Assembly (NCBI GenBank): GCA_964456235.1
Contig: CAYWDX010000001.1
Span: 35,074 to 99,073 of the forward strand
Reading direction: 5' to 3'
DNA length: 64,000 nucleotides
Origin: an uncultured Candidatus Saccharibacteria bacterium
GTDB taxonomy: Bacteria > Patescibacteriota > Minisyncoccia > UBA6257 > 2-01-FULL-56-20
Shown: piece after piece, positions 1 through 64,000 of the stretch
Position numbering within the stretch: the first letter of the stretch is position 1
Layout: each line of letters starts with the position of its first letter
Program-made: the position numbers and the translations under genes
The notes under the pieces: model-generated
What the model saw: the letters and a program-made list of their open reading frames with translations, nothing else
Told to the model about the DNA's origin: nothing
The model's database searches: none

Positions 1-467
1 GGCGTTGAACGGATGAAAAGATCGCTGTCGCCCTGGCCGATGATGATGAGGCCGCGCGAGCCCATCCGCGCCTTCGCAAAAAAATCGATAAGATCGCGCA
101 GAAGGACTTCGGACTTATTAAGAAAATATTTACTGTCGCCGCTCCGCGACACCTGCCGCGTAATCACCACCTCCTCAAAATCCACCGGGAAAAACTTGTT
201 CCGATTTTCAAAATGGAGGCTGGCATTCGCCATCCCCACGCGGGCTCGTTTCTGCGTGCCGGCGAAAATCAAATCTTCCACTCGCCCGCCCCTCAAATTT
301 TTCGCCTCGCGCTCGCCGAGGAGCCAGCGCAACGCATCAACGATGTTCGATTTGCCGGAACCGTTCGGGCCCACCACCGCGACGATGCCCGCCGGGAATT
401 CCAAAACCGTTTTCCCCGCAAATGATTTGAACCCGTTCAACTCCAGCCGCTTCAGAAAGTGGGACAT
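1..467 (-). CDS. smc: Chromosome segregation protein SMC, N-terminal fragment (continues beyond window start)
   Basis: Reverse-strand translation from ATG at 467-465 gives MSHFLKRLELNGFKSFAGKTVLEFPAGIVAVVGPNGSGKSNIVDALRWLLGE..., an SMC-type Walker A head (GFKSF, GPNGSGKSN). It is absent from the ORF track because no stop lies inside the window. Confidence 0.7.
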   Translation of the reverse strand, partial: MSHFLKRLELNGFKSFAGKTVLEFPAGIVAVVGPNGSGKSNIVDALRWLLGEREAKNLRGGRVEDLIFAGTQKRARVGMANASLHFENRNKFFPVDFEEVVITRQVSRSGDSKYFLNKSEVLLRDLIDFFAKARMGSRGLIIIGQGDSDLFIRST

Positions 468-476
468 GGCGCACGA

Positions 477-1202
477 TTATTTTTTACCCGAGGCTCCCGA
501 ACCAGCCGAACCGCCCTGCCCGCTGCTTTTCGCCAGGGCATTTTTTGCCGCCACGAGTTCTGCTTCCTGCTTTGACGCGCCCTCGCCTTCCGCGATCAAT
601 TTGCCTTGAAAATAAACGCCCATCGTGAACACACGCTTATGCGCCGGCCCCTCTTCCGAAAGCATCTTATAGGTAGGCGTTAATTTCATTTTTTCCTGCA
701 CAAATTCCTGAAGTTCGCTCTTCGCGTCCTTGTAGCTGCGCGTGGTCATGACCTCGTCGAGATTCGACATCACGTTTTTCTTCACGAACGGGCGCACCTT
801 TTCCATCCCCTGGTCAAGATACATTCCGCCGATCACCGCTTCGATGGCGTTCGCCAAAATGACTTCGCGTGCCTTGCCCAAATCCTTGCGCTCGCCGCGG
901 GACATCAACATGAAATCTTGCAATCCTAATTTTTCCGCGACCCGCGCGAGAATTTGATAATTGACGAGCGCGGCGCGCAGCACGGTCAGCTTCCCTTCGG
1001 GAAATTTTGGGAATTTTAAAAAAAGCTCCTCGGTCACGATGAGTTCCAGCACGGCGTCTCCCAGATATTCAAGGCGCTCATTGTGCGGGACGCGCGCCGA
1101 CGGCAGTTCATTCAAATAGGATCGGTGCGTGAGCGCTTCGGTCAGTAAATCTTCATCCTTAAATTTGAAGCCGAGCTTTTTTTCGAGTTTTGCGGGGTCC
1201 AT
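477..1202 (-). CDS. rnc: Ribonuclease III
   Basis: ERLEYLGDAVLEL RNase III signature plus a C-terminal dsRBD. Its position downstream of nusB is typical. Confidence 0.9.
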   Translation of the reverse strand: MDPAKLEKKLGFKFKDEDLLTEALTHRSYLNELPSARVPHNERLEYLGDAVLELIVTEELFLKFPKFPEGKLTVLRAALVNYQILARVAEKLGLQDFMLMSRGERKDLGKAREVILANAIEAVIGGMYLDQGMEKVRPFVKKNVMSNLDEVMTTRSYKDAKSELQEFVQEKMKLTPTYKMLSEEGPAHKRVFTMGVYFQGKLIAEGEGASKQEAELVAAKNALAKSSGQGGSAGSGASGKK

Positions 1203-1211
1203 GCGCGTTGT

Positions 1212-1700
1212 TTAATTCATTGAGTTCGTCGATGGCTTGGTCGCTGATTTTTCTGTCACCGATTTTCCCGTGCTTGATTTCCGCTCGCCCATCTCCCGGT
1301 AGATCGTGCCGAGGACGCCATTCACAAAACGCGCCGCATTCGGGCCGCCATAATTTTTTGCAAGTTCAATCGCTTCGTTGATCGCCACTTTCGGCGGAAC
1401 TTCATCGGGGTCGGCATACAGCAATTCGTAGAGGCCGACGCGCAAAATGTTGCGGTCGATGATCGCGATTTTGTCGAGAGGCCACTCGGGGGCGGCTTTT
1501 ACGATTATATTGTCGATCGCCTTCAGGTGCTCGGCGACGCCCTTCATGATCTTCCAGGCAAATTCCGGCTCGTCGATGCCGGGCGCAAATTCATTGAGAT
1601 TCCGTTCCAAAATGGCGGTGATGTCTTTCTTTCGGCCATAAAAATCCCATTCGTAAAGCGACTGGAGAATGACCGTTCGGATCAAGTGTCGTGTTGCCAT
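1212..1700 (-). CDS. nusB: Transcription antitermination factor NusB
   Basis: The N-terminal [17 protein letters not shown] motif and overall length match NusB. Confidence 0.85.
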
Positions 1701-1722
1701 TGGATTGAGGAAGAACTGCTGC

Positions 1723-2580
1723 CTACCTGCTGCCGCGCGCGAACCCTATTTCTTTCCGCATTGGGGGCAAGCGCGATGCGCGAGTTTCGGCGCGCCGCAA
1801 TGCTTGCAAACGAAAAGGCGCTGCTTTTTCATGGCGAGATGCGACCGGCGCCGGCCCACTTTCCCCTTTGAATGATGTTTTACTGGTACGCCTCCCATAT
1901 GGGTTCATCATAAAAAATTTATCAAGAAAGGTCAACCGATGCGCGGGGCTCGGGCCATGTTTTGCGATCGCCGCTCGGTGCAATTTTGTGCCGTATCCTT
2001 TGTGGATTTCGAATCCAAATTTTGGATATTTTTTCGCGAGCCGTTGCATAAACCGATCACGATGAACTTTGGCGATGATTGAGGCTACTTTTACCGCATT
2101 AATCTTTTCGTCACCCTTCACGATAGTTTTCGCGTTTGGAAAACCTATATTTTTGTGATTGCCAAGAAATAATCCTCCATCGAGGAAAACTTTGGTTTTA
2201 CGCTTCAACCCGGCCGATTTTTCCAGCCGGGCGAACGCCCGTGCCGCAGCCAGATTTGCCGCGTTTGAGATATTGTGCCGCTCGATCTGGCGCGGATAAA
2301 CGCGCGCGATCGCACAGATTACTTTCGGCGCGGGCGCCGCATTGCCCTCAATGCCGCCGCGCGCGTCACCGCCCGCGCCGCCATGATTAAGAAAAAATGA
2401 AAGCCACGCCTCGCGCTGCGCCGCGCTCAATTTTTTAGAATCTTTTAATAATCCAAGTTTGTGATTTTTGAACGACGCTTTTGCCGGAAGGAGCGCTGCC
2501 GCGACGACGACGGGTCCCGCGAGCGCGCCGCGACCGACTTCATCGATGCCAACGATCCATTTCATGTTGCGAGCGTTCAC
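1723..2580 (-). CDS. rnhB: Ribonuclease HII. The ORF is over-extended at the C-terminus through rpmF, so the real end is probably near 1908.
   Basis: The [19 protein letters not shown] catalytic N-terminus and an HRLTF C-terminal motif identify RNase HII. After LDKFF the frame runs about 60 codons through the L32 gene. A T6 run at 1912-1917 would, as T5, terminate rnhB at the TGATGA. Confidence 0.8.
1746..1898 (-). CDS. rpmF: 50S ribosomal protein L32 (zinc-ribbon type), hidden in an alternate frame of the rnhB ORF tail
   Basis: Minus-strand ATG at 1898-1896 translates to [50 protein letters not shown]. This matches L32 (VPKRRTSK...RRSH, then CxxC-N11-CxxC). Tandem TGATGA stops lie 9 nt upstream in the same frame. 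Confidence 0.75.
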   Translation of the reverse strand: MGGVPVKHHSKGKVGRRRSHLAMKKQRLFVCKHCGAPKLAHRACPQCGKK

Positions 2581-2608
2581 TAAAAAATTATTTCACGAAT
2601 TTGATCAA

Positions 2609-2655
2609 AAGAAAAAGGCCCGCAGCGACCCGGGTAGGGTTGAGCACTGCGAGCC
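2609..2655 (-). terminator. Putative intrinsic terminator after the exported-protein gene
   Basis: Inverted repeat ggcccgcag/ctgcgagcc with a long loop, followed on the minus strand by CTTTTTC. Confidence 0.35.
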
Positions 2656-2687
2656 TTTTATTGGAAGCACCCTTTGCTCCCAATCCA

Positions 2688-3344
2688 TTAGAAGAGATTC
2701 TTGAAAGTGCTTCGGACACGCTTGAAACCCTGCACCGCATCGATGGTCGGTCCGCCTGCCACGTAGATGCCGTTTGCCGTGGTTGCGGCGAGGCCGTCAC
2801 CGAAATTTCTGCCGGCGCGAATGCAGAACGTTGGCAGAATCCCCGGACGTGGCGCAAATTCCACTTGCACGCCGGGGGTGAACAGTAGCCCGCTGCTCGA
2901 ATCGGTGTAGCCGCCCGGGAAAGGTCCGCCGTAGTGCGCGTTCACGTGGCTTCGCGTGTAAGCGAACTGTGCGAAGGCGCCGGCGCGAAGCGAGTGATGG
3001 ACCGCGGGTGCCCGCACGATAAAGCCGCCGCCGCCAGACCAGTCGTACTCATTCGCCGTCACCTTCCCAACATCAGGATCATCCGTCGTGTAACCATGGA
3101 CTGCCGACCGGCCGCCGATGAGGTACACGCCGAAGCTCTGCAGCGGGTTCAGTTCAAGGATACCGCTGCCACCGATGGCCACGCCATTCCGGCCGCCGAG
3201 AAAGCCGGCTCGCATGAACGGGATCGCGGTGCTGCTTGGTGGAGTGGTCGTCTGCGCGATCGCAGAAAGGGATGCGAGAACTGCGAAGGTTGCGAGAATC
3301 AAACAGCGCACAAACCGGATGGGCCGCATAGCTGCTCTCCTCAC
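2688..3344 (-). CDS. Hypothetical exported protein (signal peptide, Gly-rich, C-terminal Phe)
   Basis: N-terminal hydrophobic signal sequence ending AIAQ and a Gly/aromatic-rich body. A GAGGAG RBS precedes the start. I recognise no family. Confidence 0.6.
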   Translation of the reverse strand: MRRAAMRPIRFVRCLILATFAVLASLSAIAQTTTPPSSTAIPFMRAGFLGGRNGVAIGGSGILELNPLQSFGVYLIGGRSAVHGYTTDDPDVGKVTANEYDWSGGGGFIVRAPAVHHSLRAGAFAQFAYTRSHVNAHYGGPFPGGYTDSSSGLLFTPGVQVEFAPRPGILPTFCIRAGRNFGDGLAATTANGIYVAGGPTIDAVQGFKRVRSTFKNLF

Positions 3345-3384
3345 AGATTAGCGTTCCGATCTTCTAGAACTAAATTCTAGTATG

Positions 3385-3744
3385 CTATAAACCGCCCAAA
3401 TTGCCAATACTATTCACCGATGCCTGGATGGCCGATTGGATCCAAACGATGGCGAGCCAAAAAGTGATAATGGTGGATGCAATGAGGAGCGTGACGGCGA
3501 TCATGCCGATTTGCTTGGCTTGCGGATCATTTGAACGGATGTATTTCACGCCGGGCCAGCGGGTGATCCCGAGATAAACGATCATTGGCAGGATAATGCT
3601 CAATGCGTAGATCCACGCCTGCGTTCCCGCGGACGTTGAGAGCGGTTCTTCGCGCAGATTTTTCCCGCAGTTTGGGCAAAAATAAAATTCTGATTGAACG
3701 GGCGCGTGGCACACCGGGCAGGCGGGCAAATTATTTTCCGGCAT
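3385..3744 (-). CDS. Zinc-ribbon domain membrane protein
   Basis: An N-terminal CPVC-N13-CPNC zinc ribbon followed by two predicted TM helices. The start overlaps the stop of the upstream HD gene. Confidence 0.6.
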   Translation of the reverse strand: MPENNLPACPVCHAPVQSEFYFCPNCGKNLREEPLSTSAGTQAWIYALSIILPMIVYLGITRWPGVKYIRSNDPQAKQIGMIAVTLLIASTIITFWLAIVWIQSAIQASVNSIGNLGGL

Positions 3745-4321
3745 TGGGAACCTTAAACCATTTATTGGCGGTGAGGTGCCAGCTCGACGGATCGGCCGAC
3801 TGCAATTCGTCCCAAAACTTTTTTGCGGATTCGGTATACAATTTTTCGTCGCGGACTTTGCGGCGCGTGCCCACCCACTTTGCTGGCAGGCCCGATCCCC
3901 GCTCCGCGAGCTCTTTCAGTTCCAAATCGACATCTAAATTATCGGCGTCTTTCACGATTTTGGCTTCAATCGTTTTGCGGTCTTCAAATTCCTGTAAAAT
4001 CTCGGAGCGCAGGTCGTCGAGTATCGTTCCCGCAAAAAGATCTTTCGCCGCCCGCGCTTCGTCCGAGGTAACGTACACCTTTTGCATATAACTATGATCT
4101 GATACGCGCGTTTCCGCGAGATCGTGCACGAGGGCCATCTTAATAATTTTTTCTTCGTTCGTTACGCTTTCCTTGCGCGCGAGCACGAGGGCAAGAAACG
4201 CCACGCGGAAGCTGTGCTCCGGATCGCTCGCACACTCCATGGCAAGGTGCTGCTTCCAGCCCCGTTCCATGTTGCGGAGCGTGCCAATCTCAAAAAGAAA
4301 CTCAATATCCCGTTCGTACAT
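3731..4321 (-). CDS. HD-domain phosphohydrolase (YfbR-like 5'-deoxynucleotidase family)
   Basis: H...HD motif (HSFRVAFLA....VHDLAE) with the D..D pattern typical of YfbR-like HD hydrolases. Confidence 0.7.
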   Translation of the reverse strand: MYERDIEFLFEIGTLRNMERGWKQHLAMECASDPEHSFRVAFLALVLARKESVTNEEKIIKMALVHDLAETRVSDHSYMQKVYVTSDEARAAKDLFAGTILDDLRSEILQEFEDRKTIEAKIVKDADNLDVDLELKELAERGSGLPAKWVGTRRKVRDEKLYTESAKKFWDELQSADPSSWHLTANKWFKVPNAGK

Positions 4322-4348
4322 GGGATCAGTATAGCAAAAGAATTATCG

Positions 4349-4383
4349 TGCCCCCGTGAGGATTCGAACCTGGGACCATCTCC
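4349..4383 (-). other. Orphan tRNA 3'-half remnant (T-arm plus acceptor, no D-arm or 5' acceptor)
   Basis: The minus strand reads ggagatggtcccaggttcgaatcctcacgggggca, containing a GGTTCGAATCC T-loop. No matching 5' half exists in the 35 nt separating it from tRNA-Lys. Confidence 0.45.
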
Positions 4384-4418
4384 TTACGATTGGGAGCGAG
4401 GCGAAAATAAATGCCTCT

Positions 4419-4494
4419 TGGTGCCTCCTGCAGGGATCGAACCTGCGACCATCTCCTTAAAAGGGAGCTGCTCTACCAACTGAGCTAAGGAGGC
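4419..4494 (-). tRNA. tRNA-Lys (anticodon TTT), CCA encoded
   Basis: Manual cloverleaf: 7-bp acceptor GCCTCCT/AGGAGGC, a TAGCTCAGTTGGTAGAGC D-arm, anticodon loop CTTTTAA, T-arm GCAGGTTCGATCCCTGC, and a 3' ACCA. Confidence 0.85.
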
Positions 4495-4563
4495 TTCGCG
4501 GATTATTGTACGGAAAAATCACCGAAGATTCAAGCGTGCACGGCAAAGTTTAATCAGTTTTTA

Positions 4564-5211
4564 ATGTCTGGTGAGTATACTGCGTCCATGGACCGCCCTA
4601 AAAATTATGCGGCTGTTTTTGTGATCCTTCTCCTTGGCACTTACCTCTATTATTTGCAATATCACGATAGCGGCGGCTTGGTCATGAATGAAAATTCGCA
4701 AGTGCTTGCACTACTCGCAGCTGCCGCAAAAAATTTGGTGATTACGCGGCGGACGCAAACGCGATCGTGTGGGATCAACGGCCCGCTCCCGGATCCACAA
4801 TGCACGCCCGGTGCAATTTTTCCGAACGCGATCCCTCAAAAAATTTGCCAGTCCGGATATTCAAAAAGCGTACGGAGCGTTTCGGCAAAAACTAAAAAAC
4901 TTGTGTATGCGGAGTATGGCATCACCTACCCGCAACCGACGGGTGGTTATGAAGCTGACCACCTGATCCCCCTCGAACTCGGGGGCAGCAACGACATCGC
5001 AAATCTTTTTCCAGAGGCGGCGAAACCGGCGCCAGGATTTCACGAGAAGGATTTGGTCGAAAATTATCTGCACGATGAAGTGTGCGCCGGGAAGATAAAT
5101 CTCAGCGCGGCACAAAAACAAATCGCGCATGACTGGCTTGCCGTTTACAACCTCCTCACGCCCGATGAAATCGCAGCGCTCAAAGCGCAAAAGGCGAGGT
5201 GGGGCGATTAG
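4564..5211 (+). CDS. Membrane-anchored HNH endonuclease-domain protein
   Basis: An N-terminal TM helix and a C-terminal HNH-like motif YEADHLIPLELGGSNDIANLFPE with upstream Cys pairs. GC is lower than in the flanks. Confidence 0.6.
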   Translation: MSGEYTASMDRPKNYAAVFVILLLGTYLYYLQYHDSGGLVMNENSQVLALLAAAAKNLVITRRTQTRSCGINGPLPDPQCTPGAIFPNAIPQKICQSGYSKSVRSVSAKTKKLVYAEYGITYPQPTGGYEADHLIPLELGGSNDIANLFPEAAKPAPGFHEKDLVENYLHDEVCAGKINLSAAQKQIAHDWLAVYNLLTPDEIAALKAQKARWGD

Positions 5212-5234
5212 CTTGGCGAAGCCGATGACGCAGA

Positions 5235-5660
5235 TTAGTGCTTTTCAAATACCGCGAGTCCCTTCCTCTTTTTATATCCGCACCTTGCCGCAAAGCCGAA
5301 ATTTCTGGGCGCGGTTTCAAAATAGATTGCCGTTCCCCTTACGAGCGATTCAATTTCCCGCATCATGGCGAAGCCCACGCCCGCCCGTTGGTATTCGGGT
5401 GCCACGATCATATCGAGAATCTTTGTATCGATCGCATGATCGGTGAGGGCACGCGCGATGCCGATCAGTTCGCCCGCGCCATTTCGCGCCGAGACCACGA
5501 TGTCGCAATTCGCAAGCGATTTTTTCATTCGCGCGGCGGAATATTTTTTAGCGGTTCCCCATCCGAGCTCGATATACAAGTCGGCGGCTTCACTGGGAGA
5601 AACCGATTTACGGTTGGCGGAGATAAAAAATGGATCGGTGATGTTTTTGGAAACGGGCAT
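5235..5660 (-). CDS. GNAT family N-acetyltransferase
   Basis: Acetyl-CoA binding motif A (EYQRAGVGFAMM) is present. I chose the start at MPVSKN just after the dnaJ stop. The longer ORF to 5789 would overlap dnaJ. Confidence 0.65.
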   Translation of the reverse strand: MPVSKNITDPFFISANRKSVSPSEAADLYIELGWGTAKKYSAARMKKSLANCDIVVSARNGAGELIGIARALTDHAIDTKILDMIVAPEYQRAGVGFAMMREIESLVRGTAIYFETAPRNFGFAARCGYKKRKGLAVFEKH

Positions 5661-5676
5661 GCGCCCATTATACCGG

Positions 5677-6780
5677 CTATTCGCTTTCGCCTGCCAATTC
5701 TTCCAAAATCTTCTTCGCCCGTGCGCCCAATTTTTTTGGCGTTTTGACGATAAAATCAACGTAGAGCTCGCCACGGCCGTTCGTTCCAAAATTCGGCATC
5801 CCCTCGTTCGGAATGCGGAGGTTTCCTTTCAAATTGAATCCGGCCGGAATTTCGACAGAAATTTTTCCGCCCGAGATGGTCGGCACTTCTAATTTTCTGC
5901 CGAGCAAGAGGTCGATGAGTTTCACTTCGCGCGTCACAATAAGATTGCTGCCTTCGCGCAGGAATGTTTGATGCGGTTTGATCGAAACCCGCAGATAAAG
6001 ATCGCCCGCCGCCGTGCCGCGCTCGCCCGCCTCGCCCATGCCCTTGATTTTGATGAGCTGGCCGTCGGCAATGCCGGGCAGAATGTCGACTTTCACATCC
6101 CGGTTTGCATCCACGCGTCCCACGCCCCTGCACGTTCCACAAGCTTTCTTCGGAATCTCGCCGGCGCCATGGCATTTTTCGCACGCCTTCACCTGGGCAA
6201 AATTCCCGAAAAAGGTGCGCTTCTGTTCGCGGACTTCGCCCCGGCCGTCGCACGTCCCACATTTTTCAAAACCACTTCCCGCCTCCGCGCCCTTCCCGCC
6301 GCATTTTTCACAGGCGACGAGCGTGCGCAAGCGGAATGTTTTCGTGACGCCGCGGAATGCTTCTTCTAACGTAATTTCTTCGCGCAATTCTAAATCGGCG
6401 CCGCGTTCATACGTTTTGCGCCGCGGGCGCATGCCGATGCCTTCGAAAAATGATTCGAAAACGTCGCCGAGGTCACCCATGTCGCCGAAACCCTGCGACG
6501 GATCGAAACCAAAACCCTCAAAGCCGGCACCATTGCCGAACCCGCCGAATCCTCCAAAGCCATTGGAACCGGACTCGGCGTTTCCGAAACGGTCATAGTG
6601 GGTGCGCCGCGCCTTATCCGAAAGGACTTGGTACGCCTCGTTAATTTCCTTGAACTTCGCCTCATTCCCGCCCGGTTTATCCGGGTGGTATTGGTGCGCG
6701 AGCTTTCGATAGGCCTTCTTTATTTCGTCGTCCGTGGCCGATTTGGTTACGCCGAGTATGTGGTAATAATCTTTTGCCAT
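5677..6780 (-). CDS. dnaJ: Chaperone DnaJ
   Basis: J-domain with HPD ([12 protein letters not shown]), a G/F region and four CxxCxGxG zinc-finger repeats. The start is taken at [11 protein letters not shown]. Confidence 0.9.
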
Positions 6781-6857
6781 CGTGGTATATAGTACACCGC
6801 TAAGATTAAAAAACAATTAATGCCGACTTGACATCATGAAGAACGGCCGCGGGCGGC

Positions 6858-7883
6858 CTAATACTGCACCGTCTCTTTCGTCTGCGGCACGCCTTCAATG
6901 CGCATAAAGCCGGTCGCGAGCAATCCTTCGTAGACGAGGAGCAACAGTAACTGCACGAAGAACACGAACAAGTATCCAACGAAACGGAACACGAGGAAGA
7001 GCACGACGACCCAAATGACCACAAACTGGTTTGGAAATTTGTCTTGCCATCCCGCAAGCGTCGCCACGATATAGTCGTAAGCGATGTCGCTCATCGGCGT
7101 CGTCGGCGAGGGCGCAACGCCGGTTGATTCCTTCACGCTGGCCGAAAATTGCGCGACCGCCTGGTTGAGCGCCTGATCCTGTGCCGAGGCCGGCAACGCT
7201 GCGAACGATGGGTTGTTTTCAAATTCCGCTCTCGCAAATCCCTTCGCGAAATCCCCAAACGTGCCGTTCAGCGTGAGGTTGGGATAGGCGTTGTCGAAAA
7301 CATTCGCAGACCAAGCGAACAACGTTCGGAAGCTGGAGCGCGGGATGAAGATTCCTTTTCCCTGGGCCTGGGGCGCATAGACGATCAAGAAAAATAAAAT
7401 GGCGCCGCTGGCGATTTTTCCAATGGCCCCGCGCGTTGCTTTGAAGAAATGGATTTCCACTTCGTTCTGCACTTCAAACCGCCCCTCGAGATATCCCCAT
7501 AACAGCAACGCAACAAGGATTCCGCCCACGACGAGCACCACCGGGATCGCATCATAAAATGCGAACGCGATCACCATCGCAACGCTCTCGCCGACGATGA
7601 TCCCGGTGCGTCGCCAGACACTTTTTTCGAGGAACATCTGGAGGCCCGAGGTAAGCGAGAAAATAACGAGGCCGATGAGGATGTACCACGGCGACGCACC
7701 GACCGTCAGGTAGCGGAAGTAGGAGTAGCCAAAGAAAAGGGCTGCGGCGACGCCGAGGCAATCCAAGACGAGGGCGCGCCAGAAGCCCGGCGGCTCGCTC
7801 GAAAGTTCTGCTTTCGTGAGATTAACTAGATTTTGGCCCTGGGGCTGCTGGTTCGTCAGGGCTGCCGGGTTCAGTTCCGCCAT
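6858..7883 (-). CDS. Multi-pass membrane protein of unknown function, inserted between dnaK and dnaJ
   Basis: At least six hydrophobic helices with no recognised family. Start uncertain: the ORF extends to 7946 and overlaps the dnaK 3' end. Confidence 0.55.
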
Positions 7884-9702
7884 TCCCTTTATTATAGAAC
7901 GCCTGGCCGATTTTTTGAATCTCCGCGGAGAGGGCGCTCGTTGCATCCTGGATCGCGGCGAGATCCTCCCCGTCTTTCGCCTTTTTGAGAGCTTCCAATT
8001 TTTCCGTCACGGTCGTTTTTACATCAGCCGGAACCTTGTCTCCCCCATCCTTCAACGCCTTTTCGCTCGTGTAGATGAGCGACTCCGCCTGGTTACGCGC
8101 TTCAATCACCTCCTTGTGCTTCGCGTCTTCGGCCGCGTGCTCGGCTGCATCTTTTTTCATTTTTTCAATGTCTGCTTTCGAAAGATTGGTGGAGGCCTCG
8201 ATCTTCACCGATTGCGTTTTGCCCGTACCTTTATCTTTTGCGGATACATTCAGGATGCCGTTCGCATCAATATCAAAACTCACTTCCACCTGCGGCATGC
8301 CGCGCGGGGCCGGCGGAATTCCATCGAGAATGAAATTTGCGAGCGTCTTATTATCTTTTGCCATCGGCCGTTCGCCTTGGAGCACATGGACCTCGACCGA
8401 GGTCTGGTTGTCGGCTGCCGTGCTGAAAACCTGCGTCTTCGCCGTCGGCACGGTCGTGTTCTTTTGGATCATGGGCGTCGCGACGCCGCCGAGCGTCTCA
8501 ATGCTCAAGGTGAGCGGCGTCACATCGAGGAGCAGAATATCTTTCACGTCTCCCTGTAAAATTCCTGCCTGCACTGCGGCGCCAACCGCGACCACCTCAT
8601 CCGGGTTGATGCCCTGATGCGGATCTTTCCCGAAAAGTTTTTTCACCGCTTCCTGCATCGCCGGCATGCGCGTTTGGCCGCCGACCAAAATGACTTCGTT
8701 GATTTCGGAGAGCTGGAACCCAGCGCCTTTCGGTGCGGTCGCAGTCACTGTTTCTTTCGTGAGCGCGATCGAGCGCTCGATGTATTCCCCGACGAGCGAC
8801 TCGAGTTTTGCGCGCGTGATTTTCATGACGAAATGTTTTGGCCCGTCGGTGCCAGAGGTGATATAGGGCAAATTCACTTCGGTTTCCATCGCCGTTGAAA
8901 GTTCGTGCTTGGCTTTTTCTGCGGCTTCCTTCAAGCGCTGGAGCGCAAGCGGATCTTTCGAAACATCAACACCCTCTTGCTTTTTGTATTCCTCAACAAG
9001 ATACTGCTGGATCTTTTTGTCGAAGTCGTCGCCGCCGAGGTGCGTGTCGCCGCCCGTCGCCTTCGCTTCAACCGTGTCATCGCCCACCTCGAGTACCGAG
9101 ATGTCGAAGGTTCCGCCACCGAAGTCGTAGACGACAATTTTTTCACTTTTTTGCTTATTGAGGCCGTAGGCAAGCGCGGCCGCCGTCGGTTCGTTGATAA
9201 TGCGCCGCACCTTGAGACCCGCGATCTCGCCCGCATTTTTCGTCGCCTGGCGCTGCGAGTCGTCGAAATATGCCGGCACCGTGATCACCGCCTCTTCCAC
9301 TTTTTCGCCGAGCTTCGCCTCGGCGTCCGCCTTCAACTTGCCAAGAATAAATGCAGAAATCTCTTCGGGCGAATACCACCGGTCGCCCATTTTGACTTCG
9401 ACGCCGCCCGCCGCGTTCGCTTGAATATCATAAGGAAGCCACGCCTTGTCACGCGCCACCTCCTCGTCGGTAAACTTGCGGCCGATAAGGCGCTTCACTG
9501 AAAAGATGGTGTTTTTTGGATTCGTGACCGACTGGCGCTTCGCGAGCAATCCCACCAAGCGCTCGCCATTCTTTGAGATCGCCGCAATCGAAGGCGTCGT
9601 GCGATTGCCCTCCGTGTTTTCCAAGATGCGCGGTTCGCCGCCTTCGGTGACCGCAACCGCCGAGTTTGTCGTACCCAAGTCAATCCCTAAAATTTTTGCC
9701 AT
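7822..9702 (-). CDS. dnaK: Chaperone DnaK (Hsp70)
   Basis: [26 protein letters not shown] and the remaining Hsp70 signatures are present. Confidence 0.95.
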
Positions 9703-9723
9703 GTTTTAATAAATTTTTAATGT

Positions 9724-10200
9724 TTATTTTTGCTTACTCACGATAACCCGCGCCGCCCGCAATACTTTTTCGTGGAGTTTGTATCCTGGCTCCACCACTT
9801 CCACGATTGATCCAGGCGGGGCCGATGCTGATTCCACTTCGGTGAGCGCTTCGGCGGTATTCGGGTCAAACGGATCGCCTGGCTTCATGTCTATTTTTTG
9901 CAGCCCTCGCTTTTTCAAAATATCTTCGATCTGCGTGCGGATGAGATACACCCCCTTCTCCACCGGCCCCGCTTTTTCGAGCGATCGAAGGCCGAGGTCA
10001 AAATTGTCGAGTACGGTGATTAAATCTTTAATGAGATCTTCGCTCCCGAACCGCGCGACTTCTTGCAAGTGTTCATATTCCTCTTTCCGATAGTTGATAA
10101 AGTCGGCTTTCGCGCGCTGCCAGCCAGCCAAGTATTCGTCGCGCTGCTTCTCGGCGGCGGCGAGTTGCGACTCTTCTTCTTTTTTTATCTCATCGGGCAT
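9724..10200 (-). CDS. grpE: Nucleotide exchange factor GrpE
   Basis: GrpE coiled-coil and C-terminal beta domain (KADFINYRKEE...DPNTAEAL). Sits in the hrcA-grpE-dnaK order. Confidence 0.85.
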   Translation of the reverse strand: MPDEIKKEEESQLAAAEKQRDEYLAGWQRAKADFINYRKEEYEHLQEVARFGSEDLIKDLITVLDNFDLGLRSLEKAGPVEKGVYLIRTQIEDILKKRGLQKIDMKPGDPFDPNTAEALTEVESASAPPGSIVEVVEPGYKLHEKVLRAARVIVSKQK

Positions 10201-10226
10201 ATTTTTTTTCTTTAATAAATCTTTAA

Positions 10227-10910
10227 TTAAAAATTCCTAAAGATCCTGATGACCTTTTTATAGTCCATCCTCTTCGGGCCGATTGCGAAAATCGAAATGG
10301 TCCCATCGCCAAAATCAAAATTGCCGCCGACAACCGCAAGATGCTCGCTGCGCGTCACCGGGCTTTTGCGGCCGATGAACACCTTGAGGCCCTCGCCCAC
10401 CTTGCCCGCAACGCGCGGGATCCGCTCATCCATATCCTCAAAGTCCCGGATCACCGACTGAAGCTCGTCACGATTCTGCCATTCGAGGCGTTCAACGAGC
10501 GCTTCGAGACCGGCCTTGTAAACCGTTTCCTGCGTGAGATCGGCCGCAACGCCAAGAAGGCCGAGCTCGCGGGAAATTCGAGCGGAAAGTTCTGCCCATG
10601 CATGTTCCTCGAGAAGTTCGCGGAGCGTTGATTCGCGAGGCGCGGGGCGCGCGTTTTCGTGCGCGAGTGCGGTCTGCATCAAGCGGTCCGCTAAAAATTC
10701 ATAGCCAGCGTCGGTGGGAATGCGGCCCGCCGAGTGGTGGGGCTGCATGAGGTAATCCGCATCTTCCAGCGCGTCGAGCTCGAGGCGGATCATCGCCGGC
10801 TTGATGCCAAAATCGAAATTATCAAAAAGCCATCCCGAGCTGATCGGTTCGCCGGTCGTGATAAAGCCCTGGATTGCTGCTTCTAAAATTTGCGCGGTGC
10901 GGTCGGTCAT
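10227..10910 (-). CDS. hrcA: Heat-inducible transcription repressor HrcA (short form, 227 aa)
   Basis: N-terminal winged helix (QILEAAIQGFITTGEPISS) and C-terminal IGPKRMDYKKVI. Operon context with a CIRCE-like site upstream. Confidence 0.75.
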   Translation of the reverse strand: MTDRTAQILEAAIQGFITTGEPISSGWLFDNFDFGIKPAMIRLELDALEDADYLMQPHHSAGRIPTDAGYEFLADRLMQTALAHENARPAPRESTLRELLEEHAWAELSARISRELGLLGVAADLTQETVYKAGLEALVERLEWQNRDELQSVIRDFEDMDERIPRVAGKVGEGLKVFIGRKSPVTRSEHLAVVGGNFDFGDGTISIFAIGPKRMDYKKVIRIFRNF

Positions 10911-10951
10911 AATGCGAGCGTCATTAAAATTTCCTTAAAATTATAGGCAGG

Positions 10952-10978
10952 TTAGCAATCCTGTCAAGCGATTGCCAA
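10952..10978 (-). promoter_or_regulatory. CIRCE-like HrcA operator, variant 9-N9-9 inverted repeat
   Basis: TTAGCAATC-N9-GATTGCCAA compared with the CIRCE consensus TTAGCACTC-N9-GAGTGCTAA. Located 42 nt upstream of the hrcA start. Confidence 0.55.
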
Positions 10979-11020
10979 CCAATAATTTTCGGCGCGTCCG
11001 GGCGTGCTCGATATGGTAAG

Positions 11021-11911
11021 ATGAATTTAATGATTACGAAAGAGAACAGTAAGGTCCGCTGGATTGACATCGAAAAGCCGGGCGTGAAAGATCTTGCGCA
11101 AATCAAAAAACAATTGCGCCTCCACCCCGTCATCGTCGACGAGCTCAAGGGGCCTTCGGCGCGGGCGTATGTGGACGCGAACGGTAAATATCTCTTCTTT
11201 ATTTATTATTTCCCCCTCTACGACCTTACGGACGGCGCTTCGGCGCGGACTGAAATCGATTTTGTCGTAACGAAGGATACCGTCGTGACGGTCCACTATG
11301 AATCGATCGCGAAGGTGATGGATGGGTTCATGGTGACCAGCCAAAAAAATTCGCTCGAGCTCATGCACGCCCTCCTTGAGCAGCTCATTCAATTTGAAGA
11401 GCGTGAGTTGCGCCATATCCGTGAAAAAGCAGAAGAAGTCGGCCGGCAAATTTTCAGGGACAAGGAGCGCGAGGTATTGGAGCGGCTCACCTATCTCAAG
11501 CGCGACATTTCAGAACATCGCATCATTATCGGGCTCCAGCGGCCGATCCTCGAATCGCTTCGATCATACGGCCAGAAATTTTGGAGCGGCGACGCGGATG
11601 TTTACTTGAATGACCTGATCGGTGACCACCTCCGCGTTACGAATCAGCTCGAAGATTACCGCAGCGCCGTTTCCGATTTTGAAGACACGAATAACCAACT
11701 CATGAACCTGAAGGTGAACACGGTGATGAAAACGTTCACCCTGCTTTCTTTCCTCACCTTTCCCTTCATGCTCCTTGCGACGCTCTTCGGCATGAATACC
11801 AAAGACACGCCGCTCGTAAATTCCCCGCATGGCTTTTGGATCATCCTCGGCGCGATGGTCGTCGGCATGGTTATGCTCGTCACCTATTTTCGCGTGAAGA
11901 AGTGGTTTTGA
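11021..11911 (+). CDS. corA: Magnesium/cobalt transporter CorA
   Basis: C-terminal two-TM region containing the GMN motif (LFGMNTKD). Confidence 0.85.
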   Translation: MNLMITKENSKVRWIDIEKPGVKDLAQIKKQLRLHPVIVDELKGPSARAYVDANGKYLFFIYYFPLYDLTDGASARTEIDFVVTKDTVVTVHYESIAKVMDGFMVTSQKNSLELMHALLEQLIQFEERELRHIREKAEEVGRQIFRDKEREVLERLTYLKRDISEHRIIIGLQRPILESLRSYGQKFWSGDADVYLNDLIGDHLRVTNQLEDYRSAVSDFEDTNNQLMNLKVNTVMKTFTLLSFLTFPFMLLATLFGMNTKDTPLVNSPHGFWIILGAMVVGMVMLVTYFRVKKWF

Positions 11912-11984
11912 CTCCGGCACGACGGGCTCTGTCAAGTCAGTTTTAATAATTTTTTAATAGGGGCGGGCGTGATATAGTGAGCGT

Positions 11985-13400
11985 ATGCAAGGCAAGATCC
12001 GGCTCTACAACACGCTCTCGCGCGAAAAAGATCCGCTCCCCGACCAGAAAAAATTCCACGTCTTCGTGTGCGGCCCGACGGTCTACGATTATGCCCACAT
12101 CGGCCACGCGCGCACGTATCTTTTTTTTGATTTTTTTGTGAAATATTTGCGCGCCCAGGGGCTTGATGTGCATTATCTCCAAAACATCACCGACATCGAT
12201 GACAAAATAATCAAGCGTGCGGCAGAGGAAGGCAAAAAACCAGAGGAGGTCGCCCGCACCTTCACCGATGCTTACCTTGCCGACATGCGGGCGCTCGGCG
12301 TCGATGCCGTAACTGAATATGCACCGGCGACCAAATTCGTTACCCAGATCATCGCCCAGGTGGAACGGCTCATTGAAAAAGGATTTGCCTATAAAATCGA
12401 GGGTGATGGCTGGTATTTTGATGTTGCGAAAGATCCCGACTATGGGAAATTGAGCGGGCGCACGGCCGCACAGGCGGAAGATTCTGTTTCCCGCATTGAT
12501 GACGCCTCCGCAAAGCGCGGCAAAGCGGATTTTTGCTTGTGGAAATTTTCGAAACCTGGCGAACCGGCTTGGAGCGCGCCGTCGCTTGGCCGCGGCCGCC
12601 CCGGATGGCACATTGAAGACACCGCGATCACCGAATTTTATTTTGGTCCGCAATATGAAATCCACGGCGGCGGCGTTGACATCAAATTCCCCCACCACGA
12701 AGCGGAGATCGCGCAGCAGGAATCCGCATCGGGCAAAAAACCATTCGTGCAAATCTGGATGCATGTCGGATCACTGCTGGTCGAAGGCAAGAAAATGTCG
12801 AAGAGTTTAGGAAACTTCATCACGATTCGCGATTTTTTGAAAAACCATTCAGCGGAAGTGCTGCGCTGGATCACGCTCACCCACCAATATCGTTCGCCGA
12901 TGGATTATTCTGATGCGCTCGTCGCACAAGCGGAAAAATCCATGGACCTCATAAAAGAATTCCGCGCGAAGATTGCGTTTGCAAAACACGGCGCGGGAGA
13001 GATGGGCTCCTCGCACGAAACCGTGTCCCACGAAATAAAAACGGCACACCAGGAATGCATGAATCATCTTGCCGACGACCTGAACACGCCGGCGGCGCTT
13101 GCGACCATATTCACCACCATTGCCCGCTTCCAAGACCAGATCTGGCAGCTCGGCCGCCCCGACATTCACGCCATCGAACAATATCTCGACGGAGCGCTCG
13201 GCCTCCTGCAACTTTCATTAAAAATAAATGAAATTCCGGGAAAGGCCGTGAAACTGGCTCACGAACGGGAAGAATCCCGAACTAATAAACAGTTTGCCCA
13301 CGCGGACGCCTTGCGCAGCGAAATCAATGCCTTAGGATATGAAATTGAGGACACCCCTCGGGGACCCTTCCTATGGCCGCGACCAAAAAATCACAATTAA
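11985..13400 (+). CDS. cysS: Cysteine--tRNA ligase
   Basis: Class I HIGH (HIGHAR) and KMSKS motifs with the CysRS zinc-binding region. Confidence 0.9.
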   Translation: MQGKIRLYNTLSREKDPLPDQKKFHVFVCGPTVYDYAHIGHARTYLFFDFFVKYLRAQGLDVHYLQNITDIDDKIIKRAAEEGKKPEEVARTFTDAYLADMRALGVDAVTEYAPATKFVTQIIAQVERLIEKGFAYKIEGDGWYFDVAKDPDYGKLSGRTAAQAEDSVSRIDDASAKRGKADFCLWKFSKPGEPAWSAPSLGRGRPGWHIEDTAITEFYFGPQYEIHGGGVDIKFPHHEAEIAQQESASGKKPFVQIWMHVGSLLVEGKKMSKSLGNFITIRDFLKNHSAEVLRWITLTHQYRSPMDYSDALVAQAEKSMDLIKEFRAKIAFAKHGAGEMGSSHETVSHEIKTAHQECMNHLADDLNTPAALATIFTTIARFQDQIWQLGRPDIHAIEQYLDGALGLLQLSLKINEIPGKAVKLAHEREESRTNKQFAHADALRSEINALGYEIEDTPRGPFLWPRPKNHN

Positions 13401-14764
13401 AAATCCCCCCGCAGAATCTTGAAGCCGAATCGGCGGTGCTCGGGAGCATCCTGATCGACAAGAATGCGATCTTTCGGGTGGCGGACCAGCTCGTGGCCGA
13501 TGATTTTTATTCGCCGGCGCACGGAAAAATTTACGAGGCGATCCTCGCGCTCTACGAGAAACGCCAGCCGATCGACGTCTTGAGCTTGACCAACTACCTA
13601 AAGGAGCGTGACTTGCTCACGGGCGTGGGAGGCTCCGGGTACCTTGCTGAACTCACGAACCAGGTGACGACGGCGTCGCATGTGCAGCACTACGCGGGCA
13701 TCGTGAAAGACAAAAAAGTGCTGCGCGATCTGATTCGGGCGGGTGCGGAAATTACCGAAGATGCTTTTGGCGCGACGGATGAGCTCGAAGACTTGATGGA
13801 CAACATCGAGCAAAAGATCCTTTCGATTTCGCAAAAATCCATTCCGCAAAACTTTTTCCCGGTAAAAGATGAATTGCAAAATGCGTACGAGCGCATGGCC
13901 AAGCTCCACGACGGCGGCGAAAAACTCCGCGGCATCCCGACCGGCTTCGGCGCCCTCGACAACAAACTTTCCGGATTGCAAAAATCCGACCTCATCATTT
14001 TGGGCGCGCGGCCCTCATCCGGGAAAACGGCGTTCGGCCTCGATATCGCGCGCAACGCCGCGTTGGGCGGACACACGGTTGGCATCTTTTCGCTTGAAAT
14101 GTCGCGCGAGCAAGTCATCGACCGCGTCATCGCCGCGCAATCGCACGTCCCCTTGTGGAACATCCTCACCGGGCGCATCAAGGGCGACCACGAATTCGGC
14201 ATGATTCAACACGCGCTCGACGAGCTTTCAAAAACAAAATTGTTTATTGATGACACGCCGTCGCTGAACATCATGCAGATGCGTTCGATGGCGCGACGCC
14301 TGCAAGTGGAACACGGCCTCGATCTTTTGATCGTCGATTATTTACAGCTCATCCGACCTCGCACGAATTCTGACAGCATGGTACAGCAGGTCACCGAAAT
14401 TTCGCGGAGCTTGAAAGCGCTTGCGCGCGAATTGAAGGTGCCGGTGCTCGCGATCTCGCAGCTCTCGCGCGGCGTTGAGCAGCGCGATCACAAAGTGCCG
14501 CGACTCTCCGACCTCCGCGACTCCGGATCCATCGAGCAAGACGCGGACGTCGTGATGTTTATCTATCGGAAAGACAAAAGCGCCGATGCGCTGAACGACG
14601 TCGGCGGCGACATCGCGTCATCAACGTCGAATGAACACGCGACGCAGATCATGATCGCGAAGCATCGCAACGGCCCGATTGGCGAAGTCGAAGTTTCGTT
14701 CGACCCGGAGCGCGTTTCTTTCAAGTCGATTGACAAGCGCTATAGCGAACTGCCGGCGATTTAG
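13373..14764 (+). CDS. dnaB: Replicative DNA helicase DnaB
   Basis: DnaB N-terminal domain (ESAVLGSIL) and a RecA-like domain with Walker A GARPSSGKT. Overlaps the cysS end. Confidence 0.9.
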   Translation: MAATKKSQLKIPPQNLEAESAVLGSILIDKNAIFRVADQLVADDFYSPAHGKIYEAILALYEKRQPIDVLSLTNYLKERDLLTGVGGSGYLAELTNQVTTASHVQHYAGIVKDKKVLRDLIRAGAEITEDAFGATDELEDLMDNIEQKILSISQKSIPQNFFPVKDELQNAYERMAKLHDGGEKLRGIPTGFGALDNKLSGLQKSDLIILGARPSSGKTAFGLDIARNAALGGHTVGIFSLEMSREQVIDRVIAAQSHVPLWNILTGRIKGDHEFGMIQHALDELSKTKLFIDDTPSLNIMQMRSMARRLQVEHGLDLLIVDYLQLIRPRTNSDSMVQQVTEISRSLKALARELKVPVLAISQLSRGVEQRDHKVPRLSDLRDSGSIEQDADVVMFIYRKDKSADALNDVGGDIASSTSNEHATQIMIAKHRNGPIGEVEVSFDPERVSFKSIDKRYSELPAI

Positions 14765-14777
14765 ATAAAATAATTGG

Positions 14778-15392
14778 GTGAAACTGCCATCCCCCATTCA
14801 ACGCGTTGTCGATGCACTCTCGGAACTCCCCTCCATTGGACCGCGCCAGGCGATCCGCCTCGCATTTTTTTTGATCGCCGAAGGGAAGCAGAATATCCGA
14901 ACGCTTGCAACGAGCATCGACGACCTCGGCAAAATAAAAACCTGCGAGCGCTGTTTTTTTGTCCATCAAAATGACGGCGTACTTTGCGATACCTGCAGCA
15001 ATTCCCACCGGGCGCAGGGTGTGATTATGGTGGTGGAAAAAGAAACCGATCTCATTTCGCTCGAGAACACCGGAAAATATTCTGGCCGGTACTTTGTGAT
15101 CGGCGAGATTCCGAAGACGGGTCTTCTTGAAGAATGGCAAAAGTTGCGCCTGCAAAGCTTGAAATCGTTTATTGAAAAACCGACGCCCGATGGCCTGGGT
15201 GGAAAAGCTGAAGAAATTATTTTGGCATTCAACCCAACATCGCTTGGCGATCTGCAAGCCAGTCTTCTCACCAAAGAACTCGCTCCGGTTGCCAAAAAAA
15301 TAAGCCGGTTGGGACGAGGGCTCCCAACCGGCGGTGAAATTGAATTCGCGGACGACGAAACTCTCGGCGCCGCGATGGAGCGGCGAGGCTAG
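14778..15392 (+). CDS. recR: Recombination protein RecR
   Basis: HhH (LPSIGPRQA), C4 zinc finger (CERC...CDTC) and Toprim domain. Confidence 0.9.
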   Translation: MKLPSPIQRVVDALSELPSIGPRQAIRLAFFLIAEGKQNIRTLATSIDDLGKIKTCERCFFVHQNDGVLCDTCSNSHRAQGVIMVVEKETDLISLENTGKYSGRYFVIGEIPKTGLLEEWQKLRLQSLKSFIEKPTPDGLGGKAEEIILAFNPTSLGDLQASLLTKELAPVAKKISRLGRGLPTGGEIEFADDETLGAAMERRG

Positions 15393-16132
15393 AATCGCGG
15401 TTGGAATCCGGCCTCGATTTCCGCCTCTTCTACGATCTCTGACACCTTCACTCGTAGTGCGTGAGCTACCACTTCGAGCGCCGGAAGGCCTGGAACACGA
15501 TAGGCGTTTTCTATGTGAGCAATCCGCGAACTCAACGACGACGACTCCCTCCCGAAAACTTCGAAAGAAAGTTCCCGCTGAGTCATGTCGCGGTTCTCCC
15601 GCAAAGTTCGAATGGCGGCGCCGATCTTCCTCCCGATGAGTCCCGCCGTCCACGTGGGAAGTGCCGTGGAAGCAGTGAGCGGAGTCCCGCCTTCCATCCA
15701 CGCAACGAGGAGAGAAGGACGCGTCTGGAAGGCGATTGCAAGCTTCTCGACCATTGCTATTTGCGGAATCACTTTCCTCCCCTCCAACTTACTTACATAC
15801 GTCCTAAAACAACCTACGCGCAGGGCGAGATCCGGTTGACTCCATCCATTGATTTCTCGCAATTCACGCAGCTTCTTACCGAAATTCATGAGGAGCGAAG
15901 AATTGCGATCCCGCATGATGTTCTTGAACCTGAGCGCTGAGGACTCCGGAGATGCCAATATCAACTCCGGCTGATTAGCGGATCGGGGCACCGCTGCTTC
16001 CTCCACGTCGATACTCAACGGTTGACGACATCGGCGACATGAGTCGTTCCTGGTCCGGAACTGGGTGAGTTTACAACGGTCGCATTTTATAACTTCGCGA
16101 CCGTCAACGGGGGCGAGCTTTGCAGTGGCCAT
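15389..16132 (-). CDS. Zinc-ribbon plus tandem XRE-family HTH transcriptional regulator
   Basis: N-terminal CDRC-N13-CRRC ribbon, then two HTH_3-like domains (WSQPDLALRVGCFRTYVSKLE and MTQRELSFEVFGRESSSLSSRIAHIE). Codon usage is atypical. The stop overlaps the recR stop in convergent orientation. Confidence 0.65.
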   Translation of the reverse strand: MATAKLAPVDGREVIKCDRCKLTQFRTRNDSCRRCRQPLSIDVEEAAVPRSANQPELILASPESSALRFKNIMRDRNSSLLMNFGKKLRELREINGWSQPDLALRVGCFRTYVSKLEGRKVIPQIAMVEKLAIAFQTRPSLLVAWMEGGTPLTASTALPTWTAGLIGRKIGAAIRTLRENRDMTQRELSFEVFGRESSSLSSRIAHIENAYRVPGLPALEVVAHALRVKVSEIVEEAEIEAGFQPRF

Positions 16133-16179
16133 ACGACCGCACTCCTTTCAGTTAAATTTCTTGGCAGACTATATCACAT

Positions 16180-17220
16180 CTACCCGTGGCGCACAACGAG
16201 CACGTCTCCGTCCTTCACTTCGTATTCTTTCCCCTCCACGCGCAGCCATCCTTTTTGTTTTGCTTGCGCCCATCCACCGGCTTCGAGGAGCTTTTGAGTA
16301 TCGATCACTTCGAGGCGAATAAATTTATTTTCAAAATCGGTGTGGATGACGCCCGCCGCCTGCGGCGCTTTTGTCCCCTGCTCGATTGTCCATGCGCGCG
16401 TTTCATCTTCGCCGGTCGTGAAAAAACTGATGAGATTCAAAACCTGATATGCCTTCGTGATGAGCTCGGGGATGCCGCCACGCTCACCGGCGGTCGCGAG
16501 GTTTATGATGATGTGATCTGCGCCAAGCGATTTTATTTTTTCGGTTAGGGCGGCGGGTACCTCGCTCGGTTCCCCGTTCAGTAAATAGATTTGACGCTTG
16601 AGCGTGAGGAGATTCAGGTCGCGGAGCCGACTGCCGGCGCCTTCTTTCGTGAGGAGTTCGGCTGCAAGCGCGGGATCAGCAACTGGCAAACGACCCGCCT
16701 CGAGCGTGGCTTTCAACCGAGTTAGCAAATCTTTTTCTTGGATCGATTCCTTTTTGCCCGTCCGCGCTTCTCCCTCGGCCCTTGCAAACCGTTTCTCAAC
16801 CGCTTCGAGATCTTTCAGAATCAATTCTTGGTTGATGATTTCGAGATCGCGCAGCGGATCCACCGAATTCTCAACGTGAATAATGGACGGGTTGCCAAAT
16901 ACCCGCAGTACAAGCACGATCGCCTGCGTTTCTTTGATGTGCGAAAGGAATTGATTGCCGAGCCCCTCTCCTTTATTCGCGCCCTTCACGAGTCCGGCGA
17001 TGTCATAAAATTCCACAACCGCCGGAATTTTCTTTTTTGACTTCGAAAGCGCGTTCAGTTTTTCGAGGCGCTCGTCGGGAACGGCAACGACGCCCACATT
17101 CGGATCAATCGTCGCGAACGGATAATTCGCGATCGTGATGTCCTGCTTCGTAAGCGCCTTAAAAAGAGTGGACTTCCCCACGTTCGGAAGTCCCACGATG
17201 CCGATGGAGAGCTTGGCCAT
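16180..17220 (-). CDS. ychF: Ribosome-binding ATPase YchF (Obg-family GTPase)
   Basis: G1 motif GLPNVGKST, a TGS-like C-terminus and YchF domain order. Start taken at MAKLSIGIVG. Confidence 0.85.
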   Translation of the reverse strand: MAKLSIGIVGLPNVGKSTLFKALTKQDITIANYPFATIDPNVGVVAVPDERLEKLNALSKSKKKIPAVVEFYDIAGLVKGANKGEGLGNQFLSHIKETQAIVLVLRVFGNPSIIHVENSVDPLRDLEIINQELILKDLEAVEKRFARAEGEARTGKKESIQEKDLLTRLKATLEAGRLPVADPALAAELLTKEGAGSRLRDLNLLTLKRQIYLLNGEPSEVPAALTEKIKSLGADHIIINLATAGERGGIPELITKAYQVLNLISFFTTGEDETRAWTIEQGTKAPQAAGVIHTDFENKFIRLEVIDTQKLLEAGGWAQAKQKGWLRVEGKEYEVKDGDVLVVRHG

Positions 17221-17254
17221 GCTTCCGACTGTATCACAGAAAATGAACCTTGCA

Positions 17255-17815
17255 CTAGGCGCTTCCGCCAAACGCCTTCCCCCGATGCCATGGCACACCG
17301 AGCCAGGGCAAGAGCCAACGGTCAATGCCAAGCCAGCCAGCGTTCCGCCACGCGAGAATCAGGAAAAGCTGAATGACAAACAAAAGCGGGTTGATACTCA
17401 CGGTCCCGGCAAAAAGATAATTCAGATTCATAAACGCGCCGAAGAATGCGGCGATGCCGGTGAAGACGCCAAGCACGAGACCGATGCCGACAGCGAGCTC
17501 GCCGTAGGTCACGAGGTACGAGAGGAACGTCGCATGATTGATCGCAACGTTTTGGATGAACCATCCATACCAGCCAGAAACGGATGGGTGCGCGCCGGCC
17601 ATCTTCGCAAGCGCGCCATTCAAAAATCCTTGCACGGCAGCGCCGGCTTGCGGACCAGTCCATGCGGCGTCAAACGCTTTTTCCCATCCGGCCATAAACC
17701 ATTCATAGCCAACATACAGGCGGGCGATCAACCAAACCCACGACATGCGCGTGTCGGCAAAAAGAAACCGCGAGAGCGCGGGTTCGGGAATTTGGACAGC
17801 AGGCTTTTCCATCAC
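17255..17815 (-). CDS. DoxX family membrane protein
   Basis: Four TM helices with DoxX-like N-terminal motifs (LIARLYVGYEWF..GWEK). Confidence 0.65.
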   Translation of the reverse strand: MMEKPAVQIPEPALSRFLFADTRMSWVWLIARLYVGYEWFMAGWEKAFDAAWTGPQAGAAVQGFLNGALAKMAGAHPSVSGWYGWFIQNVAINHATFLSYLVTYGELAVGIGLVLGVFTGIAAFFGAFMNLNYLFAGTVSINPLLFVIQLFLILAWRNAGWLGIDRWLLPWLGVPWHRGKAFGGSA

Positions 17816-17833
17816 TTTTATTCTACTCCCGCC

Positions 17834-18448
17834 CTATGAGCCCCTGTGCACAAGTCCCCTGATGTCACGCACCAGCTCGGGAACATGGGCTTGCTTGAAG
17901 TGTCCGCGATTCTTGAAAATTCTGACGGTGGCGGTTGGGAGCTGTGCGCGATAGTTATTTATTGTTGCAAATTTGACGACGCGATCGTCTTTGCTTTGAT
18001 AAAGAAAAATATTGCCGGCCTGTTTTTCCAACTTTTTTAAATCCTTCTTCAGGACAAAATCCCCATCGCTCCATGGCGCCGCCACGAGAAAGACTCCGCG
18101 AATCTTTTTTCGAAAATTATTCTCCGAAAGGTATTTTGCGAGAAAAAGTCCGCCAAGCGAATGGCCGATCAGGATGACCTCGGCGCGCAGATGCGGAATA
18201 AATTTTCCGAACCAAATCTTCCATTCCTCGTAACGGGCGTTTTGCTTGCTTGGCATATCGGGACGGATCACCTCATAGCCACTTCCGAGTGTCGCCGCGA
18301 GCGTTCCCTTCCAGTCCGTGTATGATTTTTGATAGCGTGAAAAATCCAGGCGCCACGCTTTCAAAAATTTCAACATCGCTTTGCGCGATTTGAACGAATC
18401 CCCTCCGTGGATAACGGCCACTTGTTTTTTTACGCGCGCTTTTTTCAT
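17834..18448 (-). CDS. Alpha/beta hydrolase (YdeN/RBBP9-like serine hydrolase)
   Basis: GHSLGG nucleophile elbow and a size of about 200 aa. Confidence 0.65.
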   Translation of the reverse strand: MKKARVKKQVAVIHGGDSFKSRKAMLKFLKAWRLDFSRYQKSYTDWKGTLAATLGSGYEVIRPDMPSKQNARYEEWKIWFGKFIPHLRAEVILIGHSLGGLFLAKYLSENNFRKKIRGVFLVAAPWSDGDFVLKKDLKKLEKQAGNIFLYQSKDDRVVKFATINNYRAQLPTATVRIFKNRGHFKQAHVPELVRDIRGLVHRGS

Positions 18449-18456
18449 TTGGAAAA

Positions 18457-19371
18457 TTATTGTTGCTGCGTTGAGCCTCCGGGCGCGAGATACGCCGGCG
18501 GATGGAGCGTATCGACGCCGGCCGTTCCATCCTTATTGATTATAAAGGTGAAGCCGAAGGGGTCCTCCGGCACGGCGGGAATAATGCCGCGGGCGACGAG
18601 GGCGGCTGGGGACGCGGGATAGGCGCCGAACCGGGCCTTATAGGCCTTCGCGACAGCCTCGAGATAGTCAAAATCATTTAGGCGCTCGACGTAGGCGGCG
18701 GCGCGGTCTTTCGCTGCTTGGTCGTTCGTGCTTTGGTATACCGTCTCCCAGATCCCCCGCACCCGATCCCGCTCCTTCTGGTTGATGCCGAAATTCAGTG
18801 CGAAGCTCGCCGCATAATCGGGAACGCCGGGCGTGTTCGCCGCCACATTAAAATATTCTGAAGCGTGTTTGAAGTCTTTAAGGAATAAATAATAATTGAT
18901 GGCCATGTAGTATGGGATCCGCCAGTCCGGATCCGCCTGCGCAAGCCCGCGCCCACCAATCGTAAATGATTGCGCAATCGCCCTTGGATCACTTTTCGCT
19001 GGAATTACCGGCAAGGCAAGAACAGAAAACGCGTAAGGGTAGCTCATTTTCGGATCGACTGCATTCAAGAATGCAAGATCTCCATAATATTCCGTCCTGC
19101 CGTGAAAGAAGAGGTCGAGAAATTCGGGCATCGTGGCCGCCCAAAGGAATGAAGCGATTGCCGGATGGAACCCCAGGTCAATCATCCGCACCATTTGCGG
19201 CGAGAACGTGCCGGGCAATCCTCCCGGGAGGGCAATGCGCGCGGCATCATATTCCCACTGTGCACCGATAACGAGCGCGAGTGCCGTCGCGAGAAACATA
19301 ATCTTCGCGAGCGGGCTCAACGCTGACGCTCGCGCGGGCGCTCCTAAATTTCCTTTTTGTTGAATATCCAT
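18457..19371 (-). CDS. Hypothetical membrane-anchored or secreted protein
   Basis: N-terminal hydrophobic anchor, no recognised family. Lies immediately downstream of the ABC transporter genes. Confidence 0.5.
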   Translation of the reverse strand: MDIQQKGNLGAPARASALSPLAKIMFLATALALVIGAQWEYDAARIALPGGLPGTFSPQMVRMIDLGFHPAIASFLWAATMPEFLDLFFHGRTEYYGDLAFLNAVDPKMSYPYAFSVLALPVIPAKSDPRAIAQSFTIGGRGLAQADPDWRIPYYMAINYYLFLKDFKHASEYFNVAANTPGVPDYAASFALNFGINQKERDRVRGIWETVYQSTNDQAAKDRAAAYVERLNDFDYLEAVAKAYKARFGAYPASPAALVARGIIPAVPEDPFGFTFIINKDGTAGVDTLHPPAYLAPGGSTQQQ

Positions 19372-20108
19372 ATGGCGGCCGCGAGAAGGAAAATAATGTA
19401 GGCGGCGGCATAGGTGATCGCGAGCGTGACCGAGGCGCCGGGCGTCGCGACATTGTGGATGGCGAGATTGCGCGCATCAAATTTTTCGAGGTTGGGGAAA
19501 ATATAGTAGAAAATTTGCACGAGGAAAAGCTTGACGCCCGTAATCCCCGCCTGTTGCGCGTCGTTCACAAGCGAACTCACGACATGTCCGATGAAAAATA
19601 TTGCCGAGGTGTAAACGATCGAAAGAAGCGAGCTTGAAAAAGTTGAAACGAAAAGTGCGAACGCGAGGAAAAGCGCCATTTCGAGGTACTGCATGAAAAT
19701 TGCGGCGAGGCCGAGCGCGTCGAATCCCCCGTGTTCATAGGCGACGAGGCCCAGGTAAGCGACGCTCAAAATCGCAGTCGTCACAAGGATGACGAGGCAG
19801 AGGCCGAAGAATTTTCCAAGCAAAAATTGTGCGCGCGAAACCGGCTTCGACAGCACAAAGTAAACAATCTTGCGGTCAACGTCTCGAAAGAATGAGGTGG
19901 TGCCGAGGAAGAGCGCGATGATCGCGTTGAAAAAATAGATTCCGGTGAGCCCGAAACTTTTCACCATCGGGAGTTCTCGCAGGACAAGATCCGCAAGAAA
20001 AATTTCAAAGAAAATGTAGAGCAGCGCAAAAATGATGATCCCGTACAAAATCTTGTCGCGGATCTCGAGCTTCAGCGTATTTTTCGCAATGATCCAGATG
20101 CTTCGCAT
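19344..20108 (-). CDS. ABC-2 type transporter permease
   Basis: Six-TM hydrophobic profile typical of ABC-2 permeases, adjacent to an ABC ATPase. Confidence 0.7.
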   Translation of the reverse strand: MRSIWIIAKNTLKLEIRDKILYGIIIFALLYIFFEIFLADLVLRELPMVKSFGLTGIYFFNAIIALFLGTTSFFRDVDRKIVYFVLSKPVSRAQFLLGKFFGLCLVILVTTAILSVAYLGLVAYEHGGFDALGLAAIFMQYLEMALFLAFALFVSTFSSSLLSIVYTSAIFFIGHVVSSLVNDAQQAGITGVKLFLVQIFYYIFPNLEKFDARNLAIHNVATPGASVTLAITYAAAYIIFLLAAAIWIFNKKEI

Positions 20109-20117
20109 GCTATTTTT

Positions 20118-20855
20118 TTATTTGCCGTGTGTTGCAGCGCTCGCCGCTTCCACGGTTTCCATAAAACGTTCCTCAAGCGGTTTCCCGTGGCAAAATTCTT
20201 TGACTGACCCCGCATAGAGAAGTTTCCCTTCATGGATCACGCCGACTTCGTCGCAGGTTTCTTCAACGTCGTACAAAATATGCGTATTCAAAAATATTTT
20301 TCGCCCCTCTGATTTCAGCTCGCGGATCACCGTTTTCATTTCACGCCGGCCGATAGGATCCAAGCCGTCGAGCGGTTCATCGAGGAATAGATAGTGCGGA
20401 TCATTCACGAGCGCCTGGGCAAAACCGAGCCGCTGGCGCATCCCCTTTGAATAGGTGCGCACTTCCCGATTTTGCGCCTCGTAAATCCCCGTGCGCTTGA
20501 GAAGCGCCTCGTAGTGCGGCGCGCGAGTATGCATGCGGCCCGCAGCGCGGGCGGTGCCATCGAGCTCGTCGCAAAAGCGCAGAAATTCCATGCCCGTCAT
20601 GTGCTCGTAAAAATAAGGCGTCTCGGGCATGTAGCCAATCCGCCGCTTTGATGATTCTGTTGAGGACGGTGCGCCGTCGAGGACCACGCTGCCCGACGTT
20701 GGCGCGAGGAGTCCCACGATCATTTTCATGATCGTGGTTTTGCCCGCGCCGTTCTGGCCAAGGAAACCAAACACCGGCACGTCAACCGTGAGAGAAAAAT
20801 CATCGACGACGTTGCGCCGTTTATAGGTTTTCGTGAGATGCTTGATCTCGAGCAT
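20118..20855 (-). CDS. ABC transporter ATP-binding protein
   Basis: Walker A GQNGAGKTT, Walker B LFLDEP and H-loop. Confidence 0.85.
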   Translation of the reverse strand: MLEIKHLTKTYKRRNVVDDFSLTVDVPVFGFLGQNGAGKTTIMKMIVGLLAPTSGSVVLDGAPSSTESSKRRIGYMPETPYFYEHMTGMEFLRFCDELDGTARAAGRMHTRAPHYEALLKRTGIYEAQNREVRTYSKGMRQRLGFAQALVNDPHYLFLDEPLDGLDPIGRREMKTVIRELKSEGRKIFLNTHILYDVEETCDEVGVIHEGKLLYAGSVKEFCHGKPLEERFMETVEAASAATHGK

Positions 20856-20857
20856 CG

Positions 20858-21655
20858 CTAATACTCCGCGGGGACGCTCGCAAATTTCGTTTTCGCGACG
20901 ATCACGTGGTCGAGCACGCTGATGCCCATGATCTTCCCCGCTTCCACGATCTGCTTTGTAATTGCAACGTCCGCATCCGATGGCTTCGCCACGCCCGACG
21001 GGTGGTTGTGCACGAGAATTACGGCCGACGCTGAACGTTCGACCGCCGGTCGAAACACTTCGCGCGGGTGGATGATATTCGCCGTCACGCTCCCTACAGA
21101 AATCAGCTCGTCATGGATGAGCTGGTAATGGCTGTCGAGATACAGCCCGCGCAAGTGTTCTTTCGGAAGCTCGCGCATGTCTTTCACATATTCGTAAACC
21201 TGGCTCGCGGTCCGGAGCACGGGAGGACGCCGGCCGTCTTGGGTTTTAAAGAACCGGCGGCCGAGTTCAAACGTCGCGACAAGCTGGCACGCCTTCACAA
21301 GCGGAATTCCAAGCGACGCCTGAACTTTTTGAGGATCTTTTTGGCTCACAAGCGCATGTTCGCCGTATTCCTTAAGAATTCTTTTCGACATCCCGAGAAC
21401 TCCTTCCTTTTTTGTGCCGGGATTCAAGACAATGGTAATAAGCTCTGCCGCAGAGAGAGCGTCCGGACCATATTTTATCAGCTTCTCCCGCGGTTTTTCT
21501 TCCCGAGGTAAATCCCGCACGCGCAAAACATACTGTTTTTCATTCTTCGTCGCGATTCCCTCGTCTACCACAAAATCATTCGAGGTTTGCAGATACAAGC
21601 CGCCGCGCAAATCGGTTGTCGTGAGCATTGGTTTTGTTATTTTCTTTCGTTTCAT
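20858..21655 (-). CDS. radC: RadC-like JAB/MPN domain protein
   Basis: JAMM motif HNHPSG plus an N-terminal HhH region. Confidence 0.8.
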   Translation of the reverse strand: MKRKKITKPMLTTTDLRGGLYLQTSNDFVVDEGIATKNEKQYVLRVRDLPREEKPREKLIKYGPDALSAAELITIVLNPGTKKEGVLGMSKRILKEYGEHALVSQKDPQKVQASLGIPLVKACQLVATFELGRRFFKTQDGRRPPVLRTASQVYEYVKDMRELPKEHLRGLYLDSHYQLIHDELISVGSVTANIIHPREVFRPAVERSASAVILVHNHPSGVAKPSDADVAITKQIVEAGKIMGISVLDHVIVAKTKFASVPAEY

Positions 21656-21690
21656 TATAACAGATATTTCTTGCCTGCCGAGCGCCTCCC

Positions 21691-22455
21691 CTATGGGATG
21701 AAGATGACAAAGCGGGCCCCCTCGCCCACCTCGCTTTGGACGTCAATCGTGCCTCCATGGGCATGGATAATTTTGCTCGTGATATGAAGCCCGAGGCCGG
21801 TTCCCGCGGAGGAATCGTTTTTAATGCGGTAGTAGCGATCGAAAATGTATGGTAGATCGGCGGCTGGGATACCGGACCCCGTGTCGCGCACGATAATCTC
21901 GCATCCGGGCGCAATCATTTTGCCAGACAGCGTGATAGCGCCGCCGGCGTCGGTATGTTTGAGTGCGTTGCTGATCAAATTAAAGATGACTTCTTTGAGC
22001 TTGGTCCGGTCGGCCAAAATATTCCCGCGCCCGCTCGCCCACATGAGATGGACGCCGGCATTATCGGCGAGCGACACGCAGTCGTCGTGGACTTCGCGGA
22101 GCAGCTCATCGAGCTGAATCATCTCTTTATTGGGAATTTCATAAGCAAGGTCGAGCCTCGCGGCTCTGAGGAAATCGGCCACAAGCTGGCTCATTTGATC
22201 AGTGGTGGTGCCAACCGCCTTCAGTGCGGCGGCTCGATCGCCGGCCCGTTCGCCAGCTAAAATCTCCCAATTGCTTTTGAGGATCGCGATTGGTGTTTGC
22301 AGCTCGTGGGAAAGACTTATGAAGAATTCTGCCTCTGGCGTGGCGTGATAGAAGCGCGAATAAAATCGGGTAAGGAGTGAAAAAATGGCAGGCATGTGAA
22401 TACTCTGCCATACCCGAGTTAAAATCCCGTTAAAAGATTTATTAAGAACCCGCAA
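21691..22455 (-). CDS. Minimal sensor histidine kinase (DHp plus CA only)
   Basis: H-box SLSHELQTPI and N/G1/G2 boxes (NLISNALKH, DTGSGI, GTGLGL). No TM or sensor domain, and no response regulator nearby. Confidence 0.8.
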   Translation of the reverse strand: MRVLNKSFNGILTRVWQSIHMPAIFSLLTRFYSRFYHATPEAEFFISLSHELQTPIAILKSNWEILAGERAGDRAAALKAVGTTTDQMSQLVADFLRAARLDLAYEIPNKEMIQLDELLREVHDDCVSLADNAGVHLMWASGRGNILADRTKLKEVIFNLISNALKHTDAGGAITLSGKMIAPGCEIIVRDTGSGIPAADLPYIFDRYYRIKNDSSAGTGLGLHITSKIIHAHGGTIDVQSEVGEGARFVIFIP

Positions 22456-22471
22456 GAGTTCTCGTCCTTAC

Positions 22472-23455
22472 CTATTGCCGCGGGGCGATCAGTTTTTTGA
22501 ATTCCTCCACCATTGGGACTTGCTCGGCCTCAACGCCATAGAACTTGGCAGTGTGGTAGGCGATCCAGTCCGCGAGGGTAAGTGCGTTGAAGATTTTATG
22601 GAGCTCGGTTTTCCCCTGGAGAAGAACGATCTCCGACTTGAAGCCGCGGTCGCGATACAATTTTTCGAGAACGCTCATGCGCTTCGTTACGCGCGGATCG
22701 TCCGCGCCGTCTTTTAGGAACACGAAATGGAAATGGCGCGACAAGGGGCCGGTGCGGCCCTTGGCATCGAAGCCGGTCATTTCATTGTGATTCAATTCGG
22801 GGACGACGTTGTAAAACGCCGGGATCTTCCCCGTTTCGTTAAACTTGATCTTCCAGTTAGAGGCGGTCGTGGCGTTCCGGGATGAGGCGTAGATGACCGG
22901 CACCGAATCGTGCAGGCGTTTTGCGAGATCGCGCCCGCGGTGCTCTTCCCGCGCCGGGTGGAACTGGGTCGCCAGCTGCTTTGCCTCTGCAAGCCAGGCC
23001 TTCTCGCCCATCACCGCAAGGTGCGCGAGGAGCGAAAGGCCCGTCGCCATGCGCGGCTGCATGTGGAAATCGGGCATTTGCACGTAGGGCACTTTGAATT
23101 TCTGCGCGAGCGAGATCAACTTGCCACGCGCGGCGATCACCGCGAGTGTCACGTGCTTCGCGCGCGCCGCATGAAAGGCATCGATCGCTTCTTCGGTGTT
23201 GCCAGAATATGAGCTCACAATGACGAGGCGTTCCTTAAGGTCTTTGTCGCGCATCGTGGGCAAACCATAGGCGGCGTGCACGACGATGTCGAGCTCCGGA
23301 TGCCACGCTTTCAAAATGTCGGCCGCCAGATGCGACCCGCCCATGCCAGCCACCAAAAATTTGGTGAATTTTTTCTTCGCCAGCTTGTTTGTGTTTTCTA
23401 CTTTCGGCTCGTATTCAAACTGCCGGGCGTAGTTCTTGATGTCGTCGAGGATCAT
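22472..23455 (-). CDS. Bifunctional phosphoglucose/phosphomannose isomerase (SIS domain)
   Basis: SIS motifs VAGMGGSHLAADIL and SYSGNTEE with a PGI/PMI-family C-terminus. Confidence 0.7.
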   Translation of the reverse strand: MILDDIKNYARQFEYEPKVENTNKLAKKKFTKFLVAGMGGSHLAADILKAWHPELDIVVHAAYGLPTMRDKDLKERLVIVSSYSGNTEEAIDAFHAARAKHVTLAVIAARGKLISLAQKFKVPYVQMPDFHMQPRMATGLSLLAHLAVMGEKAWLAEAKQLATQFHPAREEHRGRDLAKRLHDSVPVIYASSRNATTASNWKIKFNETGKIPAFYNVVPELNHNEMTGFDAKGRTGPLSRHFHFVFLKDGADDPRVTKRMSVLEKLYRDRGFKSEIVLLQGKTELHKIFNALTLADWIAYHTAKFYGVEAEQVPMVEEFKKLIAPRQ

Positions 23456-23580
23456 GAACCATTATTCTACCATTGTTGCGGGTATGGGTCAAGAATGCCA
23501 TACTGAATAAAGCGGGCGCAAAGACGCCCGCACCTCAACCTCCGTTGGCCCGCTGGCATGGCTACTGGCGGGCCGTTTTT

Positions 23581-24171
23581 TTAGAGCTTCACGCCCCACG
23601 CCTCCTCGAGCGCTTTCAAATGTTCTGGCGAGTTTCGATGCAGATATTCCAAGACTTTCCCCCGAACCGGCTTCACCACCAAGCCGTGCCCTTCGGCAAA
23701 AGAAAAAACTTTCTTTTTGGCTGCTTCGATTTCGCTCTTGTCGGAAACCATCATTTCGATCTCGGCGATGGCAAACCCGAAATCAACCGTGTCGAAATCA
23801 ATAATGAAACTCTCGCGCCGGAACTTCTCGCGCGTGGTCGTCATCGTAACAAATGGATGATAACCGTGGGCGGGCAAAATATTTTGCAACGCGCCGCCAC
23901 CTGCAATATTTAATCTTTTTTTAATGTCTAATTCTTGCTCCAATTCTTCATATTGATTCGTTTCCACGTCGCGATTGACTTTGTCGGCAGGAATCTTGAG
24001 TTCAAACCGCCCATCGCGCGAGCGGAGCCACCAATCTTTTTTGGTTAGATCATAGTCGGCGTTGTCGTAGTAAACGTCGGTGAACGTTTTCATGCCAAGC
24101 GGCGTTGCGCCATCGATGAGCGCCGCACGCTCGGCGGCGTTCAGGATAAATTTCTTTTCGACTTCGATCAT
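23581..24171 (-). CDS. CYTH domain protein (CyaB/thiamine triphosphatase-like)
   Basis: EVEKKF signature at the N-terminus and a WLRSR...ELK pattern. Confidence 0.7.
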   Translation of the reverse strand: MIEVEKKFILNAAERAALIDGATPLGMKTFTDVYYDNADYDLTKKDWWLRSRDGRFELKIPADKVNRDVETNQYEELEQELDIKKRLNIAGGGALQNILPAHGYHPFVTMTTTREKFRRESFIIDFDTVDFGFAIAEIEMMVSDKSEIEAAKKKVFSFAEGHGLVVKPVRGKVLEYLHRNSPEHLKALEEAWGVKL

Positions 24172-25355
24172 GGCATTTTTCTTGCGGCGCCTTTCATTCG
24201 CATCGCCGTCTTTACCTTCTCTCCCGCAATCGCCATCGCGATCTCGCGCGGATTGCGTTTTTCAGCCTCGCTTTTCGAAAGAATCTCGCGGACCGTGCCC
24301 GTCACTTTTTCTTCGACCATGGCGAACATCTCGTCCGGCGTCATTCCTTTGTATTCTGCGTAAGAAGAAATTACGCCGCCGGCGTTGGCTACGATATCTG
24401 GAACTATGGTGATTCCGCGGCGCCACAATTCATCTTCAATTGGTTCGCGCATGGAAATATTCGCGCCTTCGACAATGATGCGAGCCTGAATGCGATCCTT
24501 ATTGCCCTCATTAATCACGTCGGTTACCGCGGCTGGAATTAAAATATCAACCGGCAGGTCGAAGAGCTTATCTTTTTCGAGGCGCTCCGCGCCCGGATAA
24601 TCGGCGACGGATTTGCCGCCTGCTTTAAGATCATGGAGCGTTTTTTCTTCAAGGCCACCCTTGGCATGCGCCGCTCCGCGACTATCAGAGACGGCAACAA
24701 TTTTTGCGCCCCACTCATTGAGAAAGTGGAAAGCGAATGTGCCGACATTGCCGAACCCCTCGATGGCCACTGTTGCGCCACGGAGGGGTATCTTTCGTAT
24801 TTCTGTCGCGATGCGAGCCGCATGCGCGACGCCGAGGCCGGTGCTGCCGAGCTCGTGGGGCAAACCGCACCGCGTCCCACTGCCGTCCGCGCGCGGGATG
24901 CAATAATTCGATGGCTTGCCGGTAGCAGATTCCCAGATGCCGGTCTCCTCCGCAAACCATTGCATTTCTTCCTCGCCGCTGTTCACGTCGGGGCCGGCGA
25001 TATATCTTTCTGGAATGTATTGCTTTAGCGCGCGGGCAAAGGCTTGAACTAAACGTTTCTTTTCTTCCTTTGCAATTCCCTTTTTTGTGACGATCCCCGC
25101 CTTCGCTCCGCCAAAGGGAATATCGGCCAGTGCATTTTTCCACGTCATGGTGCGCGCCAAACGAGCTACCTCATCTTCGGTAACGTCGGGCGTCATGCGG
25201 ATCCCGCCTTTTCCCGGGCCAAGCGCCGTGTTATCGATTACGAGAAAACCGATGAGTCCGGAGTTCGGCTCGTTTATGCGCGTCACTTCTTCCGGACCAA
25301 TGTTGTCTTTTTCAGTCATTGATTGTTGCGATCGCGCCATGATCGCGCAGGTCAT
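24168..25355 (-). CDS. gdh: Glu/Leu/Phe/Val dehydrogenase family (glutamate dehydrogenase)
   Basis: Catalytic GGAKAGI region and a GFGNVG Rossmann motif. Confidence 0.85.
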   Translation of the reverse strand: MTCAIMARSQQSMTEKDNIGPEEVTRINEPNSGLIGFLVIDNTALGPGKGGIRMTPDVTEDEVARLARTMTWKNALADIPFGGAKAGIVTKKGIAKEEKKRLVQAFARALKQYIPERYIAGPDVNSGEEEMQWFAEETGIWESATGKPSNYCIPRADGSGTRCGLPHELGSTGLGVAHAARIATEIRKIPLRGATVAIEGFGNVGTFAFHFLNEWGAKIVAVSDSRGAAHAKGGLEEKTLHDLKAGGKSVADYPGAERLEKDKLFDLPVDILIPAAVTDVINEGNKDRIQARIIVEGANISMREPIEDELWRRGITIVPDIVANAGGVISSYAEYKGMTPDEMFAMVEEKVTGTVREILSKSEAEKRNPREIAMAIAGEKVKTAMRMKGAARKMP

Positions 25356-25445
25356 TCCATTTTAGGATAATTTTAATCTTCCTCATACTTGACAAAATCT
25401 TCTGCCATGCTATAATGGACTTAGAAACTTAACCGGAGGTGATCG

Positions 25446-25757
25446 GTGAAGAAAGAGGAGATGGTAGACATCGCCTTTCTCTCATTCGTGGATGAGTACG
25501 AGAAGCAGAAGAACGAGGTCCGGGAAGGCACTCGGAAAGCAACTGACTGGCATGGGGCGATGAACGTCGCCATGGGGAAGCTCGGCTACATCCCTGAAGG
25601 CAGACTCTATCGGGAGATCTATCGCGCAGTCGCGAAGAGGTCTAGCGAGAGAGCCCAGGTTACCCTAGCGGCCCAGCGCAAAAAAGGCGCGCAGGCCAGC
25701 CAGGATTCGTCGGATGCGTTCCGGCGGCGCCCAGTGCAGGCACAACTACCCTTCTGA
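25446..25757 (+). CDS. Hypothetical small protein (103 aa)
   Basis: GTG start preceded by a GGAGG RBS and followed by an intrinsic terminator. No recognised family. Confidence 0.5.
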   Translation: MKKEEMVDIAFLSFVDEYEKQKNEVREGTRKATDWHGAMNVAMGKLGYIPEGRLYREIYRAVAKRSSERAQVTLAAQRKKGAQASQDSSDAFRRRPVQAQLPF

Positions 25758-25790
25758 CCATTCTCTCTGACGAGCAATGCAATTCCATAA

Positions 25791-25824
25791 CCCACCCGAA
25801 CACGGGTGGGATTCTTTTTTTATC
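25791..25824 (+). terminator. Intrinsic terminator
   Basis: cccacccg-aaca-cgggtggg hairpin followed by ATTCTTTTTTTAT. Confidence 0.7.
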
Positions 25825-25846
25825 GGCGCCTGCGGTGCGGTCTAAG

Positions 25847-26314
25847 CTACGGGGCGCTGCCGAATCTCACCGACACTCGGAGTTCGCCTGCATTCTGCGG
25901 CAGTCCGGAGGGATTATCTTTTTCAAACACGACGGCGCCCGTCGCATAGCGCGGCGTGCGGAAAGAAATCGTTGCGGCGAATGGAACCGTGCCGGTCGTC
26001 ATCCATGCGCCAGATCCGCCTTCGGCAGTCGCGTGGCCTTGGCCGATGATAGTCCCGTCCGCATCCAAAATTTTGATTGGGAAAGACGCCTCAAAGAACC
26101 ATCCTCCGCCGGTAACTGATCCGGCGAGCGTGACCGGCGAGGAGATGACGGCCCCCGCGGCCGGGGCGGTCACCGTAAGGTGCCTATCGGCCGATACAAT
26201 CGGTGCTGACCCAGAAGTGGTCGGGCCTTTTACTGATGGGACGAAAATCAAGACGCCCAAAAGAATAAGGATGATAACCGCAAGGGCGATGACGATGGTG
26301 CGCGCGATTTTCAT
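25847..26314 (-). CDS. Hypothetical membrane-anchored exported protein
   Basis: N-terminal TM anchor and a Gly/Thr-rich beta-type body. No recognised family. Confidence 0.5.
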   Translation of the reverse strand: MKIARTIVIALAVIILILLGVLIFVPSVKGPTTSGSAPIVSADRHLTVTAPAAGAVISSPVTLAGSVTGGGWFFEASFPIKILDADGTIIGQGHATAEGGSGAWMTTGTVPFAATISFRTPRYATGAVVFEKDNPSGLPQNAGELRVSVRFGSAP

Positions 26315-26353
26315 ATTTTTTTAATTAAAATTTTATAAAAGTGCCGCTTTTTC

Positions 26354-26620
26354 TCAAAACGCGCCTTCCTGTTTAAGAATTTTTAATTTCGCGGCGCGGC
26401 CGCGCGCATAGCCGCCCGGATCGCCATCCGACCGCACCACACGATGGCACGGCACGCGCTTCGTATCCGGATTGTTATGCATGATATTCCCAACCGCCCG
26501 GTAGGCGTGCGGACTCCCCGCTCGGCGCGCTACTTCTCGGTAGGTAAGCGTTTTCCCGCGCGGAATCTTTGCCACCACGTCGTAGACTTTTTCGGTGAAG
26601 GATTTTTGAATCGTGGCCAT
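26354..26620 (-). CDS. MGMT-family DNA-binding domain protein (Ogt C-terminal domain only)
   Basis: Active-site motif PCHRVV and a helix-turn-helix. The N-terminal domain is absent. Confidence 0.75.
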   Translation of the reverse strand: MATIQKSFTEKVYDVVAKIPRGKTLTYREVARRAGSPHAYRAVGNIMHNNPDTKRVPCHRVVRSDGDPGGYARGRAAKLKILKQEGAF

Positions 26621-26651
26621 AGGGAAACTTGATTAAAATTTAATGCGCGGA

Positions 26652-26903
26652 TTATTTTCCGGCCTCCTCTATTAAGCACCGGACCTCATTGCCGGAACGG
26701 ACTTCCAAAAATCCGGAACTCACCGGAATGTAGTTGGCTTTGCCCGCGTCATCAATAATCTTCATCGTGCCTGCGCGCAAAATAGAAATGAGCGGGCGGT
26801 GATGATTGAGCACGGTGATCTCGCCCATCGCGGTATTGCAATTTACTTCGCGGGCTTCGCCCCGGAACAAAACTTTTTGCAATGAGTAGATGCCGACGGT
26901 CAT
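26652..26903 (-). CDS. atpC: ATP synthase F1 epsilon subunit (short, beta-sandwich only)
   Basis: Position after atpD and N-terminal domain similarity. Confidence 0.8.
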   Translation of the reverse strand: MTVGIYSLQKVLFRGEAREVNCNTAMGEITVLNHHRPLISILRAGTMKIIDDAGKANYIPVSSGFLEVRSGNEVRCLIEEAGK

Positions 26904-26927
26904 GGTTATAAATCGCGCGGGACGAAA

Positions 26928-28319
<1,392 letters not shown>

Positions 28320-28331
28320 TTAATTAAAAAA

Positions 28332-29267
28332 TTATGAAAGCGCCTGGGCGCCTGACGTCACCTCGATCAGTTCGCGCGTGATCGCCGCCTGGCGCGATTT
28401 ATTGTACTCGACCGTGAGTCCCTCGGAAAGTTCTGACGCGTTGTCCGAGGCATTTTTCATCGCCACGCGCCGCGCCGAATGTTCAGAGGCGTTTGCTTCA
28501 AGAATGGCATGATAGAGACGCGTCCTCAAAAGTTGCGGCGCGAGCTCTTCGAGCACCTCCTGCGCCGACGGCTCGATGAGGCAGTCGCGCTCCCCGACCT
28601 CGAAAAATGATTCTGATTTTACATATTCGGAATACCGGCCGGCGCGCGGAATCGTTTCCTCAATCGTTTGTTTGATTGCGCCGTAGGTCACCGGCAAAAA
28701 TTCGCGGGCGACCGCATCTTGCCGAAGCGCCGTCACGAAGAGCGTGTAGAATACCATCACGCTATCGAAATCGCCGCGGACATATCCGTTCACCAAAAAA
28801 TTGGCAATCGGTTCCACTTCAGCACGCTCGGTGTAGTCGCCCACGCGGGTAAAACTCGTCACGACAGGCAACTTTTTTCGCTCCAGATAACTCTTTGCTT
28901 TTTGGCCGATGGCCACGTAAACGTTTGCTGGGTCGCGCATATTAATGTGGTGCTCTGCAACGAACGACTCGAATTTTCGAATCACCGCGCCATTGAACGA
29001 ACCGGCCAATCCCCGATCCGACGTCACGAGCACATGCAGCGTCTTTGCCACCGGGCGTGAGTGCATGATCGCGGGCATCGGCACGTTTGCGAGCTCCGAA
29101 AGGATTCCGAGAAGCTCAAGCGCGGCGTAGGAATAAGGGCGCGAGGCGAGCGCGAGCTCTTGGCTCCGCCGCATCTTGGTCGCCGCGACGAGCTCCATCG
29201 CCTTCGTGATCTGCCCGATATTTTGGACGCTCTTCATGCGCCGCTTGAGATTTTGCACTGATTCCAT
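28332..29267 (-). CDS. atpG: ATP synthase F1 gamma subunit
   Basis: Operon position and conserved N- and C-terminal helices. Confidence 0.85.
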   Translation of the reverse strand: MESVQNLKRRMKSVQNIGQITKAMELVAATKMRRSQELALASRPYSYAALELLGILSELANVPMPAIMHSRPVAKTLHVLVTSDRGLAGSFNGAVIRKFESFVAEHHINMRDPANVYVAIGQKAKSYLERKKLPVVTSFTRVGDYTERAEVEPIANFLVNGYVRGDFDSVMVFYTLFVTALRQDAVAREFLPVTYGAIKQTIEETIPRAGRYSEYVKSESFFEVGERDCLIEPSAQEVLEELAPQLLRTRLYHAILEANASEHSARRVAMKNASDNASELSEGLTVEYNKSRQAAITRELIEVTSGAQALS

Positions 29268-29268
29268 G

Positions 29269-30807
29269 TTATTTTGTTGGCGTGGGCGCCAGGAATTTAT
29301 GGATCGCCTCTTTTAATTTGGTTTCGGTCGTCTCCGGGAAGTCGCCGGATTCGCGGATGGGTTTCAGAATGTCGCCCGCGTGAAGCTTCTGCAAATATTC
29401 GCGCAAGCCATTTTCGGTTTTCTTGATGTCCTCGACCGCGATGTTCCCAAAATAATTATTGAGCACCGCGTAGAACACGCAGACCTGCTCTTCAAACGGG
29501 ATCGGAGCGAGGTCGTCCTGTTTTAATACTTCGTTAATCTTTTGTCCCTGCAAGATGCGCGCGCGCGTCGCTTCGTCCACGTCGGTCGCGAATTGCGCGA
29601 AGGCCTGGAGCTCGCGGAACTGGGCGTGGGCGAGGCGCAGTTTGCCCGCTACTTTCTTCATGGCTTTGGTTTGCGCGGCCGAGCCCACGCGCGAAACCGA
29701 AATGCCGACGTTCAACGCCGGGCGCAGGCCTTGGTAGAAGAGATCGCTTTCGAGATAGATCTGGCCGTCCGTGATCGAAATGATGTTGGTTGGAATGTAT
29801 GCGGTCACGTCGCCGAGTTGCGTTTCGACAATCGGGAGCGCGGTCAACGACCCGCCGCCTTTTTCTTTCGAGAGTTTTGCCGCTCGCTCCAAGAGACGCG
29901 AGTGCAAATAGAAGATGTCGCCCGGGTATGCCTCGCGGCCCGGCGGACGCCGGAGCAAAAGCGAAATCTGGCGGTATGCCCAGGCGTGCTTCGAAAGGTC
30001 GTCATAAATCACGAGGGCATCCTGCCCTTTGTCCCGGAAATACTCGCCGATCGCGCAGCCGGCGTATGGCGCGAGGTACCAGAGCGCGGCGGGCGATGAA
30101 GCGGACGCCGAGACGATGATGCTGTATTTGAGCGCGTCATATTTTTTGAGCGTCTCCGCGATCTTCACGATCTTCGATTCTTTTTGCCCGATCGCCACAT
30201 AAATGCAAATCGGCGTACGGCGTGACGCATCTTTTAATTGGCTCAGGATCGTGTCGAGGACGATTGCCGTTTTCCCCGTTTGGCGGTCGCCGATGATGAG
30301 CTCGCGCTGGCCGCGGCCGATCGGAATCATCGAGTCGATCGCTTTCACTCCCGTGTGCACCGGCGTGTTCACCGATTCGCGCTCCAAGACGGATGGGGCG
30401 CGGGCTTCGAGCGGATTGCGCACCGGCGCGGTTCCTGTTTTAAAAACTGACCCTTTACCGTCTTGCGGATTGCCGAGCGGATCAATCACGCGCCCGATGA
30501 GCTCCTCGCCCACGTCGATCGAGAGCACCTCGTTCGTGCGCTTCACCGTGTTGCCGACTTCGATCGCGAGGAAGTCGTCCAGCACAAGCGCGCCGATGGA
30601 TTCTTCTTCCAAACTCAAGGCGAGTGCCTTGCGCGGACCGTGCGAGGTTTCAATCATTAAAATTTCCTGGCTCACGGCATTGCGGAGGCCCAAAATTTTC
30701 ACAATGCCGTCGCCCACTTCAAGCACGCGGCCGACCTCGGCCCATGCGGCCTTGTCTTTATATCCTTCGATCTCGCGTTTTAATTTTTCGATAATTTCGT
30801 ATGCCAC
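29269..30807 (-). CDS. atpA: ATP synthase F1 alpha subunit
   Basis: P-loop GDRQTGKT and the alpha-subunit signature. Confidence 0.95.
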
Positions 30808-30824
30808 GGTGCTTTTAATGAAAA

Positions 30825-31208
30825 TTATTCCCCTTCTCCAAAAATATGGTCGAGTTTTTGCTTGAGGGTCCCGTCGAACATGGTTTCGTCATTCACGAGG
30901 ACCCGCACGCCCGCGACGATTTCAGGGACGATCCGCTCTTGCACCACATCGCCCGATTTCACGAACGAATCCAGCATTTTCTTTTGCTTCGCGGTGAGCG
31001 GCCGCGCGCTTTCCACGACCACCTTTCGGATTCCCTCGGCCCCGCGCGCGAAGCGCGCGGCTTCTTCTATTATTTTCTGGGCATGGACTTCGTCGCCGTT
31101 TTTCTGGAGGAGCGCAAAGAATTGTTTTGCAATCTTCCCCGCATCCGCCTGCGGATCGGTGATCGCTTCAGACAGTGCCTTTGCATAAATGTTTGCTGGG
31201 TATCTCAT
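30825..31208 (-). CDS. atpH: ATP synthase delta (OSCP) subunit, short
   Basis: Position between atpF and atpA; helical N-terminal domain. Confidence 0.7.
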   Translation of the reverse strand: MRYPANIYAKALSEAITDPQADAGKIAKQFFALLQKNGDEVHAQKIIEEAARFARGAEGIRKVVVESARPLTAKQKKMLDSFVKSGDVVQERIVPEIVAGVRVLVNDETMFDGTLKQKLDHIFGEGE

Positions 31209-31240
31209 GTCGGATATCTCGTGCCGTCACGCATTGGTCT

Positions 31241-31759
31241 CTATGCGCGCGATGGCTTGCTGCCCTTCTCCATCTCTTTTATAGCTCGGCCGATGAGCGC
31301 GTCGTCGATCTGCTCCGGGGAAAGCTCGACGGTTTTCGCGATCGCCCTGCGGACCAGCGCAACCGCGTCTTTCTCTGCGGCCCGTTGAGACGCTTCTTCC
31401 TGCGCCCGGAGGCGCGCCGCCGCATTTGCCAGTTCATCCGCCTCTTTTCGTTTCGCTTCGGCAAGCAGCTTCTCTTCCAGCACCCGCGATTCGTCTTCGG
31501 TCTGCTTCAAAAGTGCGATCGCTTGCGCTTCTGCTTCTTTTATTTTTTCGTGGCCAACTTTGGTAGATTCGGCAAGGCGCCGGTCGGCTTCTTCAGCTTT
31601 GGTCAGCCCTTCTTCGATCCGGGCGCGCCGTTCGTGAAGAAGCTGTACGAGCGGGCGGTACGCCACGAGCCGCAGCACGATCAGTACAATAAAAAAATTG
31701 ACGGCCTGGCTCAAGAGCAGGCGCCAGTCAATCCCCAATTGGCTAAACAGTTGCTGCAT
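31241..31759 (-). CDS. atpF: ATP synthase Fo subunit b
   Basis: Single N-terminal TM followed by a long charged coiled coil. Start taken at MQQLF to avoid overlapping atpE. Confidence 0.75.
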   Translation of the reverse strand: MQQLFSQLGIDWRLLLSQAVNFFIVLIVLRLVAYRPLVQLLHERRARIEEGLTKAEEADRRLAESTKVGHEKIKEAEAQAIALLKQTEDESRVLEEKLLAEAKRKEADELANAAARLRAQEEASQRAAEKDAVALVRRAIAKTVELSPEQIDDALIGRAIKEMEKGSKPSRA

Positions 31760-31826
31760 AGTATTGTTATGGCTCCTCGATGCGGCGAAACGCGAGACAC
31801 GCACGACGCCACCGCGGCGCGGACGA

Positions 31827-32057
31827 CTAGGAAACGAATTTAATGATGAGCGCGATGACAAGTGCGTAAATCGCGACGGCTTCCGCAAAGGCGATCGCAA
31901 GAATTGCCATGGTTTGGATTCTCGACGACGCTTCCGGATTCCGACCGATCGCTTCGACCGCTTTTGCGCCGATCCAACCGATCGAAAACGCTGGCATGAT
32001 CGCGCCCGCGGCGATCGCGCCGAACGTGGTGATTAATCGAATGCTATTAACGTCCAT
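31827..32057 (-). CDS. atpE: ATP synthase Fo subunit c
   Basis: Two-TM hairpin with the conserved carboxylate (AFAEAVAIYALV). Confidence 0.85.
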   Translation of the reverse strand: MDVNSIRLITTFGAIAAGAIMPAFSIGWIGAKAVEAIGRNPEASSRIQTMAILAIAFAEAVAIYALVIALIIKFVS

Positions 32058-32096
32058 AAATTTCTTAATGAATATTTAATCTCCTCGACCTTTCAC

Positions 32097-32855
32097 TCAC
32101 GCCCGATGGCCGTGCTCTTCCGGTTCCCCTTCCCCATGGGACACTGCCATCGCCACGAAGACGAGGGTAAGCATCCCGAAAATAAACGCCTGGATGAATC
32201 CGACGAATATTTCGAGGAACATGAATGGGAGCGGGACGAGATACGGAACCAAAAACGCCATGATGGCGAGGAGCACCTCTCCCGCGAACACATTGCCAAA
32301 GAGACGGAATGAGAACGAGACAATTTTAGCAAATTCTGAGACTAATTCAAGGATGCCGACGAAAAAGTCGATCGGGCCCTTGAAGTTGAAGAAGACCGAT
32401 GCGCGGCCCTTGAGGCCGAGCGCGGCGCTCCCGAAAATATTCACGAAGGTGACGGCGATGAGCGCAAGCGCGAGCGTGAAGTTGAGATCGCTTGCCGGCG
32501 ACCGCAGGAGCGGCACCGATCCCTCGCCCTGGTGGACGATGATTGAACTCACGCCCGGGAGCAGCCCGAGCCAATTCGAAACGAGCACGAAGAGAAAGAC
32601 GGTGAGGACGAGCGGCAAATATTTTTCCGATTTGCGGCGGTCGCCGAGCACCGAATCCATGAGCCCGAGCGCTCCCTCAATAATAATTTCGAAAAGGTTT
32701 TGCGGGCCGCCCGGCACCAGGGAAAGTTTCCGGCGCAAGAGAAGGCCGAGCACGACGAGGAGGAGCAGCGCGAACGTCGACAAGAGGACGGCGTTCGTCA
32801 CCGGGAAACTGCCGATATGAAAAATCACTTCTGCCCGTAAGGAGATTGCCGACAT
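32097..32855 (-). CDS. atpB: ATP synthase Fo subunit a
   Basis: Five-TM profile with a conserved Arg in the penultimate helix; operon position. Confidence 0.85.
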   Translation of the reverse strand: MSAISLRAEVIFHIGSFPVTNAVLLSTFALLLLVVLGLLLRRKLSLVPGGPQNLFEIIIEGALGLMDSVLGDRRKSEKYLPLVLTVFLFVLVSNWLGLLPGVSSIIVHQGEGSVPLLRSPASDLNFTLALALIAVTFVNIFGSAALGLKGRASVFFNFKGPIDFFVGILELVSEFAKIVSFSFRLFGNVFAGEVLLAIMAFLVPYLVPLPFMFLEIFVGFIQAFIFGMLTLVFVAMAVSHGEGEPEEHGHRA

Positions 32856-32879
32856 CCCGAAAATGATAGCGTTTCGGGC

Positions 32880-33791
32880 CTAGTTCCGCAAATAGCGGCG
32901 GACGGCGACGAGGCTCGAGATAATGCCGATCACGACGCCGAAAAGCAGCACATAGAGGAAGAGCAGAAAGACATGCGTGTAGAAATAGTGGAATATGCCG
33001 AGGCCCGGGATGAAAACATCGAGATAGGGTGATGCGAAATAGAGCGCCGGCGCGACCAGGATCACGCTGATCAGGGCCGCGATCGTCGAGCACAGGATTC
33101 CCTCGACGACGTAGGGGCCGCGCACGAATGAATTTGAGGCGCCGACGACGCGCATCACGCCGATTTCTTCGCGGTTCGAATAGATGGCGAGGCGAATCGT
33201 ATTGAAAACGACGAGGCCGGCGATGATCGCGAGGATCAAGGTGACGACGAGGCCGCCGGTCGTCACGACGTTAATAATTTTTGCAAGCCGGTCAATCACG
33301 CTTTGGTTATTGTAGTAGCTCGGCGGTCCGTCGAGGTACTGCGCGATATTTGAAGCGTTAAGGTACTGCGCGATGTCGGCATACTGGCTTGGATTTTTCG
33401 CTTTTATGTTGAGCGACGCCTCGAGCGGGTTCGTGCTCAATTCATTAATCGCTTGGCTGATCGTGGGATCGCTCGCGTGGTTCTGCTTGAATATGGCGAG
33501 CGCCTCATCGCGGGAAACATATTCTACACTCTGCACCTGCGGCAACGATTCGAGCGATTGCTTGATGTTCAAAATTTGGTCTTCCGAAGTGTTCGTGGTG
33601 AAGTAGGCGCTGATGTCGATCTTGTCTTGGATGGAAGATGCGGCGCGGTTGGTGACGACACCGAAAAGAATCAGTGAAACGAACACGAGGAGCGCGATCG
33701 TCATGATGGCGACGGTCGCGGTCGAAAGCCAGCCGTTGCGCCGGAAATTTTTTACCCCGAAATTGATGATACGCGAAATGACGGTGACCAT
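32880..33791 (-). CDS. ftsX: Cell division permease FtsX
   Basis: N-terminal TM, periplasmic domain and three C-terminal TM helices. Lies downstream of ftsE. Confidence 0.8.
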   Translation of the reverse strand: MVTVISRIINFGVKNFRRNGWLSTATVAIMTIALLVFVSLILFGVVTNRAASSIQDKIDISAYFTTNTSEDQILNIKQSLESLPQVQSVEYVSRDEALAIFKQNHASDPTISQAINELSTNPLEASLNIKAKNPSQYADIAQYLNASNIAQYLDGPPSYYNNQSVIDRLAKIINVVTTGGLVVTLILAIIAGLVVFNTIRLAIYSNREEIGVMRVVGASNSFVRGPYVVEGILCSTIAALISVILVAPALYFASPYLDVFIPGLGIFHYFYTHVFLLFLYVLLFGVVIGIISSLVAVRRYLRN

Positions 33792-33801
33792 GGTGTGATG
33801 A

Positions 33802-34485
33802 TTATACTAAAATGTATTTTCCCTTTTTCTCGTCGCGGATGATCCGGCCGCGGTCAAGCGTGATCACGCGCCGCTCCAGATTATTAATGACTTCTTTATC
33901 GTGGGTTGCGAGCACGACCGTCGTGCCGAGCTGATTGATCTTCTCTAATAATTTTACAATTTCGTAGGTGTGGAAGGGGTCGAGGTTGCCGGTCGGCTCA
34001 TCGGCGATCACGACTTCGGGCCGATGGATCATCGCGCGCGCGATCGCCACCCGCTGACGCTCGCCGCCTGAAAGCTCCGACGGGAAATTCTTCATCTTGT
34101 CGCCTAACCCTACCATATCGAGCACCTGGGGCACGAGTTCCATAATTTCACGCTCGGGCCGACCGGCAACCTCAAGCGCGAACGCCACGTTTTCATATGC
34201 ATTTTTTGTGGGCAGCAGCCGGAAGTCCTGGAAGACCACGCCGATGTGCCGGCGAAACGCCGGCAGTTCTGCATCCTCCAGCTTATTCACTTCGTACTGG
34301 CCGAAAAAAACCCGACCCTTGGTCGGTTTTTCCTCGCCGATGAGCAGCTTAATAATAGTAGACTTGCCGGCGCCGGAACGGCCAGCGAATGAAACAAATT
34401 CTCCCGGATCAATGTTAAACGAAACGTCCTCGAGGGCCGTTCCGTGATGATTGTAGTGTTTTGAAACTCCCTGGAAGACGATCAT
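33802..34485 (-). CDS. ftsE: Cell division ATP-binding protein FtsE
   Basis: Walker A GRSGAGKST and the LSGGERQRVAIARA signature. Confidence 0.9.
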   Translation of the reverse strand: MIVFQGVSKHYNHHGTALEDVSFNIDPGEFVSFAGRSGAGKSTIIKLLIGEEKPTKGRVFFGQYEVNKLEDAELPAFRRHIGVVFQDFRLLPTKNAYENVAFALEVAGRPEREIMELVPQVLDMVGLGDKMKNFPSELSGGERQRVAIARAMIHRPEVVIADEPTGNLDPFHTYEIVKLLEKINQLGTTVVLATHDKEVINNLERRVITLDRGRIIRDEKKGKYILV

Positions 34486-34520
34486 GAAGGGGTTCGTTTA
34501 TTTTACCTTATTTTATGATT

Positions 34521-35565
34521 TTACGGCAGCGCCTCAAGCTCGGCCTCGATAAAAAGATCGAGATCGCCGGCGAGGACGTTTTGGACTTTCGCAGTTTCAG
34601 CATCCGTGCGATGGTCTTTCACGAGCTGATACGGGTTGAGCACGTAGGAGCGCAGCTGGTTCCCCCATTCCGGTTTTATTTTCGTGCGTACATTGCCGAT
34701 CTCTGCAATTTTTTCTTTCTCCATGAGGTTGTACAATTTCGCCTTGAGCATTTTGAGCGCGTATTCACGATTCTGTGCTTGCGAGCGCTGCGCCTGCGAG
34801 CTCACGGCGATGCCGCTTGGGATGTGCACGACGCGCACGGCCGTCTCCACTTTATTTACGTTTTGGCCGCCGGGGCCGCCGGATCGATAGAACTCGAATT
34901 TGAGGTCGCGTTCAGGAATTTCGAGTTTCGATTCTTCAAGAGCGGGGAGGTCAGGAATCACTTCGACGAGCGCGAACGAAGTGTGGCGCAATTGTTTTGG
35001 GGAAAACGGGGAGATGCGGACCAGGCGGTGCACGCCGGATTCGCGCCGAAGGTAACCGTAGGCGTGATCGCCGCTTAACTCGACCGTGCGCGAGCGCGGA
35101 TTGTCGTCAATCACTTTTATTTTCCATCCCCGATTGCGGGCATAGTTTTCGTACATGAGCGCGAGCATCCGCCCCCAGTCTTCGGCGTCTTCCCCTCCGG
35201 CGCCCGGATACACCGCAAGCACCGCGGCCTGTTTATCATAACGGCCGGTAAAAAGCTGTTGGAGCTCGATTTCTTTTAATTTTTTCTTGATTTCGGCAAG
35301 TTTTTTTTCATTAAAATTTTCTAAAAGTTCTGCGGCGCCGGTTTCGATCGCTTTGAAGCGCGCCACAAGATCGTTCAATATCCCGAGCTCGCGAATTTTT
35401 CCATCAATCTTTTCGCGATCTTTCGACTCCCAAAAACCAGGGGCGGCCATCTCGGCCTCCAATTCTTTCACCCGAGCCTCCTTCGTCGCTACCTCAAAGA
35501 CGCCCGCCTAATCGGCGGGCAGCCGCTCCCAATTCTTCTAATTCTTTTTTAATATCTTCTTTCAT
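34521..35565 (-). CDS. prfB: Peptide chain release factor 2, requiring a programmed +1 frameshift at CUU UGA (35499-35494)
   Basis: Main ORF contains SPF and GGQ motifs. An upstream in-frame ATG at 35565 gives MKEDIKKELEELGAAARRLGGRL then TGA. The GGCGGG-CGU-CUU-UGA-G context mirrors the E. coli prfB shift site, and the +1 frame continues into the main ORF. Confidence 0.85.
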
Positions 35566-35906
35566 TATTCAAGGGCGGCGAGCCGCTCTTCATAACCCGT
35601 GATTGCAAACCCCTGTCCGTTCGCCCGCAGTTTTGCTGCCACCGCATCCAGCTGAGCCCTGAGCGCGGCTTTAGTATTTTTGAGAGTCTCTTGTTGCTGC
35701 CTTGCCAGCACTTCGATCTCCGGGCGTGATCCGGCCAGGATCTCTTGAACTCCGGCGTCCGAAGTCGCAAACAATTCCTCGAAAATTTTCACTTCCCCAG
35801 AAATCTGCGCGACTTGATGCATCAATTCTGCAAATTGACCCAGCATTTCTGACAGTTCCTTGGTCCTGTCAACAACATTTTCTCGCGGCGCCGCTTCAAA
35901 TCCCAT
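35565..35906 (-). CDS. Hypothetical coiled-coil protein (113 aa) upstream of prfB
   Basis: ORF taken from MGFEAAP downstream of tRNA-Thr. The longer annotated ORF overlaps the tRNA. Its stop overlaps the prfB ATG (TAATG). Confidence 0.45.
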   Translation of the reverse strand: MGFEAAPRENVVDRTKELSEMLGQFAELMHQVAQISGEVKIFEELFATSDAGVQEILAGSRPEIEVLARQQQETLKNTKAALRAQLDAVAAKLRANGQGFAITGYEERLAALE

Positions 35907-35945
35907 TGGAAAAATGTTAGCGCCTCTTCTCAATGAATGCAATTG

Positions 35946-36017
35946 AGCCGGAGAGAGGAATCGAACCTCCAACCTCTGCTTTACGAAAGCATTGCTCTGC
36001 CGTTGAGCTACTCCGGC
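35946..36017 (-). tRNA. tRNA-Thr (anticodon CGT)
   Basis: Manual cloverleaf: acceptor GCCGGAG/CTCCGGC, D-arm AGCTCAACGGCAGAGC, anticodon loop TTCGTAA, T-arm GGAGGTTCGATTCCTCT. Confidence 0.8.
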
Positions 36018-36130
36018 AATCCAGTCGCGACGCAGACAATATAGCAAAAACCTGCTCATTTGTGAAGAAAAACTGGACAAATCTCTATTTTTATGATAAT
36101 TTAATTTTCAGCACTAGGAAAGGAGGCACC

Positions 36131-36667
36131 ATGAGGTTACTGCCTATGGTGCTGCTCTGGACCTCGGTTGTAGCGCTGGGCTTCGTGGGCCCGGCGGCTA
36201 TCGCACAAACCCTGAACAACGAGCTGGAGATCGTGCAGCCGAAGAAGGATGAGGGTAAAACCCATGCTATCTTCGCCGCTTCACGTTTTTACCTGCTCGG
36301 AGGTTCGGCGCTCGATGGTGTGAGCACGAGCCTTGTGATGGGCCATCCGAAGATGGCATACCGTGCGGACGGAAGTCCGCTGGCGAGCTATCAGGGTATA
36401 GAGACGGGGTGGGCGAGATCCTTCGGCAGCAAGAACACGTTCGCAGCGGTAGGTGCAAATGTGGCGCTTGATGCCGGCGTGGGTTTTGCCGCTTCGAAGC
36501 TATACCAAAAAGGAGGGCGGTGGCGGTACCTGGCGATTGGCCTAAACGTGCTCAAGGGCACGGACGGGCTCATTGCGGGGATCCGAAACTTCCGATTCGC
36601 GAGCAGCGTCGATAGACGTGTACGCCTCGTTACGGGTTATGCGGGGCCCGTAACATGGTCCCACTAA
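36131..36667 (+). CDS. Hypothetical secreted protein (signal peptide)
   Basis: AGGAGG RBS 6 nt upstream of the ATG at 36131 and signal peptide MRLLPMVLLWTSVVALGFVGPAAIAQ. Codon usage is atypical. The longer ORF from 35933 overlaps tRNA-Thr and is rejected. Confidence 0.6.
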   Translation: MRLLPMVLLWTSVVALGFVGPAAIAQTLNNELEIVQPKKDEGKTHAIFAASRFYLLGGSALDGVSTSLVMGHPKMAYRADGSPLASYQGIETGWARSFGSKNTFAAVGANVALDAGVGFAASKLYQKGGRWRYLAIGLNVLKGTDGLIAGIRNFRFASSVDRRVRLVTGYAGPVTWSH

Positions 36668-36740
36668 ACCCGTTGAAGCCTGGCGGTCCCCACAAGGGCC
36701 GCCAGTTTTCTTATATTATAAAGGCGCCTTCGTGGGATAC

Positions 36741-36770
36741 TTGACAAGGAATGACGGGCTGGAATATAAT
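36741..36770 (+). promoter_or_regulatory. Consensus sigma70 promoter TTGACA-N18-TATAAT
   Basis: Perfect -35 and -10 hexamers at 36741-36746 and 36765-36770. Confidence 0.65.
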
Positions 36771-36777
36771 GCAATCA

Positions 36778-36920
36778 GTTCCCTATCTCGCATCCCTTTC
36801 TTCTCTCAAGTCCGGAGACCCGAGAGCTTCGCCTCTGTAGTTGGTTTCCTAGTGCATCTGCTCTCCCGTCTCCTAAGGCCAGTGACCCACGAAGTCCCTG
36901 GCCTTTATCTTTTTTAGGAG
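36778..36920 (+). ncRNA. Candidate small RNA or structured 5' leader of dnaE (promoter-to-terminator unit of about 140 nt)
   Basis: Predicted TSS near 36778. Ends at hairpin aaggccag...ctggcctt (36885-36905) followed by TATCTTTTTT. No credible ORF and no match to RNA families I know. Confidence 0.4.
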
Positions 36921-36983
36921 TCTTTGTATGATTGAACCGTTACCGTTCTGCATCCTCGCTTGCGGGGGCAACACGCGAACACT

Positions 36984-39900
36984 ATGCCTAAATTCACCCA
37001 TCTTCATACGCATTCGCACTATTCCCTTTTGGACGGCCTCACGAAAATTGATGAACTCGTGAAGCGGACGAAAGAGCTCGGCATGGATGCGATCGCACTC
37101 ACTGATCACGGCGTCCTCTATGGCGCTGTTGAATTTTATAAGGCGGCGAAAAAAGCCGGCGTGAAACCGATCCTGGGTGTCGAGACCTACGTTGCGCCGC
37201 GCGATCGCTTCTCAAAAGAGGCTAGCGAAAAATATTATCACCTGATCCTTCTCGCCGAGAATCAAATCGGCTGGAAGAATTTAATCAAACTTGTCTCCGC
37301 CGCCCACCTCGAAGGGTTCTATTACCGTCCGCGCGTCGATAAGGACATCCTCGCCAAATACCACGAGGGGCTGATCGCGCTTTCAAGCTGCCTCGGCGGG
37401 GAAATCGGACAATGCCTGCTTGCCGGAAAGTATGAGGAGGCAAAGAAAACGGCGCTCCACTACCGCGACATTTTTGGCGAGAAGAATTATTTTTTGGAAA
37501 TCCAGAAGCATCCGCATGTTGCGGATTCTGAACATATTGAGCCCTTGCTCATAAAATTGTCGCAAGAAACGGGGATTCCGCTCGTCGCCACGCAAGACAG
37601 CCACTATCCCCGATCCGAAGACGCGAATTACCACGATGTTTTGCTGGCGGTTCAAACTGGCAACAAGCTTTCTGACGACGACCGAATGACCATGAAAGAA
37701 GATGATTTCTCGCTCTTGTCACCCGAGGCGATGGCAGAGAAATTTGCTTCGGTCAAAGGCGCTGAAGACGCGGTCGCGCGGACCGGCGAGATTGCCGACC
37801 GGTGCAATGTGGAGATCGAGCTCGGCGGCGTGCTGCTTCCTGACTTCCCCAAGCCCGACGGGAAAACTGCAAACGGTTATTTGCGCGAATTAATAGAGGA
37901 ACGTCTGCCTAAAAAATTTCCGCGCGAAATCCAGACGACGGAAATGCATGAGCGCTTGGAGTACGAGTTGGGCGTGATTGAAAAAACAGGTTTTGCCGAT
38001 TACTTTTTGATCGTCCAAGACTTGATCAACTGGGCAAAGACGCACGGCATCGCCGTGGGGCCAGGCCGCGGTTCGGCCGCGGGCAGCTTGGTTTCCTATG
38101 TGCTCGACATCACCGACTTGAATCCCCTCGCGTATGGATTGCTCTTTGAGCGGTTTTTGAATCCCGAGCGCATCCAGATGCCCGACATCGACATCGACTT
38201 TGCGGATGTGCGCCGCGATGAGGTGCTCGCCTACGCGCGCGAAAAATATGGTGGCGACCGCGTGGCGCGCATCATCACCTTTGGAACGATGGCCGCGCGC
38301 GCGGCAGTTCGTGACGCCGGGCGCTCGATGGGCTACTCGTATGCCTTTTGCGACCAAATTGCAAAACTGATCCCCTTCAATCCGACGCAGGGCATGAAGG
38401 AAGGATGGCTCGACGAATGCCTCCAGAAAGTGCAGGAACTGCGCATCATCTACGACACGAACCCAGAGGCAAAAAAACTGATTGATACTGCGCGTAGGTT
38501 AGAGGGCGTCGCGCGACACGCCTCCGTGCACGCGTGCGGCACGGTGATTTCAAAAGAACCGCTCGTGACCCGCGTGCCGCTCCAGTTCGCGCCGCAGGAA
38601 AAAGACGTGATCATCACGCAATTTGAAATGCACGCCGTGGAAGACCTCGGCCTCCTTAAAATCGACCTGCTCGGCTTAAAAAACCTCACCATCATCGAGA
38701 ACACGCTCCGCCTCGTGCGTGAGCTGCACGGGGAGACGATCAACATTTCAAAAATTCCCCTGGACGACAAAAAAACTTTTGCGCTCCTCCAGAAAGCCGA
38801 CACGACCGGCGTCTTCCAGTTTGAAAGCGCGGGGATGCGCCGCTACATGAAAGACATCAAACCGACGGAACTTGAAGACCTGATCGCGCTCGTCGCCTTG
38901 TTCCGTCCCGGCCCGATGGAACTTATCCCGTCTTTTATCAAACGCAAACACGGCGAAGAAAAAATCACCTACCTCCACCCGAAGCTTGAGCCGATCCTCA
39001 AGAACACCTACGGCATCGGCGTGTACCAGGAACAGATGATGCAAATTGCGCGCGACATTGCGGGCTACACGCTTCCTGAAGCCGACACGCTGCGCAAAGC
39101 GATCGGCAAAAAAATCAAATCGCTCCTCGACGAGCAGGGCGAAAAATTGACGAAAGGGATGATTGCGAACGGGATCCCGCCGCGAACCGCGAAGGCCATT
39201 TGGGAGCTCTTCCCCCCGTTCGCGCGTTATGGTTTCAACAAGTCGCATGCCGCTTGCTACGCCCTGATCGGCTACGAGACGGCCTACCTGAAAGCGCATT
39301 ACCCCGAAGAATTCATGGCGGCACTTTTGAACGCAGAGGTGCGCGACATCGACCGTATTTCCTTCCTCATCCAGGAGGCGAAACAGGGAGGCATCATCGT
39401 CCTGCCGCCCGATATCAACGCGAGCTTTGTCGACTTCGCGCCGGAGGGCGACAAAATTCGATTTGGTTTGGAAGCGGTAAAAAATGTTGGCGGCGAGATC
39501 ACGCGCGCGATCATCGAGGAACGCACCCGCCGCGGGCCGTTCAAAAATTTTGAAGACGTGCTCACGCGGATTCAGCACAAGGATCTCAATAAAAAATCGC
39601 TTGAAAGCCTCGTGAAGGCGGGCGCTTTTGATTCGCTCGGCATCGAGCGGAACCAGGCGCTCCGCAATATGGATGATATTTTGCGTTTCGCAAACGCGGC
39701 GCGCAAAGGCGGAAACGGCGCGGCGAACGCGGGCGCGTCACTGTTTGGCGGTGACGTGATGAAGGCACCGACGCTCAAATTGAAAACCGCGCCCCCGGCT
39801 TCGAATGCCGAGCGTCTTGGCTGGGAAAAAGAGTTGATCGGATTCTATCTTTCAGAACATCCGCTTGCTGCATATACTGAAAAATTAAAAGCGGTCGGCG

Positions 39901-40193
39901 TGAAACCGATTACCGAGCTCCTGGCAGTGACGAATGAACGGGCACCGGTCCGCGCTGCGGGCGTCATAACCAAGATTAAAAAAATATTTACCAAAACTGG
40001 ACAGCCTATGATTTTCGCAACGATCGAAGATGCATCGCAGAAATCGATGGAGGTCGTGGTCTTTAATAGCGTCTATGAAAAGACGAATGGCCTGTGGGCC
40101 GAGAATGTGCCCATCATCGTACAAGGCAAGATTTCAACGCGGGACGGCGAAACCAAAATGGTCTGCGATGCGGCGAAGAAAATCGGGGCTTAG
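36984..40193 (+). CDS. dnaE: DNA polymerase III alpha subunit
   Basis: PHP domain HLHTHSHYSLLDG at the N-terminus with polymerase core, HhH and OB domains. ATG at 36984 is preferred over the upstream TTG. Confidence 0.9.
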   Translation: MPKFTHLHTHSHYSLLDGLTKIDELVKRTKELGMDAIALTDHGVLYGAVEFYKAAKKAGVKPILGVETYVAPRDRFSKEASEKYYHLILLAENQIGWKNLIKLVSAAHLEGFYYRPRVDKDILAKYHEGLIALSSCLGGEIGQCLLAGKYEEAKKTALHYRDIFGEKNYFLEIQKHPHVADSEHIEPLLIKLSQETGIPLVATQDSHYPRSEDANYHDVLLAVQTGNKLSDDDRMTMKEDDFSLLSPEAMAEKFASVKGAEDAVARTGEIADRCNVEIELGGVLLPDFPKPDGKTANGYLRELIEERLPKKFPREIQTTEMHERLEYELGVIEKTGFADYFLIVQDLINWAKTHGIAVGPGRGSAAGSLVSYVLDITDLNPLAYGLLFERFLNPERIQMPDIDIDFADVRRDEVLAYAREKYGGDRVARIITFGTMAARAAVRDAGRSMGYSYAFCDQIAKLIPFNPTQGMKEGWLDECLQKVQELRIIYDTNPEAKKLIDTARRLEGVARHASVHACGTVISKEPLVTRVPLQFAPQEKDVIITQFEMHAVEDLGLLKIDLLGLKNLTIIENTLRLVRELHGETINISKIPLDDKKTFALLQKADTTGVFQFESAGMRRYMKDIKPTELEDLIALVALFRPGPMELIPSFIKRKHGEEKITYLHPKLEPILKNTYGIGVYQEQMMQIARDIAGYTLPEADTLRKAIGKKIKSLLDEQGEKLTKGMIANGIPPRTAKAIWELFPPFARYGFNKSHAACYALIGYETAYLKAHYPEEFMAALLNAEVRDIDRISFLIQEAKQGGIIVLPPDINASFVDFAPEGDKIRFGLEAVKNVGGEITRAIIEERTRRGPFKNFEDVLTRIQHKDLNKKSLESLVKAGAFDSLGIERNQALRNMDDILRFANAARKGGNGAANAGASLFGGDVMKAPTLKLKTAPPASNAERLGWEKELIGFYLSEHPLAAYTEKLKAVGVKPITELLAVTNERAPVRAAGVITKIKKIFTKTGQPMIFATIEDASQKSMEVVVFNSVYEKTNGLWAENVPIIVQGKISTRDGETKMVCDAAKKIGA

Positions 40194-40357
40194 CCGGGCG
40201 CATTGACAAAAATCTAAAATGGGGTATCTTGGGGAATAGCACGGGCTTTCTTTGGAGGAGGGCTCGTCAGTTGGAGGTGTATCGCCCCGTCGGATCAAAG
40301 AGTTCGCTCCTTAGAGATGGACTTTGCGATCAATGGTGCTGTCCACCGCTGACTTGT

Positions 40358-40410
40358 AAGGTGCAGAACGGCGTCTCGCGTTTGGGGAAATGCCGAGGCG
40401 CCGTTTTTAT
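40358..40410 (+). terminator. Intrinsic terminator after dnaE
   Basis: ggcgtctcg...cgaggcgcc stem followed by GTTTTTATTTTTATT. Confidence 0.65.
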
Positions 40411-40415
40411 TTTTA

Positions 40416-41891
40416 TTATTTCTCTTTCTTCGCTCGCATGAGCGGGAAAAATACCGTTTCACGTACCGGCCGATTCATGAGAACGGCAAACAGACGTTCA
40501 GACACGCCGAAGCCTCCGGCCGGTGGCATTCCGTAGGAAAGTGCATCGAGAAAATCTTCGTCGAGCATCTGCGCTTCGCGATCGCCTGCCGCCCGAAGCT
40601 TCATCTGTTCTTCGAAGCGGGCGCGCTGGTCAAGCGGGTCATTTAATTCTGAAAATCCTTTGCCGAGTTCGGTGCCGCCGGCCATGATTTGGAAACGCTC
40701 CACGACGGCGGGATTATCGGCGCGGCGCTTCGCAAGAGGTTCAACTTCCACGGGCGGATCAACTAGAAAACATGGTTGCACGAGGCTCGGCCGCACAGTC
40801 TTTTTGAAAATAAGGTCGATCAAGCGGCCCTTGCCAGCATTTTTCTCCGGAGCTAGCTTGAGCACTTTTGTTTTTTTCTCAAGTTCAGCGCGCGATGCTG
40901 TCGTCGGATCAATACCGTTCGCTTTCTCGAACGCTTTTACGTAATCAACCTTTTCCCACTCGCGCGACCAATCAATTTTTTCGCCGTTATATTCCGTGGC
41001 GAAGCCGCCCGTAATATTTTTAATAGTGGCCTTGTACATTTTTTCTGCGAGCGCCATCACGTCGTTATAGTCAGCGTATGCCCAATAGAATTCAAGCTGT
41101 GTGTAATCTTGCAAATGCTCGCGATCAATACCTTCATTCCTGAAAATTCGGCCGATCTCAAAAACTTTATCAAATCCGCCGACGAGGAGGCGTTTTAACG
41201 GAAGTTCAAGCGAAATCCGCAAATAAAAATCTGCGTCGAGCGCGTGATGATGCGTCTTAAACGGCTCCGCTTCCGCACCGCCTGGCACCATTTCCAAAAC
41301 CGGCGTTTCGACTTCGAGAAATCCTTCTTTCTTCAGAAGGTCGCGCATCGTCTGCCAGAATATTGTTTTCTTTTCAAAAAGCTCCCGGAGTTCTGGCGTT
41401 GTGATCAATTCGAGATAGCGCTTGCGCAAGCGCAGATCGGGATCTTCGATTCCTTCCCATTTATCAGGGAGCGGCAGCAAACTTTTTGCCGCCATCTGCA
41501 ATTCGTGCACCTCCAAACTTTTTTCACCACGCTTTGTTTCGAAGAGCGTGCCGGTTGCGCTCACGAAATCACCGATATCGAGCACGGAGCGCCAAAAATT
41601 AAGGTCGCGGCCCTTGGTTGTTGCGTGCGGCAATGAGTCGTCTTTCAGAACGATCTGGATCTTTCCCGTTCCGTCTTCAAGGTCGGCAAACACAATCTTC
41701 CCCTGGTCGCGCATGCTGCGAAGGCGGCCGGCAAACGAAATTTTTTTAGAAGATTTTACCAATTTGGAAAACTCCGCCAGTGCATTAGCGATATGGTGCG
41801 TCCGAACCACGCGCGCGGGATATGGATCAAGCCCGGCCTTCTTCAAAAGGTTGAGTTTCCTCTCGCGCTCCTTGATGAGCTCGTCGAGCAT
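40416..41891 (-). CDS. lysS: Lysine--tRNA ligase (class II)
   Basis: N-terminal OB anticodon-binding domain and class II motifs 1-3 (FRNEGIDREHLQDYTQLEFY). Start taken at MLDELIKERERKL. Confidence 0.9.
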   Translation of the reverse strand: MLDELIKERERKLNLLKKAGLDPYPARVVRTHHIANALAEFSKLVKSSKKISFAGRLRSMRDQGKIVFADLEDGTGKIQIVLKDDSLPHATTKGRDLNFWRSVLDIGDFVSATGTLFETKRGEKSLEVHELQMAAKSLLPLPDKWEGIEDPDLRLRKRYLELITTPELRELFEKKTIFWQTMRDLLKKEGFLEVETPVLEMVPGGAEAEPFKTHHHALDADFYLRISLELPLKRLLVGGFDKVFEIGRIFRNEGIDREHLQDYTQLEFYWAYADYNDVMALAEKMYKATIKNITGGFATEYNGEKIDWSREWEKVDYVKAFEKANGIDPTTASRAELEKKTKVLKLAPEKNAGKGRLIDLIFKKTVRPSLVQPCFLVDPPVEVEPLAKRRADNPAVVERFQIMAGGTELGKGFSELNDPLDQRARFEEQMKLRAAGDREAQMLDEDFLDALSYGMPPAGGFGVSERLFAVLMNRPVRETVFFPLMRAKKEK

Positions 41892-42001
41892 TGGTCTAAA
41901 TATACCACGCTCACGGCGTCGCATGATATTGACACTATTATTTTATATGTTAGAATATGTACAGCAAGATTCTCAATCCATACTCACAAGGAGGTTCCCC
42001 T

Positions 42002-42457
42002 ATGGGGCCCGCCGGAACTGTTCGAGCATTCCTCGATAACCTCGCAAAAATTGGCGGCTCGCCGAGATTGCTGTATCAGGTCTCTGCGAAAATTTATTTC
42101 CGCGTCGACGTGGATCAGGCAGAAGAAGACGCCTGTGAGTCGGTGCTCAGAGCGTTGATCCGACGCGTTGACGACGCTCATCCCTGGCGGTGCAAGGACG
42201 CTCACGGAAACCTGGCTCCCAGCCGGGCCTTCATCGGGCAGGCGGCGTGGACGCGCGGGAATTGGAGGGTTGGCGGATCCGTATGCTGCCTCACGCTGGT
42301 TCCCTCGGCCCCTTTGACCCAAGACCAGTTCCATGCGTACCAGAAGTACCTGACGGCACTCCGGGATATGCTGAAGACATTCCCGATCCATCCATCGCCT
42401 CTCCAGGTCCGCGTCGAGATGGTTGCGACGTGGCCCGACACCGAGCTGTGGGAGTAG
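42002..42457 (+). CDS. Hypothetical protein (151 aa)
   Basis: AGGAGG RBS 6 nt upstream of ATG at 42002, with a terminator downstream. No recognised family; composition is atypical. Confidence 0.5.
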   Translation: MGPAGTVRAFLDNLAKIGGSPRLLYQVSAKIYFRVDVDQAEEDACESVLRALIRRVDDAHPWRCKDAHGNLAPSRAFIGQAAWTRGNWRVGGSVCCLTLVPSAPLTQDQFHAYQKYLTALRDMLKTFPIHPSPLQVRVEMVATWPDTELWE

Positions 42458-42503
42458 AACAATCGCGGGCCGTTGAAGATCATGGGTCGCTTAACTAAGA
42501 CGC

Positions 42504-42538
42504 CCGAGCACTTGCTCGGGCGTTATCTTTTTCTTAAA
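42504..42538. terminator. Bidirectional intrinsic terminator (ends the hypothetical gene on + and greA on -)
   Basis: acgcccgagca-cttg-ctcgggcgt followed by TATCTTTTTCTT on the plus strand. The minus strand is also T-rich after the stem. Confidence 0.6.
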
Positions 42539-42550
42539 AATTTGTTAAAC

Positions 42551-43009
42551 CTATTCGATCTTCAAAATCTCATAGACGGCAGGTCCGGCCGGCGTCGTCA
42601 CCTCCACTTTTTCACCTACCTTCTTTTTCATAAATGCGGCGCCGAGCGGAGATTCATCCGAGATGCGGCCCTCTTCCGGCTTCGCCTCGTAAGAACCGAC
42701 CACGGTGTAAGTCATCGTCCGTTCGCCTTTTTTCAGAGTCACCGTCGAACCGACCGCGACCATGTCATGGTCCCCCGTTTTTGTAATGGTCACTGCTTCC
42801 TTCAAGAGGTCTTCAAGCTCGGCGATGCGCGTCTCAACATTTGCCTGTTCCTCGCGCGCCTCCGCATATTCAGAATTTTCCGAGAGGTCGCCGTACTCTT
42901 TTGCCTGCTTCAAGCGCTCCGCCACTTCGATGCGGCGGGTGTTCTTGAGCGTTTCGAGTTCTGCCTTCAGCTCGTTCAACCGATCTTCCGACAAATATTG
43001 CTTCGGCAT
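42551..43009 (-). CDS. greA: Transcription elongation factor GreA
   Basis: N-terminal coiled coil and C-terminal FKBP-like domain. Start taken at MPKQYLSEDRL. Confidence 0.85.
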   Translation of the reverse strand: MPKQYLSEDRLNELKAELETLKNTRRIEVAERLKQAKEYGDLSENSEYAEAREEQANVETRIAELEDLLKEAVTITKTGDHDMVAVGSTVTLKKGERTMTYTVVGSYEAKPEEGRISDESPLGAAFMKKKVGEKVEVTTPAGPAVYEILKIE

Positions 43010-43031
43010 GGGTGCGTTATAAGTCAGAAGA

Positions 43032-43796
43032 TTATGGGGCAGGATGTGGCGCCCCGTCAAGTACGCCGAGGAGCGGGTACTCGCCACGCCGCAGGCGCCA
43101 ATAAATGGTCATGACGTCTTTCAAAAAATAGAACCCGGCCGACATTTTGACATGTGATCCCGCTTCATTCACCCAGTGCACGGGGACTTCTGCGATGCGG
43201 TAATGCATCCGCCGCGCGAGGGCGAGCACTTCGACGTCGAAGCCCCAGCCGGTCACGCGGGACTGCTGGAAAATATTTTTTGCTGCTTCCTCGGTGAATG
43301 CTTTGAAGCCGCATTGCGTGTCTTTGATGCCGTGAAGAAGCAGTATCTGCACCATCAGGTTCAGCCCTCGCGCGGCGAGTTGGCGGAAGATCGATTCTGG
43401 CGGATCAAGCTGCGCCCCCGGCGCGCGGCGCGAGCCGATGACCACCTGGCATCCCTCCTTAAAGAACGGGATCATCTTGTCGAACTGGTCAATGCTCGTT
43501 GCGTTATCCGCGTCGCTCAAAAGCCTCACGGCGCCGCCAGCGATCAGCATCCCCTGCCGGACCGTCCCTCCCTTGCCTTTATTTTCAGCGTTATCAATCA
43601 GCTTCAGATTTCGGATGGCCGATTTCATTCGGTCGACGACTTCTGCGGTATTGTCTTTTGAACCGTCGTTCACAACCACGATCTCGTACGTGTAGGGCGC
43701 GTGCGCGAGGCGGCGGTCGATATCGATGAGCGTCGCGGGGATCCGCTCTGCTTCGTTATAGGCGGGGATGACGATGGAAAGGTAGGGCTTGGCCAT
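43032..43796 (-). CDS. Family 2 glycosyltransferase (dolichol-phosphate mannosyltransferase-like)
   Basis: SIVIPAYNE start and GT-A fold DxD (LSDADN). Confidence 0.8.
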   Translation of the reverse strand: MAKPYLSIVIPAYNEAERIPATLIDIDRRLAHAPYTYEIVVVNDGSKDNTAEVVDRMKSAIRNLKLIDNAENKGKGGTVRQGMLIAGGAVRLLSDADNATSIDQFDKMIPFFKEGCQVVIGSRRAPGAQLDPPESIFRQLAARGLNLMVQILLLHGIKDTQCGFKAFTEEAAKNIFQQSRVTGWGFDVEVLALARRMHYRIAEVPVHWVNEAGSHVKMSAGFYFLKDVMTIYWRLRRGEYPLLGVLDGAPHPAP

Positions 43797-43853
43797 GGCG
43801 AGCTCTTCTCTTTTCTTTTCGGTTTCTTTAATTATAAGTTAATGAAGGATTCA

Positions 43854-44615
43854 TTAAATTTCCGTGAGCACGCGCGGGCCGCGTTTCGTGATCGCAACCG
43901 TGTGTTCGAAATGCGCTGCATAAGAGCCGTCGGCCGTCGCGTAACTTTCATCTTCGATTTGCACCAGTTCGCCGCGGCCCACCACAAACATGGGCTCGAT
44001 CGCGATCACCATGCCTTCCTGTAACGGCTCGCCCTCTCCGGGTCGCCCGAAATTGAAAACGGTCGGATCTTCGTGCAGCATCTTCCCAATTCCGTGCCCC
44101 GTGAGGCCTTCCGCGACCGTAAGCCCGTTTTTTTTCGCCACTTTAGCAATCGCCGCTCCCACATCTCCCAACGTGTTGCCGATCTTTGCGGCGGCAATGC
44201 CGGCGACGAGCGCTTCATGCGTTCCCGCGATGAGTTTTTGCACTTTGCGGTCCTGCTTACCAGCCGCAACCGTCACCGCCGTGTCGCTATAGAAACCTTG
44301 GTAGCGAAGCCCGAGGTCCAGCTTCAGAATTTCTCCGTCCTGCACGACGCGGCCGGAGGGCTGGCCATGCACCACCACTTCGTTGAATGAGGTGCAGAGC
44401 GTGTACGGATACGCGCGCCGGGCGCCGGCGGGGCGGTAATTCAAAAACGCGGGCTTCGCTCCCGCTTTGTGGATGAGTTGGTAGGCAAGGCGATCGAGTT
44501 GCTTGGTGGTTACCCCGGCGCGGACTTCGGATGCGAGCTCGTCCAGAATTTGCGCCAGGCGCCGACCGCCCTCCGCCATGATTTCTATTTCATCGGGCGT
44601 TTTTAATGTGAGCAT
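43854..44615 (-). CDS. map: Methionine aminopeptidase type I
   Basis: Pita-bread fold metal ligands in D...D...H...E...E arrangement. Start taken at MLTLKTPDEIEIM. Confidence 0.85.
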   Translation of the reverse strand: MLTLKTPDEIEIMAEGGRRLAQILDELASEVRAGVTTKQLDRLAYQLIHKAGAKPAFLNYRPAGARRAYPYTLCTSFNEVVVHGQPSGRVVQDGEILKLDLGLRYQGFYSDTAVTVAAGKQDRKVQKLIAGTHEALVAGIAAAKIGNTLGDVGAAIAKVAKKNGLTVAEGLTGHGIGKMLHEDPTVFNFGRPGEGEPLQEGMVIAIEPMFVVGRGELVQIEDESYATADGSYAAHFEHTVAITKRGPRVLTEI

Positions 44616-45270
44616 AGATACGCTCCGTAACTTTATATGGCGCCGGGCGCGCGTCAATCTTTTTCACCCGATAGCCGCACTTCTTCAGAAATTCTAAAAT
44701 CGGCAGCGTTCGTTCGGCATATTCCTTGAGCCGAACTTTAATGACCGCAGCATTATCGATGGTCCGCTGGTAGAGCGGCGCGCCGCAGACTGGGCATCGT
44801 TTCACATGTTTCGCGCGATAAAACGACGTAAGCAATAAATATCCGCAGTGCTTACAAACCATCCGGGCGCTGTTTCGCTTAATCGAATATCGCGGGGGCA
44901 GGTCGAGGAAGAAAACGAAAATATTCTTCCTACCATAGAGGTGCTCCAGAATTGGATATTCCCTCTTCGCCTCGTAGAGCGTGCGGGGCGAGCCGCTCAT
45001 GACAAGCCCCCAATCGGCCTTCGCAGTCTTTTTTATCTCATGAATGATGGTTCTCGTCACAAAACTCGGCGTCAATAACTTGCCAGCGTCGAAGAGGCGC
45101 CGCTCCAGCCTGATCGCGGCACTTTTATTGCGGGCGGGATCATGCACGATCGACTCCAGGAGCTGACCTGTGTCGATATTGATCAAGTTGAATTTAGCGG
45201 CCAGCAACGTCGCCTGCGTCCCTTTTCCGGCACCAGGCGGGCCATAGAGCACGATTATCACTTTCTGCAT
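44590..45270 (-). CDS. adk: Adenylate kinase with zinc-binding LID
   Basis: P-loop GPPGAGKGT and a LID with CKHC...CPVC. Confidence 0.9.
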   Translation of the reverse strand: MQKVIIVLYGPPGAGKGTQATLLAAKFNLINIDTGQLLESIVHDPARNKSAAIRLERRLFDAGKLLTPSFVTRTIIHEIKKTAKADWGLVMSGSPRTLYEAKREYPILEHLYGRKNIFVFFLDLPPRYSIKRNSARMVCKHCGYLLLTSFYRAKHVKRCPVCGAPLYQRTIDNAAVIKVRLKEYAERTLPILEFLKKCGYRVKKIDARPAPYKVTERIYAHIKNAR

Positions 45271-45584
45271 GCAGCTATTTTACCATGCCCAGGCACCGTG
45301 GGCCCGTCGGGACTTGCACCCGCTTCTCCACTTTTCAAAGATGGCGTTTTACTCCATAAACTATAGGCCCATATACAGGCCCAAGAGCCCACGGTGAAAT
45401 GAAAGTAGCATATCGAAGATAAAATTTCGCTCAAATATTTATTAAAAAATATAAATGGCCGCTCGCGCGGCCACCTATACGAAAAGTGGAGAGACCAGCC
45501 TACGATTTATAGACTAGCACCATCTTCCCTCCAGGATAGACCAATCCCGAACCAAAAGTCAATGCGCGCTTAATGAAATTTTAA

Positions 45585-46856
45585 TTATTCGATCCCCTCG
45601 TATTCACGCACGGTGAGCTGCGAGTCAACCTGGCGCATCGTTTCGAGCGCGACCGCTACGACAATCAACACGGCGGTGCCGCTGATCGTGAGGACGGTAA
45701 CGCCCGTAATCGCCTGGACGATGATCGGAAGAATGGCGACGATGCCGAGAAAAGCGGCTCCCCAAAAGGTGATACGGTTCACGAGCGAACCGAAAAACTT
45801 TTCGGTACTCTCGCCTGGGCGGATGCCCGGAACGAATCCCCCGCTCCGCTGCAAATTCTTGGCCACTTCTTCAGGATTGAACGTGATCGAGGTGTAGAAA
45901 TACGTAAAGATAAACACGAGCAAGAAATAAAACGCGCCGTACCAGAGTTGGTTCGCAACGAACGCGGCCGCAAAGTTGCTGATCTTCAAGCCCCACGCGG
46001 TCGAGAAAATAGAAACGATGAAGGCAGCGAACTGCGGGAAAAGCAAAACCGAAATTGCAAAAATGAGCGGGATCATGCCTGCCTGGTTTACTTTGAGCGG
46101 CAAGTAACTCTGCGCGCCGCCGTACATTTTGTTGCCCCGCACCCGCCGCGCATAGGCAACTGGAATTTTTCGTTCCCCTTCATTTAAATACACCACGCCG
46201 CCGATGAGGAGGATCGCCGCGACCGCGAAGCCGAGATAGGTCGTGAGGAGCGTCGGCGTGTACGAAACGAGCGCCGTGCCGAAGAACGCGGGGAGGCGCG
46301 CCAAGATACCGGCCAAGATGATGAGCGAAATGCCGTTCCCCACTTTTTGCTCGGTGATCAATTCTCCGAGCCAGAGCGCGACCATAGAGCCGCAACTGAT
46401 CACTATCACGTTCGTGAAGAATGCGAAGGGCGCGGGGCGGTCAATCACGCCCTGCGAGATGAGGAGGGTTAAAAAACCATATGCATTCACGATGGCGAGC
46501 GGAACCGTGATGAGGCGCGAGTACTGGTTGAACTTTGCCTGGCCGCGGGCGCCTTCTTCGTAATACATTTCCTTGAATCCCGGGAAAATAATAGTGAGGA
46601 GCTGCATGATGATCGTCGCCGTGATGTACGGACCGACGCCCAACATCATCACAGAAAGATTCGCTAAGCCGCCGCCCGAGAAAAAGTTCAGAAACCCGAA
46701 GAGTTGGTTCGAATTGAAATAGTTGGCAAGGCGCGCGGCATCAACGCCGGGGACCGGGATCGCGGCGAACACGCGGTACGCAACCAAAAGCCCCGCCACG
46801 ATGAGGATCTTGTTGCGGAGATCTTTGATGCGGAAGATTTGGAAGAAGCGGTCCAT
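45585..46856 (-). CDS. secY: Preprotein translocase subunit SecY
   Basis: Ten-TM profile and position after rplO. Confidence 0.9.
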   Translation of the reverse strand: MDRFFQIFRIKDLRNKILIVAGLLVAYRVFAAIPVPGVDAARLANYFNSNQLFGFLNFFSGGGLANLSVMMLGVGPYITATIIMQLLTIIFPGFKEMYYEEGARGQAKFNQYSRLITVPLAIVNAYGFLTLLISQGVIDRPAPFAFFTNVIVISCGSMVALWLGELITEQKVGNGISLIILAGILARLPAFFGTALVSYTPTLLTTYLGFAVAAILLIGGVVYLNEGERKIPVAYARRVRGNKMYGGAQSYLPLKVNQAGMIPLIFAISVLLFPQFAAFIVSIFSTAWGLKISNFAAAFVANQLWYGAFYFLLVFIFTYFYTSITFNPEEVAKNLQRSGGFVPGIRPGESTEKFFGSLVNRITFWGAAFLGIVAILPIIVQAITGVTVLTISGTAVLIVVAVALETMRQVDSQLTVREYEGIE

Positions 46857-46874
46857 AACGTTCCAGGCGGCTCG

Positions 46875-47324
46875 CTAGGCAGATTTTTCTGCGACGATTG
46901 ATCCGCCCGCTTTCTCAATCTTCATTTTAGCGCTTTCTGAAACTAATATATTGTGCACGCGCACCGGAAACGCGATCTCCCCTTCGCCGAGGAGTTTCAC
47001 CCGGCCGTGGAAATTTTTACGGACGAGCCCGGCGGCCTTGAGCAATTCCAGATTGAGGTCGAGCGGAGATTTCCCTTCGGCGAACGATTTCAACTTGGCG
47101 AGCGCCGCGATATTGAACACCATCGGCTGCTCGGCCTTCGGCATGTTGCGAAAACCGCGCCGCTTGGGGATGCGCAAAATAAGGTCGCGCTCCGCCGGAC
47201 GGAGGCGGCGTCCCGAGCGGGACTTCTGCCCTTTGACGCCGCGGCCGGAATAACTGCCGCGCTTGCCGCTGCGGCCGATGCGCTGCGAGCGTTTTTTGAT
47301 TGAAGGAAGTTCGTGGATGTGCAT
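46875..47324 (-). CDS. rplO: 50S ribosomal protein L15
   Basis: Gly/Arg-rich N-terminus (GRGVKGQKSRSG). Confidence 0.9.
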   Translation of the reverse strand: MHIHELPSIKKRSQRIGRSGKRGSYSGRGVKGQKSRSGRRLRPAERDLILRIPKRRGFRNMPKAEQPMVFNIAALAKLKSFAEGKSPLDLNLELLKAAGLVRKNFHGRVKLLGEGEIAFPVRVHNILVSESAKMKIEKAGGSIVAEKSA

Positions 47325-47334
47325 GGTTTTATAA

Positions 47335-47823
47335 TTACGCTTTCAACATTTTAAGCGCCTCCATCGTCGCCATCGCGTTCGTCAACTTATTCGGGGTACG
47401 GCCGAGAATTTTTGCCGTCGCATCTTTAATGCCGGCGAAGGCGAGTACAAAACGGACCGCTCCCCCGGCGCGGAGGCCATGGCCCTGGCTTGCCGGCTTC
47501 AAGAGCACTTTTGCCGCGCTATATTTTGCGATCACCTGGTGCGCAATCGTGCGCCCGTCTTTGAGCGGTACCACCATGATATTTTTCTTCGCCGCGGCTT
47601 TCGCTTTCGCGATCGCCTGCTGCACGTCGAGCCCTTTCGCGACGCCGATGCCGACGCGACCCCGCTCGTCACCCAGCACGATCGTGCAACGGAACCGGAA
47701 CCGCTTACCACCGGCAACGACGCGGGTCACGCGGCGCATGTCGAGTACGCGCTCTTTAAATTCTTCCTTTTTGATCGGACGCATGGGGCGATCCGGCCGT
47801 GGTCCACGTTGAGGCATTGGCAT
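47335..47823 (-). CDS. rpsE: 30S ribosomal protein S5
   Basis: S5 dsRBD plus C-terminal domain. Abuts L15 with no L30 gene in between. Confidence 0.9.
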   Translation of the reverse strand: MPMPQRGPRPDRPMRPIKKEEFKERVLDMRRVTRVVAGGKRFRFRCTIVLGDERGRVGIGVAKGLDVQQAIAKAKAAAKKNIMVVPLKDGRTIAHQVIAKYSAAKVLLKPASQGHGLRAGGAVRFVLAFAGIKDATAKILGRTPNKLTNAMATMEALKMLKA

Positions 47824-47837
47824 GGTTCGTTGAGTGG

Positions 47838-48200
47838 TTAAATTTTGAGTCCTCCTTTTTTAACGCCTTCGGCGAAACTTTTTACCCGACCATGGAAACG
47901 GGCCTCGCGGCGATCGAAGGTTGCCGACGCGATCCCCATCTCCTTCGCTTTTTTTGCCATGAGCTCGCCGGCCGCAAACGCCTGGTCGCTCTTTTTCTTG
48001 CCAGCGTCGCCCGTCGTTTTTCCAAAACTTGAAATTGCCGCGAGCGTGTGGCCTTTCACGTCATCAATCAGTTGGGCGTACAAATACTGGTTCGAGCGGT
48101 TCACCACGAGACGCGGCTTCTCGGCCGTCCCGCGCACGCCGATGCTCACGCGCGCCGCGCGCCGTTCACGCCGAATATTAAGTTTTTTTCGTGGCTTCAT
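47838..48200 (-). CDS. rplR: 50S ribosomal protein L18
   Basis: Sequence and operon position. Confidence 0.9.
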   Translation of the reverse strand: MKPRKKLNIRRERRAARVSIGVRGTAEKPRLVVNRSNQYLYAQLIDDVKGHTLAAISSFGKTTGDAGKKKSDQAFAAGELMAKKAKEMGIASATFDRREARFHGRVKSFAEGVKKGGLKI

Positions 48201-48232
48201 AATTTTTTAATAACGATATTCGCGCTCGCTCG

Positions 48233-48745
48233 CTAGCTCGCCGTTGCCGCTGCTTTCTTGCCGACCTTCCGACGGATCACCTCTCCCTGGTAGCGGATCC
48301 CCTTGCCCTTATAGGGCTCGGGCTTCTTCATGGCGCGGATTTCAGCCGCAGTGCGGCCCACGAGATCGTTGTCGATGCCGGAGATCTTCATAATATTCTT
48401 CTCTATCGCAATCGTCACGCCCTGCGGAATTGGCATGCGGACCGGCTGCGCGTAGCCAAGATAGAGCGCGAGCTCTTTCCCCTCAACCACCGCGCGGTAA
48501 CCGACGCCCTCAATTTCAAGCGTACGGCTGAAACCTTCCGTCACGCCCTGGATCGCATTTTTTGCAAGGGCCCACAGCGTGCCGGTCGTGGCCGTGAGGG
48601 TGGACCCGTCAACGGTCGCCGACGCGCCTGCGGGCACTTTCACCTTCACTTGGCCTTTCGTACCGTGCGCCGTCAAAACGCCATCGTTCACCGTGACGGT
48701 GGCGCCGTTTGGAATCGTGAGAGGTTTTTTTATAAGGCGGCTCAT
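48233..48745 (-). CDS. rplF: 50S ribosomal protein L6
   Basis: Two-domain L6 fold and position. Confidence 0.9.
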   Translation of the reverse strand: MSRLIKKPLTIPNGATVTVNDGVLTAHGTKGQVKVKVPAGASATVDGSTLTATTGTLWALAKNAIQGVTEGFSRTLEIEGVGYRAVVEGKELALYLGYAQPVRMPIPQGVTIAIEKNIMKISGIDNDLVGRTAAEIRAMKKPEPYKGKGIRYQGEVIRRKVGKKAAATAS

Positions 48746-48790
48746 GGTTCGTGTTGGTCAATAAATGCTTAATAAAAATTTAATGTGGAC

Positions 48791-49171
48791 CTACCAGACT
48801 TGGAATAAATATTCCCCGCCGATTTTATTTTTTCGTGCGGTGCGGTCGGTCATGATCCCTTTGGAAGTCGAGAGGACGCCGATGCCGTGGCCCTGCATGA
48901 CCGGGCGCAAGTTGCGATAGTCAATATAGGAGTGGCGGCTCGGCTTGCTCACTAATTTGAAATCAGAAAACGATGTTTTCTTGGTTTTTGAACCGAGGCG
49001 GACTACGATAATATTTTTCTTTCCCGCCGCTTCTTTTTCGGCGCTTGCCAGATAGCCAGCTTCAACGAGCGCGTTCAGCACCGCGAAATCCATTTTCGAA
49101 AATGGGGTGACCACCCGATCCTTGCGGGCCATCACGGCATTCTTTAATTTTGGCAGTACGTCGTAATACAT
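48791..49171 (-). CDS. rpsH: 30S ribosomal protein S8
   Basis: Sequence and position. Confidence 0.9.
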   Translation of the reverse strand: MYYDVLPKLKNAVMARKDRVVTPFSKMDFAVLNALVEAGYLASAEKEAAGKKNIIVVRLGSKTKKTSFSDFKLVSKPSRHSYIDYRNLRPVMQGHGIGVLSTSKGIMTDRTARKNKIGGEYLFQVW

Positions 49172-49183
49172 ATTAATAGTGGG

Positions 49184-49369
49184 TTACCATGACGCTTTTT
49201 TTACGCCCGGAATTTCCTGGTTCGTCGCCATCTCGCGGAAGCAGATCCGGCACACACCGAAGTCGCGCATGTACGCGCGCTTGCGGCCGCAGCGAAAACA
49301 GCGCCGGACCAGGCGGGTGCTGAATTTCGGCTTCTTTTTACTGCGGGCGATGACGGATTCTTTTGCCAT
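49184..49369 (-). CDS. rpsN: 30S ribosomal protein S14 type Z (zinc-binding, 61 aa)
   Basis: CFRC...CRIC zinc motif in a 61-aa protein. Confidence 0.9.
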
Positions 49370-49374
49370 GGTAA

Positions 49375-49920
49375 TTATTTTTTCGCGTGCTTACCGGCCA
49401 TTTCTTTGCGGAGCGGTACCCCCAATGCGCGGAGCGCGGCGACGGCTGCGGCGCGATTTTTCTTTTTGGGGACAAGGCTGATACCGATCGAGAAGGAAAT
49501 CGGTGAATGTTCGGGCGCCACTTCCGGAAACACAAACTGTTCGCGCAAACCGATGTTCAAGACGCCGCCCTGGTCAATGGTTTTCGGATCAAGTCCATTG
49601 AAGTCACGTACGCGAGGCAACACTATTTTAACGAGGCGTTCGAAAAAATCAACCATGCGCCCACGGCGGAGCGTGATGCGGAGGCCGACGATCTGCTGCT
49701 CGCGAATCTTAAAACCCGCGATCGATTTGCGCGCGCGGCGGATTTGCGATTTCTGGCCGCTCATCGCGGCGAGGTCGGCCATCACCTGGACGAGCGCTTT
49801 TTCCTCAAAGTTCGGCGTCTGGCTCAAGCGGCCGACGCCAGCATCAATCACGATCTTCTCGAGGAAGTTGCGGATGTCGAGGCGATGCCCCGATTCTTTT
49901 TTTATGGTCGTCGCAGGCAT
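49375..49920 (-). CDS. rplE: 50S ribosomal protein L5
   Basis: Conserved core ([11 protein letters not shown]..., LPRVRDF). Start ambiguous: 49920 is coupled to the L24 stop, alternatives are 49941 or 50016. Confidence 0.8.
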
Positions 49921-49922
49921 GG

Positions 49923-50228
49923 TTATGTGGTTGCTTGGCATTTCTTGCAGTAGCGGACCATTTTTTCGCCCTCCTTGCGGAAACCAACCCGCGTCGGGTT
50001 TTTGCAATTTCCGCAAACGAGCATCACGCGTGACGCCGGGATCGGGCGCGGGACGGACACGATCTGCCCCGTCTCGCCCTGCTTCTTCGGGCGCGAGCGC
50101 TTATTCACGGTGTTCAACCCTTCGATCACCACTTTTTCTTCAGCAGGCATCGACGTCAAAACTTTCCCGGTCTTCCCGCGATCCTTGCCCGCCAAAATTT
50201 TTACGATGTCCCCTTTGCGAATGTTCAT
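49923..50228 (-). CDS. rplX: 50S ribosomal protein L24 with C-terminal C4 zinc-ribbon extension
   Basis: KOW motif (GDIVKILAGKDRGKTGKV) and a C-terminal CGNC-N17-CKKC. Confidence 0.85.
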   Translation of the reverse strand: MNIRKGDIVKILAGKDRGKTGKVLTSMPAEEKVVIEGLNTVNKRSRPKKQGETGQIVSVPRPIPASRVMLVCGNCKNPTRVGFRKEGEKMVRYCKKCQATT

Positions 50229-50255
50229 GGTGGTAATTTCAGTGATAAAAGCTTC

Positions 50256-50624
50256 CTACACGATTTCTTCAGCCATCGTCATCAATTTTTCATACCCTTT
50301 CTCTTTTAATTCGCGCGGCAAAGGGCCGAAAATACGCGTCGCCGTCGGTTCTTTTTTCGCATCAATCAACACAACCGCGTTTTCATCAAAGCGCACGTAG
50401 GAACCGTCGCGGCGGCGGATCGCATTCTTCGTGCGGACGACGAGCACCTTCACCACGTCTTTTTTCTTCACCGCCTTGCGGGGTTCGGCCGTCTGGACCG
50501 AAGCGACGATGATGTCGCCCACGCCCGCATAGCGGTGGCGCGTGCCGCCGAGGATGCGGAAACAGCGCACGATCTTCGCGCCGCTGTTATCTGCCACTTT
50601 TAATATGGAGCGTTCTTGTATCAT
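50256..50624 (-). CDS. rplN: 50S ribosomal protein L14
   Basis: MIQERSILKVADNSGAK. Confidence 0.95.
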   Translation of the reverse strand: MIQERSILKVADNSGAKIVRCFRILGGTRHRYAGVGDIIVASVQTAEPRKAVKKKDVVKVLVVRTKNAIRRRDGSYVRFDENAVVLIDAKKEPTATRIFGPLPRELKEKGYEKLMTMAEEIV

Positions 50625-50626
50625 GG

Positions 50627-50878
50627 TTATTTCTCAATCTTTGACACGATCTTCCAGCGCTTGTCGCGCGACATCGGACGCATTTCTTCGATCACGACTT
50701 TATCGCCCGTTTTGTATTCATTGTTTTCATCGTGCGCCTTGAAGCGCTGCGTCACGTGGTAATACTTGAGATATTTCGGGTGTTTCTTCAAGCGCGAAAC
50801 TGAAACCACGCGCGTCTTTTGCATTTTGTCAGACACGACTTCACCCGAAATCCGGCGCTTGTTATTTTTTGCTTCCAT
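50627..50878 (-). CDS. rpsQ: 30S ribosomal protein S17
   Basis: OB fold at the expected position. Confidence 0.9.
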   Translation of the reverse strand: MEAKNNKRRISGEVVSDKMQKTRVVSVSRLKKHPKYLKYYHVTQRFKAHDENNEYKTGDKVVIEEMRPMSRDKRWKIVSKIEK

Positions 50879-51065
50879 GCTCTTGCATAAACGTTTTCAT
50901 TCGCGCGACTTTCTTTTTCATTTCGCGAATCTCGGATATATCTTTCACTTTTCCCGCCGCGAGGTCAAACCGGAACGTGCGTAATTTTTCGTTTGCGTCT
51001 TTAATCATCGCCTGGAGTGCTTCCGCCGTTTGATGCTTTAAATCTTGGATGTCTTTCTTTTTCAT
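50862..51065 (-). CDS. rpmC: 50S ribosomal protein L29
   Basis: Helical 67-aa protein at the expected position. Confidence 0.85.
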   Translation of the reverse strand: MKKKDIQDLKHQTAEALQAMIKDANEKLRTFRFDLAAGKVKDISEIREMKKKVARMKTFMQEHGSKK

Positions 51066-51070
51066 GGCGA

Positions 51071-51481
51071 TTATTTCACAACGATTTTGGTTTTGACCGG
51101 CAATTTGAATGAAGCGAGGCGCAACGCTTCCCGCGCGGTCGCTTCAGGGACGCCGTCGATCTCGAACAGCATGCGCCCGGGACGGACTGGGAACACGTAG
51201 TGGTCCACGCTTCCCTTTCCGCCGCCCATCGTGGTTTCCGGCGGGCGGATCGTGACCGGCTTATCGGGGAACACGCGGATCCACAAGCGGCCGCTGCGCT
51301 TCAAGAAATTGGTAATCGTTTTGCGCGCCGCCTCGATCTGCCGGGAGTTCATCCATGACGCGCTCATCGCCTTCAAACCGTACTGCCCATACGAGAGCTC
51401 TAAACCGCGCGTCTCGACGAGGCGGCGGCGCGAGCGTCCCTTGTGCCATTTGCGATGTTTAACTTTTTTCGGGAGAAGCAT
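51071..51481 (-). CDS. rplP: 50S ribosomal protein L16
   Basis: MLLPKKVKHRKWHKGR. Confidence 0.95.
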   Translation of the reverse strand: MLLPKKVKHRKWHKGRSRRRLVETRGLELSYGQYGLKAMSASWMNSRQIEAARKTITNFLKRSGRLWIRVFPDKPVTIRPPETTMGGGKGSVDHYVFPVRPGRMLFEIDGVPEATAREALRLASFKLPVKTKIVVK

Positions 51482-51494
51482 GGGTGTAGTTCAA

Positions 51495-52220
51495 TTATTT
51501 TTCACGGCCGGCGGTTGCGGGGCGGCCCGGCGCTGCATGCGCGATAGGTGCCGCGCCCCTCCCTTTCTTGTCAAAAATTTCTCCTTTGTAGATCCACACG
51601 CGAATGCCGATCGTGCCATACGTCGTCTTTGCGGTTGCCTTCGCATAGTCAATATCGGCGCGCAAGGTTTGGAGCGGGAGCGAGCCGCGCGCGAGCCACT
51701 CGCGGCGCGCGATTTCATTGCCATCAAGACGCCCCGAGAGGAAAATCTTGACCCCTTTCGCTTCCTTATTCTGGGCGACCTGTTCTATATATTTCTTCAT
51801 CGTACGCCGGAATGGAAGGCGCTTCTCCAAATCCCACGCAATTTGCTGCGCGACATACGGCGCAGAAATTTCGGAGCGTTTTAACTCTTCGATATTCACG
51901 CTCAATGGAATTGGCTGCTTCGATTTGCGGACTTTGCGGATCGCGTTCGCAATCGCCTTGTTCAAGTCTTCCACCCCTTTGCCGCCGCGGCCAATGATGA
52001 GGCCCGGGCGGGCTGCGCGAATCAAAATGCGCAAGTTGCCCTGCGTGCGCTCGATCTCGACACCCGCGACGCCGGCGAGGCCGATCTTTTGCTTGATCAC
52101 GTTGCGGATCGCTTCGTCTTCTTCCAAAAACTTCGCGTACCCGCCCTTAAGGAACCAGCGGACCGGCCAGTTTTTGGTGACGCCCAAGCGGAATGAATTT
52201 GGATTAATTTTTTGTCCCAT
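51495..52220 (-). CDS. rpsC: 30S ribosomal protein S3
   Basis: KH domain followed by the S3 C-terminal domain. Confidence 0.95.
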   Translation of the reverse strand: MGQKINPNSFRLGVTKNWPVRWFLKGGYAKFLEEDEAIRNVIKQKIGLAGVAGVEIERTQGNLRILIRAARPGLIIGRGGKGVEDLNKAIANAIRKVRKSKQPIPLSVNIEELKRSEISAPYVAQQIAWDLEKRLPFRRTMKKYIEQVAQNKEAKGVKIFLSGRLDGNEIARREWLARGSLPLQTLRADIDYAKATAKTTYGTIGIRVWIYKGEIFDKKGRGAAPIAHAAPGRPATAGREK

Positions 52221-52222
52221 GG

Positions 52223-52756
52223 TTATTTCGAGGTGCGCGCTTTCGGATTAAACATGCGCTTCAGGAAGCCCGGCTTTTTCTCCGACTTTTTCTCGGCTTC
52301 GGGACGCATCGTTTCTTTGCCGCTCGACGCGCCTTTCGCTTTCGGGTGCTTGCGCTCCTCGCCGCGCGGAATTTTGGTTTTCTTCGGCGCAACGATTTGA
52401 TATTTCGGGGTGAGATTTTCGTTTACGCCAAGAACGAGCGTCACGTTGCTCATTTTCTTTTGGATCGGCGATGCCGAACCGCGGGCGCGCGGCAACATCC
52501 GCTTCAACATCGGTCCCCCGTCCACCCGGAATGACGCGATAAAAAGATGGTTGGGGTTCAAACGCTGGTTGTTCTTAGCATTCGCCACCGCCGAGCGCAA
52601 GAGTTTTAAAAGCGCTTTTGCCGGGCGGCGCGGCTGCACGAGGAGCTGCGCTTCCGCGTCATTCACCGAAAGCCCTTTTACGAGATCGGCAACGCTGCGC
52701 ACTTTGCGGGGCGCGATCCTTAAGTAATTCAGTTTTGCGATTTGCGTCGTTGCCAT
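52223..52756 (-). CDS. rplV: 50S ribosomal protein L22 with Lys-rich C-terminal extension
   Basis: L22 core of about 115 aa plus a basic tail of about 60 aa. Confidence 0.85.
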   Translation of the reverse strand: MATTQIAKLNYLRIAPRKVRSVADLVKGLSVNDAEAQLLVQPRRPAKALLKLLRSAVANAKNNQRLNPNHLFIASFRVDGGPMLKRMLPRARGSASPIQKKMSNVTLVLGVNENLTPKYQIVAPKKTKIPRGEERKHPKAKGASSGKETMRPEAEKKSEKKPGFLKRMFNPKARTSK

Positions 52757-52772
52757 GGTTGTGTATAGGGCG

Positions 52773-53114
52773 CTATTTCGCTGCAGGCGCGGCCTTTGCG
52801 GCGGCGGCCTGCGAACGCTCCGTTTCGGCGGCCTTTATTTCAAGTTCTTTCTGGATCTTGCCGCCGTGCTTCACGAATTTACGCGTCGGTGAAAATTCTC
52901 CGAGGCGGTGGCCCACCATTTCTTCAGACACGCGCACTTCTACAAAGGCGCGGCCGTTGTGCACGCCGAACGTATAACCCACCATTTCGGGTGCGATTTC
53001 GGATGCGCGCGACCACGTTTTAATGACGCCCGCCGCTTCGGGCTTGCCAAGTTTAGCCATCTTCGCAAGAAGGCGCTGGTCAACGTACGGTCCTTTTTTG
53101 AGTGATCGAGACAT
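52773..53114 (-). CDS. rpsS: 30S ribosomal protein S19 (with Ala/Lys-rich C-terminal tail)
   Basis: [12 protein letters not shown]...GHRLGEF. Confidence 0.9.
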
Positions 53115-53144
53115 GTTAATGAAAATTTAATATGGCGATGTTTT

Positions 53145-53981
53145 TTATTTTTTCTTGCGCGGGGGCCGGCGCGACAAAATAAACTTGCCGGATTTTTTCT
53201 TGCGGTTGCGCGTCTTGTGCCCACCCGTCACCTTGCCCCACAGCGTCTTCGGCTTGCGGGTGCCGCGCGGCTGGCTGCCTTCGCCGCCACCATACGGGTG
53301 GTCAACCGGGTTCATCGCCTTGCCGCGAACCGTCGGCCGGATGCCGAGCCAGCGCGAGCGGCCAGCTTTTCCGATCGAAACCAAACTCCATTCGGCGTTT
53401 GAGACCTGGCCGAGCGAAGCGAGGCCAGACCAAAGTACGCGACGGATTTCGCCCGATGACAATTTAAGATCCGTGTACCCGTCCGCGTTCGCCAAAATTT
53501 CCGCGTATGATCCCGCTGACCGCGCCAGCTGCCCACCGCGGCCCGGCGTCATTTCAATATTGTGGACCTGGTAGCCGACCGGAATATTTTTGAGCATCAT
53601 GCGGTTGCCCATTTTGAGCGGCGCGGATTCTGCGGTGAACAATTCCGTTCCGACCGCGAGGCCTTCCGGCGCCAAAATATAGGAGCGGCTGCCGTCGGCC
53701 TGCTTCATGCGCGCGATGAACGCCGTGCGATACGGGTCATATTCGAGCGTCTCCACCATCGCCTTCGTGTTCAAGCGGTTCTGTTTAAAATCCACCATGC
53801 GATACATCTTTTTATTGCCGCCGCCCTGGTGGCGCGTCGTGATCCGGCCCTGCGCGTTGCGGCCGGCGTTATCTTGCAGGCGCACCAAAAGCGGCTTCCA
53901 CGGGCGAACGTCGGAAAGCTTGCGATAGTCGGGGGCGGTCATGGAACGCCGCGAGGCGCTTGTGGGTTTATAGATTTTCAT
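53145..53981 (-). CDS. rplB: 50S ribosomal protein L2
   Basis: HPYGGGEG signature. Confidence 0.95.
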   Translation of the reverse strand: MKIYKPTSASRRSMTAPDYRKLSDVRPWKPLLVRLQDNAGRNAQGRITTRHQGGGNKKMYRMVDFKQNRLNTKAMVETLEYDPYRTAFIARMKQADGSRSYILAPEGLAVGTELFTAESAPLKMGNRMMLKNIPVGYQVHNIEMTPGRGGQLARSAGSYAEILANADGYTDLKLSSGEIRRVLWSGLASLGQVSNAEWSLVSIGKAGRSRWLGIRPTVRGKAMNPVDHPYGGGEGSQPRGTRKPKTLWGKVTGGHKTRNRKKKSGKFILSRRPPRKKK

Positions 53982-54259
53982 TATTGGAGATCAATTTTTT
54001 GGCCGGTTTTCAGCGTGACAATCGCCTTGCGGTATCCTTGCTGCCGCCCTTTCATCGTCGAACCAAAACGTTTTTTCTTTGGCGGACGGTTCACGATCTG
54101 TACCTGGACCGGATCAACCTTGTACGCTTCCTTCACCGCTTTTTTGATTTCTGGTTTCGTCGCTTTGTGTTTCACGATAAAAACGTACTTGCCGAGCTCC
54201 GAGAGGCGCGCGGATTTTTCAGTGACCCAGGGCTTCTTGATGATGAAGAGGTCGGCCAT
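53981..54259 (-). CDS. rplW: 50S ribosomal protein L23
   Basis: Sequence and position. Confidence 0.9.
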   Translation of the reverse strand: MADLFIIKKPWVTEKSARLSELGKYVFIVKHKATKPEIKKAVKEAYKVDPVQVQIVNRPPKKKRFGSTMKGRQQGYRKAIVTLKTGQKIDLQ

Positions 54260-54261
54260 GG

Positions 54262-54906
54262 CTATACGGTGTAGTGCTTTGCGATAACCTCTGCCGCCGA
54301 CTTTTCGATCAGTAAATTCTTGTGGTTCAAAATGTCTTGCAGATTGAGCGAGGTCGCGGTGAGCGTTTTTGCCTTTTGCAAATTTGCGGACGCGCGCTCA
54401 AGATTGCGGCTCGTCCCCGCGGGAATGAGGAGCGCGTCAAATCGCTTCGCTCCCTTCTTCATGTTCAAGATTTGATTGAGCGCCGACGCGAGAATTTTTG
54501 TTTTCGGTGCTTCAACCGTAAGATTTTCGAAAAATTTAATCTCGCCGTCTTTCGCCTTGCGCGAAAGCGCAGAGAAAATCGCGATGCGCTTCATTTTTTT
54601 ATTCACCTTTTGCGAATAGTCGCGCTCGTTCGTCGGCCCGTGCGCCTTACCACCACCGACCCACAGGGGCGAGCGGATGGATCCGTGGCGCGCGCGGCCC
54701 GTCCCCTTTTGCCGCCAGGGCTTTTTACCGCCGCCGCGCACTTCGCCGCGACCTTTTGCGTGCGCCCACGGGTGGCGCTCATTCGCGAGTTCAGCCAAAA
54801 GCACTTGCTTCACGAGCGTCGGTTTCCACGGCGCGCCAAACACCTTCTCCGGGAGTTCCATCGTGCCCACTTTTTCATTCTTCAAATTATAGAGGTCGGC
54901 GTTCAT
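54262..54906 (-). CDS. rplD: 50S ribosomal protein L4
   Basis: Sequence and position. Confidence 0.9.
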
Positions 54907-54916
54907 GGCAAAAATA

Positions 54917-55474
54917 TTAATTGCGGATCTCGAGGAGGCCGCCGCGCGCGCCCGGAACCGCGCCGCGCAAGAGAATCAGATTTTTTTCTTTATCAATGCC
55001 CGCGACGACGAGGTTTTTCACCGTCACGCGATCCGTGCCCATGTGTCCCGCCATCCGGCGTCCGGGTACCACGCGCTGGAATGCGGTGGAACCAATCGAG
55101 CCGGGCGCGCGGAAGCGATTTTTTTGGCCGTGCGTTTTTGGCCCGCCGCCAAAACCGTGGCGCTTCACGACGCCTTGGAAACCGCGGCCCTTCGTGATGC
55201 CGCTCACCCGGACTCTTTCGCCTTCTTTAAAAGATTCCACGGTCACTTCGTCGCCGGCTTTGAATTGTGCGACGTCGATCGGATGCCACTCGCGATTGCG
55301 AAATTCCCGCTTCGCTTTGCCGAGCATCACCTGCACGGCTTCGTATCCTTCCTTTTCCTTGCTGCGCAAAAGTCCCACCTTATTCGGCTGGGCTTCAACG
55401 ACCGTGACGGGCACCACTTTGCCCTCGTTCCACATCTGGGTCATTTTCACTTTTTTACCCAAGATAAACGCCAT
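54917..55474 (-). CDS. rplC: 50S ribosomal protein L3
   Basis: Start taken at MAFILGKKVKMTQ (consensus L3 N-terminus KKxGMTQ). The longer ORF to 55522 would translate through the leader hairpin. Confidence 0.9.
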   Translation of the reverse strand: MAFILGKKVKMTQMWNEGKVVPVTVVEAQPNKVGLLRSKEKEGYEAVQVMLGKAKREFRNREWHPIDVAQFKAGDEVTVESFKEGERVRVSGITKGRGFQGVVKRHGFGGGPKTHGQKNRFRAPGSIGSTAFQRVVPGRRMAGHMGTDRVTVKNLVVAGIDKEKNLILLRGAVPGARGGLLEIRN

Positions 55475-55506
55475 GGTAAAAATAAAAATTCCGGCATTCA
55501 CCGGAA
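55475..55506 (-). promoter_or_regulatory. Terminator/attenuator-like hairpin plus U-tract in the rplC leader
   Basis: Minus strand reads ttccgg-tgaatg-ccggaa followed by TTTTTATTTTTA, ending 1-3 nt before the rplC ATG. Confidence 0.45.
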
Positions 55507-55623
55507 GTTCACGCACCGCCACCGATACCCCATCATTACATGGGATTTTTACTTAAGATAAACGCTCCTCGTCCTCCTAAGCGGGTAGTGATTTGCATGA
55601 AACTTCCGAGAAACCTTGTGCAG

Positions 55624-55653
55624 AGTCTATCAAATTTTGCGGTTAACTGTCAA
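55624..55653 (-). promoter_or_regulatory. Sigma70-like promoter for the rplC operon (TTGACA-N18-TAGACT)
   Basis: -35 at 55653-55648 and -10 at 55629-55624 on the minus strand. Confidence 0.5.
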
Positions 55654-55665
55654 TTATGGTATATT
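55637..55665 (+). promoter_or_regulatory. Divergent promoter TTGCGG-N17-TATATT
   Basis: Positioned back to back with the rplC promoter. Would drive a transcript of about 85 nt ending at the 55718 hairpin. Confidence 0.4.
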
Positions 55666-55717
55666 GAGGGGAGCACTCAGGTAGTCTTGTGGAGCACGCG
55701 AAGGTCCCCCCCACCCG

Positions 55718-55752
55718 AAGCCGCGGCGCAAGTCGCGGCTTTTCCTTTTATT
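55718..55752 (+). terminator. Hairpin terminator, copy A of a twin GCAA-tetraloop element
   Basis: aagccgcggc-gcaa-gtcgcggctt (10-bp stem with one G.U pair) followed by TTCCTTTTATT. Confidence 0.6.
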
Positions 55753-55772
55753 AAAAATTTATTAAGAAAATG

Positions 55773-55801
55773 TTGACTTTGTGATGAGTGCGTGCTAATG
55801 T
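55773..55801 (+). promoter_or_regulatory. Promoter TTGACT-N17-TAATGT for the small membrane protein gene
   Basis: Hexamers at 55773-55778 and 55796-55801. The GGGGGTGGAG RBS follows at 55821-55830. Confidence 0.5.
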
Positions 55802-55831
55802 ATGGGCAGTAAGTACCTTAGGGGGTGGAGC

Positions 55832-56116
55832 ATGAAAGCGCGCCGTCGACGCTTCTTCGCTTGGGCCATGGTGGCAGTAGCTGCAATCTTCGCGAGCTTC
55901 GTGATACCGTTCGTCCTCCTGAAGTTCCGCGTCCCGGCGGACAACGGGGTGATCTGGACAACGGTCAACGGATTGAGCGCCGTGAGTATCCTTGCGGGCG
56001 TGTGCATCCTTTATCGGATCGCCGTCGAAAGGGAGACCCTGAATCTCATGGAGTCCCAGCTGGCCGATCGGTACAATCGGCGGCGCGAGGTCCACAACGC
56101 CTGGCTCTTTGGTTAG
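55832..56116 (+). CDS. Small membrane protein (94 aa, two TM helices, Arg-rich N-terminus) inserted between rpsJ and rplC
   Basis: ATG at 55832 sits 5 nt after a strong SD. The first in-frame ATG at 55802 abuts the -10 box and so is probably not translated. Own promoter and terminator. No recognised family. Confidence 0.55.
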   Translation: MKARRRRFFAWAMVAVAAIFASFVIPFVLLKFRVPADNGVIWTTVNGLSAVSILAGVCILYRIAVERETLNLMESQLADRYNRRREVHNAWLFG

Positions 56117-56132
56117 TAAACCCAACAACCAA

Positions 56133-56166
56133 AAGCCGCAGCGCAAGCTGCGGCTTTTTCTTTTTC
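56133..56166. terminator. Bidirectional hairpin terminator, copy B of the twin element
   Basis: aagccgcagc-gcaa-gctgcggctt followed by TTTCTTTTT on the plus strand and TTTTGGTTGTTGGGTTT on the minus strand. Confidence 0.65.
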
Positions 56167-56178
56167 TGCCAAGGGTCA

Positions 56179-56316
56179 TAGAAAAGTCTTTCGAGGGGGC
56201 TCTCGGAGGCGCTCGCAGCTTGGTCTTTCGCGAAGCGGAAGTGCGAGCGCTGAGAGAGCAGGGTGGCTCGTGCCGCTGGAGCACGAGAACACCCGTACCC
56301 GAGAAAGACTTTTCTA
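56179..56316. repeat. MITE-like structured inverted-repeat element (12-bp terminal inverted repeats, 14 bp with the flanking TA; two internal hairpins), abutting the rpsJ stop codon
   Basis: tagaaaagtctttc at 56179-56192 is the exact reverse complement of gaaagacttttcta at 56303-56316. Inner hairpins: gctctc-ggag-gcgctcgca/tgcgagcgc-tga-gagagc (56199-56259) and gggtg-g-ctcgtgc/gcacgag-aa-caccc (56261-56295). Confidence 0.5.
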
Positions 56317-56643
56317 GACCATCTTCACCTCCACGTCGACACCGGCGGGAAGATTCAAGTTTGAAAGTGATTCGATGATCTTCTGGCTCGGATTCATGAT
56401 CTCCACGAGGCGTTTGTGCACGCGGAGTTCGAACTGCTCGCGCGAATCCTTATGGACGAATGTCGAGCGGTTCACGGTGTAGTGCTTGATTTCGGTCGGC
56501 AACGGAATCGGGCCCACCACTTTAGCATCGTTGCGCTCGGCGGCTTCAATGATTTGGCGCGCCGAGGTATCGATCAATTTGTGATCGTAGGATTTGATTC
56601 GCAAACGGACTTTCTGGAGAACTTCCGATTCCTTTTTTGCCAT
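56314..56643 (-). CDS. rpsJ: 30S ribosomal protein S10
   Basis: Sequence identifies S10. It lies immediately downstream of tuf. Confidence 0.95.
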
Positions 56644-56644
56644 A

Positions 56645-57844
56645 TTACTTGACGATCTTCGTTACAACGCCGGCGCCTACGGTTTTGCCACCCTCGCGGA
56701 TAGCGAAGCGCTGCTTCTCTTCGAGCGCCACGGGACTGATGAGCTTCACGGTAAGCTTCACCGTGTCGCCCGGCATGACCATTTCCATGCCATCCGGCAA
56801 GGTCACTTCGCCCGTCACATCCGTCGTACGGATGTAGAACTGCGGCTTGTAACCCTTGAAGAACGGCGAGTGACGGCCACCTTCCTCTTTCGAGAGCACG
56901 TAGACTTCGGTTTCGAATTCCGAGTGCGGCGTTACCGTTCCCGGTTTCGCGATCACCTGACCGCGCTCAACGTCTTCCTTCTTCAAGCCGCGGAGCAAGG
57001 CGCCAACGTTGTCGCCGGCCATACCTTCATCCAACAGCTTGTTGAACATTTCAATACCGGTGATGACGGTCTTCACCGTCGGGCGGAGACCAACGATCTC
57101 AACTTCCTCGTTCACCTTCACCTTGCCACGTTCCACGCGGCCCGTAACGACGGTACCGCGGCCTTCGATCGAGAAGATATCTTCGATCGGCATAAGGAAC
57201 GGCTTGTCGAGTTCGCGCGTCGGCGTCGGGAAATATTCATCCATCGCCGCAACGAGGTCCAAGATCGGTTTTGCGTCGGCGTCGTCACCGGAAGCCGCGT
57301 TCAATGCCTTCAAGGCCGAGCCGCGGATCACCGGCGCTTTGTCGCCGTCGAACTGATATTTCTTCAAGAGCTCGCGGACTTCAGATTCCACGAGGTCGAT
57401 GAGTTCTGGATCATCCACTTGGTCGCACTTGTTCAAGAACACAATAATGTTCGGGACGCCTACCTGGTGCGCAAGCAAGATGTGCTCCCGCGTCTGCGGC
57501 ATCGGACCATCCGTGGCCGCAACGACGAGGATCGCGCCGTCCATCTGGGCGGCACCCGTGATCATGTTTTTGATGTAGTCAGCGTGGCCCGGAGCGTCGA
57601 TGTGCGCATAGTGGCGCTTCGCCGACTCGTATTCCGAGTGGTGAAGGGCGATCGTGATGCCACGCGCCTTTTCTTCCGGAGCGTTGTCGATCTGGTCAAC
57701 TGCTTCCTCTTTTTTTGCCAAACCCTTTTTGAACAACACGTGCGTGATCGCGGCGGTCAGGGTCGTCTTGCCGTGATCCACGTGGCCGATCGTACCCACG
57801 TTCAAGTGGGGCTTTGATCGATCAAATTTTTCCTTTTCTGCCAT
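56645..57844 (-). CDS. tuf: Elongation factor Tu
   Basis: [15 protein letters not shown] and NKCD motifs. Confidence 0.95.
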
Positions 57845-58021
57845 TTGTTTTTTAGAATTTTTTAATGTTTATTTAACAATCATGACAATCGATCGAACAA
57901 ACAGAAGATGAGGCAAAGCCCCATCTCGTGCGGGTTGCTAGGCCGCTCTTTTCACTTTCCTATCAACCAGGAGATTAGCCAATCGACCCGAAAGTTCCCC
58001 TCGATGCAGGAAGTACCAAGG

Positions 58022-58051
58022 CATTCTATGGCAGAACTCCGGTTTTTGTCA
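58022..58051 (-). promoter_or_regulatory. Near-consensus promoter TTGACA-N18-TAGAAT upstream of tuf
   Basis: -35 at 58051-58046 and -10 at 58027-58022 on the minus strand. Lies about 170 nt upstream of the tuf ATG. Confidence 0.5.
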
Positions 58052-58057
58052 AATATT

Positions 58058-58094
58058 TGCCGAAGAAATACGCCCGCCGCGAAACGCGGCGGGC
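58058..58094 (-). terminator. Intrinsic terminator of the inserted secreted-protein gene
   Basis: Minus strand gcccgccgcg-ttt-cgcggcgggc followed by GTATTTCTTCGG. Confidence 0.55.
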
Positions 58095-58113
58095 ATGGAT
58101 GCACTTCTCACAC

Positions 58114-58953
58114 TTACTGGCCCGAATTCCAACGCGGATTTCTTGGGTACCGGTGCTTCAGGTAGCGCTCGATTTCAAGGATGGGATGGTCCGCTTCGAA
58201 GCCGGATTGGTCTTTCGCAGCCCGGCGCCTCCGTTCCGCGTCGAGGATGAAAATGTAAATGTCATCCACGAACGGCGACGAGTTGCCGTGCAGCGCATCT
58301 TCGATGACCTCCACGGCGTGCGATCGGTCGCGGGGAATCCTCGCAAGGAGGACTCCCATCTTCCGAAACCCTCCCTGCTCGCTCGCTTTGTATTCATAGA
58401 GGCCGAGGAGGAATTTCGCCTGCTTGGACTTTGAGTGTGCCGCGACGTCGAGGAACGCCCGGTGATCTTTTTCGATCGCCTGCTTCGCCGAGAACCATCC
58501 TTCATTTTCGCCACGGAGGGTCATCCGCAGGGAATAGAAGCCGGTGGCAAGGTATTCGCAGTCGATCGTGTCCCCTGCAATCGCGCGGATCGTATCGCGA
58601 CTTGCTTCGGTGCACCCACGCGCTTCGTATTCGGCGATAGCCTCATCGAGCGCTCGGATTTCCAAAGCGTACTCCTCTTGCGGCAGCTCGCCCCGCTCCT
58701 TTCGGCGTTCGGAAAAGCGGTCGTACGCGAGACGCAGCCCGACGAGCATGTCTCCAGGGTGCGCCTGTACATATTCGAGAAATCTTTTCTGCGCCTCTCC
58801 ATGTTCGCCGTTATAGGAGAGGGTGATCGCATCTCGAAGCGTCAAGACGTCCTTGGCGTGATCATGCTTCGGCTTGGAATCGTCGACGGCAGCGGCGAAT
58901 CCAAGCGTGCTTGACGAGCAAATCAAAAACAAGAACAGCACGCGAGCTTTCAT
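58114..58953 (-). CDS. Hypothetical secreted alpha-helical protein (279 aa) inserted between fusA and tuf
   Basis: Signal peptide MKARVLFLFLICSSSTLGFAAA, AAGGAG RBS, own promoter and terminator. No recognised family. Confidence 0.6.
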   Translation of the reverse strand: MKARVLFLFLICSSSTLGFAAAVDDSKPKHDHAKDVLTLRDAITLSYNGEHGEAQKRFLEYVQAHPGDMLVGLRLAYDRFSERRKERGELPQEEYALEIRALDEAIAEYEARGCTEASRDTIRAIAGDTIDCEYLATGFYSLRMTLRGENEGWFSAKQAIEKDHRAFLDVAAHSKSKQAKFLLGLYEYKASEQGGFRKMGVLLARIPRDRSHAVEVIEDALHGNSSPFVDDIYIFILDAERRRRAAKDQSGFEADHPILEIERYLKHRYPRNPRWNSGQ

Positions 58954-58981
58954 CGCCGCTCCTTTATGTATTGAGTTATCC

Positions 58982-59001
58982 CTGTGAATTACTGTTCACA
59001 G
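58982..59001. promoter_or_regulatory. Palindromic operator CTGTGAA-N6-TTCACAG overlapping the promoter of the inserted gene
   Basis: Perfect 7-6-7 inverted repeat, CRP/FNR-like half-sites (TGTGA...TCACA), immediately downstream of the TATAAC -10 box. Confidence 0.45.
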
Positions 59002-59029
59002 TTATATCATATTTTGCAGAAAAAATCAA
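59001..59029 (-). promoter_or_regulatory. Promoter TTGATT-N17-TATAAC for the inserted secreted-protein gene
   Basis: -35 at 59029-59024 and -10 at 59006-59001 on the minus strand. Confidence 0.45.
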
Positions 59030-59066
59030 TCACGCGCTAGAGATCCCTCGCGCAGCATGCTCGAAA

Positions 59067-61172
59067 TTACCGCTTCTTCCCTTCGATAATCTGTTGGGCG
59101 ATATTCGCGGGCGCGGGTTCGTAGTGGTCGAATTCCATCGTGAACGAGCCGCGGCCCTGCGACATCGAGCGGAGTTCGGTCGCGTAACCAAACATTTCTG
59201 ACAACGGAATCTTTGCGTCGATTACTTTAAGTCCCGGCCGGTCGCCCATCGATTCAATGCGCCCGCGCTTCGAATTTACATTACCCGTCACCTCGCCCAT
59301 AAAATTATCGGGGACGATGATCTGAATTTTCATGATGGGTTCGAGGATCACCGGCTTCGCGCGCTTTGCCGCTTCCTGAAATGCCATCGAGCCGGCGATT
59401 TTGAACGCCGCTTCGGACGAGTCCACTTCGTGGAATGATCCGTCATAGAGAGTGACTTCGACATCTACCACTGGATAGCCAGCGAGGATGCCCTTATCGG
59501 TCGCCTCTTTGACGCCCTTTTCGGTCGGATTGATGAACTCTTTGGGAATCGCGCCTCCTTTAATTTCGTCGAGGAACACAAAACCCTGCCCGCGCTCAAG
59601 CGGCTTCACGCGCAAGCGGACGTGGCCGTATTGCCCGCGCCCACCGGATTGTTTGATATATTTCCCCTCCGCTTCCGCTTCGCCCATGATCGTTTCTTTG
59701 TACGCGACCTGCGGCCGCCCCACATTTGCTTCCACGCCGAATTCACGCTTCATGCGATCCACGATAATTTCCAAGTGCAGCTCGCCCATACCAGAAATAA
59801 TAGTGTCGCCGGTGTCCGCATCCCCCGCCACGCGGAAGGTCGGATCCTCTTCGGCCAGGCGATGGAGCGCCGTGCCCATTTTTTCTTGGTCAGCTTTCGT
59901 TTTCGGTTCGATGCGCAGGCCAATCACCGGTTCAGGGAAGGTAATTTTTTCAAGAATGATCGGGTGGTCAATGTCGGTGAGTGTGTCCCCGGTGGTCGTA
60001 CTCTTCAAGCCCACGATCGCAGCGATTTCACCCGCATAAATTTCATCGACTTCCTCGCGGTCGTTCGCGTGCATGCGGACGATGCGGCCAACGCGCTCCT
60101 GTACGCCTTTCGTTGCATTATAGATGTAGGAGCCGCGCTTGATCACACCCGCGTAATTGCGGAAGAATGCCAGACTCCCCACAAACGGGTCGGTCGCGAT
60201 TTTAAACGCAAGCGCGGTGAACGGTTCGCTGTCGTTTGCCTTGCGTTCAACTTCGGCGCCCGTTTTTTCGTCATGGCCTTTGACCGGAGGCAGGTCCGTC
60301 GGAGAAGGGAGAAACTCCACGACCGCGTCGAGCATGAATTGGACGCCTTTATTTTTTAGCGCCGAGCCGCACAACACCGGAATAATGTTGTTCGCGATCA
60401 CCGCCTTGCGCAGCGTCTTGCGCAAATTTTCCAAAGAAATTTCTTTACCGTCAAGATACTCTGCCATCACCGCGTCATCGTTTTCCGCAATCCTTTCAAT
60501 AAGATCATGGCGGTGCTTCGCGACCGTCTCTTTCAGGTCATCGGGGATCGGGATCTCCACCATCTTTTCGCCGTGCTCGCCCTCAAAACCATAGGCTTTG
60601 TTTTCAAGCAAATTAATGATTCCTTTAAAATTCGCCTCTGAACCGATCGGCAGCTGGATCGGAATTGCGTGTTTGGTCAAACGATCCAAGATCGACTGGA
60701 AACTTTTTTGGAACGATGCGCCCGAGCGGTCGAGCTTATTGATAAAACAGATGCGCGGCACTTTGTAGTCGTCCGCGTAGCGCCAGTTTGTTTCCGACTG
60801 CGGTTCGACGCCCGCGACACCGTCGAACACGACGACCGCGCCGTCCAAAACGCGGAGCGAACGCTTCACCTCAACCGTGAAGTCAATGTGGCCAGGCGTG
60901 TCGATCAAGTTGATGCGATGCTCGTGCGCCTTATTCCCCTTTTCATAGGTGGGGATCCAGAACGCCGTTGTCGCAGCGCTCGTGATCGTGATGCCGCGCT
61001 CGCGCTCTTGTTCCATCCAATCCATTACGGTGTCGCCCGTGTGCACCTCGCCAATCTTGTGCGAAACGCCGGTATAAAAAAGGACGCGTTCAGAGACGGT
61101 CGTCTTGCCGGCATCGATATGCGCGATGATGCCGATGTTTCTGGTTTTTTCGATGGGGTATTGTCGGGGCAT
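59067..61172 (-). CDS. fusA: Elongation factor G
   Basis: [10 protein letters not shown]-domain and domains II-V. Confidence 0.95.
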
Positions 61173-61236
61173 GCTTTTGATTCGCTGCCGTTAAAAATCC
61201 TCGCGCCGGGACGCGGGCGCAGTCATCATAATACTA

Positions 61237-61704
61237 TTATCGTGCAAAGTGGGCGAAGGCGCGGTTTGCTTCGGCCATGCGGTGCGTGTCCTGTTTCTTT
61301 TTGATGGCCGATCCTTCGTTCTTTGATGCCGCGATCAATTCGTCCGCCAATTTTTCCGCCATCGGCTTCCCTTTTTTGGAACGCGCTGCGTCGATGATCC
61401 AGCGAACCGCAAGGATGAAGCGCCGCTCGGGACGCACCTCGCGCGGAACCTGGTAGTTCGCGCCGCCGACGCGCTTAGAAGCTACCTCGAGGAGCGGCGA
61501 CACATTTTCCATCGCCTTTTCAAAAACTTTCAGCGGATCGTCTTTCGTCGTTTCTTTCACTTTTTCGAGCGCGGCGTAGACCACGCGCTCGGCGGTGGAT
61601 TTTTTACCATCCTTCATCACGTAATTGATGAACCGGCCGAGCTCAACGCGGCCGTGGACCACGTCGGGTTGATAATATTTTTTGTAGACGCGCTTCTTTC
61701 TCAT
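61237..61704 (-). CDS. rpsG: 30S ribosomal protein S7
   Basis: Sequence and position. Confidence 0.95.
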   Translation of the reverse strand: MRKKRVYKKYYQPDVVHGRVELGRFINYVMKDGKKSTAERVVYAALEKVKETTKDDPLKVFEKAMENVSPLLEVASKRVGGANYQVPREVRPERRFILAVRWIIDAARSKKGKPMAEKLADELIAASKNEGSAIKKKQDTHRMAEANRAFAHFAR

Positions 61705-61733
61705 GTTTACTCTATATATATGATCGCTTTCGG

Positions 61734-62153
61734 CTAGGCGGCAGGTTTCGGTCGCTTCGCGCCGTATTTCGAGCGCTGCTGTTTTCGATTTTCAACACCG
61801 GTTGTGTCGAGAACGCCGCGGACGATGTGATAGCGCACGCCCGGCAAGTCCTTCACGCGGCCGCCGCGCACCATGACGATAGAGTGCTCCTGGAGTGCAT
61901 GGCCTTCGCCGGGAATATACGCCGTGATTTCCATGCCGTTCGTGAGGCGCACGCGAGCCACCTTACGCAACGCCGAGTTCGGTTTTTTCGGGGTCGTCGT
62001 GAAAACTTTTACGCACACCCCGCGCTTAAAGGGCGACCCAGAATCCACCGGACGATTTTTGATCGAATTAAAATAGTATGACAACGCCGGCGACTTGCTC
62101 TTTGCCTTTTGCGGTGCTCTTCCCCTCTTAATTAGCTGACCGATAGTCGGCAT
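61734..62153 (-). CDS. rpsL: 30S ribosomal protein S12 (with an insertion of about 13 aa near the N-terminus)
   Basis: [12 protein letters not shown]...[19 protein letters not shown], with an extra [13 protein letters not shown] segment. Confidence 0.9.
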
Positions 62154-62161
62154 GTGGAAGA

Positions 62162-62190
62162 ATTGTACTAGCAGTGTTGTTTTCTGTCAA
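62162..62190 (-). promoter_or_regulatory. Promoter TTGACA-N17-TACAAT for the rpsL operon, implying a near-leaderless transcript
   Basis: The -10 ends 8 nt before the rpsL ATG at 62153. Confidence 0.4.
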
Positions 62191-62235
62191 ACAAAGTATA
62201 TTATTATGGCAGATTCCGCGGCACGATACACGAAC

Positions 62236-62308
62236 GGGCCGTTAGCTCAGTTGGCAGAGCGCATCATTTGCAATGATGAGGTCACCGGTTCGAATCCGGT
62301 ACGGTCCA
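62236..62308 (+). tRNA. tRNA-Ala (anticodon TGC), no encoded CCA
   Basis: Manual cloverleaf: G3:U70 wobble in the acceptor (GGGCCGT/ACGGTCC), D-arm TAGCTCAGTTGGCAGAGCG, anticodon loop TTTGCAA, T-arm CCGGTTCGAATCCGG. Confidence 0.85.
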
Positions 62309-62330
62309 CTCAGGAAATCTCTTTTTTGGA

Positions 62331-62879
62331 TCACGCACCTTTTCTTTTTATGGGCCGCATAACTCCCGGAAATACCTTGACGATAGCACCTAGAAGAACC
62401 ATGACAGGAGTGTAGAAAAATAGGACGAACGGTAGCGTCGTCAAGCCCATCATGGAGCCACTATATGTCCAGACGTCTATATGGTAGGTCCATGGATTCT
62501 GAATAAATACAGATCCTTGCGCTACAATGGTGAACATTATTGGCAAGGCGAAACATGCGATCCCGGCCAGGAGAGCTCCGTTCAAAATCTGCAAGGCCAT
62601 TTTTATTGGTGGTAATAGTTTACTCAGTTCAAAGAAGACGTACGCGGCGATATATAGTGCCACCATTGGATAAAAGATAAAAGCTGAATGGTCGACTTTT
62701 TCTTTCCCTCCGACGACGTCGAAGTACGTATTCATCAGGACCGCAAAAAAGATGGCGATAGTTATAACAAGCCCAAAACGCTTTTCGATATTTTCTATAA
62801 GATTCTCGAAGTTGGAATCAGCCATGTCTTCAGAATAGAAGCGTTGAAGATTTTGTCTAGGAATCACCATTCCTACCAT
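62331..62879 (-). CDS. Hypothetical membrane protein in a low-GC island
   Basis: Four or more TM helices. GC is about 43% against the window mean of about 57%. Lies directly after tRNA-Ala. Confidence 0.5.
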   Translation of the reverse strand: MVGMVIPRQNLQRFYSEDMADSNFENLIENIEKRFGLVITIAIFFAVLMNTYFDVVGGKEKVDHSAFIFYPMVALYIAAYVFFELSKLLPPIKMALQILNGALLAGIACFALPIMFTIVAQGSVFIQNPWTYHIDVWTYSGSMMGLTTLPFVLFFYTPVMVLLGAIVKVFPGVMRPIKRKGA

Positions 62880-62885
62880 AATAAA

Positions 62886-62915
62886 AAGAAGGGCCCTGCT
62901 GGTTAGCAGGGCTCT
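62886..62915 (-). terminator. Intrinsic terminator
   Basis: Minus strand gagccctgct-aacc-agcagggccc followed by TTCTTTTTATT. Confidence 0.55.
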
Positions 62916-62932
62916 TGGTTGCGGAGATTGAA

Positions 62933-63223
62933 TCAGTTGACGGTGGTCGGGACGAAGCCGGCAGTGTTGATGCTCAGGCGTTCGGACCCGATCTCGACCA
63001 TCACGGCGATGTGCCCGAGGTCGACACGGAACGACCTCTTGTCCGGACTCATCACGAGCCCAGAGACCGGCTGTCCCGCGAGGACGCTGGCCAGCGTGGC
63101 GGTGTCCGCGACCTCTTCCTTTCGATGGATCAGGTCGGGCGGGATTGCGATCAAGCGGACGCCCGCGTTGCCAGTCAAGACTTGGAGCTGATTGCCCATG
63201 AGGACGGGCAATTGCAATCTCAT
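62933..63223 (-). CDS. Hypothetical small protein (96 aa)
   Basis: GGGAGG RBS 9 nt upstream of the ATG at 63223 and an upstream TTGCCA-N17-TATATT promoter. Confidence 0.5.
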   Translation of the reverse strand: MRLQLPVLMGNQLQVLTGNAGVRLIAIPPDLIHRKEEVADTATLASVLAGQPVSGLVMSPDKRSFRVDLGHIAVMVEIGSERLSINTAGFVPTTVN

Positions 63224-63301
63224 CGATACTACCTCCCAGAATTTAGGTACCAAAAGTAATATAGCATATGACTCGTCTTTTGGCAAGTGTGGATAACCGC
63301 G

Positions 63302-63940
63302 CTAGAGTCCGAGCGATTGTCCGGTGAAAAGCGTGAACAGGAAATTCACGGGCGGCAGGATGACGCCGAACCCGAAAATGACGAAGGCGAGAATGAATAT
63401 GAGCCCCCATCTCTCCAAAAAATAGGTAGCTCGAGCAAGTCCTTCGGTGTGAGGCAAAAGCGCGAACAGGATGCGCGAGCCGTCGAGCGGCGGGATCGGC
63501 ACGAGATTAAAAATTCCTAAAAGAAGATTTATGAAAACGATGATGCCGAACATGAGCAAGAGGTGCGCTGGCACGCCCGGAAATAAAATGAGGACGCGGA
63601 TCGCAATGCCAAAAATGAGTGCGAGTAAAAAGTTGGTGGCGGGTCCGGCGAGCGCAATCTTCGCTCCCCCGCTCCGCGGATCTTTCAGATTTTCCGGATT
63701 ATAAGGAACGGGCTTTGCCGCGGCAAAAAAGAAGGCGCCGCCAGATGCAATATAAAGGAGGAGTGGCATGAGGACCGATCCAAAAGGATCGAGATGCTTT
63801 AAAGGATTTAATGTGAGGCGTCCGGCATCACGCGCGGTCGAGTCGCCGAGACGTTCCGCTTCGAATCCATGCGCAACCTCGTGCAACACGGCAGAAAAAA
63901 TCAAAACGACGAATTCGAAGATGACAATTGCGACATCCAT
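63302..63940 (-). CDS. M50-family (site-2 protease-like) zinc metalloprotease, small membrane form
   Basis: HEVAHG (HExxH) in a TM helix and NLVPIPPLDG (LDG motif). Confidence 0.8.
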   Translation of the reverse strand: MDVAIVIFEFVVLIFSAVLHEVAHGFEAERLGDSTARDAGRLTLNPLKHLDPFGSVLMPLLLYIASGGAFFFAAAKPVPYNPENLKDPRSGGAKIALAGPATNFLLALIFGIAIRVLILFPGVPAHLLLMFGIIVFINLLLGIFNLVPIPPLDGSRILFALLPHTEGLARATYFLERWGLIFILAFVIFGFGVILPPVNFLFTLFTGQSLGL

Positions 63941-64000
63941 AAAAATAAGTGTACCATTAAGGCGTTCGGCGCCGCCCCTGCGGCACCCACGCCCTCGTGG

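Follow-up and report, generated by a model that had tools for sequence, protein, structure and literature searches.

A complete rpmF gene nested out of frame in a run-on rnhB reading frame of a Patescibacteria genome, with a putative promoter in the last codons of rnhB

We found that the gene encoding ribosomal protein bL32, rpmF (1746..1898, minus strand, 50 aa), lies complete and out of frame inside the 3' end of an over-long open reading frame (ORF) of rnhB (1723-2580, minus strand), in a 64-kb stretch of DNA from a Paceibacteria/Minisyncoccia-like member of the Patescibacteria, the whole of which is called here the window. As a 3' extension of the upstream gene, this rnhB/rpmF overlap constitutes an already known sort of event. 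We consider it likely that the window DNA is right as it was assembled and that the stop codon of rnhB is absent, with an RNase HII tail that would be passive and an L32 that would be expressed independently. More tentatively, and with somewhat less than even confidence, the locus may represent a real and reproducible co-directional overlap of >150 nt, where the translated tail of RNase HII would contain, in another frame, the whole of the essential rpmF. Such overlaps would arise repeatedly in the Patescibacteria because a leaderless promoter contained in the last codons of rnhB serves rpmF.

The nested rpmF gene and the run-on rnhB frame

The rpmF gene is intact, from its ATG at 1898 to the TAG at 1746-1748, and constitutes the sole copy within the 64-kb window. 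Its product matches the Pfam family Ribosomal_L32p (PF01783) over residues 4-48 with 45.7 bits against a curated cut-off of 21.3 (E=7e-12), a signal far above chance, and is 84-96% identical to the L32 of relatives, where the gene is located between rnhB and nusB. The window protein shares with the bL32 family the same short zinc ribbon with two CxxC pairs (CxxC...CxxC, here C31xxC34 and C44xxC47) as well as the conserved N-terminus, and differs from known bL32 only in its genomic setting, being nested in another ORF and left uncalled. The next gene downstream is nusB (1212..1700, minus strand; Pfam NusB, E=5e-33), whose exact product is present in a public protein collection, and it is followed by rnc, encoding RNase III (477..1202, minus strand; Pfam Ribonucleas_3_3, Ribonuclease_3 and dsrm). 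The gene order rnhB-rpmF-nusB-rnc is conserved in relatives. A first-pass annotation, made from the letters of the window, had proposed that an over-extended rnhB ORF contained a complete L32 in an alternate frame, and the Pfam match, the intact ORF and the synteny confirm this proposal. On the other side of rnhB, the window contains an unannotated ORF of 218 aa (2688-3344) with no Pfam match, which is located between rnhB and a gene for a small zinc-ribbon membrane-like protein (3385-3744, minus strand; ~120-136 aa; DZR/Zn_Ribbon_1). The latter gene is also found upstream of rnhB in the relatives L002, L004, L167, L169 and L171. Additionally, a tRNA gene is present at 4422-4494 (minus strand; Rfam tRNA, 70.6 bits), ~1.8 kb upstream of rnhB.

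The rnhB ORF encodes 285 aa from its GTG, or 280 aa if the ATG at 2565 is used as in the public record P0001, which is 100% identical to the window product. Up to the usual C-terminus of the family (1900..2565, minus strand), the window protein covers positions 1-196 of the 199 of the RNase HII profile (Pfam RNase_HII, PF01351; 102.7 bits, E=3e-29) and keeps 51/51 of the columns that are invariant among 60 homologues. This domain occupies aa 10-218 only of the ORF and ~60 codons follow it. The product of 280 aa compares with a typical length of 195-230 aa in orthologues, and while the orthologous RNase HII proteins stop 0-10 residues past the HRLTF motif, the window C-terminus is 58 codons longer. 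The first-pass annotation had described an RNase HII ORF that carries about 60 extra codons, which is borne out by the end of the Pfam domain and by the orthologue lengths. In the C-terminal alignment with relatives, the position of the family's rnhB stop is occupied in the window by a TAT (Tyr) codon (1897..1899, minus strand), whose last two bases are the first two of the rpmF ATG (T-ATG). The run-on 3' extension (1723..1899, minus strand) continues from there for 58 sense codons until a TAG at 1723-1725, in a phase shifted one base from that of rpmF, and spans the whole of this gene; its TAG is located 21 nt past the rpmF stop and the extension ends 23 nt short of the nusB ATG. A Pfam search of the tail gave no match. 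Within RNase HII itself, the window protein has a unique Gly/Ala-rich insertion of ~20 residues (2320-2395, minus strand, residues ~58-82) that is absent from 59 aligned homologues, and record P0004 has a different insertion, rich in Gly, Ala and His, elsewhere in its RNase HII.

A promoter-like site at the 3' end of rnhB

A promoter scan gave a single site on the minus strand, TTGACC-17-TATGAT, with 10/12 matches. Its -35-like hexamer, TTGACC (1930..1935), falls in the Leu-Thr codons of the HRLTF motif, and its -10-like hexamer, TATGAT (1907..1912), follows 17 nt after it and precedes the rpmF ATG by 8 nt. Taken alone, this site is at chance level for the region, and its significance comes from the relatives. 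TTGAC occurs at the Leu-Thr codons of HRLTF in 49/52 unique rnhB-rpmF junctions, and a TAnnnT is found at 16-18 nt from it in 44/52, being at exactly 17 nt in 40 of them, against a background of ~3%. Despite falling at a third-codon position, the first T of the -10 box has an information content of 1.3 bits. The residues encoded over the box vary widely, the hexamers including TATCAT, TATGAT, TACAAT, TAGTAT and TAAAAT, and where rnhB stops early (HRLTFVS-stop) the box is still present, now in non-coding DNA. Two relatives with HRRTF, without TTGAC (L105 and L117), present a separate TTGACG-17-TATCAT, 9 nt before the rpmF ATG. In the rpmF family the commonest gap from the -10 box to the ATG is 7-9 nt, and a Shine-Dalgarno (SD)-like 4-mer was found upstream of 3/80 rpmF genes only. 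No SD sequence was found upstream of the window rpmF.

From this conservation we infer that rpmF, with nusB and rnc, may have its own sigma-70-like promoter overlaid on the end of rnhB. L32 would probably be made from its own leaderless or near-leaderless transcript, independently of the translation of rnhB. Judging from the aligned junctions, the constraints on the protein and on the promoter are superimposed at the rnhB 3' end. The embedded, probably leaderless putative rpmF promoter would be the most useful by-product of this analysis. Among Actinobacteria, Deinococcus and archaea, mRNAs of the leaderless type are frequent. The candidate site resembles the internal promoters that drive leaderless mRNAs in that here too the -35 and -10 lie inside the upstream gene with a spacing of 17 nt, the -10 box precedes the start by 7-9 nt and there is no SD sequence. 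It differs from them in being recognised from conservation alone, in uncultured Patescibacteria. Moreover, and unlike leaderless systems, many relatives have a longer distance from the -10 box to the ATG, of 13-38 nt and sometimes of 70-110 nt, so strict leaderlessness would not be universal. A literature search for leaderless translation in Patescibacteria/CPR gave nothing specific.

Other features of these junctions deserve mention. The K-S-A-I-M 'C-terminal peptide' of RNase HII (L087-L171; window 1907-1935) coincides with the -10 box TAnnnT located 17 nt after TTGAC. In L101, L108, L110, L133, L106/L104, L109 and L122, spacers of 65-110 nt separate the rnhB stop from the rpmF ATG and contain short-word inverted repeats, e.g. 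gtagtatgtagtagg ... cctactacattctacatactac, with no Rfam match; they may function as leaders or terminators, or belong to a small repeat element. Longer rnhB-rpmF spacers, of 150-180 nt, are found in L123, L130 and L137 and contain two GC-rich hairpins, CCCGCC-nnnn-GGCGGG, also with no Rfam match, for which a repeat element and a structured leader are both conceivable. An Rfam scan of the window junction and of the long rnhB-rpmF spacers of relatives gave no known RNA.

The junction, its relatives and the readings of the overlap

Along the minus strand, the sequence of the junction is CAT CGG TTG ACC TTT CTT GAT AAA TTT TTT ATG ATG AAC CCA T-ATG GGA GGC, with the rpmF start after the hyphen. 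Five bases of the T6 run (1912..1917, minus strand) close the spacer of the putative promoter, and the sixth opens the -10 box. The tandem TGA TGA (1910-1905), which sits in the L32 frame, overlaps the last four bases of the -10 box and extends two bases beyond it. The tandem stops and the T6 run may thus be explained by the putative promoter, because its -10 box overlaps the stops and the T6 run is the end of its spacer. The first-pass annotation had drawn attention to the run, to the TGATGA stops and to what a T5 run would entail, and all of them are present in the sequence as it described: with a hypothetical T5, rnhB would end ...LDKFL-TGA-TGA, the first TGA lying 9 nt ahead of the rpmF ATG. 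The RNase HII C-termini of 60 close homologues conform to HRLTF-[LIV]-x-K-S-A-I-M-x-x-stop. When read with T6, the window stands in residue-by-residue register with this C-terminus, as F-F-M-M-N-P fits S-A-I-M-x-x and is followed by TAT in place of the stop. For example, relative L090 reads ATC ATG AAC GCA TAA cactcac ATG where the window reads ATG ATG AAC CCA TAT GGG, and given T6 the distance from HRLTF to ATG-AAC is of 8 codons in both, whereas T5 would put the window one base short of every relative. Additionally, T6 sets the spacer between TTGACC and TATGAT at 17 nt, as in 40/44 relatives, while T5 would set it at 16 nt, as in 4/44. Because a Tyr codon occupies the stop position, what we observe would be the loss of a stop codon, the frame itself being unshifted. 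The alignment of rnhB C-termini with those of relatives, which had been suggested in the first-pass annotation as a check, therefore placed the T6 frame in register, and relatives with an RNase HII extended over rpmF, which that annotation had listed among the observations that would speak against its proposal, were found as well.

Three relatives also read from rnhB across an intact rpmF in the same phase (P0002/L001, P0003/L004 and P0004/L002). The L002-type read-through is probably real DNA, and it was found in ENA/MEGAHIT, JGI 3300031671, JGI 3300031670 and Logan SRR8554483 assemblies. The support given by L001 is weak, as nusB, rnc and smc are plainly frameshifted in its assembly. At the stop position, the window and L002 have TAT and L004 has TAC, a Tyr codon in each of these three independent lineages; the junction of L004 is otherwise of the L100 type, and in L100 the stop is at -7. 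In an unbiased sample of metagenome rpmF loci, read-through was present in 1 of the ~48 junctions with rnhB directly upstream of rpmF, that one being the L002 contig again, and ~98% of the rnhB-rpmF junctions have a normal stop. When ranked by core identity to the window, the read-through lineages take the 70th, 98th and 121st places and each of them is nearest to normal relatives, which argues that the events are independent. In this sense, the stop-less run-on is, as far as the compared lineages indicate, a sporadic event in unrelated members of this Patescibacteria clade. Other candidates came from a GTDB genome scan with matches to residues 265-276 and were rejected: L007, L009 and L013 have normal stops, tblastn having joined the alternate rpmF frame, and L035 has a normal stop with no rpmF nearby.

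From these comparisons, the tail looks like a passive by-product of the position of the next stop, without selection of its own. The tails are 0.60-0.64 identical to that of the window, and the untranslated 'virtual' tail of a normal locus (L088) reaches 0.64 with equal nucleotide identity, a control by which a conserved extension was ruled out as the source of the similarity among the P0002-P0004 tails. Between 17 and 19 of the 22-25 nucleotide differences fall at third-codon positions of L32, which are first positions of the tail. The tail of L004 terminates inside rpmF. A word-index protein search with the tail alone gave no match, and the sole matches of an exhaustive search among 1.84 billion representative proteins were P0003, two repeat proteins and three short ORFs in an alternate frame of rpmF. 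We also found that the read-through phase is left open in 74% of the synonymous-codon shuffles of the window rpmF, and an open overlapping frame over this gene is unremarkable; the other phase is closed in most relatives by a conserved CAG-TAA at codons 5-7. Across the family, the read-through phase is stop-free in 30/83 unique rpmF genes (L001-L166) against 20.3 +/- 2.8 in within-gene synonymous shuffles, and 0/300 shuffles reached 30. This excess of open frames probably reflects TA avoidance and shared ancestry. A selected open alternate frame was rejected as a candidate, the family-wide excess being confounded and the window rpmF itself having P(open)=0.74.

We regard as unlikely that the true genome has T5 at 1912-1917, in which case rnhB would end LDKFL-TGA-TGA 6-9 nt before rpmF and the overlap would be an artefact of assembly or sequencing. 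The attraction of such an indel is that a one-base change brings back tandem stops just before the rpmF ATG, at a homopolymer, which is a classic error site. The end obtained with T5 would still be plausible for an RNase HII, as some relatives terminate already at HRLTFVS-stop, and its 16-nt spacer would be acceptable given the four relatives that have it. Also in its favour, the read-through relative L001 belongs to an indel-rich assembly. The nearest rnhB relatives are just ~72% identical to the window, which leaves room for a base-level error at the junction. However, codon colinearity and the predominant 17-nt spacing come from T6 and not from T5, and the tandem stops mostly overlap a conserved -10 box, TATGAT, that recurs in relatives such as L142. 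Elsewhere in the window, 20/20 adjacent same-strand ORFs tested, including CysRS, DnaB, YchF, AtpA, AtpH, MAP, Adk and ribosomal proteins, are complete separate genes and none is split. From the same 323-kb contig, the 280-aa tailed RNase HII, nusB and rnc all have records in NCBI as well as in Logan, which may be two assemblies of the same reads, in which case a systematic read error would be common to both. A like read-through was, moreover, reproduced in the Illumina/MEGAHIT lineage over samples and assemblers. The first-pass annotation had offered either an indel, with T6 standing for T5, or a real read-through as the cause of the fusion: given the colinearity, the spacing, the intact neighbours and the two sources, the indel is not supported, and the read-through is the better option, as a missing stop without fusion of frames. 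A residual base-level error at the junction keeps a low but appreciable probability. A homopolymer should not be taken as the culprit by default; in this case, the comparison of lengths with relatives indicated that the suspect run has the correct length.

Much less probable is a functional dual coding, where the basic tail would be a selected extension of RNase HII and the rnhB/rpmF overlap would be kept by selection. The family-wide excess of open read-through frames (30/83) and the alignment of the tails of four lineages to each other would agree with it, but the similarity of the tails is no higher than that of virtual tails of normal loci, shared ancestry and a general avoidance of TA confound the excess, and the frame of the window gene would mostly be open anyway. 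Substitutions that gather at the third-codon positions of L32, a tail of variable length that in L004 ends within rpmF, carriers that are polyphyletic and not each other's relatives, a normal stop at nearly all junctions and the finding of no such tail family among the representative proteins also argue against selection. A programmed recoding is more improbable still. Here a +1 shift at TTT_TTT_A would take the ribosome to the TGA-TGA stop, yielding an RNase HII of normal length and a termination-reinitiation coupling to rpmF. The U-rich run does directly precede the out-of-frame tandem stops, and a GGGAGG is located a few bases downstream. However, the other read-through lineages differ in their junction sequences and lack any similar pairing of a slippery site and a close out-of-frame stop, as the nearest stop in the L32 frame is inside the HRLTF codons in L004 and 27 nt upstream in L002. 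No conserved stimulatory element was found among these junctions, and the spacer and -10 box of the putative promoter already explain both the U-run and the TGATGA. Translational coupling via TGATGA was also considered and rejected, with no support in relatives.

Proposed origin of the overlap, known overlaps and gene annotation

We therefore favour the loss of the rnhB stop codon next to an independently expressed rpmF. In the normal layout, the rnhB stop would be placed in the few bases that remain between the promoter, contained in the last ~12 codons of rnhB, and the rpmF start. In the window this gap is of only 8 nt, a TAT that overlaps the rpmF ATG would have taken the stop position, and the rnhB frame would run on, falling by chance in the one stop-free phase of rpmF and extending for 58 codons over all of it. 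The stop may have been removed by a point change, by the loss of one A from a TAATG overlap or by a 9-nt spacer deletion with respect to an L090-like ancestor. The tail would evolve at the rate of the L32 synonymous sites and would belong to no protein family. On a leaderless rpmF(-nusB-rnc) transcript, or on one with a leader of 1-2 nt, the rnhB frame would never be read, so the loss of the stop would be nearly neutral, and for this reason the same accident could recur sporadically across unrelated members of the clade. The firing of the promoter, the leaderless mRNA, the translation of the tail and the mutation behind the lost stop are inferred; the data show the anatomy, the colinearity given by T6, the recurrence among relatives, a tail free of selection, the conserved promoter motif and the uncalled L32. 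If the overlap is real, with a translated tail and a promoter of this kind, what looks in this clade like a 'conserved C-terminal peptide' of RNase HII would really be a -10 box. The case would also illustrate how genes may be packed in tiny genomes, where a promoter laid over the end of the upstream gene, with the start codon 7-17 nt further on, leaves almost no space for the upstream stop. In such packing, the loss of a stop would yield long overlaps that are apparently tolerated.

The window overlap belongs to category iii (3' extension of the upstream gene) of Pallejà et al. 2008, as rnhB is longer than its orthologues at the 3' end and the extension covers rpmF fully. These authors found no genuine long co-directional overlap among 715 analysed and attributed the 3'-extension cases to 'misannotation or sequencing error' (Pallejà et al., 2008). 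In this category, the upstream gene has either lost its stop by mutation or undergone a frameshift close to its 3' end; in the window, with relatives ~72% identical, colinearity argues against a frameshift at T6, and the stop position has a sense codon, TAT. As in the category iii cases, rnhB is longer at its 3' end only, orthologues stop at a conserved position, the extension is unconserved and the ORF closes at the next chance stop in or past the neighbour gene. In contrast with them, the window overlap takes in all 153 nt of an essential gene, rpmF, and not merely its 5' end, and the rnhB run-on recurs independently in several lineages of one clade. Furthermore, in one relative at least, the read-through was recovered from several assemblies and is thus probably real DNA and not an error. 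The overlap fits the stop-disruption route to unidirectional overlaps that was modelled by Fonseca et al. (2013).

The nested gene escapes annotation, as the first-pass annotation had anticipated for automated procedures. RNase HII with its tail, NusB and RNase III of the window are all present in the public collection, and the window L32 is absent from its 15 billion proteins, as is the L32 of the L002 and L004 lineages. By comparison, a control L32 from the normal locus L170 is present there and is named 50S ribosomal protein L32. At all read-through loci rpmF is uncalled. L32 is a universal marker, and its omission could affect estimates of genome completeness, phylogenies built on ribosomal proteins and reports of 'missing ribosomal proteins' in the reduced Patescibacteria. 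Additionally, in the normal relatives L167, L168, L169 and L171, rpmF was left uncalled by ENA, JGI and Logan, and only the NCBI record (L170) calls it. Since rpmF is uncalled at several normal loci, this short and SD-less gene may be hard for gene callers even without an overlap, and the under-calling of L32 seems to be general in Patescibacteria metagenomes.

What the first reader, a model, noticed from the sequence alone, without database searches (positions are those of the whole stretch)
36741..36920. Perfect-consensus promoter followed 140 nt later by an intrinsic terminator upstream of dnaE: sRNA or regulatory leader
TTGACA-N18-TATAAT is the best promoter in the window. Its transcript would end at aaggccag...ctggcctt plus TATCTTTTTT, 64 nt before the dnaE ATG. 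No plausible ORF lies inside. Either a stable sRNA of about 140 nt is made here, or dnaE is expressed by regulated read-through of an attenuator. The region is about 50% GC and lies between a foreign-looking secreted-protein gene and dnaE.
Basis: seen in the sequence. Interest (0 to 1): 0.55.

Follow-up and report, generated by a model that had tools for sequence, protein, structure and literature searches.

The report
Small RNA gene targeting its neighbour
The promoter-terminator pair is real and most likely makes a ~135-nt small RNA. That RNA belongs with the secreted-protein gene upstream of it, whose ribosome-binding site it can base-pair with, and not with dnaE; this would be a new small-RNA/target pair in the little-studied CPR (Patescibacteria) bacteria.

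Summary
TTGACA-N18-TATAAT lies at 36741-36770. A -14.9 kcal/mol hairpin (36875-36905) plus TATCTTTTTT follows, with no ORF inside and no Rfam match.

The dnaE reading fails. None of 160 related dnaE loci has this element. dnaE keeps its own proximal promoter (TTATCT-N16-TATGAT, 36905-36932) and a conserved 36-nt 5' motif downstream of the terminator.

The unit travels with the upstream gene instead (36131-36667, a 178-aa signal-peptide protein with 82 homologs, all Parcubacteria-type, no Pfam family). All 10 genomic contexts I could fetch show the same order: gene, terminator, TTGAC[AT] promoter, 107-158 nt without an ORF, strong terminator. The flanking genes differ, and the next gene is convergent in 7 of 10.

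The RNAs are hardly alignable. Yet each carries 8-11 nt perfectly complementary to the 5'UTR, SD or start codon of its own neighbour in 8 of 9 testable loci. The cognate mean is 9.2 nt against 6.25 nt for non-cognate pairs (exact permutation p=8e-6; Fisher p=1e-8).

In the window, UUUCCUAGUGC plus GCCUCU (36831-36855) pairs with GCACUAGGAAAGGAGGC (36111-36127).

Best reading: a dedicated, co-evolving antisense-type sRNA that masks the neighbour's ribosome-binding site, in the manner of a type I antitoxin. There are no transcript data.

The parts
36074..36100 (+). Putative promoter of gene X (TGGACA-N15-GATAAT). The predicted 5'UTR is about 24 nt.
   Evidence: Read from the sequence. Weaker than the sRNA promoter. 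Inferred, not tested.
36111..36127 (+). Predicted sRNA-binding site in the 5'UTR of the gene X mRNA: GCACUAGGAAA followed by the SD GGAGGC.
   Evidence: 11-nt perfect complement plus 6 more pairs to the sRNA. It is the longest perfect complement among 136 SD-preceded start sites in the window.
36131..36667 (+). Gene X: a 178-aa protein with a signal peptide (…AAIAQ) and a mature part predicted as an amphipathic helical bundle. Function unknown.
   Evidence: Translation. 82 homologs and no Pfam family. AF2 model with pLDDT 85. Only generic helix-bundle fold matches.
36680..36712 (+). Intrinsic terminator of gene X (10-bp stem, then TTTTCTT).
   Evidence: Terminator scan. An equivalent hairpin follows the gene in all other contexts.
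36741..36770 (+). sRNA promoter TTGACA-N18-TATAAT.
   Evidence: 12/12 match. A TTGAC[AT] -35 box sits at the same relative place in 10 of 10 contexts.
36777..36915 (+). Predicted sRNA, about 134-139 nt. It has a 37-nt pyrimidine-rich unpaired 5' part, stem-loop 1 (36814-36873) and a terminator hairpin.
   Evidence: Fold. No ORF and no Rfam family.
36831..36855 (+). Predicted pairing region in the apical part of stem-loop 1: GCCUCU (36831-36836) and UUUCCUAGUGC (36845-36855).
   Evidence: Mean unpaired probability 0.5-0.6.
36875..36915 (+). Intrinsic terminator of the sRNA: hairpin 36875-36905 plus TATCTTTTTT.
36905..36932 (+). Candidate proximal dnaE promoter TTATCT-N16-TATGAT, overlapping the terminator tail. 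It marks the boundary of the sRNA unit.
   Evidence: Positionally equivalent to CTATCT/CTGTCA-N18-TATCAT/TATAAT in 24 related dnaE loci. Only 8/12 to consensus; inferred.

Best explanation
An independent small-RNA gene forms a two-gene module with the gene immediately upstream (gene X, 36131-36667).

The sRNA is transcribed from the consensus promoter at 36741-36770. It starts near 36777 and ends at the hairpin and U-tract at 36875-36915.

The apical region of its first stem-loop (GCCUCU...UUUCCUAGUGC, 36831-36855) base-pairs with 17 nt of the short 5'UTR of the gene X mRNA (GCACUAGGAAAGGAGGC, 36111-36127). That site includes the Shine-Dalgarno sequence. Pairing should block 30S binding, and possibly expose the mRNA to decay, so synthesis of the secreted protein would be held down.

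dnaE is a bystander. It has its own promoter downstream of the sRNA terminator, and the terminator insulates it from the strong sRNA promoter.

Shown: the sequence signals, the conserved gene order, and complementarity that co-varies between genomes. Inferred: that the RNA is made, that it pairs in vivo, and that the effect is repression.
For: 1. Signals. The promoter is 12/12 and the terminator is strong. The other two perfect promoters in the window sit ~25 nt upstream of a GTG- and an ATG-initiated ORF, so such sites look functional here.

2. Linkage to gene X, not dnaE. All 10 contexts share the order gene X homolog, hairpin terminator, TTGAC[AT]-N16-18 and a -10 box, 107-158 nt without a conserved ORF, long terminator hairpin with T-run. 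The contexts are the window, L167, L168, L171, L172, L173, L175, L176, L177 and L178, with protein identity 43-57%. Flanking genes differ everywhere. The next gene is convergent in 7 of 10, so the unit cannot be a leader.

3. Co-varying complementarity to the region -40..+20 of the cognate gene X start. The longest perfect complements are 11, 10, 5, 9, 11, 11, 9, 9 and 8 nt. Non-cognate pairs average 6.25 nt. Per-locus shuffle p values run from 0.001 to 0.1, except 0.985 for L168. Fisher combined p = 1.2e-8. In an exact permutation of sRNA-to-TIR assignments, 3 of 362,880 reach the observed total, p = 8.3e-6. With an 18-nt-window energy score, the cognate TIR ranks first in 6 of 10 rows.

4. 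Site position. The paired sites differ in sequence between genomes but always lie on the SD, the start codon or the 5' end of a 20-30-nt UTR. They are often bipartite and bracket the SD.

5. Specificity in the window. The gene X start site has the longest perfect complement of 136 SD-preceded starts.

6. Accessibility. Pairing segments tend to lie in predicted loops.

7. dnaE independence. No element in 160 dnaE loci, and the proximal dnaE promoter is conserved.
Against: - There are no transcript data of any kind. Start sites are predicted from -10 boxes.
- One locus (L168) has only weak complementarity (5 nt perfect).
- With a permissive long-duplex energy score, the window's gene X start site ranks only 25th of 138.
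- The window's pairing segment has only average predicted accessibility.
- The ten RNAs cannot be aligned into a consensus structure. Shared k-mers are only marginally enriched (CTCCCGT in 4 of 10; shuffles reach that in 11 of 300). Homology of the RNAs therefore rests on position, not sequence.
- Only 10 of about 80 homolog contexts could be fetched.
- The long pyrimidine-rich 5' tail of the window RNA plays no part in this model.
Confidence: 0.6

Rival explanations
1. dnaE leader or attenuator. dnaE would be transcribed from the 36741 promoter, and its expression would be set by regulated read-through of the terminator.
For: The unit is co-directional with dnaE and 68 nt upstream of it. The proximal promoter candidate is weak, 8/12, so read-through from a very strong promoter could add to dnaE mRNA. 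An SD-preceded uORF (36928-37062) would be present only in read-through transcripts.
Against: The element is absent from all 160 related dnaE loci. The same unit occurs downstream of gene X homologs with no dnaE and with a convergent next gene in 7 of 10. No segment upstream in the RNA can pair with the 5' arm of the terminator (reading). No riboswitch or leader family matches.
Confidence: 0.05
2. A real sRNA, but gene X is not its main target. It would act on other mRNAs through its pyrimidine- and UCCC-rich unpaired 5' region as a general anti-SD regulator of the RsaE type, or it would bind a protein. Linkage to gene X would then reflect co-regulation only.
For: The first 37 nt are unpaired, the RNA is 67% pyrimidine, and it holds four UCCC motifs. 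The long-duplex energy ranking puts other start sites ahead of gene X.
Against: This does not explain why complementarity to the cognate gene X start region co-varies across genomes. The pyrimidine-rich tail is not shared by the other nine RNAs.
Confidence: 0.15
3. Cis-acting 3'UTR. Gene X transcripts would read through the first terminator, and the downstream region would fold back on their own 5'UTR and SD, like the icaR 3'UTR-5'UTR interaction in Staphylococcus aureus (from my own knowledge).
For: Same strand, about 180 nt downstream of the stop codon, and complementary to the mRNA's own SD region.
Against: A strong hairpin terminator separates gene and RNA in all 10 contexts, and a near-consensus -35 box with a -10 box follows it each time. 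That is unnecessary for a 3'UTR. The two modes are not mutually exclusive.
Confidence: 0.1
4. No dedicated function. A promoter and terminator left by rearrangement next to a tRNA gene would make a junk transcript or serve only as an insulator.
For: The RNA sequence is not conserved. This intergenic slot is variable in relatives and holds other structured elements there. A 16-nt stretch of the RNA is identical to part of another gene, which hints at recombination.
Against: The whole unit is conserved in position in 10 of 10 genomes despite ~50% protein divergence and complete loss of surrounding synteny. The complementarity is statistically significant.
Confidence: 0.07

Closest known systems
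Trans-encoded type I toxin-antitoxin pairs with a neighbouring, non-overlapping antitoxin sRNA (IstR-1/tisB, OhsC/shoB, OrzO/zorO, AgrB/dinQ in E. coli). Recalled from my own knowledge, not tested here.
   Same: A dedicated sRNA with its own strong promoter is encoded next to its single target. About 10-20 nt of complementarity lies in the target's 5'UTR or translation-initiation region. The pair keeps its linkage while the surrounding genome changes.
   Different: The protein here is 178 aa with a cleavable signal peptide and is well conserved, not a peptide under 60 aa. The sRNA lies downstream in tandem rather than divergent upstream. Toxicity is unknown.
par locus of Enterococcus plasmid pAD1 (RNA I encoding Fst, and RNA II). 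Own knowledge.
   Same: Bipartite sRNA-mRNA pairing that brackets the initiation region. Loop-initiated contacts.
   Different: par RNAs are convergent and share a terminator. Fst has 33 aa.
Classical SD-masking sRNAs such as MicF/ompF or MicA/ompA. Own knowledge.
   Same: Imperfect antisense pairing over the SD or start codon of an mRNA for an exported protein. Size of about 90-140 nt. Rho-independent terminator.
   Different: Those are Hfq-dependent, conserved in sequence, and not linked to their targets. Here the sequence drifts together with the adjacent target.
icaR mRNA 3'UTR-5'UTR interaction (S. aureus). Own knowledge.
   Same: An anti-SD segment downstream of the coding sequence pairs with the same gene's SD.
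   Different: Here a terminator and an independent promoter lie between the gene and the pairing segment.

Membership tests
Any Rfam 15 RNA family | Covariance-model score at or above the gathering threshold | tested here: not met
   The window at gathering threshold gives only tRNAs. 36600-37050 at E<=10 gives only chance-level hits. The equivalent RNAs in L167, L168 and L171 have no hits.
Transcription attenuator or riboswitch leader of dnaE | Conserved upstream of orthologous genes | tested here: not met
   No similarity in 160 dnaE loci by blastn or nhmmer.
Transcription attenuator or riboswitch leader of dnaE | Alternative antiterminator pairing with the terminator's 5' arm | tested here: not met
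   CTGGCC occurs only in the 3' arm. The MFE and centroid folds show no competitor.
Transcription attenuator or riboswitch leader of dnaE | A co-directional regulated gene lies downstream | tested here: not met
   The next gene is convergent in 7 of 10 contexts of the unit.
Base-pairing (antisense-type) sRNA | Own promoter and intrinsic terminator, non-coding | tested here: met
   (sequence signals only).
Base-pairing (antisense-type) sRNA | Complementarity to the target initiation region above chance and maintained in evolution | tested here: met
Base-pairing (antisense-type) sRNA | The transcript is detected and regulates the target | not testable with these tools
   No RNA data. The only other assemblies of this organism (SRR12313479, SRR12313480) are DNA and identical to the window.
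Type I toxin-antitoxin system | Toxin is a small (usually under 60 aa) hydrophobic peptide or a small nuclease | tested here: not met
   178 aa, signal peptide, amphipathic helical bundle.
Type I toxin-antitoxin system | Antitoxin is an sRNA that pairs with the toxin mRNA | tested here: met
   Computational complementarity only.
Type I toxin-antitoxin system | The protein is toxic when the RNA is absent | not testable with these tools
   Needs an expression experiment.

The most novel reading that the evidence does not exclude
A Patescibacteria-specific 'guarded effector' module. A secreted amphipathic helical-bundle protein, possibly membrane-active or toxic, is kept translationally silent by a strongly expressed sRNA that co-evolves with it. 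This would be a type-I-TA-like system built around a full-size Sec-exported protein. It would also be the first sRNA-target pair described in the candidate phyla radiation.
Probability: 0.25. Interest if true: 0.75.

Novelty: new member of a known kind. Interest (0 to 1): 0.6.

Why it matters
Riboregulation in CPR/Patescibacteria is essentially uncharted. Four full-text searches found no paper on sRNAs in these bacteria.

This module gives a concrete sRNA-target pair that can be tested by compensatory mutation in a heterologous host. It has built-in evolutionary support: the RNA sequence drifts, but its complementarity to the neighbour's ribosome-binding site is kept.

It also flags an uncharacterised family of conserved secreted proteins (82 clusters). 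Their tight, dedicated control suggests a dangerous or condition-specific function, which may bear on the episymbiotic lifestyle.

For annotation, it corrects a tempting misreading: that a strong promoter plus terminator upstream of dnaE regulates dnaE.

Tried and rejected
- Rfam scans of the window, the region and related loci: nothing.
- Homology searches for the RNA body by blastn and nhmmer in 160 dnaE loci from genome and metagenome collections: nothing.
- An exact-pattern scan of viral contigs gave only chance hits in unrelated coding DNA.
- MAFFT plus RNAalifold on four of the RNAs gave no consensus structure.
- k-mer enrichment among the ten RNAs is marginal.
- Unrestricted duplexfold energies were uninformative, producing long, loop-rich duplexes. 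I replaced them with 18-nt-window energies and the longest perfect complement.
- Coding reading rejected: no ATG, no SD-preceded start, and no ORF shared among the ten RNAs (inspection).
- Mobile-element terminal-inverted-repeat reading of the complementarity rejected. The repeats are internal to promoter and terminator signals, differ between genomes, and are bipartite and colinear as expected for RNA pairing.
- Protein fold searches gave only generic helix bundles. The afdb50 library was unavailable.
- The only other assemblies of this organism are identical, so there is no strain variation to exploit.

Full report
**Observation.** The window comes from a CPR/Patescibacteria genome of the Paceibacteria or Liptonbacteria type, judged from the record titles of the closest DnaE relatives.

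- At 36741-36770 the + strand reads TTGACA-N18-TATAAT, a 12/12 match.
- The predicted transcript starts near A36777.
- It folds into a 37-nt unpaired, pyrimidine-rich 5' part, a 60-nt stem-loop (GGAGAC-CC-GAGAGC...GCUCUC-CC-GUCUCC) and a terminator hairpin. The hairpin is AAGGCCAG...CUGGCCUU at 36875-36905, dG -14.9 kcal/mol, followed by UAUCUUUUUU. The fold z-score is -2.99 against shuffles.
- There is no ATG inside. The only ORF starts upstream of the -35 box and has no Pfam hit.
- Rfam finds nothing, even at E<=10.
Perfect sites also lie at 25389 (+) and 10967 (-), each about 25 nt upstream of a protein gene. That shows canonical promoters are real in this genome, and that 5'UTRs are normally short.
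- The dnaE ATG is at 36984.

**Is it about dnaE?** I fetched 80 dnaE loci from species genomes and 80 from metagenomes, at 52-84% amino-acid identity.

- Neither blastn nor nhmmer finds the 140-nt body in any of them.
- What is conserved lies downstream of the finding: a 36-nt motif GTTCTGCATCCTCGCTTGCGGGGGCAAC...GAAC at 36945-36980, directly before the dnaE ATG, present in 24 related loci besides the window.
- In those relatives a -10 box (TATCAT, TATTAT, TAAAAT or TATAAT) with a CTGTCA/CTATCT-type -35 box sits 13-30 nt upstream of the motif.
- The window keeps the equivalent promoter: TTATCT (36905-36910), N16, TATGAT (36927-36932). It overlaps the terminator's T-run.
- So dnaE probably has its own promoter, with a start near 36939, and the terminator insulates it from the strong upstream promoter.

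**What it belongs to.** The mechanically listed ORF 35933-36667 overlaps a tRNA-Thr gene on the other strand (35945-36017). The real gene starts at 36131, after the SD GGAGG. It encodes a 178-aa protein with a signal peptide (…AAIAQ) and ends with its own terminator at 36680-36712.

- The protein has no Pfam family.
- It has 7 homologs by single-sequence search and 82 by profile search. All are unnamed, and those with labels come from Parcubacteria or Paceibacterota.
- I could fetch nine further genomic contexts before the look-up cap: L167, L168, L171, L172, L173, L175, L176, L177 and L178. L169 ends at the gene. L170 and L161 are identical to the window.
- Every context with downstream DNA shows the same order:
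  1. the gene;
  2. a hairpin terminator;
  3. TTGACA or TTGACT, 16-18 nt, then a -10 box;
  4. 107-158 nt with no shared ORF;
  5. a long terminator hairpin with a T-run.
- The surrounding genes are different in each genome. Examples are rplJ, thymidylate kinase with gatB, secA, an ATP-cone gene, and RRM/KH genes.
- L177 alone shares the window's upstream neighbours, a peptide-chain release factor gene (PCRF/RF-1 domains) and a ~95-aa gene.
- The next gene downstream is convergent in 7 of 10 contexts.
- The unit is therefore linked to this gene, not to dnaE, and it cannot be a leader.

**How it probably works.** The ten RNAs are barely alignable. Shared k-mers are only marginally enriched: CUCCCGU occurs in 4 of 10, and AGUAGCA or AGUUCYC sits near the 5' end in several.

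I asked whether each RNA is complementary to the initiation region (-40..+20) of its own neighbour.

| Locus | Longest perfect complement (nt) |
|---|---|
| window | 11 |
| L167 | 10 |
| L168 | 5 |
| L171 | 9 |
| L173 | 11 |
| L175 | 11 |
| L176 | 9 |
| L177 | 9 |
| L178 | 8 |

- L172 lacks its 5' end and was excluded. For L178 the start was moved to an SD-preceded TTG.
- Non-cognate pairs average 6.25 nt.
- Dinucleotide-shuffle p values per locus run from 0.001 to 0.1, except 0.985 for L168. Fisher combined p = 1.2e-8.
- In an exact permutation of RNA-to-gene assignments, only 3 of 362,880 reach the observed total, p = 8.3e-6.
- With an 18-nt-window energy score, the cognate start region is the best partner in 6 of 10 rows.
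- The paired sequences differ from genome to genome, but they always fall on the SD, the start codon or the first nucleotides of a 20-30-nt UTR. They are often bipartite, bracketing the SD, and tend to lie in predicted loops of the RNA.
- In the window, mRNA 5'-GCACUAGGAAA-GGAGGC-3' (36111-36127) pairs with sRNA UUUCCUAGUGC (36845-36855) and GCCUCU (36831-36836) across an 8-nt internal loop.
- This is the longest perfect complement among 136 SD-preceded starts in the 64-kb window.
- The gene's own promoter (TGGACA-N15-GATAAT) is weaker than the sRNA's.
- The simplest mechanism is occlusion of the ribosome-binding site by a dedicated, abundant sRNA that co-evolves with its target.

**Caveats.**

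- Everything rests on sequence. No transcript data exist.
- L168 does not fit.
- A permissive long-duplex energy score ranks the window target only 25th of 138.
- The window's pairing segment has only average predicted accessibility.
- Only 10 contexts were available.
- The pyrimidine-rich 5' tail of the window RNA is unexplained. Oddly, it is identical over 16 nt, plus a further 6 nt across a 6-nt indel, to the signal-peptide coding part of another secreted-protein gene on the minus strand at 3264-3279.

**Comparison with known systems** (recalled from my own knowledge). The logic is that of trans-encoded type I toxin-antitoxin pairs (IstR-1/tisB, OhsC/shoB, Orz/Zor), of the bipartite RNA I/RNA II pairing of pAD1 par, and more broadly of SD-masking sRNAs such as MicF. 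Membership in type I TA fails on a defining feature, because the protein is neither small nor a hydrophobic peptide, and toxicity is untested. I therefore file this as a new sRNA family of the neighbour-targeting antisense kind, not as a TA system. A cis 3'UTR-5'UTR mode (icaR-like) is a minor rival, because a terminator and a promoter intervene in all ten contexts.

**Verdict.** The sRNA reading is supported. The dnaE attenuator reading is rejected. The new point is the conserved linkage and co-varying complementarity with the upstream secreted-protein gene. I put the confidence in the full mechanism at about 0.6. It is a new member of a known kind, of moderate to good interest because nothing comparable is described for CPR bacteria.

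Noticed in passing
window 36945-36980: A 36-nt motif, GTTCTGCATCCTCGCTTGCGGGGGCAAC..GAAC, lies directly before the dnaE ATG. It is nearly invariant in 24 related CPR dnaE loci plus the window, always once and always at that place. It can form GUUC/GAAC + UGC/GCA + CCUCG-CUUG-CGGGG; 96.8% of cells are paired. Only one pair covaries (C:G to G:C in L003 and L024). One-nt indels and a 15-nt hairpin insertion in L013 argue against coding. It is not in Rfam. dnaE has no SD. This may be a translational operator or a protein-binding site.
   Followed up: partly
window 56183-56315 (+): A structured RNA with a three-way junction that is not in Rfam. It has 37 predicted pairs, 14 of them with compensatory changes among only 4 sequences. 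In relatives (L001, L002, L003, L051) a copy sits exactly where the window has the sRNA, between tRNA-Thr and the dnaE promoter. A covariance model finds further copies: two each in L051 and L064, plus L038, L022, L098 and L095. It is therefore a multi-copy family of unknown function.
   Followed up: partly
window 36786-36801 and 3264-3279: Sixteen nucleotides of the sRNA's unpaired 5' part (UCUCGCAUCCCUUUCU) are identical in sense to the signal-peptide coding region of the minus-strand gene 2688-3344 (218 aa). The preceding CAGTTC is also shared, across a 6-nt indel. About 0.004 such matches are expected by chance (my arithmetic). The meaning is unknown; shared origin or mimicry are possibilities.
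   Followed up: partly
window 36917-37062: AGGAG lies 7 nt before an ATG (36928) that opens a 44-codon ORF overlapping the dnaE start in another frame. That ATG sits inside the candidate dnaE -10 box (TATGAT). The ORF would therefore exist only on read-through transcripts from the sRNA promoter. It is not conserved as a peptide in relatives: frameshifts in L003, L008 and L057, and stops after 9 codons in L019 and L024.
   Followed up: partly
window 25389-25416 (+) and 10967-10940 (-): Two more perfect TTGACA-N16-TATAAT promoters. Each lies about 25 nt upstream of an ORF: a 103-aa GTG-start ORF at 25446 and a 227-aa ATG-start ORF at 10910, neither checked against any family. Several 11/12 sites also exist, at 41929 (+), 62190 (-) and 58052 (-). 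This CPR genome uses textbook sigma-70 promoters and short 5'UTRs.
   Followed up: partly
L172 ~690-706, L173 ~3140-3160, L177 ~3160-3180, L178 ~3125-3140: In 4 of 10 contexts the sRNA's -35 box is part of a palindrome GTCAA-N3-4-TTGAC. L173 and L177 also share AATCAAGCCAGTT just upstream. This may be an operator for a transcription factor that controls the sRNA.
   Followed up: no
window 35945-36017 (-) and 35933-36667 (+): A tRNA-Thr(CGU) gene lies on the minus strand inside the mechanically listed 244-aa ORF. The true start of the secreted-protein gene is 36131. Related genomes have tRNA-Thr directly next to the dnaE promoter region. Relative to them, the window has the gene X + sRNA module inserted on the tRNA's promoter side.
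   Followed up: partly
window 36131-36667 (protein): An uncharacterised protein family of ~180 aa, with 82 clusters, restricted to Parcubacteria-type genomes. It has a signal peptide and invariant motifs HPxMAYRxDG, ETGWA and GGRWR. The confident AF2 model is a helical bundle with no specific structural relative.
   Followed up: partly

What the first reader, a model, noticed from the sequence alone, without database searches (positions are those of the whole stretch)
55475..56316. The universally conserved rpsJ-rplC junction is split by 0.8 kb of promoters, terminators, a small gene and structured repeats
S10 (rpsJ) is normally immediately followed and co-transcribed by L3 (rplC). Here S10 ends at 56314 and L3 starts at 55474. 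The gap contains a TA-flanked inverted-repeat element, a bidirectional terminator, an opposite-strand 94-aa membrane protein gene with its own promoter and SD, a second near-identical terminator hairpin, a divergent promoter pair, and a terminator-like hairpin in the L3 leader. So S10 is transcribed with tuf but is insulated from L3-L4-L23-L2, which would need new regulation (possibly L4-type attenuation moved to the L3 leader).
Basis: partly seen in the sequence, partly recalled or inferred. Interest (0 to 1): 0.7.

Follow-up and report, generated by a model that had tools for sequence, protein, structure and literature searches.

The report
Separate rplC operon with attenuator leader
The gap between ribosomal genes S10 and L3 is real, but it is normal for this group of tiny uncultured bacteria; its most interesting content is a conserved, undescribed RNA switch (promoter, folded leader, terminator) in front of L3, next to a genome-specific orphan gene and a palindromic element.

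Summary
The premise is wrong: the rpsJ-rplC split is not a local disruption. Among 64 informative related Paceibacteria genomes, only one has S10 within 100 nt of L3. Gaps run from 75 nt to over 4 kb and hold unrelated genes. What is conserved is the 3' end of the gap. It holds a sigma-70-type promoter (55653..55624, minus strand) and a leader of about 135 nt (55617..55484). A covarying long-range helix in the leader competes with a terminator hairpin plus U-run just before the rplC ATG. A covariance model finds this leader once per genome, always before rplC, in the window and 31 relatives. 19 of its 29 pairs show compensatory changes, and it has no Rfam match. A second, unrelated leader class with the same logic precedes rplC in 21 further relatives. 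So tuf-rpsJ is a terminated unit, and rplC-rplD-... is a separate, probably attenuated operon. The regulator is unknown; L4 is only an analogy. The middle of the gap is genome-specific: a 138-nt palindromic element, a 94-aa two-TM ORFan and two related hairpins. Mobility is not shown. Moderately interesting.

The parts
56645..57844 (-). tuf (EF-Tu), first gene of the tuf-rpsJ unit
   Evidence: 399-aa ORF, 83-95% identical to tuf in relatives. A promoter-like site (11/12 match) lies upstream at 58052..58023.
56314..56643 (-). rpsJ (S10); its ATG lies 1 nt after the tuf stop
   Evidence: Pfam PF00338, 2.9e-34; sequence.
56179..56316 (.). 138-nt palindromic, three-way-junction element. Its first three bases supply the rpsJ stop codon TAG. 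It is absent from all relatives.
   Evidence: 19-nt terminal inverted repeats (I2). MFE -82.4 kcal/mol, z -6.3. Single copy in the window. No similarity in 80 related loci or in the metagenome hits. Its removal joins GTC|TGA (read directly from the sequence).
56121..56164 (.). Hairpin A (stem-loop 56131-56158): an A-run/hairpin/T-run terminator-like site shared by the convergent rpsJ and ORFan genes
   Evidence: (D1, I3). Relatives carry the same kind of terminator right after rpsJ.
55832..56116 (+). ORFan encoding a 94-aa protein predicted to span the membrane twice (an alternative ATG at 55802 would give 104 aa)
   Evidence: ORF. Found only as itself among 5.8 billion clusters and among 1.84 billion representatives searched by full HMMER. 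Codon score 0.18, GC3 0.78, two hydrophobic segments. Only sub-threshold Pfam, NCBIfam and PADLOC hits.
55773..55801 (+). Possible ORFan promoter, TTGACT-17-TAATGT (weak -10 element)
   Evidence: Read from the sequence. Not called by the consensus scan.
55750..55765 (+). Copy of the genome's recurrent intergenic motif ATTAAAAATTTATTAA
   Evidence: 14 matches in the window against 0.05 expected.
55706..55749 (.). Hairpin B (stem-loop 55717-55742): a direct-repeat copy of hairpin A, 415 bp away. One stem pair differs by a compensatory change (A-T to G-C).
   Evidence: (D1).
55624..55653 (-). rplC operon promoter (TTGACA-18-TAGACT preceded by TG)
   Evidence: Scan. TTGAC-17-TGnTATAaT is conserved at the same distance from the leader start in 30 relatives.
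55484..55617 (-). Conserved rplC leader RNA (class 1). P1: 55609-55594 with 55517-55501. Inner helix: 55588-55584 with 55523-55519. P2: 55582-55570 with 55564-55551. P3: 55546-55540 with 55533-55527.
   Evidence: Covariance-model hit of 116 bits, E 1e-26; one hit per genome in 32 genomes. 89% of cells paired, 19/29 pairs compensatory. z = -4.4. No Rfam match.
55478..55506 (-). Terminator hairpin (55506-55489) plus U-run (55488-55478). Its 5' arm is shared with the P1 3' strand. The rplC ATG follows 3 nt later.
   Evidence: A hairpin is present in 31/31 leaders and overlaps P1 by 2-11 nt. The two folds differ by a median of 3.8 kcal/mol.
55536..55598 (-). Possible 20-codon leader ORF (MQITTRLGGRGAFILSKNPM*). 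Its AUG lies in the P1 5' strand and its stop lies in the P3 loop.
   Evidence: In frame in 26/30 leaders; stop in the P3 loop in 24/31. L040 lacks the AUG.
54917..55474 (-). rplC (L3), first gene of the rplC-rplD-rplW-rplB-rpsS... operon

Best explanation
In this Paceibacteria (Patescibacteria) lineage, the classical S10 operon is cut into two transcription units.

Unit 1 is tuf-rpsJ. It ends at an intrinsic terminator just after rpsJ.

Unit 2 starts with rplC. It has its own sigma-70-type promoter and a structured leader of about 135 nt that works as a transcription attenuator:
- A long-range helix, P1, closes a junction that carries hairpins P2 and P3.
- P1 uses the same nucleotides (CUUCCGG in the window) as the 5' arm of a terminator hairpin that sits right before the rplC start codon.
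- P1 is slightly more stable than the terminator fold, so read-through is the default.
- Some factor that prevents P1 would let the terminator form and shut the operon down. By analogy, this factor would be excess free ribosomal protein encoded by the operon, such as L4.

The DNA between the two units is under no operon constraint and has become a dumping ground. Different genomes hold anything from nothing to four unrelated genes there. This genome holds three things:
- a 138-nt palindromic element inserted exactly between the last S10 codon and its old TGA stop;
- an orphan gene for a small two-TM protein, convergent with rpsJ;
- a duplicated terminator-like hairpin on each side of that gene.

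Shown: the anatomy, conservation, covariation, alternative pairing and the variability of the gap.
Inferred: transcription start and stop sites, the direction of regulation, the identity of the effector, and expression of the ORFan.
For: Gap variability:
- Of 50 relatives with both genes in the fetched DNA, 1 has a gap under 100 nt, 14 have 100-400 nt, 13 have 400-1000 nt and 22 have over 1 kb. A further 14 have no S10 within 4 kb of rplC.
- The cargo in the gap is unrelated between genomes: ABC transporter, BacA, Ddl, methyltransferases, a reverse transcriptase. 63 of 68 gap ORFs are singletons.

Terminator after rpsJ: relatives have a classic A-tract/hairpin/T-tract terminator 4-60 nt after the rpsJ stop.

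Promoter: the promoter and the leader start AAGGUUUCCUCGG are conserved in 30 relatives.

Leader:
- The covariance model gives exactly one hit per genome, always upstream of rplC, in 32 genomes. It gives no hit elsewhere in the window or in the other loci.
- 89.2% of cells are paired, against 44-55% when partners are slid. 19 of 29 pairs show compensatory changes, against 2-11 when slid. None of 500 shuffles reached the observed values. In P1, 8 of 10 pairs are compensatory.
- 20 leaders folded singly all give the same P1-closed fold, with z from -2.2 to -4.9.
- A terminator hairpin is present in 31/31 leaders and overlaps the P1 3' strand by a median of 5 nt. The tail has a median of 6 U in 8 nt.
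- The energy difference (antiterminator minus terminator) has a median of -3.8 kcal/mol, and the antiterminator is favoured in 26/31.

Wider support:
- A second leader class with its own promoter, alternative pairing and terminator precedes rplC in 21 more genomes.
- Neither class matches Rfam 15.
- The middle of the gap, 55635-56313, has no similarity in any relative.
Against: - There are no transcript data. The TSS, the termination site and read-through are all predicted.
- The pair counts were made on an alignment fitted to the model. RNAalifold run on that gappy alignment recovers only P2.
- No similarity between the leader and E. coli 16S or 23S rRNA rises above the reverse-complement controls. 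The lineage's own rRNA was not available, so nothing points to a specific ribosomal protein.
- The motif is confined to about 32 species-level genomes, which limits independent covariation events.
- All genomes are MAGs. Several are closed chromosomes, so misassembly cannot explain the pattern, but it may affect individual gap sizes.
- The ORFan's codon score is low for a real gene.
Confidence: 0.7

Rival explanations
1. A recent local insertion (mobile element plus cargo gene) broke a conserved rpsJ-rplC operon junction in this genome, and the promoter and attenuator arose or moved as a consequence.
For: - The 138-nt element, the ORFan and the hairpin duplication are unique to this genome.
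- Precise removal of the 138-nt element restores S10 with a TGA stop 14 nt before hairpin A. That resembles the layout in relatives.
- The ORFan is bracketed by 44-nt direct repeats.
Against: - The split, the rplC promoter and the leader occur in 31 relatives that lack this insert.
- Only 1 of 64 informative relatives has S10 next to L3.
- No second copy of any gap element was found.
- No transposase or integrase is present.
Confidence: 0.1
2. The leader is a ribosome-sensing (leader-peptide) attenuator. A short ORF starts at the conserved AUG inside the P1 5' strand and stops in the P3 loop. Ribosomes loading on it would keep P1 from forming, so that high translation capacity terminates transcription of the ribosomal-protein operon.
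For: - An AUG lies at the same leader position in 30/31 leaders.
- The AUG-to-P2 distance is a multiple of 3 in 26/30, despite lengths of 18-63 nt.
- The in-frame stop codon is at the first nucleotides of the P3 loop in 24/31.
- The peptide ends recur...G(R/K)Rx(S/P)F(S/F)LxDP(A/V)*.
- A rough binomial over about 15 length classes gives p of about 0.01 (my own calculation).
Against: - The other two frames are equally open (median 24 and 28 codons, against 20 for this frame).
- L040 replaces AUGC/GCAU by CCAC/GUGG, which keeps the helix but loses the start codon.
- L004, L005, L015 and L046 truncate the ORF.
- The peptide's variable part follows covarying RNA hairpins.
- The conserved codons coincide with the P2 and P3 stems, so RNA constraints could explain them.
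- The sequences are related, so they are not independent.
Confidence: 0.2
3. The leader is a riboswitch for a small molecule, or an independent small RNA gene of about 135 nt whose terminator happens to precede rplC. It would not be a ribosomal-protein-binding leader.
For: - The multi-stem junction has many invariant unpaired nucleotides (AAGGUUUCCU, AAUA, the P2 sequence) and a classic expression platform.
- No rRNA mimicry was detected.
Against: - It is found only upstream of rplC, once per genome.
- rplC has no other promoter between the terminator and its ATG in the short-leader genomes, so read-through is required.
- A different RNA occupies the same place in the neighbouring clade. That pattern is typical of fast-evolving ribosomal-protein leaders and not of riboswitches.
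Confidence: 0.1
4. The hairpin before rplC is merely the terminator of whatever lies upstream. The conserved upstream sequence would be a promoter-proximal stabilising structure with no switching function.
For: Intrinsic terminators are common in these intergenic regions.
Against: - The terminator lies downstream of the conserved promoter, inside the transcript.
- Its 5' arm covaries with the leader's 5' end: GGAAG/CUUCC, GGAG/CUCC, GGACG/CGUCC, GGGGG/CCCC.
- The two folds are nearly isoenergetic.
Confidence: 0.05

Closest known systems
E. coli S10 operon leader (L4-interacting RNA; transcription attenuation plus translational repression)
   Same: - A 5' leader of the operon encoding L3-L4-L23-L2-S19... 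that contains an intrinsic terminator.
- Autogenous control by an operon-encoded protein is the natural model (PMC3616713).
   Different: - The E. coli leader sits before rpsJ, whereas this one sits before rplC, with rpsJ left in the tuf unit.
- There is no sequence or structure similarity and no Rfam hit.
- Here a long-range antiterminator helix competes with the terminator. In E. coli, L4 with NusA stabilises a pause at hairpin HE.
- Binding of L4 is untested here.
L4 r-leader candidate of Archaeoglobi, upstream of rplC-rplD-rplW-rplB (Eckert & Weinberg 2020, PMC7247131)
   Same: A candidate ribosomal leader placed directly before rplC, in a lineage where S10 is not part of that operon.
   Different: - It is archaeal, with a different motif.
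- Rfam 15 gives no match to the window's leader.
- That motif's ligand is also assigned only by precedent.
tufA-rps10 arrangement (str cluster) of plastids
   Same: - rps10 follows tufA and is detached from rpl3. Diatom plastid gene orders run ...rps12, rps7, tufA, rps10 at one end and rpl4, rpl3 at the other end (PMC8268801).
- From my own recollection, not checked here: cyanobacteria and archaea show the same arrangement.
   Different: In those genomes the two genes are at opposite ends of a cluster. Here they keep their order and orientation but are separated by a variable spacer, a terminator and a new promoter and leader.
Terminator/antiterminator attenuators with leader peptides (trp/his type)
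   Same: - Mutually exclusive helices decide whether an intrinsic terminator forms.
- A short ORF overlaps the upstream strand.
   Different: - There are no runs of regulatory codons.
- The start codon itself lies in the antiterminator strand.
- The ORF is not universal, since L040 lacks it.
MITEs and other small palindromic insertions (for the 138-nt element)
   Same: Terminal inverted repeats of 17-19 nt, TA on both sides, about 140 bp, no coding capacity, absent from relatives.
   Different: - It is a single copy in 64 kb, and no copy was found elsewhere.
- A TA target-site duplication would not restore the S10 reading frame.
- The arms are perfect palindromes forming a three-way junction, not a simple TIR pair.

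Membership tests
E. coli-type S10 leader (L4-interacting RNA) | Located in the 5' UTR of rpsJ | tested here: not met
   rpsJ starts 1 nt after the tuf stop. The leader precedes rplC.
E. coli-type S10 leader (L4-interacting RNA) | Sequence and structure match to the curated model(s) in Rfam | tested here: not met
   No hit at gathering score or at E <= 10 over 55300-56700.
E. coli-type S10 leader (L4-interacting RNA) | Binds L4 and causes NusA-dependent termination | not testable with these tools
   Needs biochemistry.
Ribosomal-protein leader (autoregulatory cis-RNA), generic | Conserved structured RNA directly upstream of a ribosomal-protein operon, on the sense strand | tested here: met
   One covariance-model hit per genome, always before rplC, in 32 genomes.
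Ribosomal-protein leader (autoregulatory cis-RNA), generic | Base pairs supported by covariation | tested here: met
   19/29 pairs compensatory, 89% of cells paired against about 50% when slid. Single-sequence folds agree. Caveat: the alignment was fitted to the model, and RNAalifold on it gives only P2.
Ribosomal-protein leader (autoregulatory cis-RNA), generic | Mimicry of the rRNA binding site of the regulator | tested here: inconclusive
   Local alignment to E. coli 16S and 23S gives nothing above the reverse-complement controls. No rRNA of this lineage was in hand.
Intrinsic-terminator attenuator with antiterminator | G+C-rich hairpin followed by a U-run inside the 5' UTR | tested here: met
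   Present in 31/31 leaders; median dG -9.9 kcal/mol; median 6 U in the next 8 nt.
Intrinsic-terminator attenuator with antiterminator | An alternative helix that shares nucleotides with the terminator stem | tested here: met
   The P1 3' strand overlaps the terminator 5' arm by 2-11 nt in 31/31. The median energy difference between the folds is -3.8 kcal/mol.
Intrinsic-terminator attenuator with antiterminator | Condition-dependent termination in vivo or in vitro | not testable with these tools
   No transcript data.
MITE (for 56179-56316) | Terminal inverted repeats | tested here: met
   19-nt arms, 89% complementary.
MITE (for 56179-56316) | Target-site duplication whose removal restores the target | tested here: not met
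   TA flanks both ends, but excision leaving one TA gives GTC-TAT-GAC with no stop. Only removal of the full 138 nt restores GTC|TGA.
MITE (for 56179-56316) | Multiple copies in the genome or in related genomes | tested here: not met
   Single copy in the 64-kb window. None in 80 related loci. The 120 metagenome hits are chance single-arm matches. The rest of this genome was not searchable.
Leader-peptide attenuator | Conserved translatable short ORF in the leader | tested here: inconclusive
   AUG present in 30/31, in frame in 26/30, stop in the P3 loop in 24/31. However, the other frames are equally open and L040 lacks the AUG.

The most novel reading that the evidence does not exclude
The rplC leader is a new kind of feedback device in which the ribosome itself is the sensed ligand.
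- A short leader ORF has its start codon inside the antiterminator strand and its stop codon in the loop of hairpin P3.
- When free ribosomes are plentiful, initiation on the leader ORF would block the antiterminator.
- Transcription of the L3-L4-L23-L2... operon would then terminate.

This would couple ribosomal-protein synthesis directly to translation capacity, in bacteria with minimal regulatory repertoires.
Probability: 0.15. Interest if true: 0.75.

Novelty: new variant of a known kind. Interest (0 to 1): 0.45.

Why it matters
Almost nothing is known about gene regulation in Patescibacteria (CPR), which cannot be grown alone and have very few regulators.

- A conserved promoter-leader-terminator switch in front of the main ribosomal-protein operon, in two structural classes across 53 of the 80 related genomes examined, is a concrete and testable regulatory RNA for this group.
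- It shows that the operon boundary and its control point moved from before rpsJ to before rplC.
- For genome annotation and phylogenomics, S10 and L3 cannot be assumed adjacent or co-transcribed in these lineages, even though both belong to the standard syntenic ribosomal marker set.
- The genome-specific ORFan and palindromic element illustrate how such a released intergenic site collects new DNA.

Tried and rejected
- **Rfam.** Searched the whole window at gathering score and the gap at E <= 10. Only tRNAs and sub-threshold hits driven by terminator hairpins came up. The class-2 leader also had no hit.
- **Homologues of the ORFan.** The word-indexed search over 5.8 billion clusters found only the protein itself. 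Full HMMER over 1.84 billion representatives gave only low-complexity hits in long proteins. Pfam YLATT at E 0.007 and NCBIfam nodJ at 0.0012 are far below their cutoffs, and PADLOC found nothing. All were rejected as annotations.
- **Copies of the 138-nt element.** Searched the window, the 80 relatives and a metagenome pattern scan. The mobile-element reading is therefore unsupported but not excluded.
- **rRNA mimicry.** Smith-Waterman alignment of the leaders against E. coli 16S and 23S scored the same as the reverse-complement controls. GGAAGAC and AAGGGUUCC are adjacent at 23S positions 1299-1315, which I noticed after the fact. I do not count this as evidence.
- **Extension by covariance model.** Model R2 found no convincing hits in the 49 more distant loci, so class 1 is clade-restricted.
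- **MAFFT and RNAalifold on all leaders.** These gave poor alignments and recovered only P2.
- **13-nt repeat TGGAGCACG(C/A)GAA** (55690 and 56277). Judged to be at chance level.
- **The 20-nt leader copy of the rplC 5' codons** (D3). It could let the P2 5' strand pair with the rplC start region, but the complementarity is not conserved in relatives, so I left it unexplained.
Full report
**1. What is at the coordinates**

On the minus strand the window encodes, in order:
- tuf (57844..56645)
- rpsJ (56643..56314)
- an 839-nt gap
- rplC (55474..54917), followed by rplD, rplW, rplB and rpsS

The tuf stop and the rpsJ ATG are 1 nt apart. The rplC start is secure: MAFILGKKVKMTQ aligns with the N-terminus in 80 relatives.

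- **138-nt element, 56179-56316.** It has 19-nt inverted termini and folds into a three-way junction at -82 kcal/mol, z = -6.3.
- **Hairpin A, 56131-56158.** It has an A-run on one side and a T-run on the other.
- **A + strand ORF, 55832-56116.**
- **Hairpin B, 55717-55742.** It is 80% identical to hairpin A over 44 nt. Only these two copies occur in the window, against 0 expected.
- **A promoter-like site, 55653..55624**.
- **A hairpin plus U-run, 55506..55478**, three bases before the rplC ATG.

**2. The split is a lineage feature, not a local accident**

A scan of one genome per species with the L3 protein returned 80 loci. All are Patescibacteria MAGs labelled Paceibacteria, Parcubacteria, Liptonbacteria and similar. 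Several are closed chromosomes.

Locating S10 and L3 in each locus gave the following:

| S10-L3 spacing | Genomes |
|---|---|
| under 100 nt | 1 |
| 100-400 nt | 14 |
| 400-1000 nt | 13 |
| over 1 kb | 22 |
| no S10 in 4 kb upstream of rplC | 14 |

The first four rows cover the 50 loci where both genes are present.

The genes in these gaps are unrelated to each other: 63 of 68 ORFs are singletons. They are ordinary genes, including an ABC transporter pair, BacA, D-Ala-D-Ala ligase, methyltransferases and a reverse transcriptase.

In relatives, rpsJ is followed within 4-60 nt by a textbook A-tract/hairpin/T-tract terminator.

The premise that the junction is 'universal' is also too strong in general. 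Diatom plastid genomes place rps10 after tufA, at the opposite end of the cluster from rpl3 (PMC8268801).

**3. What is conserved: a promoter and a leader RNA before rplC**

BLASTN of the gap against the relatives finds similarity only at 55400-55634. The stretch 55635-56313 matches nothing.

Alignment of the rplC upstream regions shows TTGAC-17-TGnTATAaT. About 7 nt later comes an almost invariant start, AAGGUUUCCUCGG, in 30 relatives.

A covariance model built from 8 sequences gave these results:
- It finds exactly one hit per genome, always just before rplC, in the window (116 bits) and 31 relatives.
- It finds nothing elsewhere in the window.
- It finds nothing convincing in the 49 more distant loci.

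On the 31-sequence alignment:
- 89.2% of cells are paired, against 44-55% when the partners are slid by 1-3 columns.
- 19 of 29 pairs show compensatory changes, against 2-11 when slid.
- None of 500 shuffles reached the observed values.
- The long-range helix P1 has compensatory changes in 8 of 10 pairs (GGAAG/CUUCC, GGAG/CUCC, GGACG/CGUCC, GGGGG/CCCC).

Independently of any alignment, 20 leaders folded one by one all give the same architecture: P1 closing a junction with hairpins P2 and P3. Their z-scores run from -2.2 to -4.9.

One caveat applies. RNAalifold on the gappy model-fitted alignment recovers only P2. On the 8 close sequences it recovers P1 and P2.

Rfam 15 has no match at any threshold tried. 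Literature searches found ribosomal leaders before rpsJ in E. coli (PMC3616713) and before rplC in Archaeoglobi (PMC7247131), but none for CPR bacteria.

**4. How the leader most likely works**

All 31 leaders contain a hairpin followed by a U-rich tract. The hairpin's 5' arm overlaps the 3' strand of P1 by 2-11 nt, median 5.

Folds constrained to the P1 state and to the terminator state differ by a median of 3.8 kcal/mol. P1 is favoured in 26 of 31.

This is the design of a terminator/antiterminator attenuator in which read-through is the default. A factor that prevents P1 would trigger termination.

The window's coordinates, on the minus strand, are:

| Element | Coordinates |
|---|---|
| Predicted TSS | about 55617 |
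| P1 | 55609-55594 with 55517-55501 |
| P2 | 55582-55570 with 55564-55551 |
| P3 | 55546-55540 with 55533-55527 |
| Terminator hairpin | 55506-55489 |
| U-run | 55488-55478 |
| rplC ATG | 55474 |

The lack of a Shine-Dalgarno sequence before rplC is not special. Most genes in this window have A/U-rich, SD-less upstream regions.

By precedent (E. coli L4, PMC3616713), the effector would be a protein encoded in the operon. Nothing here identifies it:
- Alignment to E. coli rRNAs gave no signal above controls.
- No rRNA of this lineage was available.

**5. A possible leader ORF**

A conserved AUG inside the P1 5' strand opens a short ORF. In the window it is MQITTRLGGRGAFILSKNPM*, at 55598..55536.
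- The AUG-to-P2 distance is a multiple of three in 26 of 30 leaders, across lengths of 18-63 nt.
- The stop codon sits at the start of the P3 loop in 24 of 31.

Several observations count against translation being essential:
- The other frames are just as open.
- L040 has replaced AUGC/GCAU by CCAC/GUGG. This preserves the helix but removes the start codon.
- Four genomes truncate the ORF.

I keep this as a minority hypothesis.

**6. A second leader class**

In 21 of the more distant relatives, rplC is preceded by a different conserved unit:
- a TTGACA promoter;
- UCUCUUUAAUGG, a covarying hairpin, then UUUCACAAGGAU;
- a CGCCCGGG...CUUGGGCG hairpin plus U-run, in which CAAGG can pair with either CUUU(A) or CCUUG.

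It also has no Rfam match. Together, 53 of the 80 relatives carry one of two attenuator-like leaders before rplC.

**7. The genome-specific middle of the gap**

*The 138-nt element.*
- It is absent from all relatives and unique in the window.
- A metagenome scan returned only chance single-arm hits.
- Removing exactly 56179-56316 joins GTC|TGA. This restores S10 with a stop codon 14 nt before hairpin A, the layout seen in relatives.
- An insertion is therefore plausible. However, a TA target duplication does not fit, and multi-copy status, the hallmark of a MITE, is not shown.

*The ORF.*
- It has no homologue among 5.8 billion clusters or 1.84 billion representatives.
- Its codon score (0.18) and GC3 (0.78) favour coding over the other five frames, but the score is low for a real gene.
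- It has an N-terminal Arg cluster, two hydrophobic segments and a charged tail.

*Hairpins A and B.* They flank the ORF as 44-nt direct repeats and differ by one compensatory stem change. A serves as a shared terminator for the convergent rpsJ and ORF. B has no evident role. How the duplication arose is unexplained.

**8. Verdict**

- **Observation:** confirmed.
- **Interpretation:** partly supported. Transcriptional insulation and an attenuator before L3 are right. A recent insertion breaking a universal junction is wrong.
- **The advance:** a new structural class, in fact two classes, of ribosomal-operon leader at a non-canonical operon boundary in Patescibacteria. Comparative evidence is solid, but there is no experimental or ligand evidence.
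- **Interest:** moderate.

Noticed in passing
window 55750-55765 and 13 other sites (e.g. 9706-9721, 28309-28324, 10212-10227, 11943-11958): The 16-nt motif ATTAAAAATTTATTAA occurs 14 times (up to 2 mismatches) against 0.05 expected. It is always intergenic and often sits directly before a start codon. It may be a promoter/UP element or an SD-independent translation initiation region.
   Followed up: partly
whole window: Most predicted genes lack a Shine-Dalgarno sequence and instead have A/T-rich upstream regions. This genome appears to rely on SD-independent initiation.
   Followed up: partly
L016, L036-L038, L041-L045, L047-L049, L054, L057, L061, L063-L065, L071, L074, L076 (about 50-250 nt upstream of rplC): A second conserved rplC leader class with no sequence similarity to class 1. 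It has a TTGACA promoter, then UCUCUUUAAUGG-hairpin-UUUCACAAGGAU, then a CGCCCGGG..CUUGGGCG terminator with a U-run. It has no Rfam match.
   Followed up: partly
window 55546-55565 vs 55452-55471: A 20-nt direct repeat with 18/20 identity. The leader segment just after the P2 loop (GCGTTTATCTTAAGTAAAAA) copies rplC codons 2-8 (GCGTTTATCTTGGGTAAAAA). It could be a remnant of a 5' duplication, or an alternative pairing partner for the P2 5' strand. The resemblance is much weaker in relatives (D3).
   Followed up: partly
L006-L010, L019-L029 and L009, L012-L014, L017, L018, L033 (between the leader terminator and the rplC ATG): Longer leaders carry an extra conserved module after the terminator. 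It ends in ...GGACGAUCAAGAAA-AUG in one group, or ...GACAUUAUUCAAAGCA-AUG in the other. The window-type leaders lack it. This may be a second, translational control element.
   Followed up: no
L019, L021, L022, L023 (tuf-rpsJ interval): In some relatives the tuf-rpsJ junction is also opened, by 0.5-1 kb. In the window and most relatives the two genes are 1-40 nt apart.
   Followed up: no
L055 2086-3162 of the S10-L3 gap: A reverse transcriptase gene (Pfam RVT_1, 1.4e-24) sits between rpsJ and rplC in one relative. It could belong to a group II intron or a retron.
   Followed up: no
window 45299-45370 (-): Rfam calls a fourth tRNA here at 37.9 bits that ARAGORN does not report. It may be a degenerate or unusual tRNA.
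   Followed up: no
window 57845-58113: tuf has its own strong promoter-like site (TTGACA-18-TAGAAT, 11/12 match, 58052..58023). Its 5' UTR of about 170 nt contains a hairpin at 57927..57905. The gene upstream (58114-58953) is not fusA and has no family match.
   Followed up: no

What the first reader, a model, noticed from the sequence alone, without database searches (positions are those of the whole stretch)
55718..56166. Mini-cassette: small membrane-protein gene bracketed by twin GCAA-tetraloop hairpins showing compensatory covariation
Copy A is aagccgcGgcgcaagTCgcggctt and copy B is aagccgcAgcgcaagCTgcggctt. Both fold as 10-bp stems closed by a GCAA tetraloop followed by T-tracts. The G8:C17 pair in A becomes A8:T17 in B, a compensatory change. 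That argues for a repeated structured element (REP-like or terminator family) rather than chance. Between them lie a promoter, an SD and a 94-aa two-TM protein.
Basis: seen in the sequence. Interest (0 to 1): 0.6.

Follow-up and report, generated by a model that had tools for sequence, protein, structure and literature searches.

The report
Twin terminators around an orphan gene
Two near-identical hairpins are ordinary transcription terminators that fence off a small, lineage-specific membrane-protein gene wedged backwards between two ribosomal-protein transcription units of a Parcubacteria genome; it is real but ordinary.

Summary
Two 24-nt hairpins (55718-55741, 56133-56156) have GCAA tetraloops and T-tracts, differ at 3 stem positions, and all 3 changes keep pairing. 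Between them lie a promoter-like site, a Shine-Dalgarno sequence (SD) and a 94-aa two-TM ORF (55832-56116).

The REP-like or dispersed-family reading is not supported.
- There are only these 2 copies in 64 kb and none in 516 kb of related loci.
- The same motif occurs in at least 120 unrelated metagenome contigs as a single-copy terminator. It is a generic, convergent intrinsic-terminator design.

The cassette sits antisense in the ~840-bp spacer between rpsJ (end of tuf-rpsJ) and rplC. The rplC operon has its own promoter and a conserved leader.
- Hairpin B is symmetric, so it is probably a bidirectional terminator for rpsJ and the ORF.
- Hairpin A works only on the + strand (G·U wobble, U-tract on one side). 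It lies between the divergent rplC and ORF promoters.

The ORF is an orphan with no homologue among ~15 billion proteins, yet it looks coding. Close relatives have a 255-350-bp spacer without it, and one relative carries three other antisense orphan genes there. The spacer is therefore an insertion hot spot.

The two hairpins are most likely a local duplication of a 32-nt terminator module. Interest is low.

The parts
55717..55749 (+). Hairpin A: 11-bp stem (one G·U), GCAA loop, tail TTTTCCTTTT. It is a + strand-only intrinsic-terminator-like element located between the divergent rplC and ORF promoters.
   Evidence: The + strand folds at -20.0 kcal/mol (z -4.6). The - strand folds at only -14.1 (z +0.6), because the G·U becomes A·C, and it has no U-tract (CUUCGGGUGGGG).
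56131..56165 (.). Hairpin B: 12-bp stem, GCAA/UUGC loop, A-tract on one side and T-tract on the other. It is probably a bidirectional intrinsic terminator shared by the convergent ORF (+) and tuf-rpsJ (-).
   Evidence: Energies are -21.7 (+) and -21.3 (-) kcal/mol. Tails are UUUUUCUUUUU (+) and UUUUGGUUGUU (-). It starts 15 nt after the ORF stop. On the - strand it is the first terminator after rpsJ.
55773..55801 (+). Promoter-like site for the ORF: TTGACT, 17 nt, TGcTAATGT, preceded by an AT-rich tract (55746-55772).
   Evidence: Read. The upstream AT-rich block plus -35 resembles other sites in the window (D17 and I5). It is not listed by the strict scan, because the -10 matches only 3 of 6.
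55820..55830 (+). Shine-Dalgarno-like AGGGGGTGGAG upstream of the ATG at 55832.
   Evidence: Read.
55832..56119 (+). Orphan ORF of 94 aa with tandem stops TAG TAA. It has a positively charged N-terminus (MKARRRR), two TM segments, and a charged C-terminal helix.
55637..55665 (+). Possible weak promoter (TTGCGG, 17 nt, TGgTATATT). It would drive a ~77-nt transcript ending at hairpin A. This is inferred only.
   Evidence: Read. The downstream 87 nt fold no better than shuffles, apart from the hairpin (z -1.8).
55624..55653 (-). rplC operon promoter: TTGACA, 18 nt, TAGACT, with TG. It diverges from the ORF promoter.
   Evidence: Promoters sit in the same position in relatives.
55475..55623 (-). 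Conserved structured rplC leader with a terminator-like hairpin plus U-run just before the ATG (context, not part of the cassette).
56179..56316 (.). Very stable 138-nt three-way-junction palindromic element with 19-nt terminal inverted repeats. It overlaps the rpsJ stop codon and is lineage-specific like the cassette.
   Evidence: (I2). It is absent from relatives.
56314..56643 (-). rpsJ (ribosomal protein S10), last gene of the tuf-rpsJ unit (context).
54917..55474 (-). rplC (ribosomal protein L3). The true start is probably ATG 55474 (MAFILGKK...), not the GTG at 55522 (context).

Best explanation
The two hairpins are Rho-independent transcription terminators of a very common design: a GC-rich stem, a C(GCAA)G tetraloop and a U-tract. 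They bracket a lineage-specific orphan gene for a small two-TM membrane protein. The gene sits antisense in the spacer between two ribosomal-protein transcription units of a Parcubacteria genome: tuf-rpsJ, and rplC-rplD-... The second unit has its own promoter and leader.

Hairpin B is a bidirectional terminator. It ends the orphan mRNA on the + strand and the tuf-rpsJ transcript on the - strand.

Hairpin A works only on the + strand. It lies upstream of the orphan gene's promoter, between that promoter and the divergent rplC promoter. There it can only stop + strand transcription coming from the rplC side, namely a short divergent transcript or antisense read-in. It therefore insulates the orphan gene.

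The two hairpins are most likely paralogues. A 32-nt terminator module was probably copied locally when the orphan cassette was inserted or assembled, and selection has since kept both stems paired.

**Shown:** the sequences, the folds, the strand asymmetry, the gene context, the absence of the ORF from relatives, the generic nature of the motif, and the orphan status of the ORF.

**Inferred:** actual termination, expression of the ORF, the duplication event, and the insulating role of A.
For: **Terminator anatomy and energies**
- B is equally stable on both strands (-21.7 and -21.3 kcal/mol) and has an A-tract and a T-tract. An upstream A-tract is described as a characteristic feature of bidirectional terminators (bioRxiv 10.1101/2024.05.16.594410).
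- A is stable only on the + strand (-20.0 against -14.1) and has a U-tract only there.

**Position**
- B begins 15 nt after the ORF's tandem stops. It is the first terminator after rpsJ on the other strand.
- Every relative has a simple terminator after rpsJ, then a promoter and leader for rplC. So the two ribosomal units are separate and a terminator is expected here.

**Generic design**
- At least 120 unrelated metagenome contigs and 4 viral contigs carry the motif once each. The variable bases pair in 119 of 124, and the tail is T-rich in 76 of 124.
- A phage terminator also matches.

**Paralogy**
- No other terminator in the window resembles them.
- 516 kb of related loci contain no copy within 3 substitutions and only one GCAA-loop terminator.
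- The three differences all keep pairing (P 0.02-0.12 if neutral).

**ORF looks coding**
- The codon-usage score is at the 19th percentile of true genes and is reached by only 2.2% of off-frame windows.
- Two TM segments appear in 1 of 3000 open shuffles.
- The predicted fold is a helical hairpin with pLDDT 77.
- A public gene-caller called it.

**Lineage-specific insertion**
- Relatives have spacers of 255-350 bp without the ORF.
- L213 has 2.5 kb with three other antisense no-Pfam genes in the same spacer.
- L212 has an unrelated gene after rpsJ.
Against: - There are no transcript data, so termination and expression are untested.
- Hairpin A has no annotated gene upstream on its strand, so its role as a terminator is the weakest link. 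It could be a non-functional relic.
- The ORF's -10 hexamer is poor (3 of 6), and the consensus scan did not call the promoter.
- The antisense frame scores almost as well in codon usage (0.18 against 0.23 bit per codon).
- The ORF has no homologue at all, so purifying selection cannot be shown.
- Similarity between A and B does not extend significantly beyond the 32-nt functional module. Because the design is convergent elsewhere, independent origin cannot be excluded.
- Only 64 kb of the genome could be searched.
Confidence: 0.7

Rival explanations
1. The two hairpins are independent terminators that converged on the same popular design. There was no duplication, and the apparent compensatory change only reflects that each one is a hairpin.
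For: The identical motif recurs in at least 124 unrelated contigs. Copy B's exact sequence occurs 5 times and copy A's once. It also occurs in a phage. The flanks of A and B are not significantly similar.
Against: None of about 10 other strong terminators in the window shares the stem or loop. 516 kb of related loci hold no copy within 3 substitutions and only one GCAA-loop terminator. Two such copies 415 bp apart are therefore very unlikely to be independent. The T-tracts also match at 9 of 10 positions.
Confidence: 0.17
2. The hairpins belong to a dispersed REP-like or miniature mobile family, or they are recombination sites of a small mobile gene cassette. Analogues would be integron attC sites, or the subterminal hairpins of IS200/IS605-type elements and their non-autonomous palindrome-associated derivatives (PATEs). 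The ORF would be the cargo.
For: Similar hairpins lie in direct orientation on both sides of a self-contained gene. The spacer is a recurrent insertion site for antisense orphan genes in related genomes. A second palindromic, lineage-specific element with terminal inverted repeats lies next to hairpin B.
Against: Only 2 copies occur in 64 kb and none in related loci. Nothing resembling a transposase or integrase lies in the ORF list of 54000-58000. No GTTRRRY core sites lie next to the hairpins (read). Both hairpins carry U-tracts typical of terminators. Apart from the terminator itself, no similar DNA occurs in phage or plasmid collections. The inserted genes in L213 are not flanked by twin hairpins.
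Confidence: 0.05
3. The 94-codon ORF is not a gene. The region is non-coding DNA or encodes RNAs only, for example a short RNA ending at hairpin A and a longer one ending at hairpin B.
For: No homologue exists in about 15 billion proteins. There are no significant Pfam, PHROG or PADLOC hits. The -10 element is weak. The antisense frame is also open for 177 codons and has a similar codon score.
Against: Two clean TM segments with positive-inside charge distribution are very unlikely by chance (1 of 3000 open shuffles). GC3 is 0.78 with gene-like GC1 and GC2. An SD and tandem stops are present, and a terminator follows 15 nt later. The antisense ORF runs through a -21 kcal/mol terminator and the three-way junction, lacks an SD, and has no homologue.
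Confidence: 0.2

Closest known systems
Rho-independent (intrinsic) transcription terminators, including bidirectional terminators between convergent genes
   Same: Both elements have a GC-rich stem of 11-12 bp, a stable GNRA-type tetraloop with a C-G closing pair, and a U-tract directly 3'. Hairpin B also has an A-tract 5'. It lies between the convergent ORF and rpsJ, 15 nt after a stop codon.
   Different: Hairpin A is not downstream of any recognisable gene; it lies between two divergent promoters. Two terminators with near-identical sequence 415 bp apart are unusual. No termination data exist for this uncultured organism.
REP/BIME-type repetitive extragenic palindromes
   Same: They are short, GC-rich extragenic palindromes whose copies differ by pairing-preserving changes.
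   Different: REP families have tens to hundreds of copies per genome, often in clusters and alternating orientations, and lack U-tracts. Here there are 2 copies in 64 kb, both in the same orientation, and both have U-tracts.
Integron gene cassettes (attC) and IS200/IS605-derived hairpin-bounded elements
   Same: A single small gene is bounded by similar hairpins.
   Different: The hairpins have no attC core sites and no extrahelical bases. No integrase or TnpA lies in the ORF list around the locus. No further copies were found. The gene has its own promoter, whereas integron cassettes usually do not.
Small orphan membrane proteins, including type I toxins
   Same: It is a short, hydrophobic, lineage-restricted protein with its own promoter and terminator.
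   Different: At 94 aa with two TM segments and a 30-residue charged tail, it is longer than typical type I toxins (under 60 aa). No antisense RNA gene is evident.

Membership tests
Intrinsic (Rho-independent) terminator | Stable GC-rich stem-loop in the RNA | tested here: met
   A folds at -20.0 and B at -21.7 kcal/mol on the + strand (z -4.6 and -5.8). B folds at -21.3 on the - strand.
Intrinsic (Rho-independent) terminator | U-rich tract immediately 3' of the stem | tested here: met
   A+ has UUUUCCUUUU. B+ has UUUUUCUUUUU. B- has UUUUGGUUGUU, which is weaker. A- has none.
Intrinsic (Rho-independent) terminator | Located at the 3' end of a transcription unit | tested here: inconclusive
   B meets this for the ORF (15 nt after the stops) and for rpsJ. 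A has no recognisable gene upstream on its strand and lies between divergent promoters.
Intrinsic (Rho-independent) terminator | RNA 3' ends and termination at the site | not testable with these tools
   No transcriptome data are available. The organism is known only from one NCBI assembly and one Logan assembly.
Bidirectional terminator | Symmetric hairpin with an A-tract 5' and a T-tract 3', between convergent genes | tested here: met
   Hairpin B shows equal stability on both strands and carries AAAA 5' and T5CT5 3'. It lies between the ORF (+) and rpsJ (-). The feature is described in 10.1101/2024.05.16.594410.
REP-like dispersed repeat family | Many copies dispersed through the genome | tested here: not met
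   The 64-kb window holds 2 copies with up to 3 mismatches allowed, and 516 kb of related loci hold none. The rest of the genome (the contig is 323 kb) could not be read.
REP-like dispersed repeat family | Copies share sequence that marks common descent rather than a generic structure | tested here: not met
   The same 20 specified bases occur in at least 124 unrelated contigs of GC 39-73% with unrelated flanks.
Integron cassette / attC | R''/R' core sites (GTTRRRY) flanking an imperfect palindrome, with an integrase nearby | tested here: not met
   No GTTRRRY lies next to either hairpin (read). Nothing resembling an integrase appears among the ORFs of 54000-58000. The rest of the window was not screened.
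Known protein family for the 94-aa ORF | Significant match to any Pfam, PHROG or PADLOC model, or to any homologous protein | tested here: not met
   It matches only itself in the 5.8e9-cluster search and in the exhaustive phmmer of 1.84e9 representatives. The other hits are long repetitive proteins. The best Pfam hit is 16 bits, below the cut-off of 26.7. PHROG and PADLOC gave nothing significant.

The most novel reading that the evidence does not exclude
The rpsJ-rplC spacer of this Parcubacteria clade is a dedicated landing pad. Small self-contained orphan-gene cassettes would be captured there by recombination or template switching at terminator hairpins. The twin hairpins would be the scar: a duplicated target terminator. 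This would be a terminator-targeted gene-capture mechanism distinct from integrons and from known insertion sequences.
Probability: 0.05. Interest if true: 0.5.

Novelty: new member of a known kind. Interest (0 to 1): 0.15.

Why it matters
It matters little by itself, because these are standard terminators around one more hypothetical small membrane protein.

The case is still a useful caution. A hairpin pair with 'compensatory' differences is not evidence of an RNA family when the motif is a convergent terminator design found across unrelated bacteria.

The context is mildly informative for the biology of Patescibacteria (the candidate phyla radiation, CPR). In this clade the classical S10 operon is split after rpsJ. 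The gap is variable and repeatedly picks up antisense orphan genes. The rplC operon is preceded by a conserved structured leader that is not in Rfam.

Tried and rejected
- **Rfam.** At gathering threshold over the whole window it found only tRNAs. At E up to 10 over 55450-56400 it found only sub-threshold matches to sRNA families, and the alignments shown match through the terminator hairpin.
- **Dispersed family.** Rejected within the window and in related loci.
- **Mobile element or phage origin.** blastn against phages and plasmids found only a terminator-to-terminator match.
- **Protein homology.** This covers the word-indexed search, the exhaustive phmmer, Pfam, PHROGs and PADLOC. All returned nothing real.
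- **The 177-aa ORF on the opposite strand.** It has no homologue and no Pfam match. It crosses hairpin B and the three-way junction, so it was rejected as a gene.
- **Population variation for dN/dS or covariation.** The only other copy of the locus (Logan SRR12313479) is 100% identical.
- **Extended homology between the flanks of A and B.** It is at shuffle level.
- **Other short repeats around the locus.** TGGAGCACG occurs three times, and a 14-nt inverted repeat lies upstream of each hairpin. My own estimate, not a tool result, puts these at chance level.
- **Terminal repeat of the three-way junction.** It was searched in viral contigs and in all fetched loci. Only single hits turned up, none with the partner arm.
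- **The GTDB genome scan with L3.** It did not contain the source genome. The nearest L3 is 69% identical, so a whole-genome count of the motif was not possible.

Full report
**1. Observation**

They are the only matches in the window even with three mismatches allowed, and 0 of 100 shuffles gave two matches. On the + strand they fold as 11- and 12-bp stems closed by a GCAA tetraloop. The energies are -20.0 and -21.7 kcal/mol, and the tails are UUUUCCUUUU and UUUUUCUUUUU.

The three differences lie at positions 8, 16 and 17. They change G:C to A:T and G·T to G:C, so all pairs are kept. In a neutral simulation, three substitutions keep all ten pairs in 2-12% of trials. That is suggestive but weak.

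Gapless similarity can be drawn over 44 nt at 80%. Only the 32 nt of hairpin plus T-tract are significant, and 150 nt of flank on either side align no better than shuffles.

**2. What lies between the hairpins**

These features were read.
- An AT-rich block lies at 55746-55772.
- A promoter-like site TTGACT-17-TGcTAATGT lies at 55773-55801.
- A Shine-Dalgarno sequence (SD), AGGGGGTGGAG, lies at 55820-55830.
- An ATG lies at 55832.
- The 94 codons end in tandem stops TAG TAA (56114-56119), 15 nt before hairpin B.

The AT-rich block plus -35 resembles other intergenic sites in this window (D17 and I5). The -10 hexamer is poor, and the strict scan did not list the site.

The ORF scores 0.23 bit per codon with this genome's codon usage. 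That is the 19th percentile of true genes, and only 2.2% of off-frame windows reach it. Its GC1/GC2/GC3 is 0.60/0.44/0.78.

It has two TM-like segments, residues 8-30 and 41-65. The N-terminus MKARRRR is positively charged and the C-terminal tail is charged. Only 1 of 3000 open shuffles gives two such segments. A single-sequence AlphaFold model is a helical hairpin with pLDDT 77.

The overlapping 177-codon ORF on the other strand runs through hairpin B and the neighbouring palindrome. It has no homologue and no Pfam match, so I reject it as a gene.

**3. The ORF is an orphan**

The word-indexed search of 5.8 billion clusters returned only the protein itself. The exhaustive phmmer of 1.84 billion representatives returned itself plus eight long repetitive proteins at E of 9e-7 or weaker, which I read as spurious matches. 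Pfam, PHROGs and PADLOC gave nothing significant. The only other copy of the locus, a Logan assembly, is 100% identical, so there is no variation to analyse.

**4. Context**

All flanking genes are on the - strand.
- tuf is at 56645-57844 and rpsJ at 56314-56643.
- rplC is at 54917-55474. The true start is probably the ATG at 55474, judged by its N-terminus MAFILGKK.
- rplD, rplW and the rest of the ribosomal-protein cluster follow.

The cassette therefore sits antisense in an ~840-bp gap between rpsJ and rplC.

The organism is a Parcubacteria/Paceibacteria-type Patescibacterium. The best L3 matches, at 68-69%, are Candidatus Parcubacteria and Liptonbacteria MAGs.

In relatives with S10 of 88-94% identity, the same gap is 255-350 bp. 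It holds a simple terminator right after rpsJ, then a sigma-70-type promoter and a long leader for rplC, and none of these spacers holds the orphan ORF.

Other relatives differ.
- L213 has 2.5 kb with three antisense genes without Pfam hits in the same gap.
- L212 has an unrelated gene after rpsJ.
- In three more distant Parcubacteria, rplC is not preceded by rpsJ at all.

So tuf-rpsJ and rplC-... are separate transcription units in this clade. The gap between them is a variable region that repeatedly acquires lineage-specific genes, often antisense.

**5. What the hairpins do**

Hairpin B is symmetric. It folds at -21.7 kcal/mol on the + strand and -21.3 on the - strand. It has AAAA on one side and T5CT5 on the other.
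- On the + strand it follows the ORF.
- On the - strand it is the first terminator after rpsJ, with tail UUUUGGUUGUU.
- This is the anatomy of a bidirectional terminator. The upstream A-tract is described as characteristic of these (10.1101/2024.05.16.594410).

Hairpin A is asymmetric.
- Its G·U pair becomes an A·C mismatch on the - strand. The fold there is -14.1 kcal/mol, no better than shuffles.
- No U-tract follows on that strand. It can act only on + strand RNA.
- It lies between the rplC promoter (55653..55624, - strand) and the ORF promoter (55773-55801, + strand). It therefore ends neither of those transcripts.
- It could stop + strand transcription arriving from the rplC side. One candidate is a ~77-nt divergent transcript from a weak TTGCGG-17-TGgTATATT site at 55637-55665. 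The other is antisense read-in across the ribosomal operon. This part is inference.

**6. Family or generic design?**

Properties of the 124 hits:
- Each contig carries one copy.
- Contig GC ranges from 39 to 73%.
- The flanks are unrelated, apart from a few orthologous groups.
- The four free positions pair in 119 of 124 cases.
- The tail is T-rich in 76 of 124.
- Copy B's exact sequence occurs five times and copy A's once.

An Achromobacter phage terminator also matches hairpin B. The motif is thus a convergent, widely used terminator design and is not evidence of a family.

Within this genome region it is still not common. About ten other strong terminators in the window have unrelated stems and loops. 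In 516 kb of related ribosomal loci there is no copy within three substitutions and only one GCAA-loop terminator. Two copies 415 bp apart are therefore best explained by local duplication of the 32-nt module, with independent convergence as the minority alternative.

One consistent but speculative history runs as follows. A single bidirectional rpsJ terminator was duplicated when the cassette arrived. The copy that no longer faces rpsJ (A) then lost its - strand U-tract and - strand pairing, while keeping its + strand function.

**7. Rivals**

- A REP-like or mobile-cassette reading has little support. There are no further copies, no attC core sites, and nothing resembling a transposase or integrase among the ORFs around the locus. 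The only similarity to phage or plasmid records is the terminator-to-terminator match; the plasmid search found nothing. The inserted genes of L213 have no twin hairpins.
- The reading that the ORF is not a gene cannot be dismissed, because there is no conservation and the -10 is weak. It is outweighed by the TM pattern, composition, SD, tandem stops and terminator.

**8. Comparison with known systems and verdict**

Both elements work like intrinsic terminators and meet the sequence-level criteria for them. B also meets those of a bidirectional terminator. Termination itself could not be tested. They fail the copy-number and sequence-specificity criteria of a REP-like family, as far as 64 kb allows. 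The ORF belongs to no known family.

This is a new instance of a known kind and is of low interest.

Two neighbours are more unusual and are listed separately. One is a conserved structured rplC leader with a terminator-like hairpin. It has four sequences, 10 pairs with changes on both sides, and 0 of 500 shuffles reaching the observed covariation score. It has no Rfam match. The other is a hyper-stable 138-nt three-way-junction palindrome overlapping the rpsJ stop codon.

Noticed in passing
window 55475-55623 (- strand); L083 4436-4597; L086 610-770; L003 2900-3048: A conserved ~150-nt structured leader lies between the rplC promoter and the rplC ATG. A 5' CUCGGAAGUU pairs with AACUUCCGG, which is the left arm of a terminator-like hairpin (UUCCGG-UGAA-UGCCGGAA plus a U-run) ending 8 nt before the ATG. 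No SD is visible.

The three closest sequences are 81% identical. A covariance model finds a fourth copy in L003 (54 bits), where rplC is not preceded by rpsJ. Ten pairs change on both sides, and 0 of 500 shuffles reach the observed score. There is no Rfam match at E below 10, and the leader is not among the 20 r-leaders of PMC7247131.

It is a candidate ribosomal-protein (L4-type?) attenuator leader of Parcubacteria. L213 and L214 have a different leader that also carries a hairpin plus T-run.
   Followed up: partly
window 56179-56316: A 138-nt element with 19-nt terminal inverted repeats (TAGAAAAGTCTTTCGAGGG) folds into a near-perfect three-way junction. The energy is -89.6 kcal/mol (z -9.5) on the + strand and -78.4 on the - strand.

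Its outer stem contains the rpsJ stop codon TAG, and it ends 13 nt from hairpin B's T-tract. It is absent from relatives, has no other copy in the window or in any fetched locus, and has no Rfam match.

It could be a MITE-like insertion (TA on both ends) or an rpsJ 3'-UTR stabiliser. It remains unexplained.
   Followed up: partly
L213 2834-5310; L212 1479-2243; L003, L005, L006 upstream of rplC: The rpsJ-rplC junction is a variable hot spot in this clade. L213 has three antisense genes without Pfam hits (294, 123 and 143 aa). L212 has an unrelated same-strand gene. In three more distant Parcubacteria, rplC is not preceded by rpsJ at all; in L003, for example, a 650-aa protein lies upstream.
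   Followed up: partly
window 55546-55565 vs 55452-55471: A 20-nt direct repeat at 90% identity: the first codons of rplC (GCGTTTATCTTGGGTAAAAA on the - strand) recur 94 nt upstream inside the leader. This suggests a past duplication of the rplC start. The upstream copy follows a GGAGGA motif.
   Followed up: no
window 9704-10247, 26308-26345, 28296-28344, 35294-35331, 55746-55772: An AT-rich motif of the type TTTAATAAATTTTTAATTAAAA recurs in both orientations at several sites in this 54% GC window. One copy lies just upstream of the orphan gene's -35. It may be an UP-element-like promoter module or a protein-binding site.
   Followed up: no
window 4348-4386 next to tRNA-Lys 4419-4494 (- strand): A 39-nt copy (82% identity) of the 3' half of tRNA-Lys lies 73 nt from the real tRNA. 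Neither ARAGORN nor Rfam calls it a tRNA. It may be the scar of an integrase-mediated insertion at the tRNA 3' end.
   Followed up: partly
window 45299-45370 (- strand): Rfam calls a weak tRNA here (37.9 bits) that ARAGORN does not report.
   Followed up: no
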